IMG/VR virus record: IMGVR_UViG_2548876943_000007
Source of the DNA: a virus
Taxonomy: Duplodnaviria > Heunggongvirae > Uroviricota > Caudoviricetes
Length of the DNA: 5,337 bases
Reading direction: 5' to 3' (one strand)
In this document: positions 1 through 5,337 of the stretch, in pieces
Numbering within the stretch: position 1 is the stretch's first letter
How the letters are laid out: the number at the start of each line of letters is the position of its first letter
Translations under genes and position numbers: made by a program
Notes under the pieces: model-generated
What the model was told of the DNA's origin: nothing
The model's input: only the letters and a program-made list of their open reading frames with translations
Database searches by the model: none

Positions 1-28
1 GAAAAGGTACGCTCCATGATTTTGTCAT
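1..28 (-). CDS. Partial 5' end of a leftward gene downstream of N (start codon complementary to 26-28, continues off the left edge); product unknown
   Basis: Minus-strand ATG (complement of 26-28) preceded by GAGGTGAG (complement of 31-38) at Shine-Dalgarno spacing; reading frame stays open to the window edge (MTKSWSVPF...). Position matches the early-left operon of lambdoid phages. Only 9 codons are visible. Confidence 0.3.
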
Positions 29-228
29 ATCTCACCTCAAATAAGTGGTTTGCTGCGAAAGTAAATATGCTTAAGTTACCTGTTATTTATCCCACCAAGT
101 TCCGTATCTATCTATCCAGTTACACCAATCATCGACACTCCATTTTGTTGTGTCGCATTTTGGCAACTGGCATGAATATCTACCTTCTTTGTAAAGTCGG
201 CGTTTGACTTTCTTGAGCATGGCTCACC

Positions 229-534
229 TCAATCGTAATAAGCTGGAATTGATTTTCCGCGTTGCTTCTGGCGGCCTGAGCAGGTCACCCCCATTTCACT
301 GCGTGGTTTGCGGTAGTAAATACGGTTCTGTTTACGCTCGACTTCTTCTGCCTTCTTGCAGCGAAGGCTTCCGAGTGATGCTGCTTTATCTGCTCTGACG
401 CAACCAGAGAGCTTTAGCGCAATTTTTCGCGCCAGTCGCTGCTCTTGCATTGCCTGTTCACGTTGAGCCTGTCTGCGTGATCTGCGGCGATTTCTGGCGT
501 TATCGTCAGCCAGATATGTAATGACTACTGTCAT
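229..534 (-). CDS. N: Antitermination protein N-like (101 aa)
   Basis: ORF track 229..534 (-). N-terminal arginine-rich motif (NARNRRRSRRQAQREQ) resembles the boxB-binding ARM of lambda N. C-terminal YYRKPRSEMGVTCSGRQKQRGKSIPA resembles the lambda N C-terminus (WYSKPGERGITCSGRQKIKGKSIPLI) as recalled from memory. GGAGG lies 5 nt upstream of the ATG (complement of 537-541). Sits downstream of nutL and pL as in lambda. Confidence 0.85.
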   Translation of the reverse strand: MTVVITYLADDNARNRRRSRRQAQREQAMQEQRLARKIALKLSGCVRADKAASLGSLRCKKAEEVERKQNRIYYRKPRSEMGVTCSGRQKQRGKSIPAYYD

Positions 535-845
535 GTTGACCTCCGATGAAACAACTTTGGAATTTTTTTATTACAAAGTGGTTTCCTTCCCCGCCAATTA
601 GACGGGGATGGAAGAGCATTTATGAGCCTTTATGGACTCTGCTCGATCAGTTCTATTTAATTAATCTCTCAATTGAATGTAAGTATTCACATAAATCCTC
701 CTACCTCTTGTGCAGCTTTCTTGAATATGGTGGCGGCTGCATAACGCCTATGGAATTGACTTTGGCGGTGACGCGCCGGGTGCTTATCTTCCGGTTGCCG
801 TCGTGCAGCTGCACTTCACGTCACCCCAAAGCCAACTACTCTTTG

Positions 846-889
846 GTTCCCGCATTTCGGCGGGACAATCCCATCAATGTTAAAGAACC
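846..889 (-). promoter_or_regulatory. nutL site: boxA (complement of 878-889, GGTTCTTTAACA) and boxB hairpin (complement of 848-865, TCCCGC-CGAAAT-GCGGGA)
   Basis: The 18-nt boxB hairpin on the minus strand is identical to the boxB hairpin found on the plus strand downstream of cro (2545-2562). boxA resembles the CGCTCTTTAACA consensus. boxA precedes boxB by about 12 nt. The site lies between the predicted pL and N. Confidence 0.8.
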
Positions 890-934
890 TGCCAATCTTT
901 TCCGTTTGGCTTCCAGCTTCCTGCTGATGGCTAA

Positions 935-1022
935 AGAATACTGTAGGTATTTTATTGTGCAAATACCCAAGGTATTTATTTTTGATGAAATAATGATAAG
1001 CAAATGAATACAAAGGATATTT
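935..1022 (-). promoter_or_regulatory. OL/pL region: operators OL-a (936-952, GAATACTGTAGGTATTT), OL-b (961-977, AAATACCCAAGGTATTT), possible OL-c (1006-1022, GAATACAAAGGATATTT); candidate pL -35 TTTGCA (complement of 958-963) and -10 TATTCT (complement of 935-940)
   Basis: Imperfect palindromes of the form AATAC-N5-GTATT recur here and in the cI-cro intergenic region. OL-b closely matches OR-a (AAATACCCTGAGTATTG) and OL-a matches OR-b (GAATACCTGTAGTATTC). Promoter hexamers with a 17-bp spacer overlap the operators and point leftward toward nutL and N. Confidence 0.7.
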
Positions 1023-1107
1023 ATTTTTTCGGTGTCTGCTTGTTCAGTGCTTTTTATGCGGGATATGTGAAGTGGATCCCGATAGCTATTGCTGCCGGGA
1101 TTATAGG

Positions 1108-1476
1108 TTAGTCAGCGAAGGTTAAGACGAGAATTACCTTAATGATGTCTGCTACAACAGACACGGCCATAGATAAACCAAAGACGATCCAAGCCACAGT
1201 GATGTCTTCACTACCATCGTATAGAGTTCCGTAATCACTGGTGTAAGGCGTAAATGTCGCGCCTTGATACAATAGGTATAAGCTTGATCCATAGAGGATA
1301 AATGCAGATATCCCTTGTATTGCTATGATCACCAGAATCATGAAACGAGCTGATCTATGCGCCCAAGCCTGGCTTATTTTTTCTGATAGAGATTTCGCAA
1401 TAAAAGCATGCGCTAAGCCGTAAATTGTCGAGATTGCCAACATCCCAAAAAAGCTTGCTATAGCGGTTCCAACCAT
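1108..1476 (-). CDS. Small integral membrane protein (122 aa, about 3 predicted TM helices), co-oriented with and immediately downstream of cI; candidate lysogen-expressed exclusion or defence protein
   Basis: ORF track 1108..1476 (-). Three long hydrophobic stretches (about residues 2-27, 45-70, 93-119) flank an acidic and aromatic loop (TPYTSDYGTLYDGSEDIT). RBS AAGGGGG lies about 7 nt upstream of the ATG. Only 18 bp separate the cI stop from this start, which implies co-transcription from pRM. It occupies the slot between cI and pL that lambda uses for rexA-rexB. No sequence family recognised. Confidence 0.7.
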   Translation of the reverse strand: MVGTAIASFFGMLAISTIYGLAHAFIAKSLSEKISQAWAHRSARFMILVIIAIQGISAFILYGSSLYLLYQGATFTPYTSDYGTLYDGSEDITVAWIVFGLSMAVSVVADIIKVILVLTFAD

Positions 1477-1494
1477 AAGCGCCCCCTTGCGTGA

Positions 1495-2211
1495 TCAAAC
1501 CAGCCTTAGTTTTGTCTCAATTGCAACGCCTATAATCTTGCAGTTTCCATTGATTGGCACGAGAGGCCATGCAGGGTTAAGTCCCTTGAGGTATTTATTT
1601 CCGCCGTCGATTATCAGCTTCTTGAATGTTGCTTCGTTAGAGTCAGAAAGTTTTGCTATGACCAAGCTGCCGTTGATCGCCTCCCTTCCGGTATCGAAAA
1701 GAACGAATGTTCCCTCTGGAATGCTTAACCCAACCGGTGCCGTCATTGAATCACCTTCCACTTTAAGCCAGAACGCATTACCTTGAATATGCGCGTCAGA
1801 CTCAAGCCAAACATCTATGTCTTTAATGGTGTATGGTTCGCATGCTTCACACCACGAGCCAGCCTGGATACTGCTTAACACCGGATACCTCTTTCCTGCT
1901 CTGTATTCCCCTGCATACCTTACGTTGGCATCGCTCTTAAGGCTTTCTGCCTGTTCTGCAACCTTGGCAGCAATTGACTGGCTAAAATCAGCAATTGAGA
2001 CTTGCAACAAACGTGCAAAACCAGATGCGACCTCAACGTTTAGCGCGTTTCTGCCATTAAGATAATGCCCTACCGCTCCTTGGGTGATACCCAGTTCATC
2101 AGCGATTGAGTATTGGGTTATTCCCAATTCTTTCTTTTTTGACTCATACAAAGCCTTAAGCCGCTTAGCGTCTTCGAGCTGTTCTGTCGTCAGTGATTTT
2201 TTATTTTCCAT
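1495..2211 (-). CDS. cI: CI-type phage repressor (238 aa): N-terminal HTH plus C-terminal LexA-like S24 autopeptidase domain
   Basis: ORF track 1495..2211 (-). HTH segment ITQYSIADELGITQGAVGHYLNG. C-terminal region RYPVLSSIQAGSW...AFWLKVEGDSMTAP...ATFKKLI resembles lambda cI (Ala-Gly cleavage site, catalytic Ser in GDSM, Lys in FKKL) as recalled from memory. Divergent from cro across an operator-rich intergenic region. No Shine-Dalgarno precedes the ATG. Confidence 0.95.
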   Translation of the reverse strand: MENKKSLTTEQLEDAKRLKALYESKKKELGITQYSIADELGITQGAVGHYLNGRNALNVEVASGFARLLQVSIADFSQSIAAKVAEQAESLKSDANVRYAGEYRAGKRYPVLSSIQAGSWCEACEPYTIKDIDVWLESDAHIQGNAFWLKVEGDSMTAPVGLSIPEGTFVLFDTGREAINGSLVIAKLSDSNEATFKKLIIDGGNKYLKGLNPAWPLVPINGNCKIIGVAIETKLRLV

Positions 2212-2295
2212 AGCTTAATTCTAATAGCTAAGGTACTTAAACTAAAAATACCCTGAGTATTGATTGCTTTGAATACCTGTAGTATTCTTTGTTCA
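2212..2295. promoter_or_regulatory. OR switch region: operators OR-c (2223-2237, AATAGCTAAGGTACT, degenerate), OR-a (2246-2262), OR-b (2271-2287); candidate pR -35 TTGATT (2260-2265) and -10 TATTCT (2283-2288); candidate pRM -10 TAGAAT (complement of 2218-2223)
   Basis: Three AATAC-N5-GTATT-type imperfect palindromes spaced about 24-25 bp centre to centre between the divergent cI and cro starts. Promoter-like hexamers overlap the operators in both directions. The pRM -10 sits 6 nt from the cI ATG, implying a leaderless cI mRNA. Confidence 0.7.
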
Positions 2296-2317
2296 TGGTT
2301 AATAACGGAGAGTGCAT

Positions 2318-2512
2318 ATGATTCGAATGACACTTGCCGATTACGCCAAAATCCATGGACAGGCTAAAGCAGCCAGTGACTTTGGTGTAATCCAGTGCGC
2401 TATCAGCAAGGCCATTCTGGCAGGCCGTAACATTATGGTTACGGTAAAGCCTGATGGCAGTGTGATTGGAGAGGAAGTTCGTCCTTTCCCAAGCAACAAG
2501 AAAAACAAATAG
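2318..2512 (+). CDS. cro: Cro-like repressor (64 aa from ATG 2318; the ORF track begins at an upstream in-frame GTG at 2312)
   Basis: Translation [64 protein letters not shown] closely resembles lambda Cro ([59 protein letters not shown]) as recalled from memory. GGAG at 2306-2309 lies 8 nt before the ATG at 2318. Divergent from cI. Confidence 0.9.
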
Positions 2513-2518
2513 TAACAC

Positions 2519-2563
2519 CGCTCTTTAACAGTCATGGTCCTCATTCCCGCCGAAATGCGGGAA
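2519..2563 (+). promoter_or_regulatory. nutR site: boxA CGCTCTTTAACA (2519-2530) and boxB hairpin TTCCCGC-CGAAAT-GCGGGAA (2544-2563)
   Basis: boxA matches the consensus. A perfect 7-bp stem with a 6-nt loop follows 13 nt downstream. The same hairpin occurs in inverted orientation at nutL. Location between cro and cII matches lambda nutR. Confidence 0.85.
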
Positions 2564-2569
2564 TACAAC

Positions 2570-2600
2570 GCGCATAAGTTGATGCGCATAACTTCTTATT
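2570..2600 (+). terminator. tR1-like hairpin (GCGCAT-AAGTTG-ATGCGC, 2570-2587) followed by a U-rich tract (AUAACUUCUUAUU)
   Basis: A 6-bp GC-rich perfect stem with a 6-nt loop directly downstream of nutR and upstream of cII, followed by a moderately U-rich tail. This is the position of lambda tR1, which N antitermination overrides. Confidence 0.4.
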
Positions 2601-2620
2601 AGTTAAGGAAATACTTACAT

Positions 2621-2899
2621 ATGCAACTTACAAGTACTCGCAAGAAAGCGAATGCAATTACAAGCAACATCCTGAATCGAATTGCTGTACGTGGTCAGCG
2701 AAAGGTTGCCGACGCGTTAGGGATTAATGAATCGCAAATTTCGCGATGGAAAGACAGCTTCATCCCCAAAATGGGAATGCTTCTTGCTGTTCTTGAATGG
2801 GGTGTTGAAGACGAGGAGTTGGCGGAACTGGCTAAGAAAGTAGCCAGAATGCTGACAAAAGAAAAAGCCCCGAAGAACGGCGAATTCTTCGAGGCCTGA
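2621..2899 (+). CDS. cII: CII-like transcriptional activator (92 aa)
   Basis: ORF track 2621..2899 (+). Segment ESQISRWKDSFIPKMGMLLAVLEWGVEDEELAELAKKVARMLT closely resembles lambda CII (KSQISRWKRDWIPKFSMLLAVLEWGVVDDDMARLARQVAAILT) as recalled from memory. AAGGA lies upstream of the ATG. Position after cro and nutR. Confidence 0.9.
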   Translation: MQLTSTRKKANAITSNILNRIAVRGQRKVADALGINESQISRWKDSFIPKMGMLLAVLEWGVEDEELAELAKKVARMLTKEKAPKNGEFFEA

Positions 2900-2933
2900 T
2901 GTAGAAAGACTGGATCAATCCACAGGAGTAATT

Positions 2934-3095
2934 ATGACAAAACGTCGTAAGAAATACCAGGAAAAAGAAGAGATTCGACACCCTGATTCACCTGAGGGAT
3001 TAGTGGTAGCCGCAGCAAATAACAGGGCGTTCGCAGAGCGCCTTGTTGGTGTTTACAGACTAGCCAAAGCAGGAGTGAAACATGGGCGTCGTTAA
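2934..3095 (+). CDS. Small basic hypothetical protein (53 aa) between cII and O, overlapping the O start by 14 nt
   Basis: ATG at 2934 preceded by AGGAG (2924-2928) at 5-nt spacing. Translation [53 protein letters not shown], stop TAA at 3093-3095. Absent from the ORF track only because it is shorter than the track's length cutoff. No family recognised. Confidence 0.5.
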   Translation: MTKRRKKYQEKEEIRHPDSPEGLVVAAANNRAFAERLVGVYRLAKAGVKHGRR

Positions 3096-3912
3096 GTTAG
3101 CTGATTACAGGCCTCAACTGGAGGTCGTGGAGCATCGCGTGGCAGAACTCGAAGATGGCTACACTCGGACTGCAAACACACTGTTAGAAGCCGCCATGCT
3201 TTCTGGACTTACTCTACATCAGTTACTGATTGTTATGGCTGTGTGGCGCAAGACATACGGTTACAACAAAAAAATAGATTGGATCGGAAACGAACAGTTC
3301 GCTGAACTCACTGGCATGGCACCAACCAAATGTTCTACCGCCAAAAACGAGCTTATCAGAATGGGAGTTCTCATTCAGGTGGGGCGTCAAGTTGGTATGA
3401 ATACAAACATTTCAGAGTGGAAAACGAAAGTTAACGGATTTGGTAAAACATTTACCAAATCGGTAAAACAAACCTTCACTAAATCGGTAAAAAGCAATTT
3501 ACCGAATCAGTCAAACACAAAAGACAATATACAAAAGACAATAAATACAAATACCCCCTTACCCCCTAACGGGGGCGGCGATGGGCAGGTTAAACCTGAA
3601 CGTCGCAAGGCAGAACGAATCGACTACGAATCCTTCCTGAACGCCTACAACGCCGAAGTCGGTGACAGACTGCCACACGCTGTTGCGGTCAACGAGAAAC
3701 GCAAACGCCGCCTGAAGAAAATCATCCCGCAACTGAAAACGCCAAATGTGGACGGTTTCAGAGCGTATGTCAGGGCGTTTGTGCATCAGGCCAAACCGTT
3801 TTACTTCGGAGACAACGACACGGGCTGGACGGCTGATTTTGATTACCTGCTGAGGGAAGACTCGTTAACGGGAGTTCGGGAAGGGAAGTTTGCAGACAGG
3901 GGGATTGCATGA
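3082..3912 (+). CDS. O: Replication initiator, lambda O-like (276 aa), with the origin embedded in the coding sequence
   Basis: ORF track 3082..3912 (+). N-terminal region [15 protein letters not shown]...[45 protein letters not shown]...NISEW resembles the lambda O origin-binding domain as recalled from memory. A central low-complexity linker ([47 protein letters not shown]) is encoded by the iteron and AT-rich DNA. The stop overlaps the helicase start (ATGA at 3909-3912). Confidence 0.9.
3439..3580. repeat. Candidate origin of replication: dyad iterons (3439-3459 TTTGGTAAA-ACA-TTTACCAAA; 3484-3505 TCGGTAAA-AAGCAA-TTTACCGA; GGTAAAA repeated at 3442, 3462, 3485), an AT-rich tract with tandem CAAAAGACAATA (3508-3553), then a GC-rich CCCCC...GGGGG element (3554-3580)
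   Basis: Directly visible repeated and inverted GGTAAA/TTTACC motifs inside the O-like gene, followed by an A-rich region and a GC-rich dyad. This is the same layout as lambda ori (iterons, AT-rich region, palindrome) inside the O gene. Confidence 0.8.
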
Positions 3913-5285
3913 GACAGGATATCGAAGCGAGCGTTATCGGTGGCCTGCTGATTGGTGGATTAACTCCAACCGCCAGTGACGTTCTGGCAACGCTTGAGCC
4001 GGAAGCGTTTTCAATTCCGCTCTACAGGAAAGCCTTCGAGGTTATCCGCAAGCAGGCGCGAAACAGAAACCTAATCGACGCGCTGATGGTTGCCGAGGCG
4101 TGCGGAGAGGAGCATTTCACGTCAATCCTGATGACCAGCAAAAACTGCCCGAGTGCCGCAAACCTGAAGGGATATGCCGGAATGGTCGCGGATAACTATC
4201 ACCGCCGTCTGGTGCTGGAAATCATGGATGAAATGCGTGAACCAATTCAGAGCGGAACCATCGACGCATCGAGTCAGGCGATGGACGAGCTTGTAAAGCG
4301 TCTTTCAGCCATCAGAAAGCCCCGTGACGAGGTTAAACCTGTACGGTTAGGGGAAATCATCACCGACTACACTGACACGCTTGACAGGCGTCTGAGGAAC
4401 GGAGAAGAGTCAGATACCCTGAAGACCGGAATCGAAGAACTTGACGCCATCACCGGAGGGATGAACGCAGAAGACCTGGTGATTATCGCCGCTCGTCCTG
4501 GTATGGGGAAAACCGAACTGGCGCTGAAGATTGCCGAAGGTGTTGCAAGCCGCGTTATTCCTGGTTCTGACGTCAGGCGCGGAGTGTTGATTTTCTCGAT
4601 GGAAATGAGCGCATTGCAGATTGCAGAGCGAAGCATTGCCAACGCCGGGAGGATGTCGGTTAGCGTGCTACGAAATCCTGCATCGATGGATGACGAAGGC
4701 TGGGCACGTGTTGCTAACGGCATGAGTCAGCTTGCAGATTTGGATGTATGGGTAGTCGATGCCTCGCGGTTATCGGTAGAAGAAATTCGCTCAATCGCAG
4801 AGCGGCACAAACAGGAAAATCCAAACCTGTCACTCATCATGGCGGATTATCTTGGCCTGATTGAGAAGCCGAAAGCAGACCGCAACGACCTCGCAATTGC
4901 TCACATCTCAGGAAGCCTTAAGGCGATGGCGAAAGACCTGAAAACGCCAGTTATCTCCCTGAGTCAGCTTTCGCGCGATGTTGAGAAGCGACCAAACAAA
5001 CGCCCGACAAACGCAGATTTGCGTGATTCAGGAAGCATTGAACAGGACGCAGACTCAATCATCATGCTCTATCGGGAAGCGGTATATGACGAGAACAGTA
5101 GCGCCGCACCATTTGCTGAAATCATTGTGACGAAAAACCGTTTTGGCTCGCTTGGTACGGTTTACCAGCGGTTCTGCAACGGACACTTTGTTGCATGTGA
5201 CCAGGATGAAGCCAGACAGATTTGCACAGCATCAAATGCACCTGCTGCGCGTGGCAGACGATATGCACAAGGGGCTGACGTATGA
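3909..5285 (+). CDS. Replicative DNA helicase, DnaB family (458 aa; P22 gene 12-like)
   Basis: ORF track 3909..5285 (+). Walker [15 protein letters not shown], Walker B-like [10 protein letters not shown], and [39 protein letters not shown] matching the DnaB motifs (SQLNR...[17 protein letters not shown]) as recalled from memory. Translationally coupled to the O-like gene. Confidence 0.95.
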
Positions 5286-5337
5286 CCATCTACATCACTG
5301 GGCTAATAACAGGCCTGCTGGTAATCGCAGGCCTTTT
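5282..5337 (+). CDS. Partial 5' end of a downstream gene encoding a hydrophobic N-terminus ([18 protein letters not shown]...), truncated by the window edge
   Basis: ATG at 5282-5284 overlaps the helicase stop (ATGA, 5282-5285). The 18 visible codons are strongly hydrophobic, consistent with a TM segment or signal anchor. The frame is open to the window edge. Confidence 0.35.

Follow-up and report, generated by a model that had tools for sequence, protein, structure and literature searches.

Organization of the immunity region

The window, by which we mean the whole 5,337-nt stretch of viral DNA analysed here, holds the immunity region of a lambdoid phage and shares about 98% identity with coliphage HK620. 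Leftward the order is pL/OL, nutL and N, and rightward it is pR/OR, cro, nutR and cII, the same as in lambda, so that one nut site lies between pL and N and the other between cro and cII. No ORF of the region is disrupted. The cI repressor gene (HTH plus S24 peptidase; 1495..2211, minus strand) forms, together with the operators and cro, an immunity cassette that is bracketed by the two nut sites. HK620 cro maps to the cro gene (2318..2512, plus strand; Pfam Cro, E = 3.6e-26), which ends 6 nt before the boxA of nutR, and an N antiterminator of 101 aa is encoded downstream of nutL at 229..534 on the minus strand (phrog_271 'anti-termination protein N-like', E = 1.5e-35).

The promoters and operators were taken from the HK620 annotation, which places pL with OL1-OL3 at 928..999 on the minus strand (pL at about 963-928; OL at 936-952, 961-977 and 983-999) and pR with OR3-OR1 at 2221..2295 on the plus strand (pR at about 2260-2295, with TTGATT, 17 nt and TATTCT), the OR and pR coordinates carrying an uncertainty of +/-1 nt because of one indel in the HK620 alignment. 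The 17-bp OL repeats were also picked up independently by a repeat finder, the pL hexamers (TTGCAC...TATTCT) were read by eye, and OR1 (GAATACCTGTAGTATTC, 2271-2287) rests on sequence reading and the repeat finder. A promoter scan missed both pL and pR, its sole call being on the wrong strand inside cro. The pL transcript would contain nutL at roughly +40 to +81, and nutR comes directly after cro, a lambda-like geometry. The nut pair fixes the early transcription map of the prophage (pL-nutL-N; pR-cro-nutR-cII) without promoter prediction. Downstream of nutL and of nutR, no intrinsic terminator was detected within the window on the strand concerned; lambda tR1 is Rho-dependent.

The two nut sites and their boxB hairpins

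The 18-mer TCCCGCCGAAATGCGGGA occurs exactly twice in the window, at 2545-2562 on the plus strand and at 848-865 on the minus strand, even when up to 2 mismatches are allowed, and 0 of 200 dinucleotide shuffles contained a match. According to the repeat finder the identity stretches to 19 nt (847-865 against 2545-2563, 100% complementary). The nutR boxB hairpin (2543..2564, plus strand) has an 8-bp stem (AUUCCCGC/GCGGGAAU) and the 6-nt loop CGAAAU, its core at 2545-2562 being common with nutL, and as a 22-mer RNA it folds at -11.7 kcal/mol (z = -3.3). Inside the mapped HK620 nutL feature, the nutL boxB hairpin (848..865, minus strand) has a 6-bp stem (UCCCGC/GCGGGA) and the same 6-nt loop, and its 22-mer folds at -10.5 kcal/mol (z = -3.8). 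In 61-nt contexts the z-scores were -0.9 and -0.7, without significance for either nut site, and the minimum-energy fold of nutL was an alternative that breaks boxB. The predicted pair probabilities of nutR boxB in a 71-nt context are 0.99-1.0, and nutL boxB is present in the fold of the 381-nt leader.

Each hairpin is preceded by a boxA that was read directly from the sequence. At nutR this is CGCTCTTTAACA (2519..2530, plus strand), the first part of the mapped HK620 nutR feature, 14 nt upstream of boxB, while at nutL it is GGTTCTTTAACA (889-878, minus strand), 12 nt upstream. The pattern YTCTTTAACA with at most 1 mismatch matches the window at these two places only (chance expectation 0.81), and the nutR boxA reads CGCTCTTTAACA or TGCTCTTTAACA in 102 of 105 IMG/VR nutR copies. 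At both sites the transcribed strand therefore carries the lambdoid N/nut layout, in which a boxA is followed by a boxB stem-loop. An Rfam search of the entire window (E <= 1) gave zero matches, a curated nut/boxB family being absent.

These results agree with what the first-pass annotation had described, namely an identical inverted pair of 18-nt hairpins, one downstream of cro and the other upstream of an N-like ORF, each with a boxA-like element ahead of it in its transcript. It had also proposed folding both sites, and the hairpin with loop CGAAAU does form in each 22-mer. Its placement of pL and pR from the nut pair is matched by the HK620-annotated pL/OL1-3 and pR/OR1-3, which map to about 928-999 and 2221-2295, and its remark that the loop is unlike the pentaloop of lambda holds as well (GAAAA or GAAGA in lambda against the hexaloop CGAAAU here).

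The GenBank record of HK620 (AF335538), on whose features this comparison rests, annotates 'nutL; putative N-utilization leftward' and 'nutR; putative N-utilization rightward'. The former (42 nt) maps to window positions 848-889 with 41 of 42 nucleotides identical and the latter (46 nt) to 2519-2564 with 46 of 46. Both by sequence identity and by flanking synteny with N, OL/pL, cro and cII, the sites belong with the HK620-type nut sites. They were known already, having stood in the HK620 annotation since 2001, and the module is a very common one in E. coli prophages. Clark et al. 2001 (J Mol Biol 311:657) is reportedly the paper on this coliphage.

When the stems were compared among related sites, we observed that they vary by compensatory substitutions and that the loop CGAAAU is unchanged. 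On a hand-assembled set of 11 distinct sites, which is therefore supportive but less than rigorous and is biased towards pairing since two of its members (L129 and L133) entered through a stem-requiring filter, 90.7% of cells were paired, while slid controls did not exceed 53.5%, and 7 of 8 boxB pairs had changed on both sides. The covariation score of the same hand-assembled set was 0.69 against 0.30 in shuffles, a value reached in 0 of 500 of them. When a scan of viral contigs was relaxed to admit closing pairs other than C-G, the 120 loci obtained were nearly all matches by chance; the sole locus left by the stem filter (L222) has a 5-bp AU-rich stem without nut context and was not used.

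N, its arginine-rich motif and the inheritance of the module

Judged from its sequence, the N of the window is a real N homologue, with an N-terminal arginine-rich motif (ARM) and a C-terminal RNAP-binding region. The ARM, NARNRRRSRRQAQREQ, is the presumed boxB reader and covers residues 12-27 of the translation (codons 454..501, minus strand). Residues 62-98 match residues 74-109 of lambda N (PDB 6GOV, E = 6e-7) and over residues 37-97 the identity with phi21 N is 88.5%, the C-terminal part being lambda/phi21-like. The Pfam model N_peptide scored below threshold on this protein (18.6 against a cutoff of 27.9 bits), and an NCBIfam search with it gave no matches.

The type of ARM goes with the type of loop. 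We found NRRR[A/S]RR beside the loop CGAAAU in the window, HK620, CUS-3, HK140 and the loci L006 and L135, and the approximately 75 IMG/VR N-termini that were read beside a CGAAAU boxB all carry NRRRARR, except for one NSRRARR. The motif AKSRY[K/R]ARR accompanies the loops CUAACC, CUAACA, CUAAUC or CUGACA (phi21 in L003, L004 and the Pantoea locus L007), and a P22-type ARM accompanies the loop GACAA in L260, with an identical boxA context across the CGAAAU, phi21-like and P22-type loci. A scan of genome contigs with the N-terminal 55 aa confirmed at least two loci, among them the Pantoea locus, which is a phi21-like outgroup.

The first-pass annotation had called N, a call that the phrog_271 and lambda N matches bear out, and had suggested an alignment of its ARM with others; lambda, P22 and phi21 each have an ARM other than NARNRRRSRRQAQREQ. 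Its further claim of a distinct N/boxB specificity stands in its comparative part, in that ARM type and loop type co-segregate; the specificity itself is a candidate that this comparison suggests.

The module is widespread. Among 5,426 complete E. coli genomes, an 86-mer covering the ARM was found in 495 (524 places, 0 exact), the nutL 61-mer in 496 (526 places, 0 exact) and the nutR 61-mer in 501 (529 places, exact in 363 genomes), which amounts to about 9% of the complete genomes, or roughly one in eleven. Given this frequency and the annotation of HK620, the finding of the nut pair is correct but ordinary. A divergent pair with boxA occurs in 93 of the 120 IMG/VR contigs that bear the 18-mer, where the separation of the two boxB copies runs from 1135 to 2973 bp and falls into about ten spacing classes. 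About ten different immunity cassettes in IMG/VR are flanked by this boxB pair. When the window was compared with other immunity types, CUS-3 included, homology was found to break at about 929-948 and to resume at about 2511-2520. Since these breaks lie beside the nut sites, what is exchanged is the operator-cI-cro cassette, and the nut sites remain linked to N and cII. ARM and boxB are passed on together as a specificity pair.

Two substitutions appear to set the window apart from its relatives. The third base of the nutL boxA (window position 887) is a private U where the relatives, reading GGCTCTTTAACA, have C (GGUUCUUUAACA in the window against the common GGCUCUUUAACA), and 0 of 106 IMG/VR nutL copies have T at this position. 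In the ARM of N, Ser19 (478-480) is also private, the relatives having Ala. The C-to-U change permits an alternative fold and lowers the predicted pair probabilities of nutL boxB in a 71-nt context from 0.8-0.99 to 0.23-0.30, and nutL may work less well in the window than in its relatives.

Interpretation and relation to known N/nut systems

The canonical geometry, the HK620 match, the homology of N, the co-occurrence of the elements, the covariation and the ARM-loop pairing all support an N/nut reading, and the matched hairpins are very probably the nutL and nutR of an HK620-type lambdoid prophage. We infer that N binds, that Nus factors take part, that antitermination results and that the pair is orthogonal to other N proteins. 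By analogy with lambda, the pL and pR transcripts would each carry boxA followed, 12-14 nt on, by the boxB hairpin, whose hexaloop and upper stem would be bound by the N-terminal arginine-rich helix (NARNRRR[S/A]RRQAQREQ). NusB/NusE would sit on boxA and be joined by NusA and NusG, and the lambda-like C-terminal part of N would keep the complex on RNA polymerase. On the left, the polymerase would then read through terminators downstream of N, and on the right it would pass tR1 and later terminators. A search of the literature found no experiments on an HK620-type N/boxB pair, and the GenBank features are labelled 'putative'.

Could the repeat act as DNA instead? Inverted 'boundary sequences' might serve as homology patches for the exchange of cI/cro modules among lambdoid phages, as the mosaic breakpoints directly beside the nut sites, the about ten different cassettes bracketed by the same pair and the CUS-3 record, which names a nutL-containing stretch 'bsq5; boundary sequence', would suggest. 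However, the compensatory stem changes preserve an RNA hairpin with a fixed loop, both copies are oriented with boxA ahead of boxB in the transcript and the loop type follows the ARM of N, so that we hold this reading to be very improbable; a role as recombination linker is likely a by-product of conservation and not an alternative function. A reading of the repeat as an operator in its primary function was also rejected. That N does not bind the hairpins and that they act in intrinsic termination or RNA processing is scarcely credible, even though they are stable and GC-rich and lie in leader and intergenic RNA, since neither is followed by a U-run or called by the terminator scan, a boxA precedes each by 12-14 nt and loop and ARM change in concert. 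It could also be argued, taking the hairpins as nut sites, that the left-hand one is impaired and that the nutL boxA change and Ala19Ser are signs of decay or attenuation in the antitermination module. These changes are absent from the 106 IMG/VR nutL copies, the approximately 75 IMG/VR N-termini and the approximately 495 E. coli genomes, the boxA change falls within the conserved GCUCUUUA core, and the predicted pairing of nutL boxB drops as described above. Yet the ORFs are intact, boxB is retained in the fold of the 381-nt leader, Ala to Ser is conservative, and a divergence of about 1-2% from the nearest relatives would by chance give one private change per 60-90 nt, which makes decay quite improbable.

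Given real nut sites, the question is whether their specificity is their own. A specificity separate from those of lambda, P22 and phi21 is plausible, and the loop core (GAAA against UAAC in phi21) together with the ARM core (N-R-R-R against S-R-Y-K) probably marks a separate class. Since the ARM keeps the RRRxRR spacing of lambda and the loop contains GAAA, a lambda-type or phi21-type N might instead cross-recognise this boxB: the ARM aligns, though without significance, with AQTRRRERRAEKQAQ of lambda, the GAAA core is a GNRA sequence like the folded lambda pentaloop, and phi21 is resembled by the scaffold and by two thirds of N. We nevertheless consider such cross-recognition unlikely, because ARM and loop co-segregate strictly over about 75 loci, with sister lineages that have phi21-like loops, because a hexaloop closed by C-G faces a pentaloop closed by U-A, and because the residue of the window N that aligns with lambda Trp18 is non-aromatic. 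Trp18 has a role in the lambda N-boxB structure. The larger proposal, for which we see the arguments as evenly balanced, is that the window carries a fourth, biochemically uncharacterised ARM-hairpin class, A[R/K]NRRR[A/S]RR with C[GAAA]U, a canonical GNRA tetraloop within a hexaloop that has flanking pyrimidines on both sides, which arose from the phi21 scaffold (UAAC to GAAA, S-R-Y-K to N-R-R-R) and is orthogonal to the N proteins of lambda, P22 and phi21. If true, it would offer a natural two-step path of N/boxB specificity divergence and one more orthogonal RNA-tethering pair.

Among named phages, HK620 is closest, having the same operators, cI, cro and cII (98.4% over 755-2943) and an N whose N-terminal 64 residues are 97% identical to those of the window; CUS-3, HK140, HK630, mEpX2, HF4s and others have the same module as HK620. 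It differs in its P22-type N C-terminus, which is of the lambda/phi21 type in the window, in the C of its nutL boxA and the Ala19 of its ARM, and in lacking a 205-bp N-leader insert (window 550-754) that CUS-3 and HK140 carry. With lambda, the window shares the layout, the promoter-to-nut geometry, the RRRxRR spacing, a GNRA-type loop chemistry and a homologous C-terminal RNAP-binding region of N (the 6GOV match). However, the lambda boxB has a 5-bp stem and a GAAAA or GAAGA pentaloop, and its boxA CGCTCTTA (8 nt) is followed by a spacer of 8-9 nt, whereas the window has 12-14 nt spacers; with its hexaloop, its 6-8 bp stem and an ARM that contains no Trp and offers no aromatic counterpart of Trp18, the boxB of the window does not belong to the lambda type. 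In the P22 gp24/boxB class (PDB 1A4T), to which some Stx phages belong as well, the boxA context GGCTCTTTAAC... is the same as in the window, but a GACAA pentaloop is paired with the ARM GNAKTRRHERRRKLAIERD where the window pairs CGAAAU with NARNRRRSRRQAQREQ. Since SH2026Stx1, of this P22-type boxB class, also has the lambda/phi21-type C-terminal module of N found in the window, only the ARM and boxB are swapped between the classes.

The relation to phi21 is one of descent, the HK620-type and phi21 modules having boxA, a long spacer and a 6-nt loop in common. The NMR structure of phi21 N/boxB, PDB 1NYB, is said to be that of Cilley and Williamson in 2003. Phi21 and the window agree in boxA (xGCTCTTTAACA) and in the sequence on either side of it, the spacer, given as about 16 nt, is long in both, and both loops begin with C, have A as third and fourth base and enclose the 4-nt turn in a pyrimidine-pyrimidine pair. 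According to PMC12550061, which describes PDB 1NYB, the CUAACC hexaloop adopts a UMAC fold that is GNRA-like and has a C-C pair beside it, an architecture that C[GAAA]U would fit with a true GNRA core. In contrast to phi21, the window has GAAA (GNRA) for UAAC (UMAC), a C-U for a C-C flanking pair, NRRRSRR for SRYKARR and identical stems at nutL and nutR, which differ from each other in phi21; with this loop and ARM on a common scaffold it is a sister class and not a member of the phi21 type. This relation to phi21 is unusually clean, as the scaffold is the same and the differences come down to a GNRA in place of a UMAC core and to two residues of the ARM, which makes the pair a convenient natural experiment on the evolution of peptide-RNA specificity.

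Early-region layout and the paired sites

The predicted ORFs of the window and their family matches are those of a textbook lambdoid early region. On the minus strand lie N (534-229; phrog_271, E = 1.5e-35, with a C-terminal match to lambda N, PDB 6GOV, E = 6e-7), an ORF for a 122-aa membrane protein (1476-1108) and cI (2211-1495; HTH_3 and Peptidase_S24), and on the plus strand cro (2318-2512; Pfam Cro), cII (2621-2899; Pfam Phage_CII), O (3082-3912; Pfam Phage_rep_O) and a DnaB-like helicase gene (3909-5285; Pfam DnaB). The gene for the predicted membrane protein (1108-1476, minus strand), which lies between cI and pL, is hkaS of HK620 (phrog_6534, of unknown function); it takes the position of rexAB in lambda and by that analogy may be an exclusion gene or a moron expressed in the lysogen. 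The O gene contains a run of three to four direct repeats at 3431-3515, each about 23 nt long (AAACATTTACCAAATCGGTAAAA and variants) and with inverted symmetry inside it; they resemble the iterons of an ori, placed as in the O/ori arrangement of lambda. A terminator-like hairpin at 2865-2897 (14 pairs and a T-run), on the strand opposite cII and overlapping its 3′ end, shares position and orientation with the lambda oop antisense RNA terminator and was unmatched in an Rfam search.

When the full window was read, the 18-mer TCCCGCCGAAATGCGGGA was found in exactly two copies, at 2545-2562 (plus strand) and 848-865 (minus strand); no third copy was found anywhere in the window with up to two mismatches, none of 200 shuffles matched it, and by a repeat finder the identical stretch measures 19 nt (847-865 and 2545-2563). 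Folded as RNA, the nutR 22-mer is predicted to form an 8-bp stem (2543-2564; -11.7 kcal/mol, z = -3.3) and the nutL 22-mer a 6-bp stem (-10.5 kcal/mol, z = -3.8), each closed by the loop CGAAAU. Upstream in the respective transcripts stand the boxA-like elements CGCTCTTTAACA (2519-2530, plus strand), 14 nt 5′ of the nutR hairpin, and GGTTCTTTAACA (889-878, minus strand), 12 nt 5′ of the nutL hairpin, which are the only window matches to the pattern YTCTTTAACA. The first-pass annotation, which had proposed an N-like ORF and an inverted pair of identical boxB hairpins, each preceded by a boxA and with a loop unlike the GAAAA-type pentaloop of lambda, is thus upheld on all these points, including by the folding of both sites.

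The pair is already known, as public records annotate both sites and the module is very common. Coliphage HK620 is 98.4% identical to window 755-2943 in the alignment, and its GenBank record (AF335538) carries the regulatory features 'nutL; putative N-utilization leftward' (7753-7794) and 'nutR; putative N-utilization rightward' (9423-9468), which by alignment offsets fall on 848-889 and 2519-2564, the exact boxA-to-boxB spans; the window agrees with HK620 at every base of nutR and at all but one of nutL. The same record further annotates pL, OL1-3, tIMM, OR1-3, pR, tR1 and pRE, and boxA elements are flagged too in the records of HK140, HK630 and mEpX2. Since pL and pR of HK620 map to about 963-928 and 2260-2295, the pL transcript reaches nutL after about 40 nt and nutR lies directly 3′ of cro, the same placement as in lambda.

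Cassette exchange, N-boxB coupling and alternative readings

Of 5,426 complete E. coli genomes, 495 carry the 86-mer coding for the arginine-rich motif (ARM) of N (524 places), 496 the nutL 61-mer (526 places) and 501 the nutR 61-mer (529 places). In IMG/VR, 93 of the 120 contigs having TCCCGCCGAAATGCGGGA carry it as a divergent pair with boxA, in about ten spacing classes from 1135 to 2973 bp. Representatives of other classes are homologous to the window over N and nutL as far as about 929-948, where homology breaks, and again from about 2511-2520, at the nutR boxA; CUS-3 shows the same pattern. Judged from these alignments, the operators, cI and cro are swapped out between nut sites that move together with N and cII.

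The type of ARM follows the type of boxB loop across three classes, as a comparison with other N proteins shows. The form A[R/K]NRRR[A/S]RR goes with CGAAAU in the window, HK620, CUS-3, HK140, two further loci (L006 and L135) and, with a single exception, every IMG/VR N-terminal sequence that was read; AKSRY[K/R]ARR goes with CUAACC, CUAACA, CUAAUC or CUGACA in phi21 (in lambda imm21), an Stx1 phage and a Pantoea prophage; and the P22-type GNAKTRRHERRR goes with GACAA in SH2026Stx1. The upstream context TGGCAGGCTCTTTAAC is common to all three, and the Pantoea N begins with MTVVITYLA, as does that of the window. Where the loop is the same, variant stems differ yet stay complementary, as in GUCUCCAC/GUGGAGAU at one locus (L133). 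Across 11 distinct hexaloop sites, a small, hand-assembled set with two members found through a stem filter, both sides had changed in 7 of 8 stem pairs, and 90.7% of cells were paired, against at most 53.5% with slid partners.

At the sequence level, the nut assignment is more than an annotation carried by homology, because co-occurrence, independence of the cassette, ARM-loop co-variation and stem covariation all bear on it. The repeat could instead be a purely DNA-level 'boundary sequence' for recombination, which agrees with the homology breakpoints; however, this explains neither the compensatory stem changes nor the ARM-loop coupling, so that a boundary role is at most a by-product. Nor is a role of the hairpins as terminators or processing sites supported, since neither is followed by a U-run. 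The interpretation as N-utilization sites is supported, and following the lambda paradigm, the ARM would bind boxB on the nascent RNA, NusB/NusE would bind boxA and be joined by NusA and NusG, and the conserved C-terminal part of N would modify RNA polymerase so that terminators are ignored in both early operons. A scan of the relevant strands found no intrinsic terminator within the window; the HK620 'tR1' is a 7-nt annotation immediately 3′ of nutR.

The N leader, N mosaicism and changes private to the window

Between nutL and the N start codon, the leader carries a 205-bp insert (550-754, minus strand) that is absent from HK620 and shared with CUS-3 and HK140, the CUS-3 copy being part of 'bsq5'. 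A copy of CCAAAGT stands near each junction (765-759 and 560-554), and the insert holds a strong Shine-Dalgarno AGGAGGA (702-696) with an ATG-TGA start-stop mini-ORF (692-687) after it that is kept in HK140 and CUS-3, and a CCCC/GGGG hairpin at about 612-586. The fold of the full leader (900-520, minus strand) has a z-score of -4.7. In about 75 IMG/VR relatives, boxA and AUG lie anywhere from 149 to 603 nt apart, and the N leader is therefore an insertion hot spot. N itself is mosaic, with a joint near residue 60-64: in different phages, one and the same ARM and N-terminal 60 residues are followed by at least three C-terminal modules unrelated to one another (window 229-345 compared with the loci L001, L005 and L006), namely a lambda/phi21-like one (RIYYRKPRSEMGVTC; window and CUS-3), a P22-like one (CLPNVAIYAAGYRKSKQLTAR; HK620 and HK140) and a third type (LGNKIHAVQRIRLYSKPPYGAY; L006).

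Two changes are private to the window. Its nutL boxA, GGUUCUUUAACA, has a C-to-U change at the third base (887), which is C in 106 of 106 IMG/VR copies, and none of the 496 E. coli genomes matches the nutL 61-mer exactly. The change makes boxA complementary to the 3′ arm of boxB and is predicted to favour a competing fold, with boxB pair probabilities of 0.23-0.30, instead of 0.8-0.99, when folded in a 71-nt context; in the predicted 381-nt leader fold boxB is retained. Codon 19 of N (478-480), within the ARM, is Ser here and Ala in all relatives; Ala19Ser was not seen in about 75 IMG/VR N-terminal sequences, and no exact ARM 86-mer match was found among the approximately 495 E. coli genomes. 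We draw no functional conclusion from either change, since such changes are expected at 1-2% divergence.

Just 3′ of the nutL boxB, AAAGAG (839-844, minus strand) is complementary to the core CUCUUU of boxA (878-889). In the common (C) nutL, the predicted minimum-energy fold pairs the two around boxB, and a partly conserved version, AAAGUG, occurs in L135 and the Pantoea prophage; this pairing may be an alternative NUT RNA structure.

A probable phi21-derived boxB class

The remaining interest lies in the specificity of this phi21-derived, GNRA-core boxB class, on which no experimental paper was found in the literature searched. A specificity distinct from that of lambda, P22 and phi21 is plausible from the ARM and loop sequences, and it is conceivable that lambda or phi21 N cross-recognises the CGAAAU boxB. 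In lambda nut sites the stem has 5 bp, the loop is a GAAAA or GAAGA pentaloop, and 8-9 nt separate the hairpin from a boxA of 8 nt, whereas in phi21 and the window alike the boxA is rrn-like and 12 nt long, the spacer is longer and the loop has 6 nt. PMC12550061 describes the phi21 CUAACC loop (PDB 1NYB) as a UMAC fold that is GNRA-like and has a non-canonical C-C pair at its flanks. By position, C-UAAC-C of phi21 matches C-GAAA-U of the window, and we infer that in CGAAAU a canonical GNRA tetraloop sits on a C-U mismatch and is read by an ARM with N-R-R-R in place of the phi21 S-R-Y-K. Over residues 37-97, N shares 88.5% identity with phi21 N, and the swap is therefore limited to the first 35 or so residues and the hairpin.

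Follow-up and report, generated by a model that had tools for sequence, protein, structure and literature searches.

Results

The immunity region and its operators

The window, the whole 5,337-nucleotide stretch of DNA that was analyzed, carries a cI repressor gene and a divergently transcribed cro gene, and the gap between them holds three operators that overlap the candidate promoters pR and pRM; a second operator cluster lies over candidate pL (936-977), upstream of N (Table 1). An earlier note made from the sequence alone had described six palindromes that share the half-sites AATAC and GTATT, and all six sequences are found where it placed them, though its operator labels run in the reverse of the conventional numbering, which is used here. 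In the window the half-site can be written as nAATAC(C/T), arranged in 17-bp pseudo-palindromes, with OL2 the most symmetric (7 of 8 pairs). The left and right copies had been called nearly identical pairwise, which is generous, as OL2 with OR2 and OL1 with OR1 agree at 14 of 17 positions each, and only after one partner is reverse-complemented; they are still the best-matching pairs, and their opposite orientation is expected because the promoters are mirror images.

Table 1. Features of the immunity region and their positions in the window
Feature	Position	Strand	Sequence	Label in earlier note	Remarks
N	229-534	-			From the open reading frame list
pL (candidate)	935-963	-			-35 TTTGCA (963-958), 17-bp spacer, -10 TATTCT (940-935); inside HK620 pL feature
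OL1	936-952		GAATACTGTAGGTATTT	OL-a	HK620 OL1; exact AATAC-N5-GTATT; overlaps pL -10
OL2	961-977		AAATACCCAAGGTATTT	OL-b	HK620 OL2; overlaps pL -35
OL3 as annotated in HK620	983-999		TGATGAAATAATGATAA		Not supported as operator
Probable OL3	1006-1022		GAATACAAAGGATATTT	OL-c	Within HK620-annotated terminator tIMM
cI repressor	1495-2211	-			238 aa; N-terminal HTH domain and S24 autocleavage domain
cI recognition helix	residues 44-55		QGAVGHYLNGRN		
pRM (candidate)	2218-2246	-			-35 TTTAGT (2246-2241), 17-bp spacer, -10 TAGAAT (2223-2218)
OR3	2222-2238		TAATAGCTAAGGTACTT	OR-c	HK620 OR3; overlaps pRM
OR-c as first delimited	2223-2237		AATAGCTAAGGTACT	OR-c	
OR2	2246-2262		AAATACCCTGAGTATTG	OR-a	HK620 OR2; overlaps pR -35
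pR (candidate)	2260-2288	+			-35 TTGATT, 17-bp spacer, -10 TATTCT (2283-2288)
OR1	2271-2287		GAATACCTGTAGTATTC	OR-b	HK620 OR1; spans pR spacer and -10
cro	2318-2512	+			64 aa; lambda-Cro fold family; recognition helix QCAISK

The palindromes are clearly enriched over a shuffled control, with nine matches to AATAC-N5-GTATT (up to 2 mismatches) vs 2.0 expected, a count that none of 200 dinucleotide-preserving shuffles reached. Exact copies number four in the window vs 0.005 expected, and the only four in the HK620 genome (38,297 bp; 0.045 expected) are OL1, OL2, OR2, and OR1. These four sites were used to build a PWM, on which they score 20.4, 22.6, 20.4, and 20.0 bits, respectively. The remaining two, 1006-1022 (13.5 bits) and the weakly matching OR3 (11.3 bits), compare with best matches in shuffled windows of mean 10.0 and maximum 16.8 bits and are not significant from sequence alone; both are backed by their position and by conservation in relatives.

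TATTCT had been proposed as the -10 hexamer of both pL and pR, and it is present at both, in each case 17 bp from a -35-like hexamer. The HK620 pR feature maps to 2260-2295 in the window, and the pR candidate matches it exactly; candidate pL would drive N leftward. The predicted -10 of pRM ends 6 nt before the cI ATG, so that the cI mRNA would lack a leader, as it does in lambda. Because pR and pL each agree with the sigma-70 consensus at 8 of 12 positions, they fall below the threshold of a generic sigma-70 scan of 850-2350, which returned no promoter of at least 9/12; what supports the calls of pL, pR, and pRM is thus their position together with the HK620 annotation, and not a close fit to the consensus. 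No Rfam family was found in the window; nutL is annotated in the HK620 record.

Identity with the HK620 immunity module

Positions 900-2330 of the window are 99.0% identical in nucleotide sequence to phage HK620 (AF335538; Clark et al. 2001, J Mol Biol 311:657). The HK620 record already lists OL1-3, OR1-3, pL, and pR, and its features coincide with five of the six sites of the earlier note. HK620 and its relatives are 98.6-99.5% identical to the window across the same interval, and the module is carried by mEpX2, HK630, HK140, HF4s, HZ41, vB_EcoP_phi296, and vB_EcoP_phi367 and by the Stx2c phages Stx2_EH1904 and Stx2_5044; among complete E. coli genomes it occurs in 224 of 5426 (about 4%). The OL1, OL2, OR1, OR2, and OR3 17-mers of this group are identical to those of the window, its cI N-terminal domains are 98.9-100% identical (98.9% in HK620, 100% in mEpX2 and HK140), the Cro of the HK620 locus (L001) is 100% identical, and an hkaS-like gene has the same location. 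The window thus belongs to the HK620 immunity type by its cI and Cro specificity determinants as well as by its operator sequences. It differs by one base in the pL -35, where C960 gives TTTGCA in place of the TTTACA of HK620 and relatives, and the N and replication modules that flank the immunity region are mosaic. The best matches to the whole window are HZ41 and 611R6, with 84-85% coverage.

Comparison with lambda, 434, and P22

The layout of operators and promoters is that of lambda almost base for base: 17-bp operators come in triplets, 11 nt separate the cI ATG from OR3 in both, and the OR sites, which start at 2222, 2246, and 2271, are spaced 24 and 25 bp apart vs 23 and 24 bp in lambda. 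As in lambda, OR1 and OR2 lie over the -10 and -35 of pR, OL1 and OL2 lie over those of pL, and a leaderless-type pRM is predicted to be common to both. The two regions differ in that a single 122-aa membrane ORF stands in place of rexA and rexB.

The cI protein aligns with the lambda repressor (3bdn) over residues 3-232 (E 2.9e-52), is 53% identical to it over the N-terminal domain, and matches Pfam HTH_3 and Peptidase_S24. In the alignment to lambda cI it keeps the QAG cleavage site, the GxSM serine (GxSMTAP), and the FKKL lysine (TFKKLI), so that the predicted determinants of RecA-stimulated autocleavage, an Ala-Gly site and a Ser/Lys dyad, are all in place. Cro matches lambda Cro (1cop; E 4.7e-19) and Pfam Cro PF09048 (E 3.6e-26).

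The operator sequences are a different matter. With the window motif, the six annotated lambda operators score -7.3 to 5.0 bits, and the window sites score -8.3 to 2.8 bits with a lambda matrix that gives lambda's own operators 14.7-21.8, so cross-scoring fails in both directions. The 434 operators have the form ACAA-N6-TTGT and the P22 operators TTAAG-N4-CTTAA. Scanning with these consensus sequences detected neither kind of site in the OL or OR regions, and matches elsewhere are at or below chance, which places the window outside 434 and P22 immunity.

Between the lambda half-site TATCACC and the nAATACC of the window, positions 2, 5, 6, and 7 (A, A, C, C) are identical, and of the seven contacted positions only 1, 3, and 4 differ. 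The cI recognition helix, QSGVGALFNGIN in lambda and QGAVGHYLNGRN in the window, differs by S45G, G46A, A49H, L50Y, and I54R, and the Cro helix changes from QSAINK to QCAISK (S28C, N31S in lambda numbering, at residues 27 and 30 of the window's Cro). The window does not fall within the imm-lambda type, characterized by the half-site TATCACCGC and the cI helix QSGVGALFN, as both the operators and the helix differ. An "evolutionary code" published for Cro assigns A+2 to Gln H1, A+5 to Ala H3, and C+6 to Lys H6 (PMC6649833), and the Cro of the window, with its Q, A, and K and a half-site with A2, A5, and C6, agrees with it. The same study has an Asn of lambda Cro, labelled H4, contacting base pair 3 (PMC6649833); we take this to be Asn31, which is H5 in that paper's numbering. 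This residue is Ser in the Cro of the window, and base pair 3 also differs.

Pairing of helix and motif across taxa

A tandem-motif scan was rejected as proof of a link between helix and motif, because loci selected by motif make the argument circular, and the co-variation test was repeated on loci retrieved by cI protein, one genome per species. In at least 29 species, prophages whose cI has the helix QG[AG]VGHY also have AATAC operators; relative to the cI start, the AATAC-type sites of loci with this helix lie at -27, -51, and -75. Across 29 distinct loci, conservation of 80% or more extends to positions 2-5, 13, and 16 of the 17-mer in each of the three OR sites. At OR1 and OR2 it takes in positions 6, 12, 14, and 15 as well, not all of which attain that level at OR3, and the centre varies freely; at the position homologous to OR3 the consensus of 29 other species is TAATACCnnngnTatTa.

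The related repressors, which include those of Yersinia, Pantoea, Proteus, Morganella, and Microbulbifer prophages, come from other Enterobacterales and distant Gammaproteobacteria and have cI N-terminal domains 34-84% identical to that of the window. The prophage loci examined have AATAC/GTATT half-sites at three OR positions with spacing as in the window, the OR1-OR2 gap being 9 bp in several and 10 bp in the window; Cro is 46-87% identical, with the helix VHQTAISKA in many, and the genes between cI and OL are other than those of the window. The AATAC pattern is kept in Microbulbifer (cI 40-49% identity) and Thiolinea (34%), and similar sites at shifted offsets are found in Psychrobacter (48%). 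Serratia phage OS31, Hafnia phage Pocitis76, Erwinia phage EhrS_49, and Escherichia phage Fostie were identified as relatives by cI similarity only, their N-terminal domains being 67-84% identical. No AATAC-type sites were found at loci with a lambda-type (QSGVGALF) or Xenorhabdus-type (QSAVAQLL) helix. Four loci (L135, L142, L148, and L152) have the cI helix of the window, yet their OR2 half-sites are CCTAC/GTAG and not AATAC, so the link between helix and motif is not absolute.

Discussion

We consider it very likely that the window represents an HK620-type immunity region, from a lambdoid prophage or phage, and that its palindromes are cI/Cro operators. Judged from their sequence, the AATAC-N5-GTATT repeats are the predicted left and right repressor and Cro sites of a lambda-like switch that was annotated in 2001 for coliphage HK620, and the original observation on the palindromes was correct, ordinary, and already known. 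The earlier note had gone on to propose a distinct immunity group despite a lambda-like cro and cII, and this proposal is upheld by the lack of a match to the lambda, 434, or P22 operators and by the heteroimmunity of mEpX2, though the group already bears the name of HK620 immunity type. The cI N-terminal domain of phage mEpX2 is identical to that of the window; this phage is treated as heteroimmune to lambda, HK022, and phi80, was placed in an immunity group apart from these and from mEp043, mEp213, mEp235, and mEpX1, and was used in the construction of lambda/HK022/mEpX2 triple lysogens (PMC3442831). The HK620 operator annotation may have prediction as its sole basis, and the literature searched, which did not include the HK620 genome paper itself, yielded no experiment on binding to operators of this kind.

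Two other accounts of the palindromes as a set can be weighed against this. That they are chance symmetry in intergenic DNA, with no regulatory role, might be suggested by the AT-richness of the OL and OR regions and by the two weak sites, which are individually at noise level, but the palindrome count was not matched in any shuffle, every one of the four exact copies expected 0.045 times in 38 kb lies at OL or OR, and across 29 species the half-sites are conserved with the central bases free, all of which makes this explanation negligibly probable. It is also very improbable, if slightly less so, that a host factor or other phage regulator binds the palindromes and that cI and Cro act elsewhere. 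As cI and Cro binding is predicted from sequence, there is some room for such a protein; against it, the motif follows the cI recognition helix across repressors that are 34-100% identical and is absent beside lambda-type helices, the sites repeat lambda's layout around pR, pRM, and pL, and the cI-cro gap contains no other repeated motif.

For the left operator the choice is less one-sided. OL might have two true operators only, or its third at 983-999, with 1006-1022 serving as the tIMM of the cI-hkaS transcript or as another AT-rich element, an arrangement that we judge rather unlikely. The HK620 record itself speaks for it, since it has OL3 at 983-999 and tIMM over the stretch corresponding to 996-1026, as do the score of 1006-1022, a value that the best chance matches can reach, the 45 bp between its centre and that of OL2, unlike the 20 bp of lambda, and a T-run after the site that is invariant in all relatives. 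However, the half-sites of 983-999 score -8.8 and -4.8 (total -13.6 bits), and this segment is without conservation, having a single invariant column in an alignment of diverged relatives. The leftward-strand RNA at 1006-1022 folds into no more than a weak hairpin (-4.7 kcal/mol, z -0.5), which has a stem entirely of A/U and no U-run after it, and a generic terminator scan of 850-2350 called no terminator-like site there or near OL. Moreover, 1006-1022 is the top-scoring site outside the matrix-building set in both the window and the whole HK620 genome, and a motif-like site of 10.6-16.9 bits is retained at its offset in the diverged relatives L012, L044, L058, L116, and L008 despite diverging flanks. 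In other sub-lineages the third site lies 21 or 30 bp from OL2, and separate GC-rich terminators are located farther right. OL3 is therefore probably at 1006-1022 rather than 983-999, and the HK620 OL3 and tIMM features are probably mis-annotations that have been passed on in HK620-derived records. A small hydrophobic peptide starting from a conserved ATG beside this candidate (1004-1111, + strand) was also considered and was rejected because, in a reading by eye of L012 and L058, the frame breaks off after 3-11 codons.

A scheme for the cI/Cro switch can be drawn from what was observed, namely the sites, their enrichment and arrangement, the homology of the proteins, and the pairing of helix and motif across many taxa; binding itself, the sequence in which the sites fill, cooperativity, and activation are carried over from lambda by analogy. 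Repressor dimers at OR1 and OR2 would block pR, and the dimer at OR2, the centre of which is at -43 relative to the cI start, would stimulate a weak and leaderless pRM, while occupation of OL1 and OL2 would keep pL, and hence N, off. OR3 would be a deliberately poor site over pRM, and Cro, acting on the same sites, would turn off pRM and later pR and pL. The altered operator specificity would accompany the recognition-helix changes in cI and Cro.

The discovery value of the module is small, as it has been deposited and annotated since 2001 and on paper behaves like the switch of lambda. It does offer a clean natural case in which a lambda-family repressor is redirected at two half-site base pairs by a small number of changes in its helix, the signature of motif plus helix is usable to call the HK620-type immunity class in prophage surveys, and the probable OL3/tIMM mis-annotation is flagged for HK620-derived records. 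A broader reading, which we regard as possible without favoring it, is that AATAC-N5-GTATT together with QG[AG]VGHY marks not just one E. coli immunity type but a large and old specificity class found in prophages of many Gammaproteobacteria, in which the half-site is kept down to about 34% repressor identity, the distance of OL3 from OL2 is variable (21, 30, or 45 bp), and the OL3 and tIMM of HK620 are mis-assigned. If this class is real, any heteroimmunity within it must be encoded outside the recognition helix, with the central bases, the 9- vs 10-bp inter-operator gap, the N-terminal arm, and cooperativity as candidate determinants, or else many such phages would be unexpectedly cross-immune.

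The operators are those of the HK620 immunity type

Over 900-2330 the window shares 98.6-99.5% identity with 16 phage records, among them HK620, HK630, HK140, mEpX2, HF4s, HZ41, 611R6, phi296, phi367 and two Stx2c-converting phages, and the same segment has matches in 224 of 5426 complete E. coli genomes, in 146 of which they cover 80% or more of it. The HK620 record (AF335538; Clark et al. 2001) has features for OL1, OL2, OL3, tIMM, OR3, OR2, OR1, pL, pR, nutL, nutR and pRE, which were mapped onto the window through exact string matches, so that five of the six AATAC/GTATT palindromes proposed in the earlier note are exactly deposited operators; its a/b/c labels run in the order opposite to conventional numbering. 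The system is the already described HK620 immunity type, on the lambda model: the observation is real and was correctly interpreted, and both the operators and the distinct immunity were already known. The literature searched, outside which lay the HK620 paper and two Cordes Cro/operator papers, contained no operator-binding study for this immunity type.

Every sequence quoted in the earlier note lies where it was placed, and the palindromes are enriched: with up to two mismatches there are 9 matches against 2.0 expected, a count reached by 0 of 200 dinucleotide-preserving shuffles, and exact AATAC-N5-GTATT occurs 4 times in the window (0.005 expected). The whole HK620 genome (38,297 bp) holds 4 exact copies (0.045 expected), solely the same four sites. 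Within the window, a half-site weight matrix derived from these four places the two weaker proposals next, 1006-1022 fifth with 13.5 bits and 2222-2238 sixth with 11.3 bits; because these scores overlap the best chance scores in shuffles (mean 10.0, maximum 16.8 bits), both sites count as candidates when judged by sequence alone. The left and right copies had been called nearly identical in pairs, and OL2/OR2 and OL1/OR1 are indeed the best pairs of all comparisons, the likeness being 14 of 17 positions each, in mirrored orientation.

Gene and promoter layout

By its ORF map, profile searches and solved-structure matches, the window is a lambdoid early region of textbook form. The slot between cI and OL, filled by rexA and rexB in lambda, holds a predicted membrane ORF that was assigned to PHROG 6534 (function unknown) and matched no Pfam family above threshold. 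The cargo of this slot varies among relatives, with OL-to-cro distances of ~960 to ~3470 bp. A boxB hairpin, TTCCCGCCGAAATGCGGGAA, is common to nutL and nutR, which adjoin the phage-21/H-19B-type N; both also have a boxA, which reads CGCTCTTTAAC at nutR, and the window nutL departs from the HK620 one at one or more bases. Within the O gene, AAATCGGTAAAA-like units (3440-3510, plus strand) are directly repeated; they correspond to the iterons that the HK620 record annotates at the replication origin.

Features of the window, with positions in nucleotides
Feature	Position	Strand	Detail
N	229-534	-	phage-21/H-19B-type (PHROG 271)
nutL	848-889	-	
pL/OL intergenic region	~930-1030		
pL candidate	-10 at 940-935	-	-35 TTTGCA, 17-bp spacer, -10 TATTCT
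OL1	936-952		HK620 feature mapped
OL2	961-977		HK620 feature mapped
OL3 of HK620 record	983-999		equivalent position
tIMM terminator of HK620 record	996-1026		equivalent position
Membrane ORF (hkaS in HK620)	1108-1476	-	122 aa, predicted
cI	1495-2211	-	
cI-cro gap			106 bp
pRM candidate		- (cI strand)	-35 TTTAGT, -10 TAGAAT
OR3	2222-2238		HK620 feature mapped
OR2	2246-2262		HK620 feature mapped
OR1	2271-2287		HK620 feature mapped
pR	2260-2295		HK620 feature mapped
pR candidate	-10 at 2283-2288	+	-35 TTGATT, 17-bp spacer, -10 TATTCT
cro	2318-2512	+	
nutR	2519-2564	+	downstream of cro, before cII
cII	2621-2899		
O-type initiator	3082-3912		
DnaB-type helicase	3909-5285		

The layout can be superimposed on that of lambda, with 11 nt between the cI ATG and the start of OR3 in both and operator start-to-start spacings of 24 and 25 bp, compared with 23 and 24 bp in lambda. 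TATTCT, earlier suggested as the -10 of both pR and pL, is the candidate -10 of each, 17 bp after a candidate -35; the two pR hexamers (-35, -10) lie under OR2 and OR1, and those of pL under OL2 and OL1. The pRM candidate has a good -10 that ends 6 nt before the cI ATG, implying that the cI message would be leaderless, like the lambda pRM transcript, and a poor -35 that abuts OR2; OR2 is centred at -43, where lambda cI sits when it activates pRM. Binding is inferred on this model, as are cooperativity, activation and the order in which the sites are occupied. All three promoters are sub-consensus on paper, and a generic sigma-70 scan of 850-2350 found no promoter at 9/12 or better, where shuffles expect 3.8. 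Position 960 is C in the window and T in HK620 and all related loci examined, which turns the pL -35 from TTTACA into TTTGCA, a worse consensus match; this could be a weak-pL variant or a simple polymorphism.

Distinctness from lambda and the recognition helices

The proposal of a distinct immunity group is borne out. The six annotated lambda sites score -7.3 to 5.0 bits with the window matrix, and on a lambda matrix, where lambda's own sites reach 14.7-21.8, the window sites score at most 2.8 bits. The half-site consensuses, TATCACCG in the window and AAATACCT in lambda, have positions 2, 5, 6 and 7 in common but not 1, 3, 4 and 8; neither 434-like nor P22-like patterns occur in the OL or OR regions. 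The cI N-terminal domain of mEpX2 is 100% identical to that of the window, and PMC3442831, in which triple lysogens of lambda, HK022 and mEpX2 were constructed, assigns mEpX2 to a different immunity group from those of lambda, HK022, phi80, mEp043, mEp213, mEp235 and mEpX1.

The window cI aligns with lambda repressor over residues 3-232, the Ala-Gly cleavage site and Ser/Lys dyad both being conserved. Its DNA-reading helix has changed from QSGVGALFNGIN in lambda to QGAVGHYLNGRN, with Gln44, Asn52 and Asn55 kept and Ser45, Gly46, Ala49, Leu50 and Ile54 changed. Cro aligns along its whole length with lambda Cro (a solved-structure match), the helix changing from QSAINK to QCAISK. All three pairings of the Cro "evolutionary code" (Gln H1-A+2, Ala H3-A+5 and Lys H6-C+6; PMC6649833) are satisfied by the window Cro and half-site. 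Base pair 3, among the differing half-site positions, is contacted by a lambda Cro Asn labelled H4 (PMC6649833), which we take to be Asn31, though this is H5 in that paper's own numbering; Asn31 is Ser in the window Cro.

Viral contigs scanned for a tandem pair of AATAC-N5-GTATT sites gave at least 120 loci, and in 73 of those listed there were cI and cro relatives, with 39 distinct OR variants, cI N-terminal domains 62-100% and Cro 46-100% identical, and an essentially invariant cI helix. Because this set had been selected by motif, the test was rerun in reverse, with loci retrieved via the cI protein (one genome per species) and the region upstream of cI then inspected. Nearly all loci with helix QG[AG]VGHY had AATAC-type sites, placed at -27, -51 and -75 relative to the cI start, and lambda-type or Xenorhabdus-type helix loci had none upstream of cI. 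Across 29 distinct loci, including Serratia, Yersinia, Pectobacterium, Pantoea, Tatumella, Proteus, Morganella and Photorhabdus, 17-mer positions 2-5, 13 and 16 are at least 80% conserved at OR1, OR2 and OR3, and positions 6, 12, 14 and 15 at OR1 and OR2, though not every one of them at OR3; the centre is free to vary. The association held in Microbulbifer (40-49% identity) and Thiolinea (34%), and in Psychrobacter (48%) comparable sites are present with their offsets shifted. The rule is strong but not absolute, since four loci (L135, L142, L148 and L152) keep the cI helix with a different Cro helix and non-AATAC OR2 half-sites.

These loci and L136, prophages of Yersinia, Pantoea and Enterobacter (L152 is labelled Chryseobacterium), have the cI helix QGAVGHYLNGR(N/I), or QSAVGHYLNGRN in L152, the Cro helix TQMAISKA or TQIAISKA, and OR2 half-sites CCTAC/GTAG (CATAC/GTAC in L152) in place of AATAC/GTATT; they may represent a sub-specificity inside the class. 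Separately, short contigs from many unrelated assemblies (L158-L175, L183, L188 and L195-L200), many at ~1x coverage and labelled Shewanella, Kitasatospora, Capnocytophaga, Paenibacillus, Bradyrhizobium, Limosilactobacillus and others, carry the cI N-terminal domain of phage lambda, with its exact recognition helix in all except one or two, and are almost certainly lambda DNA contamination of sequencing libraries.

Position of OL3

The deposited OL3, equivalent to 983-999, scores -13.6 bits and has one invariant column in an alignment of six diverged relatives, whereas 1006-1022 is the top site beyond the four matrix-building ones in both the window and the whole HK620 genome, and relatives with 60-85% identical Cro have a motif-like site at the same offset (10.6-16.9 bits) though their flanks diverge. 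The tIMM hairpin that the record places across this site is weak (-4.7 kcal/mol, z -0.5), and a terminator scan of 850-2350 found no terminator-like site there; in other sub-lineages the third site lies 21 or 30 bp away from OL2, and there are separate GC-rich terminators nearer cI. In the six diverged relatives the bases flanking the candidate (1004-1030) are invariant, ATGA to the left and TATTT-TTTT to the right, beyond what an operator needs, possibly as an UP or IHF-type element for pL or as part of a transcript end. On the poor score and conservation of 983-999, the rank and retention of 1006-1022, and the weak hairpin without a terminator call, the sixth palindrome of the earlier note is probably OL3, a candidate operator whose placement at 1006-1022 would be a minor correction of the existing annotation.

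Follow-up and report, generated by a model that had tools for sequence, protein, structure and literature searches.

Genes that share an operon with the repressor of a prophage are made in every lysogenic cell, and the best studied of them, RexAB and BstA, are anti-phage systems. Which gene fills this position in the DNA analysed here, and what might its product do for the lysogen? The DNA is a 5,337-nt stretch from a tailed phage (IMG/VR record IMGVR_UViG_2548876943_000007), referred to in the following as the window. A preliminary description, made from the letters alone, had pointed to a small membrane protein gene downstream of cI and had offered two options for its product: an exclusion factor that blocks injection, or a membrane-depolarizing abortive-infection (Abi) effector. 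The gene is hkaS, which follows cI in the repressor operon of imm-HK620-type lambdoid phages. Below we describe its operon, its family and its inheritance, and weigh the functions that these allow.

Organization of the immunity region

The window is a lambdoid early and immunity region, in which the following features were located:

83–220, minus strand: DUF5484 ORF of 45 aa, Cys/Trp-rich, directly 3′ of N (PF17583, E = 2.6e-12; phrog_1871)
229–534, minus strand: N-like antiterminator gene
Between the N-like gene and OL: long pL leader with a boxB-like hairpin
938–950, 963–975 and ~1009–1021, minus strand: operators OL1, OL2 and OL3, overlapping pL and bounding the immunity block on the left
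1075–1100, minus strand: candidate 3′ end or terminator hairpin, AUCCCGGCAGCAAUAGCUAUCGGGAU (dG −13.7, z −3.9), with no U-tract
1108–1476, minus strand: hkaS, 122 aa, encoding a predicted three-TM inner-membrane protein of the HK620 HkaS family, phrog_6534
1477–1494, minus strand: cI–hkaS spacer of 18 nt, TCACGCAAGGGGGCGCTT, including the ribosome binding site (RBS) AAGGGGG
1495–2211, minus strand: first gene in the operon, cI repressor of imm-HK620 type, 238 aa with HTH_3 and Peptidase_S24 domains
2248–2260 and 2273–2285, plus strand: OR operators, located by motif, with pR and pRM (HK620 has OR1–3 and pR annotated)
2318–2512, plus strand: cro
2621–2899: cII
3082–3912: O-type initiator gene
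3909–5285: DnaB-type helicase gene

The operators share the motif ATACYNNNRGTAT, which occurs at two sites in OL and two in OR, and the window holds five matches where 0.28 would be expected. The position of OL3 was taken from the HK620 annotation and alignment; in HK620, the terminator tIMM is annotated as overlapping OL3. The operator matches place hkaS between cI and OL/pL, which is where the preliminary description had put it. The fifth operator-like site, ATACAATAGGTAT, lies at 1267–1279 inside hkaS and has one mismatch to the OL/OR pattern. We rejected it as an operator: it encodes the invariant residues Y67-L-L-Y70, and in other lineages the palindrome is lost at synonymous or flanking positions. 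The site is probably a by-product of coding.

Several minor features of the region were also considered. An identical 19-nt hairpin, TCCCGCCGAAATGCGGGAA, is found at 846–864 (minus strand) past pL and at 2544–2562 (plus strand) past cro. The two copies are the nutL and nutR boxB elements expected for an N-like antiterminator, and HK620 has nutL and nutR annotated equivalently. On the plus strand at 1004–1111, a hydrophobic ORF of 35 aa, MNTKDIYFFGVCLFSAFYAGYVKWIPIAIAAGIIG, converges with hkaS, overlaps its stop codon and has its own ATG within OL3; it is absent from the divergent Salmonella and metagenomic loci, gave no family matches and is likely spurious. Another plus-strand ORF, of 153 aa (546–1007), runs antisense to the entire pL leader, nutL and the OL region; no family match backs it, and it can almost certainly be dismissed as a gene. 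A basic ORF of 53 aa (2934–3095, plus strand) lies between cII and O and overlaps the O start codon; a small ORF, hkaW (DUF2740), is present between cII and O in HK620 and its relatives. A search of Rfam found no RNA family within the window. An anti-phage sRNA, svsR, has been described “at the 3′ end of the cI gene” in the lambdoid prophage NC-SV of E. coli NC101 (GCA_029542525.1; PMC12803456). The published phenotype there is one of anti-adsorption. If NC-SV were of the imm-HK620 type, svsR would border directly on hkaS (the cI 3′ end corresponds to window 1495–1575).

Arrangement of the cI–hkaS operon

The cI gene ends with a TGA codon at 1495–1497, and after 18 nt, as previously described, the ATG of hkaS follows at 1476–1474 on the same strand, preceded by an RBS that ends 5 nt 5′ of it. 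Every lineage compared has kept an RBS (AAGGA or AAGGGGG) inside a spacer of 17–20 nt. A spacer of this size is too short to hold a separate promoter or terminator, implying that hkaS is co-transcribed with cI. The conserved spacer and RBS thus speak for the earlier view of a rexAB-equivalent locus that would be transcribed together with the repressor. In lambda, pRM drives the repressor operon in lysogens, and pRE drives it during establishment. By analogy, pRM would be the promoter of the cI–hkaS operon in the lysogen, and pRE would serve while lysogeny is being established; the HK620 record annotates pRE, the pRM-side operators and the tIMM terminator at equivalent positions. A sigma-70 promoter scan of positions 500–2400 returned zero sites, and since it missed even pR and pL, it says nothing about a promoter internal to hkaS.

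The hairpin at 1075–1100 begins 8 nt 3′ of the hkaS stop codon. A stable hairpin (z −2.3 to −5.4) was found about 10–25 nt 3′ of the stop codon in all lineages, with differing sequences, and in the Buttiauxella relative it has a U-tract and the form of a canonical terminator. From this arrangement, cI and hkaS appear to form a bicistron that terminates ahead of OL. The GC content of hkaS, 42.3%, is the lowest in the region (45.7% for cI, 52.6% for the helicase gene), which is a moron-like signature.

HkaS forms an orphan family

The window protein is 99.2% identical in amino acid sequence to HkaS of phage HK620 (AAK28867.1), encoded at the same place between cI and OL3. It also matched the profile of phrog_6534, of unknown function, over its entire length (E = 2.4e-79, residues 1–122 on profile positions 1–122). 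These are the same gene, and membership supplies a name, not a mechanism. The ORF is thus a well-defined hypothetical protein found anew, annotated since 2001, when it was entered in the HK620 record (AF335538) with the product “unknown”. The preliminary description had called the protein uncharacterised, which is right in that no function has been assigned to it, although the gene already had a name and a PHROG. A literature search by name and accession (NP_112052, AAK28867) found no publication on hkaS.

By tblastn, hkaS was detected in 16 phage records at 91–100% identity. Carriers other than HK620 include HK630, HK140, mEpX2, HZ41, HF4s, vB_EcoP-611R6, phi296, phi367 and two Stx2c-converting phages, and they span podovirus and siphovirus morphotypes. 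The gene was present in 146 of 5426 complete E. coli genomes (~2.7%), O111:H8 EHEC strains among them; all of these copies are chromosomal and all are labelled “hypothetical protein”. IMG/VR contained at least 115 additional copies. At a larger scale the family is small: an index of 5.8 billion proteins had only 12 HkaS clusters, all from Enterobacterales, and a profile HMM run against 1.84 billion cluster representatives gave 2 matches, one being the family itself and the other a 44-aa fragment.

Searches of Pfam, NCBIfam and PADLOC with HkaS returned nothing meaningful, the best match being Cation_ATPase_C with an E value of 0.0035, well below the cutoff. At E ≤ 10, none of the families in PADLOC-DB v2, which include Rex, BstA and PD-T4/T7/Lambda, matched the protein. 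BLASTP comparisons with RexA, RexB, SieB, Hex, Sf6 gp38, HK620 HkaP and other proteins from the same slot showed no similarity, and a structure search with the HkaS model found no analogue except generic helix bundles. The protein had not been recognised as RexB, SieB or a member of any named family when it was first described, with homology and structure searches named as the check; the profile, HMM and BLASTP searches bore this out, and beyond the family itself only the helix bundles came up. HkaS is an orphan family of its own, resembling RexB only in position and in its character as a small polytopic membrane protein.

hkaS is maintained by selection and changes faster than cI

Ninety copies of hkaS, representing 40 nucleotide and 27 protein alleles, were extracted from the loci. 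All 90 were intact, and each was exactly 366 nt long. For the pair formed by E. coli and the Hafnia-type relative, in which synonymous sites are unsaturated (dS 0.69), dN/dS was 0.13 for hkaS and 0.03 for cI; across comparisons, the hkaS ratio was 0.13–0.20. Intact copies of uniform length, together with a dN/dS of 0.13, show that hkaS is not a chance reading frame. It is a real gene maintained by selection. A spurious or decaying, functionless ORF might have been suspected from the labels “hypothetical” and “unknown” that the gene carries everywhere, and from the lack of homologues beyond its own family. That reading is effectively refuted by the conservation data, which add to the intact copies and low dN/dS a conserved RBS, 36 invariant positions across family members down to 52% identity and a confident fold prediction, and we give it next to no credence.

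Amino-acid change in hkaS ran at about four times that in cI, with dN values of 0.093 versus 0.022, and of 0.33 versus 0.083 and 0.42 versus 0.076 for more distant pairs. The most variable region was the predicted periplasmic loop, at 42% mean pairwise identity versus 55–64% elsewhere. We considered positive selection in this acidic loop and rejected it: no region had a dN/dS above 1, and in the distant pairs the synonymous sites are saturated. The fast change of hkaS is a pattern compatible with an arms race, and it could also simply mean that HkaS, as is typical for small membrane proteins, is weakly constrained.

One part of the gene departs from the rest. In the comparison of E. coli with the Hafnia-type lineage, codons 94–122 (window 1108–1195) had a synonymous divergence of 0.20 versus 0.65–1.09 elsewhere in hkaS, and the hairpin following hkaS is common to the two lineages. 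The low divergence of the 3′ third and the shared hairpin suggest that a recombination breakpoint between these lineages may lie within hkaS.

hkaS is inherited with the immunity block

In all 89 loci with upstream sequence, a cI gene of the imm-HK620 lineage ends 17–20 nt before the hkaS ATG. Conversely, hkaS is carried by 16 of 16 phage records with a cI at least 99% identical, and in E. coli the counts of the two genes are equal, at 147 places each in 146 genomes. We never found hkaS outside the imm-HK620 prophage immunity module. The association extends to divergent relatives, with the following identities:

Hafnia-type relative: hkaS 83%, cI 95%
Salmonella relative: hkaS 61%, cI 86%
Metagenomic lineage: hkaS 52%, cI 88%
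Buttiauxella relative: hkaS 56%, cI 60%

Recombination breakpoints were mapped in 81 loci by tracing how far an uninterrupted stretch with at least 90% homology extends on either side of hkaS. The left edge fell at window 755–846, just past pL/OL, in 64 of the 81 loci and farther left in 17, and the right edge fell in cII or beyond in 79; no breakpoint was found between OL and OR in any of the 81. The immunity block is inherited whole because the repressor must match both its operators, and the perfect linkage of hkaS to cI follows from its place inside an OL–cI–OR block that recombination does not split. hkaS need not, therefore, depend functionally on cI. In all 89 loci, hkaS stood alone between cI and OL, with no partner or sensor gene beside it.

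Other immunity types carry other genes in this slot, or none, as follows (cI identities are to the window cI):

Lambda: RexA and RexB
434, Sf6 and Huey: Hex, 134 aa, “repressor protection protein” in 434; cI 52%
Erwinia phage 49: soluble protein of 200 aa; cI 65%
Midgardsormr38: P63C-domain protein; cI 58%
Fostie: soluble protein of 97 aa; cI 62%
mEp213: nothing; cI 51%
P22: nothing

The cI-to-OL slot is called a mosaic hotspot in a passage of PMC8585504 that cites Degnan 2007. Close relatives of the window cI, at 58–71% identity, occur without hkaS. The idea that the slot holds variable cargo thus holds across immunity types and fails within imm-HK620, where no variation in content was seen (16/16, 146/146 and 89/89): hkaS travels as a fixed component of the imm-HK620 module and is not exchangeable cargo within it. 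Nor is the slot reserved for defence genes, the 434 Hex gene being labelled a repressor-protection protein. The Hex-type gene of 134 aa (2609–3013) has the product “repressor protection protein” in 434 (L014) and “PagP lipid A acylation protein” in Huey (L017), of which the PagP label looks like an error of annotation transfer.

The strict co-inheritance and co-divergence of hkaS with cI and cro, down to 60% cI identity, might also reflect a role in regulating the phage itself, in which HkaS would tune the lysis–lysogeny decision or prophage stability, for example via FtsH/HflKC, which degrades cII. There are analogies for such a role in 434 Hex, the gene of the same slot with the repressor-protection label, and in the way lambda RexB and cIII affect proteases of the host. 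Expression from pRE would provide HkaS at establishment, when cII stability counts, and a conserved cytoplasmic amphipathic helix is predicted beside the membrane. However, the position of hkaS inside the OL–OR block fully accounts for the linkage, the cI relatives at 58–71% identity manage without hkaS, and the slot is empty in P22 and mEp213. HkaS moreover has no similarity to Hex, and nothing cIII-like was found in Pfam. We consider a regulatory role distinctly improbable.

Predicted structure and membrane topology of HkaS

Kyte–Doolittle hydropathy analysis of HkaS gave three peaks, at residues 1–19, 45–63 and 103–121. An AlphaFold2 model based on an alignment of 8 family sequences (pLDDT 89.3, pTM 0.76) had long helices at residues 2–29, 41–74 and 89–121, a short helix at 31–38 and, within the acidic loop, a small beta-hairpin. 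The protein was divided accordingly:

Residues ~2–29: TM1, AlphaFold2 prediction
Residues 28–44: predicted basic cytoplasmic loop with the short amphipathic helix 31–38
Residues 41–74: TM2, AlphaFold2 prediction
Residues ~75–93: predicted acidic, Tyr-rich periplasmic loop with the beta-hairpin
Residues 89–121: TM3, with invariant D110 and K113

Three hydrophobic helices and an acidic, Tyr-rich loop had already been read from the translation in the preliminary description; hydropathy and the model agree on the helices, and the loop, TPYTSDYGTLYDGSEDIT, corresponds to residues 76–93. In five of five lineages, the net charge was +3 to +5 for loop 1 and −1 to −4 for loop 2. By the positive-inside rule, this pattern predicts an N-out/C-in protein with the variable loop in the periplasm, and HkaS would reside in the inner membrane in this orientation.

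The invariant positions form clusters in the first loop (K33, I34, W38, H40, A43, R44 and F45), at the end of TM2 (Y67, L68, L69, Y70, T74 and F75) and in TM3 (D110, K113, I115, L116, V117, L118 and T119). Invariant polar or charged residues within the TM helices are Q54, S106, D110 and K113. The protein ends in ...ILVLTFAD, with no basic or charged tail, and has neither an enzymatic or sensor domain nor a large cytoplasmic domain.

Comparison with known systems

Lambda RexB occupies the same slot as HkaS, 3′ of cI and upstream of OL within the immunity block. Both are small polytopic inner-membrane proteins, HkaS by prediction, and expression of HkaS would likewise be from pRM. However, the same hydropathy scan showed four hydrophobic segments in RexB and three in HkaS, and RexB pairs with RexA, whereas no hkaS locus has a RexA-like sensor. 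BLASTP of HkaS against RexB gave no alignment at E ≤ 100, and no RexB match was found in Pfam, PHROG or PADLOC. Class I holins have three TM segments in an N-out/C-in topology. This is the only feature they have in common with HkaS, which matches no holin in Pfam or PHROG, lacks the charged C-terminal tail and is encoded in an immunity operon rather than a lysis cassette.

These likenesses bear on the Abi option of the preliminary description. In the form considered here, HkaS would act without a partner: its oligomer would be a latent pore or channel, RexB- or holin-like, that superinfection triggers, leading to depolarization and death. The rexB slot and the predicted holin-type topology would suit such an effector, and the invariant Q54, S106, D110 and K113 in the TM helices could line an oligomeric pore. 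On the other hand, the 89 loci contained no RexA-like sensor or other partner, the protein has no similarity to RexB (four TM segments to its three) or to holins, and it ends in ...LTFAD instead of the charged tail typical of holins. Constitutive expression from pRM would also demand a tight trigger, for which HkaS has no domain. Of the two options, the RexB-style Abi effector is made the less likely one by the absence of an adjacent RexA-like partner, and we regard it as improbable.

Among other proteins encoded near cI, Hex (Sf6 gp38) resembles HkaS in genetic setting: its gene comes directly after cI, which it overlaps, belongs with a cI family ~52% identical and is fixed within its own immunity type. 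Hex has 134 aa, carries a signal-like segment at its N-terminus and lacks a TM core, unlike the three-TM HkaS, and BLASTP of HkaS against 434 Hex gave E = 48 over 8 residues. SieB showed no similarity (best E = 27), and sieB of P22 and lambda lies beyond N, whereas hkaS lies between cI and OL.

T4 Imm and HK97 gp15 are inner-membrane proteins that block the entry of phage genomes. P22 SieA has been described as an inner-membrane superinfection-exclusion protein (PMC10883804). All three are small, polytopic and act alone, with no enzymatic domain, and HkaS may be alike; it has no sequence or family relation to them in Pfam, PHROGs or PADLOC. The sieA gene is at another locus and has its own promoter (PMC10883804), whereas hkaS is in the repressor operon. 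BstA of prophage BTP1 is encoded 3′ of the prophage repressor, presumably with a promoter common to both (PMC8585504). As an Abi protein, BstA is large, cytoplasmic and associated with DNA, and it has a cognate aba element; HkaS has no similarity to BstA and no match to it in PADLOC.

Possible functions of HkaS

A defence role for HkaS, most plausibly exclusion at the inner membrane, would be consistent with its position, topology and fast-evolving loop. We tentatively propose that HkaS is a lysogenic-conversion protein that acts at the inner membrane to shield the lysogen against superinfection by heteroimmune phages, a proposal that we hold to be a genuine possibility, short of probable. HkaS would be made with the repressor in the lysogen, from pRM, and also from pRE during establishment, and would insert into the inner membrane in an N-out/C-in orientation, its variable loop facing the periplasm. 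There, the fast-evolving loop would meet the ejection machinery of the incoming phage, and HkaS would hinder the genome from crossing the cytoplasmic membrane, as do P22 SieA, T4 Imm and HK97 gp15. Exclusion is favoured by the lone gene, the absence of a sensor domain, the predicted periplasmic location of the fast-evolving loop and a slot known for anti-phage cargo. With no partner, no sensor and no large cytoplasmic domain, a passive membrane block is favoured over a sensor–effector Abi system, and a sensor-triggered channel is a less likely mechanism.

The distribution of conserved residues points elsewhere. Conservation is strongest in the cytoplasmic loop (K33, I34, W38, H40, R44 and F45) and in TM3, which argues for a conserved partner, possibly a cytoplasmic or host one, rather than a periplasmic phage target. 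HkaS might accordingly be a non-defence lysogenic-conversion protein that modulates host physiology through, for example, a transporter, sensor kinase or protease, as do MgrB, AcrZ and MgtS. The best-conserved parts, the cytoplasmic amphipathic loop and TM3 with its buried D110 and K113, are what a conserved host partner would yield. The lack of an enzymatic or sensor domain and of any defence-family match in PADLOC would also suit a modulator, as would the occurrence of the family in several Enterobacterales genera whose envelope machinery is conserved. The family is, however, very narrow (the 12 clusters in 5.8 billion proteins and 2 matches in 1.84 billion representatives given above) and confined to one prophage immunity module, whereas generally useful modulators tend to spread, and HkaS changes fast relative to cI. 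We see this role as unlikely, if deserving of serious consideration. The probability left over by the roles discussed here belongs to functions outside those listed.

A broader form of the exclusion proposal is that HkaS founds a new family of single-protein prophage defences. A 122-aa, three-TM protein in the repressor operon would exclude or abort heteroimmune phages alone, with the hypervariable periplasmic loop setting specificity and the intramembrane Asp/Lys pair as its core, making HkaS a minimal, sensor-less counterpart of Rex. We consider this possible and, on present evidence, doubtful.

Biological significance

HkaS is an ordinary hypothetical protein that holds no surprise in itself and is a good candidate for experiments. 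Its carriers include Stx2c-converting phages as well as the easily handled model phages HK620, HK630, HK140 and mEpX2, and the predicted structure is confident and very simple. A phenotype, should one exist, could be traced to a few invariant residues. If HkaS excludes phages, it would be a new minimal defence module acting at the membrane, which could affect the host range of phages used in therapy. If it is not defensive, it would be a tractable membrane protein of non-defence lysogenic conversion.

Follow-up and report, generated by a model that had tools for sequence, protein, structure and literature searches.

The replication region of the window, by which we mean the whole stretch of 5,337 nucleotides that was analyzed, is very probably a standard theta-replication module of the P22/HK97 type from a lambdoid E. 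coli prophage or phage. In it, the gene for an origin-binding protein, which also contains the origin, precedes a gene for a DnaB-type helicase of the phage itself, and this type of module is already known. It has been familiar since the work on P22 genes 18 and 12 in the 1980s and the HK97 genome. An initial annotation had described a lambda-O-type initiator with an embedded origin and its own DnaB-family helicase, in the arrangement of P22 genes 18 and 12. This functional reading is correct, and the initiator, the in-gene origin, the helicase and the gene overlap were all found where that annotation had placed them. The only true hybridity of the region, which it had missed, is a P22-type origin-specificity cassette (approximately 3150-3515) in an HK97-type backbone.

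The first of the two genes (3082-3912, plus strand, 276 aa) encodes an O-type replication initiator, a homologue of HK97 gp54, P22 gp18 and lambda O, and has an AGGAG about 8 nt 5' of its ATG. The protein matches phrog_345 ("replication initiation O-like") over residues 1-276 (E=6e-106), and its identity over the whole protein is 91% to BTP1 O, 76% to P22 gp18, 71% to the HK97 protein and 29% to lambda O. The N-terminal domain is homologous to that of lambda O, as had been claimed: residues 19-113 match Pfam Phage_rep_O (PF04492) with 123.8 bits against a cut-off of 28.7 (E=4e-36), TIGR01610 (phage_O_Nterm) scores 83.2 against a cut-off of 45.5, and residues 17-113 align to residues 19-115 of lambda O with 46% identity (E=8e-29). 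The part of the gene that encodes the origin-binding domain proper (approximately residues 23-113; 3148-3420, plus strand) is of the P22/BTP1 sequence type, with a sliding identity of 87-97% to P22 and BTP1 and of only 42-63% to HK97. A comparison of the initiator sequence with the PDB gave only chance matches (E around 0.3, to GPCRs).

Inside the initiator gene lie four dyad-symmetric 17-bp iterons of the P22 type (3431-3447, 3451-3467, 3475-3491 and 3498-3514), which are the presumed binding sites of the initiator. The pattern TTTACCNAATCGGTAAA, with at most three mismatches, was found at four sites when 0.03 were expected, a number reached in none of 200 shuffles; there were six strand-hits at these four sites, because every iteron is palindromic. 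The iterons start 20, 24 and 23 bp apart, exactly as in lambda and HK97, the first of them begins 349 nt past the ATG (348 nt in lambda), and in translation they appear as a repeated linker peptide, TFTKSVK. The iteron region aligns with the rep_origin that is annotated in the P22 record (32840-32984). It is followed by an A-rich tract (3515-3551; 78% A+T, 68% A), the presumed DNA-unwinding element, which starts with ACACAAAAGACA, the same 12 nt as the tract of lambda, and is identical in sequence in the window, HK97, BTP1 and P22. Iterons and AT-rich tract together follow the lambda O/ori pattern, in agreement with the initial annotation. To judge by its homologue lambda O and by the annotated origin of P22, the initiator would bind the iterons specifically and unwind the origin.

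The right flank of the origin, TACCCCCTTACCCCCTAACGGGGGCGG (3552-3578), contains a short direct repeat and a 5-bp palindrome and encodes a conserved joint peptide, TPLPPNGGG. The element is conserved in the window, HK97 and BTP1, and with two changes in P22, and the joint peptide is also present in a locus (L052) that bears a third type of N-terminal domain. To the right of the A-rich tract, a CCCCC/GGGGG palindrome was considered as a counterpart of the inverted repeat of the lambda origin and rejected, since its folding is no better than that of shuffled sequence (z=0.81).

The second gene (3909-5285, plus strand, 458 aa), a homologue of HK97 gp55 (P) and P22 gene 12, encodes a DnaB-family replicative helicase. 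Its ATG at 3909 overlaps the stop codon of the initiator gene (ATGA, 3909-3912), as had been noted, and this overlap suggests that translation of initiator and helicase may be coupled. The protein is a full DnaB-family helicase, with both the C-terminal domain (DnaB_C, PF03796, 261.5 bits, threshold 27) and the N-terminal domain (PF00772, 49.6 bits, threshold 23) above threshold, and its residues 5-428 align to E. coli DnaB (6bbm, E=2.7e-66). It shares with E. coli DnaB (PDB 6bbm and others) the two-domain architecture and all ATPase and DNA-binding motifs, namely Walker A (ARPGMGKT, 195-202), Walker B (LIMADYL, 309-315), SQLSR (352-356), SIEQDAD (376-382) and KNRFG (409-413), all of which align with their E. 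coli equivalents. It differs from E. coli DnaB in that the first 28 or so residues of the latter have no counterpart in the alignment, and in that it is encoded beside an initiator rather than a DnaC-type loader. The scores lie below the NCBIfam equivalog cut-offs (335.9 against 385.25 for TIGR00665, and 312 against 498.65 for TIGR03600, phage_DnaB), and the helicase is therefore a divergent member of the DnaB family. It is a family member at the Pfam level, but an equivalog neither of cellular DnaB nor of the TIGR03600 subgroup. No loader gene lies between initiator and helicase, and no match to the lambda P-type loader family (PF06992) was found among the ORFs of the window, which stops 52 nt past the helicase gene. 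In the near-identical module of HK97, the genes past the helicase are gp56, gp60 and ninB, and there is no loader among them.

Shared with lambda are the homologous N-terminal domain of O, the in-gene origin at almost the same offset, the number and spacing of the iterons, the first 12 nt of the A-rich tract, and the overlap of the start of the next gene with the stop codon. The module differs from lambda in the sequence of the iterons, in the C-terminal domain of the initiator, which is unrelated to that of lambda O (E=3.8), and in the downstream gene, which encodes the P loader in lambda and a DnaB-family helicase in the window. Assignment to the lambda O-P type was therefore rejected.

On the basis of sequence comparison, the module is homologous to P22 genes 18 and 12, beyond mere resemblance, and near-identical to HK97 gp54/gp55. 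The HK97 genes gp54 (O) and gp55 (P, DnaB-like; NC_002167, 29868-32062) have the same order and the same ATGA overlap, and their GenBank record already carries the notes "similar to P22 Gp18" and "similar to DnaB". Other close relatives of the HK97 type are mEp213, HK446, HK544 and the Stx phages 1717, 2851 and YYZ-2008. At the DNA level, HK97 and the window are 97-100% identical in the gp53-like ORF, the 22 codons at the start of O, the A-rich tract, and the sequences for the C-terminal domain and the helicase; the helicase proteins differ in 2 of 458 residues. In contrast, the iterons differ (HK97 ATTAGCCAAGTCGGCTAA, window TTTACCAAATCGGTAAA), and identity drops to 42-63% in the DNA-binding domain of O and the iterons (3150-3515), so that the two phages are predicted to differ in origin specificity. 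P22 genes 18 and 12 (NC_002371, 32488-34676) and the o and p genes of the Lederbergvirus BTP1 share the architecture of the window, and also have an N-terminal domain and four iterons of the window's type. The helicase is 90% identical to P22 gp12, from which it differs in 44 residues. However, the C-terminal domain of gp18 is only 59% identical to that of the window. In the 22 opening codons of O, the small upstream ORF and the central helicase DNA, the window is of the HK97 type, and its host is E. coli, whereas that of P22 is Salmonella.

Sliding identity places the boundaries of this mosaic. The DNA-binding domain of O and the iterons (approximately 3150-3515) are of the P22/BTP1 type, with 87-98% DNA identity to P22 and BTP1 compared to the low values for HK97, and the remainder is of the HK97 type. 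Across the A-rich tract (3515-3551), identity to HK97 climbs from 0.60 to 1.00. The tract, which is common to all these phages, is therefore the probable right-hand recombination joint between P22-type and HK97-type DNA. The window thus appears to be a recombinant, in which a P22-type specificity cassette of DNA-binding domain and iterons was put into an HK97-type module. As a consequence of this cassette, the HK97-like replicon is predicted to have P22-type origin specificity, and hence P22-type incompatibility behavior. The same mosaic is present in 12 of 80 IMG/VR loci, one of which (L010) has an N-terminal domain and a helicase protein that are 100% identical to those of the window. The window illustrates modular exchange among lambdoid phages, with the DNA-binding domain and the iterons swapping as a unit while the C-terminal domain and the helicase stay together.

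The initial annotation had presented the hybrid character of the module as noteworthy, a view that the near-identity of the helicase to HK97 gp55, its 90% identity to P22 gp12 and the contiguous presence of the module in many E. coli genomes do not support. At least 10 complete E. coli genomes carry the module in one piece at 98.1-98.5% identity, and some match to it was found in 724 of 5,426 genomes. The module is ordinary because it is common in E. coli prophages, and many E. coli genomes already have annotations for this very sequence. In the literature, the "P22-type DNA replication module" is treated as a standard class (PMC10307801, PMC8022706, PMC2669165). Among the 50,697 records of the GenBank phage collection, the best full-length match is BTP1, with 88.8% identity over 99% of the query; HK97, mEp213, HK446 and the Stx phages are 97-98% identical to the module, but the HK97-type matches cover only 84% of it. 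With a requirement of at least 95% identity along the full length, none of these records contains the exact mosaic. Taken by itself, this would fit a hybrid replication system that is really new and separate from those of lambda and P22 alike, but we give this idea next to no credence, since every segment is 92-100% identical to some known phage, and since the exact mosaic occurs in the IMG/VR loci mentioned above and also, with about 98% identity, in complete E. coli genomes. The locus by itself therefore has little weight as a finding.

Many E. coli prophages are defective, and the module could be a non-functional remnant in one of them, with genes that look intact but no longer drive replication. 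Copies of the same helicase gene that are disrupted by insertion sequences do occur (H34 IS100, H39 IS3 and H67 ISVsa5; loci L006, L023 and L024), and the Arsenophonus copies are split. For the window, however, we regard this explanation as quite improbable. Both ORFs are of full length with all motifs intact, so that the helicase gene is not pseudogenized, its product is almost the same as that of a viable phage, HK97, the iterons match the P22 origin, and the genes on its flanks, cI, cro, cII and N, are intact as well. The window by itself does not establish an active prophage.

The C-terminal domain of the initiator (residues 163-276; 3568-3909, plus strand) is of the HK97 type and would be the helicase-recruiting surface. 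It had been expected to differ from lambda O, and indeed it has no similarity to that protein, whereas the match to the C-terminus of P22 gp18 is highly significant (E=3e-46). An exhaustive search of representative proteins gathered a widespread family (856 clusters at 50% identity) with the signature YN..GD.LP...R+..I...FYFG.N.+GW.A.FD[FY]..R..T..REG, the invariant residues of which include G243 and W249 (initiator numbering). Neither Pfam nor NCBIfam has a model for the family, no match in the PDB is significant, and its fold matches in BFVD are phage replication initiators and "replisome organizer" proteins. The window is an ordinary member of this family, and any novelty therefore lies in the domain family rather than in the locus.

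The domain is strictly linked to a DnaB gene. Among close loci in IMG/VR, which are phylogenetically non-independent, a DnaB gene was found in 80 of 80 (adjacent in 77, displaced by an insertion in 3) and a lambda P gene in none. Among distant loci, with 35-99% identity in the C-terminal domain, DnaB was present in all 27 that could be assessed, which brings the total to 107 of 107 assessable loci. The 28 distant loci were found from an alignment of a 9-sequence subset of C-terminal domains with a single peptide pattern, and are therefore biased to members that keep the FYFG-N-G motif. They include N-terminal domains that are no longer detectably O-like and helicases that have diverged to phmmer E-values around 1e-50, and the linkage spans Enterobacterales, Pasteurellales and Orbales. 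In the control, a lambda-type C-terminal domain of O was followed by a lambda-P-type gene in 79 of 79 assessable loci, and by DnaB in none. The two types of C-terminal domain never exchange partners across the public loci examined.

We see about an even chance that the C-terminal domain acts directly on DnaB-family helicases as their adaptor or loader, in place of a dedicated P, DnaC or DciA loader; domain and helicase would then be in direct contact. Alternatively, a host factor such as DnaC could load the phage helicase, or the helicase could load itself, with the C-terminal domain in another role and the co-occurrence a result of adjacency. The linkage could partly reflect adjacency, as the coding sequence of the domain lies directly beside the helicase gene and recombination joints are concentrated at the origin. 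We nevertheless consider this alternative unlikely, because the linkage holds down to 35% identity, in three orders and with unrelated N-terminal domains, because the lambda-type domain pairs with P alone, and because the BFVD fold matches are replication initiators and replisome organizers. It is also at odds with lambda genetics, since Furth and colleagues reportedly placed the P contact in the C-terminal half of O in 1978. Roles that the domain could have beside a host-loaded or self-loading helicase are oligomerization, DNA remodeling, and contact with primase or polymerase. Our literature search found seemingly no biochemical or structural account of how gp18-type initiators, in the absence of a dedicated loader, load a DnaB-type helicase of their own, and the gp18-type C-terminal domain family is the obvious target for the question of loader-free helicase loading.

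Gene identities, intact motifs, origin anatomy, the mosaic and the strict linkage between C-terminal domain and DnaB are the basis of the following model, in which the C-terminal domain acts as adaptor. Rightward early transcription from pR would express initiator and helicase. The N-terminal O-family domain would bind the four in-gene iterons to form a lambda-like "O-some", and the neighboring A-rich tract would then unwind. In lambda, O recruits a complex of P and DnaB. Here, the C-terminal domain of the initiator, unrelated to that of lambda O, would recruit the phage's own DnaB-family hexameric helicase, which would then act with host primase and DNA polymerase III. Replication may in this way be independent of host DnaC.

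The initial annotation went further and suggested that host DnaB may be bypassed, which can be judged in part from work on P22. P22 gene 18 contains four iterons (PMC8022706), and a passage of the same paper, citing Wickner 1984, gives gp12 as a DnaB-type helicase. In E. coli, the P22 18-12 module is functional (PMC3349717), and lambda with P22 genes 18 and 12 has a normal burst on a dnaB-GrpD55 host, where lambda itself fails to grow (PMC3349717, Table 5). Escape from the GrpD55 block thus supports the suggestion in part; the result shows independence from the P-DnaB interaction, but not from DnaB itself or from DnaC. Our literature search found no test of P22-type replication in hosts with dnaC(ts) or dnaB(ts) alleles.

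Two minor observations concern the surroundings of the module. An Rfam scan of the whole window gave no match at E<=0.1, and an oop-like unit is therefore without confirmation by a covariance model. Upstream of the initiator, a small ORF (2934-3095, plus strand, 53 aa) occupies the position of HK97 gp53 and P22 orf48, matches phrog_1331 (E=1.4e-37) and overlaps the start of the initiator gene by 14 nt. It is 100% identical to HK97 at the DNA level and forms part of the conserved context of the module, and equivalent ORFs have been described (PMC3349717).

The replication module of the window contains every element that the initial annotation had listed, namely a lambda-O-like initiator with an origin inside its gene, coupled to a phage-encoded helicase of the DnaB family. 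Residues 19-113 of the initiator (gene at 3082-3912, plus strand) score 123.8 bits with the Pfam family Phage_rep_O, for which the cut-off is 28.7, the protein also matches TIGR01610, and residues 17-113 are 46% identical to lambda O (E=8e-29). Within the gene lie four dyad-symmetric iterons of 17 bp (3431-3447, 3451-3467, 3475-3491 and 3498-3514); a search with their consensus returned these four sites only, with 0.03 expected, a result equalled in none of 200 shuffles. Their start-to-start spacing of 20, 24 and 23 bp is that of the four annotated iterons of lambda and the four of HK97, and the first iteron begins 349 nt from the ATG, compared to 348 nt in lambda. Directly after the iterons follows an A-rich tract (3515-3551; 78% A+T, 68% A), which, like that of lambda, starts with ACACAAAAGACA. 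The sole weak element, a short CCCCC/GGGGG palindrome to the right of this tract, does not stand out (z=0.81).

The ATG of the helicase gene (3909-5285, plus strand) overlaps the initiator TGA (ATGA, 3909-3912) and is preceded by a Shine-Dalgarno-like run, GGGGGA. The helicase has both DnaB Pfam domains, aligns over residues 5-428 to E. coli DnaB (E=2.7e-66), and keeps the Walker A (ARPGMGKT), Walker B (LIMADYL) and SIEQDAD motifs that had been claimed for it, as well as SQLSR and a C-terminal arginine motif (KNRFG). It differs from HK97 gp55 in two residues (A64E, E176D) and from P22 gp12 in 44 of 458.

The functional interpretation of the module was essentially right, but it is of a textbook kind that was already known. 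A megablast search of GenBank phages with 3082-5285 matched 158 records, among them HK97, mEp213, HK446, HK544 and many Stx-converting phages (97-98% identity over 84% of the query) and Salmonella phage BTP1 (88.8% over 99%). In the HK97 record, O carries the remark "similar to Bacteriophage P22 Gp18", and "similar to DnaB" stands for P; in that of P22, gene 12 is described as "similar to E. coli DnaB helicase", and a rep_origin inside gene 18 as "similar to phage lambda". Comparative studies have a name for this class, the "P22 type DNA replication module", an O homologue with a DnaB-like helicase (PMC10307801), and a DnaB-family "elongation protein" has been noted in the Stx2 prophage Sp5 of O157 Sakai (PMC2669165). 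Matches to the module occur in 724 of 5,426 complete E. coli genomes, where PGAP names the products "replication protein" and "replicative DNA helicase"; at least ten complete strains among the matches listed carry the whole module as a single contiguous match with 98.1-98.5% identity. Some natural copies are interrupted, by IS100, an IS3-family element or ISVsa5, or show a helicase match that is shifted by some 1.6 kb (E. coli matches H34, H39 and H67, IMG/VR loci L006, L023 and L024), and judging by these sequences the replication modules of such prophages are probably inactivated. A copy of the module, which is enterobacterial, also lies with 99% identity on a contig labelled "MAG: Bacillota bacterium" (L085, JAEZIN010000021.1), most likely an E. 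coli prophage contig that was binned in error.

A sliding-window identity comparison resolved three segments in the initiator region. From 2955 to about 3150 the DNA is of HK97 type (95-100% identity), from about 3150 to 3515 it is of P22/BTP1 type (87-98%, versus only 42-63% to HK97), and from 3515 on it is again of HK97 type (97-100%). The P22-type segment encodes the DNA-binding domain and includes the four iterons, and its right joint lies within the A-rich tract, a sequence that the window, HK97, BTP1 and P22 share without change; this argues that the specificity cassette has been swapped as one unit. Three iteron families sit on one fixed scaffold, ATCCCTCAAAACGAGGGA in lambda, ATTAGCCAAGTCGGCTAA in HK97 and TTTACCAAATCGGTAAA in the window and P22. 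In translation, the iterons encode a repeated interdomain linker peptide, TFTKSVK twice (3446-3500, plus strand; initiator residues about 122-141), the HK97 counterpart of which is TLAKTANKTLAKSAN. As the iterons are part of the reading frame, a change of iteron type also rewrites the linker.

The window's recombinant is not new, since the exact mosaic, absent from the isolate-phage records of the GenBank collection, is present in prophages. Among 80 IMG/VR loci with a C-domain (residues 163-276) at least 99% identical, 12 have the window's N-domain type, 65 that of HK97 and three a third O-family type; in one locus, L010, both N-domain and helicase protein are 100% identical to the window's. 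The third type (L052, 2398-3345; also L035 and L072; PF04492, E=4e-15) has no BLAST match to the N-domains of lambda, HK97 or P22 and carries a His/Ala-rich repeated linker (HEAAQTTAH). It is joined at the same joint peptide to the same C-domain and helicase, a fusion that implies yet another putative origin specificity for this backbone.

The C-domain had been predicted to differ from lambda O, and indeed similarity to lambda O is absent (E=3.8), with 59% identity to the C-terminus of P22 gp18 (E=3e-46). It matches no model in Pfam or NCBIfam. An exhaustive search found it in 856 representative clusters, almost always C-terminal and within proteins of 230-400 aa. Its members have a clear common signature, with G81 and W87 (domain numbering) invariant in 29 diverse members. 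An AlphaFold model from the alignment of these 29 is mainly helical and confident (pLDDT 87.3, pTM 0.73), and Foldseek found the fold among viral predicted structures in proteins named replication initiator, replication protein and replisome organizer (TMq 0.64-0.73), with lambda O missing from these matches.

The type of C-domain goes together with the type of downstream gene. All 80 close IMG/VR loci have a DnaB-type gene downstream (adjacent in 77, displaced by an insertion in three), and none has lambda P. In 28 more distant loci from species-representative genomes of Enterobacterales, Pasteurellales and Orbales (C-domain identity 35-99%), a DnaB-family gene abuts or overlaps the initiator stop in 25 and is present in all 27 that could be assessed, one locus stopping at a contig edge. 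In two of them, L093 and L094 from Candidatus Arsenophonus triatominarum (3519-4893), the helicase gene lies about 200 nt downstream, broken up into ORFs of 320 aa and 139 aa, as would fit a prophage decaying in its insect-symbiont host. The link persists even where the N-domain is not detectably O-like, and also where divergence has taken the helicase to a phmmer E of about 1e-50. Reciprocally, the lambda-type C-domain is followed by a lambda-P-type gene in 79 of 79 assessable loci and never by DnaB, with varied N-domains. This is what one expects of a partner-specific surface, as lambda genetics by Furth and colleagues in 1978 reportedly established for O and P. It is not proof, since the close loci lack independence from one another and all that lies to the right of ori tends to be co-inherited.

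We suggest that transcription from pR would express initiator and helicase, with translation probably coupled across the observed ATGA overlap. Judging by homology and origin anatomy, the N-domain would bind the four iterons; by analogy with lambda, the A-rich tract would then melt, and the C-domain, as the linkage suggests, may recruit the phage helicase directly. The helicase would cooperate with host primase and polymerase, as second-hand accounts of P22 gp12 indicate. PMC8022706, citing Wickner 1984, describes gp12 as a DnaB-type helicase and gene 18 as having four repeats of about 20 bp unlike those of lambda. At low multiplicity, the hybrid lambda cI857(18,12)P22 gave a normal burst on a dnaB-GrpD55 host, on which rep-lambda phage had essentially none (PMC3349717, Table 5); the P22-type module is thus functional in E. 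coli without the P-DnaB route. No test of dnaC or dnaB(ts) independence of P22-type replication was found in the accessible literature. How gp18-type initiators load a DnaB-type helicase without a dedicated loader is a question for the whole family, not for this locus.

By its gene content, the window is a typical lambdoid early region, with an N-like antiterminator (229-534, minus strand), a cI-type repressor (1495-2211, minus; HTH_3 and Peptidase_S24), a lambda-type Cro (2312-2512) and CII (2621-2899). The N-cI accessory-gene slot, which holds rexAB in lambda and bstA in BTP1, is occupied by a predicted membrane protein of 122 aa and unknown function (1108-1476, minus; phrog_6534, E=2e-79), which may serve in exclusion or defence. 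A 53-aa ORF of unknown function (2934-3095, plus; phrog_1331) shares 14 nt with the start of the initiator gene, has DNA 100% identical to HK97, and takes the position of HK97 gp53 and P22 orf48, a gene that lambda lacks. At the other end, a small hydrophobic ORF, incomplete at the window end (5282-5337, plus), begins at a second ATGA overlap, formed with the stop codon of the helicase gene, at the position of HK97 gp56 and P22 ninA. Finally, there is an oop-like antisense unit on the minus strand (2855-2941), which has no Rfam match. [quoted passage not shown]

Follow-up and report, generated by a model that had tools for sequence, protein, structure and literature searches.

A conserved 53-codon gene overlapping the start of the O-like initiator gene is a probable first cistron of the replication module in many lambdoid phages of the Enterobacterales

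The window analysed here, that is the whole stretch of 5,337 nucleotides from IMG/VR record IMGVR_UViG_2548876943_000007, spans immunity and replication genes of a lambdoid phage or prophage. Its closest sequenced counterparts are the E. coli phages HZ41 and vB_EcoP-611R6, which match with ~98% identity over ~85% of the window. Genes for an N-like antiterminator (229-534) and a cI-type repressor (1495-2211) are encoded on the minus strand. The plus strand carries cro (2318-2512), a gene for a cII-like transcriptional activator (2621-2899; PF05269, E 2e-42), a short ORF of 53 codons (2934-3095; ATG at 2934 and stop codon TAA at 3093-3095) that has the cII-like gene as its upstream neighbour, a gene for an O-like replication initiator with a body like that of P22 gp18 (3082-3912; PF04492, E 4e-36) and a gene for a DnaB-like replicative helicase (3909-5285), which we count as the third gene of the replication module. 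The O-like gene contains three direct repeats of ~23 nt at 3446-3515 (AAACATTTACCAAATCGGTAAAA and variants), followed by an A-rich stretch; by analogy with lambda and P22, these iteron-like repeats are likely to be the replication origin. Directly downstream of cI and on the same strand, in the position occupied by rexA and rexB in lambda, is a gene for a predicted membrane protein of 122 aa (1108-1476, minus strand). This protein matched PHROG 6534 (unknown function; E 2e-79), had no match in Pfam, NCBIfam or PADLOC, and is a candidate for a lysogen-expressed exclusion or defence gene.

The focus of this study is the 53-codon ORF, which the original prediction had described accurately in all its anatomical details. 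The frame runs from 2934 to 3095, is preceded by a Shine-Dalgarno sequence AGGAG (2924-2928, plus strand) located 5 nt upstream of the ATG, and overlaps the start of O by 14 nt (ATGGGCGTCGTTAA; 3082-3095, plus strand). The O-like gene has a Shine-Dalgarno sequence of its own, also AGGAG (3071-3075, plus strand), which is situated 6 nt upstream of the O ATG and within ORF codons 46-48 (A-G-V). A lysine/arginine-rich N-terminus had been claimed for the product and is present, reading MTKRRKKYQEKEE; the protein as a whole is basic, with a pI of 10.7 and a mass of 6.1 kDa.

The start region of the ORF is shared with lambda O. The sequence CAGGAGTAATTATGACAAA of the window matches CAGGAGTCATTATGACAAA of lambda in the Shine-Dalgarno sequence, the spacer and ATGACAAA, and the opposite strand carries the same TGTCATAAT -10 element and oop start. 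In lambda this region opens O itself, whereas in the window it opens the 53-codon ORF, and a second Shine-Dalgarno sequence serves O, which comes next. The expectation that lambda has no gene at this position was correct, because in lambda a gap of only 32 nt separates the end of cII (38653) from the start of O (38686). Alignment of the minus strand with lambda and P22 identified TTTGTCATAAT-TACTCCTGTGGATTGATCCAGT as the conserved 33-bp p_O/oop segment, which is labelled 'bsq5' in the Sf6 annotation; the lambda O start region with p_O and oop constitutes a 33-bp conserved 'boundary sequence 5' (PMC3349717). Alignment with the lambda and P22 annotation also placed the extended -10 element of the oop promoter p_O (TGTCATAAT) at 2931-2939 on the minus strand, where a simple promoter scan had missed it. 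Thus, the complement (CAT) of the ATG of the ORF is part of the oop -10 element.

Transcription from p_O is predicted to give an OOP-like antisense RNA of ~68 nt (2856-2923, minus strand), whose 3' part overlaps the end of cII. The terminator hairpin of this RNA (2897 to 2865, minus strand), which also overlaps the end of cII, is followed by a T-run, and the stretch from 2923 to 2856 on the minus strand folds with an energy of -27.2 kcal/mol (z -5.6). The predicted 5' end at 2923 was placed by analogy with the start of lambda OOP and lies one base short of the Shine-Dalgarno sequence of the ORF. A scan of the whole window against Rfam (E up to 1) gave no match, indicating that neither oop nor the RNA hairpin inside the ORF, which is considered below, is a curated family.

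While the ORF had been put forward as unannotated, this part of the original prediction fails. The same protein is encoded by HK97 as gp53 and by Sf6 as gp42 (both 100% identical over 53 aa), by epsilon34 as gp49 (98%) and by ES18 as gp58 (94%), and the gene is annotated in these four phages and in many others. The product matched PHROG 1331 ('unknown function') with an E-value of 1.4e-37, residues 1-53 aligning with positions 1-53 of the 53 in the profile. Searches with tblastn detected the protein in 97 phage records, 61 of them with 100% identity, and found relatives with 75-79% identity in Cronobacter, Erwinia and Enterobacter phages. The ORF is also carried by 940 of 5426 complete E. coli genomes, and among the E. 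coli matches listed the PGAP label was 'hypothetical protein'. In HK97, Sf6, ES18 and epsilon34 the gene occupies the same slot after cII and oop and has a 14-nt overlap with an O-like gene, there being no substantive difference from the window; a layout with the ORF before the initiator is likewise seen in the annotations of HK97, Sf6 and Erwinia phage 49. The order cII-oop-'orf'-O-P was set out by Hayes et al. 2012 (PMC3349717), and the ORF corresponds to their "orf" slot. These authors noted that the orf of P22 is naturally absent from lambda and presented an alignment of 23 phages in which numbering starts at an ATG, this being the start codon of lambda O, of a homologue of P22 orf48 or of a homologue of HK97 gp53 (Hayes et al. 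2012; PMC3349717). The observation of an ORF at this site is therefore correct yet not new, as the gene has already been catalogued as conserved and hypothetical and its position has been treated in the literature.

The original prediction had proposed that conservation of the frame and the balance of synonymous and nonsynonymous change be examined across related phages, and both analyses spoke for a gene. An intact frame of 52-55 codons was present in 244 of 245 related loci. All of the 20 diverged loci, which range from Cronobacter to Serratia, Rahnella and Brenneria, had an ATG-started ORF of 52-55 aa, preceded in nearly all of them by a GGAG/GAGG-like motif, and searches of bacterial genomes and viral contigs contributed loci from Edwardsiella, Yokenella, Citrobacter, Chimaeribacter, Serratia, Rahnella and Brenneria. 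In the one remaining locus of the 245 (L215; IMGVR_UViG_3300012248_000001, ~1201-1400) the ORF is fused in frame to O (...FRLALSHQEVSMGVARLEDYRKPPGEVVEHRV...), a fusion that may be natural or may stem from an error in assembly.

Insertions and deletions within the ORF were always multiples of three, and entropy among 19 diverged sequences was 1.29 bits at codon position 3 as compared to 0.29-0.48 bits at positions 2 and 1. For the central, non-overlapping part of the ORF, dN/dS was 0.11 among the 19 diverged homologues, with synonymous change being saturated. This signal was specific to the frame. A six-frame test of these homologues found that frame 0 of the plus strand alone was without stops while the other frames had 15-44 stops each; dN/dS was 1.4-4.1 in four of the other frames, and was 0.20 in the sixth, an antisense frame sharing the wobble position, yet this frame contained 15 stops. 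A minus-strand ORF of 49 aa (2832-2981) was also considered and was rejected as the antisense frames gain 15-33 stops in homologues. Over the last five codons of the ORF, which also code for the start of O, dN/dS rose to 0.95 with a low dS, as dual coding predicts. The last ~9 codons are constrained by the start and coding sequence of O, and hence conservation of this segment is uninformative about the small protein.

A confounder of such an analysis is the potential for conservation to arise from other signals. The first ~10 codons are shared with p_O, the RNA hairpin takes up codons 31-37 and the last ~9 are shared with the Shine-Dalgarno sequence and coding sequence of O, such that conservation of the region could be due to the oop promoter, the hairpin and the O ribosome-binding site, with no protein gene being present. 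This explanation is strongly disfavoured and we find it scarcely credible, because the variation has a three-base periodicity, dN/dS is 0.11, indels occur only in frame, and frame 0 is without stops against 15-44 in every other frame. Moreover, codons 13-29 overlap no known signal and are conserved as amino acids while their wobble positions are free. The 53-codon frame is thus almost certainly a real protein-coding gene, and the substitution patterns show strong purifying selection on its product of 52-55 aa.

We examined the genes that flank the ORF in other genomes. The downstream gene was a replication initiator in all of 19 diverged loci, and the overlap between the ORF and this initiator was 14 nt in 18 of these loci and 17 nt in one. 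Across 102 loci the initiators formed four clusters, two of which are O-like (PF04492) and two of which are without a Pfam match, and all four clusters start with M-G/S/N/A-V-V/A-K... The gene after the initiator fell into eight clusters, mostly DnaB-like helicases of differing types. In the window the ORF is joined to an O gene with a body like that of P22 gp18 and to a gene for a DnaB-like helicase; other family members precede other initiator types. The upstream gene was usually cII-like. In some prophages (L004, L010, L017, L020, L007) the upstream gene instead encodes a YdaT-family protein (PF06254), a protein with a KilAC antirepressor domain (PF03374) or a 178-aa protein with weak similarity to the DNA polymerase III beta clamp.

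The boundaries of the conserved unit were apparent in 80 viral contigs encoding an identical protein. The DNA of the ORF in these contigs was identical to that of the window or one base off, and similarity to the window collapsed ~40-50 nt beyond the ORF stop in >90% of loci; on the cII side similarity was lost in part of the loci. The ORF is thus a near-identical DNA block flanked by mosaic junctions. The O protein of the window resembles P22 gp18 from residue ~11 onwards, the P22 protein having a different N-terminus (MSNLATVTPIK) that goes with Orf48. The combination of near-identical bodies with differing N-termini indicates a mosaic junction at about O codon 10-12, and the unit of exchange therefore consists of the ORF, the Shine-Dalgarno sequence of O and O codons 1-10. 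The first ten codons of the initiator (3082-3111, plus strand) are accordingly inherited with the ORF in front of four initiator types. The V-V-K-L pattern in this N-terminus presumably resembles the N-terminal ClpX recognition motif T-A-K-I of lambda O. Comparison of these gene neighbourhoods shows that the ORF belongs to the replication module and travels with the initiator rather than with cII. In many lambdoid phages and prophages of the Enterobacterales the ORF is the opening cistron of that module; to this placement together with the mechanism proposed below we assign a probability of roughly 0.6.

These linkage patterns bear on two of the functions that had been suggested in the original prediction, namely modulation of CII stability and moron cargo. 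For the former, the protein would act like CIII, as a small amphipathic-helix protein that shields CII from FtsH. The product is predicted to form an amphipathic helix, its 53 aa are near the size of lambda CIII (54 aa) and the ORF adjoins cII in the window. However, in some loci the ORF instead follows a YdaT-like, KilAC or clamp-like gene and cII is not adjacent, HK97 holds both cIII (gp44) and gp53, and none of 35 family members matched any Pfam family, Lambda_CIII (PF02061) included, even at an E-value of 10. Since the ORF stays linked to the initiator in loci that have a gene other than cII upstream, a role in CII stability is very unlikely. The proposal of moron cargo was unsupported and was ruled out on anatomy, as neither a sigma-70-like promoter nor a plus-strand terminator was found in 2500-3300 and the GC content across the ORF (0.42-0.52) was like that of the flanking genes.

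The protein itself was modelled with AlphaFold2 from an alignment of 35 sequences. Residues 1-19 were predicted to be disordered and charged and residues 20-29 and 31-46 to be helical, giving in essence one kinked helix of moderate confidence (mean pLDDT 68; 78-84 in the helix core). Eighteen residues are at least 95% conserved in 62 distinct proteins (E12, E13, P20, G22, L23, A27, N30, F33, A34, E35, R36, G39, R42, A44, G47, K49, R52 and R53). Among these, L23, A27, N30, A34 and A44 have a 3-4 spacing that puts them on a single face of the amphipathic helix in the model, and we infer that this face may be a protein-binding surface. The product had no match in Pfam, NCBIfam or PADLOC. A profile search of 1.84 billion representative proteins returned only 24 clusters (at 50% identity), all consisting of short proteins of the same family, and found no long or annotated relatives, while comparison with solved structures, by sequence profile against the PDB and by Foldseek with the AlphaFold model, gave nothing meaningful. 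Searches of the literature on gp53, orf48, DUF2740 and the cII-O gap found no functional study and no experimental evidence of translation or function. The family is small and is confined to the Enterobacterales and their phages.

A small, basic, early protein with so narrow a distribution (24 clusters) and no known fold could be a host-takeover or anti-defence protein that rides the early right operon and has a job unrelated to O, such as inhibition of a host defence or protease. Dispensability in lambda and replacement by an unrelated protein in P22 also form a pattern typical of accessory genes. We consider this rather unlikely given that a promoter or terminator belonging to the ORF was not found, that its GC content is ordinary and that PADLOC gave no match. 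Furthermore, the physical coupling to the start of the initiator gene stays the same for all four initiator types, whereas the location of accessory genes is usually variable.

Our best guess is that the ORF product is a small helical protein with an accessory role in the replication module and that its translation is coupled to that of O. The ORF would be transcribed from pR along with cII, O and the helicase gene. Ribosomes finishing the ORF would stop 11 nt past the ATG of O, beside the Shine-Dalgarno sequence of O, and these terminating ribosomes may feed or unmask initiation of O. Translational coupling of this type had been put forward on the basis of the overlap and is in our view probable, since the 14-nt overlap is conserved and an 8-nt overlap recurs in the unrelated Orf48 of P22. 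What stands against the claim is that O has a strong AGGAG of its own; this and the finding of weak structure around the O Shine-Dalgarno sequence (z -1.28 for 3020-3120), with no significant masking, suggest that coupling may not be required and may only modulate O expression. The protein would probably bind a partner common to all of these phages. Co-occurrence of the ORF with four types of initiator and several types of helicase suggests that this partner is something constant, and candidates are a host factor of replication or of proteolysis and the conserved N-terminal decapeptide of the initiator. Binding of this partner would tune the start of replication. An accessory role for the protein in replication, in line with the modulation of replication initiation that the original prediction had suggested, is a tentative proposal to which we give less than even odds. 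Lambda and P22 replicate without the protein, which is therefore not a core replication factor.

Comparison with P22 is informative as Orf48 (DUF2740, PF10872; 48 aa) is encoded at the equivalent place, with oop/c1 on one side and the initiator gene 18 on the other. Orf48 shares with the ORF a conserved start region that overlaps p_O and a stop that overlaps the initiator start, the overlap being 8 nt for Orf48 as opposed to 14 nt in the window. Homology between the two was rejected on an hhalign probability of 0.05%, and in Pfam searches with E-values of up to 10 DUF2740 matched none of the 35 members of the ORF family while Orf48 itself matched at 2e-28. Thus, two unrelated small proteins fill one slot.

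The filling of this slot by unrelated proteins could mean that the arrangement matters more than the protein. Precedents exist in tap of plasmid R1 and repY of ColIb-P9, which are short leader ORFs that overlap the start of a replication initiator and have an antisense RNA gene adjoining; their start region is where the antisense RNA binds, and the peptides are not conserved as proteins. The end of the window ORF likewise overlaps an initiator start, this overlap is conserved, and the promoter and RNA of an antisense gene adjoin the ORF start region. The ORF might therefore be a pure leader, whose translation delivers ribosomes to the O start or opens it under regulation by OOP RNA and whose peptide is functionless. 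Several features make this unlikely. In contrast to tap and repY, the window peptide is strongly conserved, with a frame-specific dN/dS of 0.11 at saturated synonymous change, 18 residues at least 95% conserved over 62 distinct proteins and indels that are always in frame. In addition, O has its own AGGAG with no significant masking structure (z -1.28). Finally, OOP in the window would be antisense to cII and not to the ribosome-binding site of the ORF, the Shine-Dalgarno sequence of which would not be covered by the predicted RNA, as the 5' end placed by analogy with lambda (2923) falls one base short. Selection on the peptide itself indicates that the ORF is not merely a leader.

A second and separable hypothesis concerns an RNA hairpin embedded in the ORF. 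This conserved hairpin (3025-3043, plus strand) has an 8-bp stem and a GCN triloop and coincides with codons 31-37 (R-A-F-A-E-R-L); in the window, folding extended the stem to 13 bp (3020-3048, about codons 30-38). Pairing in the stem was 84-86% in 19 diverged and then in 99 distinct sequences, as compared to 35-49% when the partner column was slid, and analysis of 99 distinct homologues with RNAalifold returned the inner stem (seven of the eight pairs) as the only consensus structure of the ORF. The amino-acid motif [RKQ]-[APS]-F-A-E-R-[LF] by itself dictates five of the eight stem pairs. When synonymous codons were randomised with the proteins kept (2000 trials), stem pairing was 76%, with a maximum of 79%, against an observed value of 96% for the 99 distinct sequences. 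The three informative pairs had observed frequencies of 0.96, 0.97 and 0.78 and expected frequencies of 0.44, 0.54 and 0.14. The first position of codon 32 (Ala/Pro/Ser), where changes are nonsynonymous, covaries with the wobble base of Arg36, where changes are synonymous, this pair being GC in 42 sequences, GU in 29, CG in 20, UG in five and broken in three. Parsimony on a neighbour-joining tree gave five pair-preserving double changes as opposed to three breaks, a rough count as these sequences recombine.

The hairpin ends 38, 41 or 44 nt upstream of the ATG of O. The frequency of G-U pairs in the stem points to a function as RNA in the rightward transcript, and a DNA palindrome is disfavoured because these pairs form on the plus strand only. 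A terminator was rejected as the U-rich stretch that follows the stem lacks conservation and is missing from the Orf48 family. The P22 Orf48 family (BK000583 ~1896-1917; loci L248-L327) contains an invariant 8-bp GC-rich hairpin, CAGCCTGG-N6-CCGGGCTG, which ends 39 nt upstream of the gene 18 ATG, a distance similar to that in the window ORF family. Among 54 distinct sequences of this family, the wobble positions of the stem are invariant and those of the loop vary, a pattern that is suggestive only as the sample is little diverged. Partial coincidence of the most conserved peptide motif with the hairpin of the window ORF implies that some of the constraint in this segment is on the RNA. It is possible, if doubtful, that the small ORF is the carrier of an undescribed cis-acting RNA element, for which stabilization of the mRNA, processing or tuning of O initiation are candidate roles.

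Here we have clarified the status of a very common early phage protein, encoded by roughly a sixth of the complete E. coli genomes, Stx-converting prophages included, as the product of a real gene that is part of the replication module rather than of the lysis-lysogeny switch. The ORF sits exactly where synthesis of the initiator starts, beside the oop antisense RNA, and may provide lambdoid phages with an extra layer of control over the synthesis or activity of O that lambda lacks. If the embedded hairpin is a functional element, translation of the ORF would melt it, and both could set the stability of the O mRNA or the rate of O initiation. Together, hairpin and ORF would then constitute a new control point in lambdoid replication.

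Follow-up and report, generated by a model that had tools for sequence, protein, structure and literature searches.

A P22-type replication origin probably embedded in the initiator gene of a lambdoid prophage

In the stretch of 5337 bases analysed here (hereafter, the window), positions 3431-3606 very probably constitute the origin from which a lambdoid prophage replicates bidirectionally, embedded in the gene of the phage's own initiator and belonging to the specificity class of P22 gene 18; judging from the sequence comparisons set out below, we put the probability of this reading at about 0.9. The evidence fits an origin of the oriLambda type located inside the initiator gene, and this reading is supported by comparison with the corresponding regions of related phages. 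Origins embedded in O genes and the co-variation of the iterons with the N-terminal half of the initiator have belonged to the textbook knowledge on lambdoid phages since about 1980, and as lambda and P22 likewise have their origins inside the initiator gene, the arrangement is one that has already been described. The feature itself is likewise known, as repeats of the P22 type have been both annotated and described, and the result carries little weight as a discovery. Its use lies in annotation, where it fixes the origin (3431-3606), the P22 specificity class and the mosaic build of the O gene. It also offers a worked example of one binding motif read in three frames, and of an A-rich tract at which modules for origin recognition and for helicase recruitment are exchanged.

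The ORF list, together with Pfam and PHROG assignments, identifies the window as the immunity and replication segment of a lambdoid (pro)phage with N, cI, cro, cII, O and a DnaB-type helicase (Table 1). The O gene, which encloses all four iterons (3431-3514), matches not only the Pfam family but also PHROG 345, 'replication initiation O-like' (E=6e-106), and the DnaB-type helicase is the presumed partner of the C-terminal domain of O. Prophages 97-99% identical to the window are found in many E. coli chromosomes, and of 5426 complete E. coli genomes, 35 match the 201-nt origin segment along 80% or more of its length, 2 of them at 100% identity. Two minor features of the immunity segment may be mentioned here. 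The 122-aa ORF takes the place that rexB has in lambda. Two identical copies of a 19-nt hairpin, TCCCGCCGAAATGCGGGAA, are present, which chance would not lead one to expect: the plus-strand copy (2545-2563) is situated downstream of cro, the minus-strand copy (847-865) upstream of the N-like gene, and they sit where the boxB-like sites of nutR and nutL would be expected.

Table 1. Genes of the window and elements of the putative origin, in order of position.
Feature	Position	Strand	Gene nt	Assignment or remark
N-like antiterminator	229-534	minus		PHROG 271
122-aa hydrophobic/membrane ORF between N and cI	1108-1476	minus		PHROG 6534 (function unknown), E=2e-79
cI-type repressor	1495-2211	minus		HTH_3 and Peptidase_S24
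cro	2318-2512
cII	2621-2899
53-aa ORF upstream of O	2934-3095			PHROG 1331, function unknown
O-type replication initiator gene, 276 aa	3082-3912	plus		Pfam Phage_rep_O (PF04492), aa 19-113, E=4e-36
Iteron 1, TTAACG GATTT GGTAAA	3431-3447		350	same gene position as lambda ITN1
Iteron 2, TTTACC AAATC GGTAAA	3451-3467		370	encodes FTKSVK
Iteron 3, TTCACT AAATC GGTAAA	3475-3491		394	encodes FTKSVK
Iteron 4, TTTACC GAATC AGTCAA	3498-3514		417
A-rich tract, 78% A+T, two tandem ACAAAAGACAATA units	3515-3551			GC 0.22; A 0.68 on the plus strand
GC-rich element TACCCCCTTACCCCCTAACGGGGGCGG with CCCCC/GGGGG hairpin	3552-3577			encodes PLPPNGGG; conserved in P22, HK97 and Kapi1
Imperfect palindrome GCGATGGGCAGGTT/AACCTGAACGTCGC	3578-3606			inverted repeat I6; DNA fold of 3425-3610, z = -6.7
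DnaB-type replicative helicase (P22 gene 12 / HK97 P analogue)	3909-5285	plus		Pfam DnaB_C, E=1e-77; DnaB N, E=5e-13

The unit of the iteron array is a 17-bp palindrome, TTTACC-N5-GGTAAA, in which two half-sites of 6 nt flank a centre that is constant at 5 bp (6-5-6). The units start 20, 24 and 23 nt apart and are separated by spacers of 3, 7 and 6 nt. When both strands were scanned with the consensus TTTACCNAATCGGTAAA, allowing at most three mismatches, six matches were obtained over four places (3431, 3451, 3475 and 3498), where chance would give 0.03, and in 200 shuffles the count never came to six. A preliminary description of this DNA had placed origin iterons at 3439-3580, as GGTAAAA/TTTACC dyads and tandem CAAAAGACAATA units that are translated in frame within the initiator. 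Self-comparison bore out the repeats, since it revealed a family of 23/24-nt direct repeats and several 17-nt inverted repeats in the origin region, along with one TRF array of period 24 and another of period 14. The translation proved right as well, position 3439 being the first base of codon 120 of ORF 3082-3912, from which the protein segment given earlier was reproduced exactly. The delimitation of the units had to be revised. Repeats do occupy the range originally assigned, but the iteron array begins 8 nt to the left of it, at 3431; the GGTAAAA..TTTACC dyads are present, but they span the junctions of neighbouring units, with variable gaps of 3, 7 and 6 nt, and the true phase is TTTACC-N5-GGTAAA; the CAAAAGACAATA units also exist, but they form part of the A-rich tract and are not iterons.

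The A-rich tract is strand-asymmetric, adjoins iteron 4 on the right and contains its two copies of ACAAAAGACAATA at 3517-3530 and 3531-3544. It begins with ACACAAAAGACA, as does the tract of lambda, and it is the counterpart of the high-AT unwinding region of that phage. Lambda also has a palindrome in a comparable position to the right of its AT tract (inverted repeat I3, L131 663-690). In two related loci, L008 (a phage genome record) and L116 (an IMG/VR viral contig), a frameshift at the CCCCC/GGGGG element truncates O, which then reads PLPLTGMAMG..., and the homopolymer runs of this element (3552-3577) may be mutation-prone.

In lambda, the origin consists of four 18-bp dyad iterons and a 39-bp high-AT region, all located inside O (PMC6022878). 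The dyad cores of lambda (annotated as ITN1-4) and of the window follow the same 6-5-6 plan and start at the same gene positions, nt 350, 370, 394 and 417, with spacers of 3, 7 and 6 nt and a spacing of 20, 24 and 23 nt in both. The half-sites, TCCCTC/GAGGGA in lambda and TTTACC/GGTAAA in the window, are the sole difference in iteron architecture, and the earlier statement that the iteron sequence departs from that of lambda is thereby borne out. Because the two architectures match throughout, the CAAAAGACAATA units correspond to the high-AT region of lambda and not to iterons. The likeness extends to the N-terminal part of the protein, as residues 17-152 of the window O are 42% identical to lambda O (E=1e-27), whereas the C-terminal region is unrelated to that of lambda. 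The helicase partner differs too: the window phage encodes its own DnaB-type helicase, whereas lambda has P instead, which loads the DnaB of the host.

The original sequence paper on P22 genes 18 and 12 is reportedly that of Backhaus and Petri, from 1984. P22 gene 18 has the same four iterons in the same places, from which the window differs at 3 of 68 nt, one of them in a half-site. The spacers are alike apart from 3 nt, the A-rich tract is the same, and the GC element differs at 3 of 26 nt. The N-terminal domains of the two proteins are about 94% identical, as counted from the protein sequences, and at the nucleotide level the N-domain block of the window is 92-93% identical to P22-like loci. 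The P22 record OQ031658 has a rep_origin feature on the homologous stretch, with the description 'bi-directional replication origin similar to phage lambda'. P22 gene 18 has been described as carrying four repeats of about 20 bp unlike those of lambda, and each initiator of this kind recognises iterons different from those of the others and located in the gene that encodes it (PMC8022706).

Beyond the iterons the relationship changes. The C-terminal domain of the window O is 60% identical to that of P22 gp18 but 99% identical to that of HK97, and the helicase is of the HK97 type and not of the gp12 type; the pairing of a P22-type C-domain with gp12 was thus not found in the window. Since both the C-domain and the helicase behind the P22-type N-domain are of the HK97 type, the O gene is a P22-N/HK97-C mosaic. 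Salmonella phage BTP1, which also has an origin of the P22 type, shows the same combination of N- and C-domains and is 94.6% identical to the window at the nucleotide level. Phages with an HK97-type origin (HK97, mEp213, HK446, ST104 and phage 2851) share with the window, at 97-100% identity, the first 65 nt of O, the A-rich tract, the GC element, the C-domain and the helicase; their iterons keep the same positions and geometry, but the half-sites are TTAGCC/GGCTAA (units TTAGCC-N5-GGCTAA). In HK97 itself, O is identical to the window over those 65 nt and again from the start of the A-rich tract through the stop codon. The N-domain of HK97 (nt ~66-345) and its iterons, which lie between the conserved 5' end and the A-rich tract, have diverged from the window. 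Alignments with BTP1, HK97 and P22 consequently resolve the O gene into an HK97-like 5' end of about 22 codons, a P22-type N-domain with its iterons, the shared A-rich tract and an HK97-type C-domain, with the A-rich tract forming the boundary, or exchange point, between the N-domain and iteron module and the C-domain module. At the other end, the first 65 nt of O (3082-3147) and the upstream 53-aa ORF (2934-3095) are HK97-like, and P22 and BTP1 differ there, which indicates a second mosaic joint near the conserved CTGGAGGTCGTGGAGCATCGCGTGGCAGA.

It could be argued that the segment is a P22-type origin by descent that is no longer active in this prophage, i.e. a cryptic element. Several related prophage copies do have a frameshifted or truncated O, and a window of 5.3 kb is too short to judge the completeness of the prophage; against this, O and the helicase are both intact, full-length ORFs in the window, and its iterons deviate at only those 3 of 68 nt from the iterons of P22, a replicating phage. 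We consider an inactive origin very unlikely.

A survey of related loci addressed the earlier proposal that a shift in iteron sequence is matched by a change in the N-terminal domain of the initiator. IMG/VR was scanned with the A-rich tract as the pattern, which gave at least 120 loci, and reference phages were added; 121 sequences had enough flank. All four iterons were present in each of the 121 loci listed, with no indel anywhere in the array. P22-type iterons were accompanied by a P22-type N-domain in 39 of 39 listed loci, the window included, and HK97-type iterons by an HK97-type N-domain in 82 of 82, a co-segregation that could in part come from plain physical adjacency. Six apparent outliers to this pairing turned out to be frameshifted or truncated O genes. 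Among the loci listed, P22-type N-domains with their iterons precede either a P22-type or an HK97-type C-domain, and the C-domain tracks the type of helicase. The linkage of iterons with the N-domain, together with that of the C-domain with the helicase, is what one would expect of a protein whose N-domain recognises the iterons and whose C-domain makes contact with the helicase. The proposal therefore holds in the comparative sense, with 121 of 121 listed loci concordant while the C-domain reassorts. The A-rich tract is identical in P22-type and HK97-type origins, that is, common to both specificities, although its invariance in the 121-locus sample follows by construction, as the tract was the search pattern, and was not counted as evidence.

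The same survey bears on the possibility that the palindromes serve something other than an initiator, either as hairpins in mRNA or single-stranded DNA (an attenuator or a recombination signal) or as sites for host proteins. As single-stranded DNA the region has a much more stable predicted fold than its shuffled versions (z = -6.7), and the A-rich tract doubles as a mosaic joint between modules, both of which would be in keeping with such a role. The predicted fold, however, pairs adjacent half-sites with variable loops and has no conserved structure, no Rfam family was matched anywhere in the window, and such a role would leave unexplained both the strict linkage of half-sites with the N-domain and the positional identity with the O-bound iterons of lambda. 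For these reasons we regard a non-initiator function as extremely unlikely.

With 3431-3606 taken as an origin recognised by O, a course of initiation may be proposed by homology with the lambda system. Dimers of the N-terminal, winged-helix-type domain of O would bind the four 6-5-6 iterons, TTTACC-N5-GGTAAA. The A-tract spacers and the spacing of roughly two helical turns (20/24/23 bp) would then allow the bound DNA to bend and wrap into an O-some, which would stress the adjacent A-rich tract (3515-3551) and promote its unwinding. The C-terminal domain of O would finally recruit the phage's own DnaB-type helicase, encoded directly downstream. For lambda and Stx phages, experiments have demonstrated that the iterons are bound, that the DNA bends and what part the AT tract plays (PMC7466680; PMC6022878).

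As the iterons are also coding sequence, it was of interest that the preliminary description considered this DNA to be under dual constraint, as a binding site and as an interdomain linker. Polymorphism was counted on unique haplotypes, in subsets cleared of frameshifted loci and of those whose C-domain is of another type. Variable sites were fewer in the half-sites than in the centres and spacers, both in the P22 type (4/48 vs 8/42) and in the HK97 type (6/48 vs 15/42), and the pooled difference (10/96 vs 23/84) was significant (Fisher p=0.004). Outside the half-sites, codon positions 1 and 2 were more variable than those of the N-domain (4/28 vs 7/186, p=0.04; 8/28 vs 9/180, p=0.0004). Third-codon positions within the half-sites showed no detectable reduction in variability when compared with the third positions of the N-domain (4/16 vs 24/92; 4/16 vs 12/89), and the additional constraint at the DNA level is therefore shown relative to the centres and spacers only. 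Across the iteron segment, lambda, HK97 and the window encode unrelated peptides. The notion of dual constraint thus holds in a softened form, with a DNA-level constraint on the half-sites and their phasing superimposed on a linker peptide whose own constraint is relaxed and in which changes are tolerated.

How the motif is distributed over the reading frame points the same way. The first base of iteron 1 falls on codon position 2, that of iterons 2 and 3 on position 1 and that of iteron 4 on position 3; since the same motif thus occurs in all three frames, its periodicity is set at the level of DNA and not by the peptide. There is next to no probability that the repeats are a by-product of an in-frame duplicated peptide devoid of any function at the DNA level: iterons 2 and 3, 24 nt apart, do both encode FTKSVK, but iterons 1 and 4 carry the motif in other frames, spacings of 20 and 23 nt are not divisible by three and cannot be produced by in-frame peptide duplication, every unit is palindromic as DNA, a property that no peptide repeat calls for, lambda, HK97 and P22 retain the DNA geometry while encoding unrelated peptides, and non-synonymous changes are tolerated outside the half-sites.

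Residues 117-175, which are encoded by the same DNA as the origin, probably form a linker joining the two domains of O, to judge from where the Pfam domain ends, from the distribution of polymorphism and from what has been published on lambda. Lambda O has a flexible linker between its DNA-binding and P-binding domains, and its ability to complement is retained when in-frame deletions are made in the AT region (PMC6022878). A single-sequence AlphaFold2 model of O was too poor for use (mean pLDDT 42.7, pTM 0.27), and a PDB sequence search with O gave no meaningful match, the best hits being GPCRs at E 0.27. We also considered whether the lysine-rich repeat peptide encoded by the iterons, instead of being a passive linker, contributes to DNA contacts or to the assembly of the O-some. 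This seems very improbable; if it were true, each specificity class would co-evolve its linker peptide and its binding site from the same nucleotides.

A third kind of O gene was observed in phage Kapi1 (L009 1034-1165) and in an Stx2a phage (L006). It shares the C-domain and the GC element with the window and has an unrelated N-terminal region. At the place of the iterons it carries direct repeats with a 12-nt period (CCGCACA..), which are translated as peptide repeats of the AHEAAQTTAHD type and may represent another class of linker-encoded origin.
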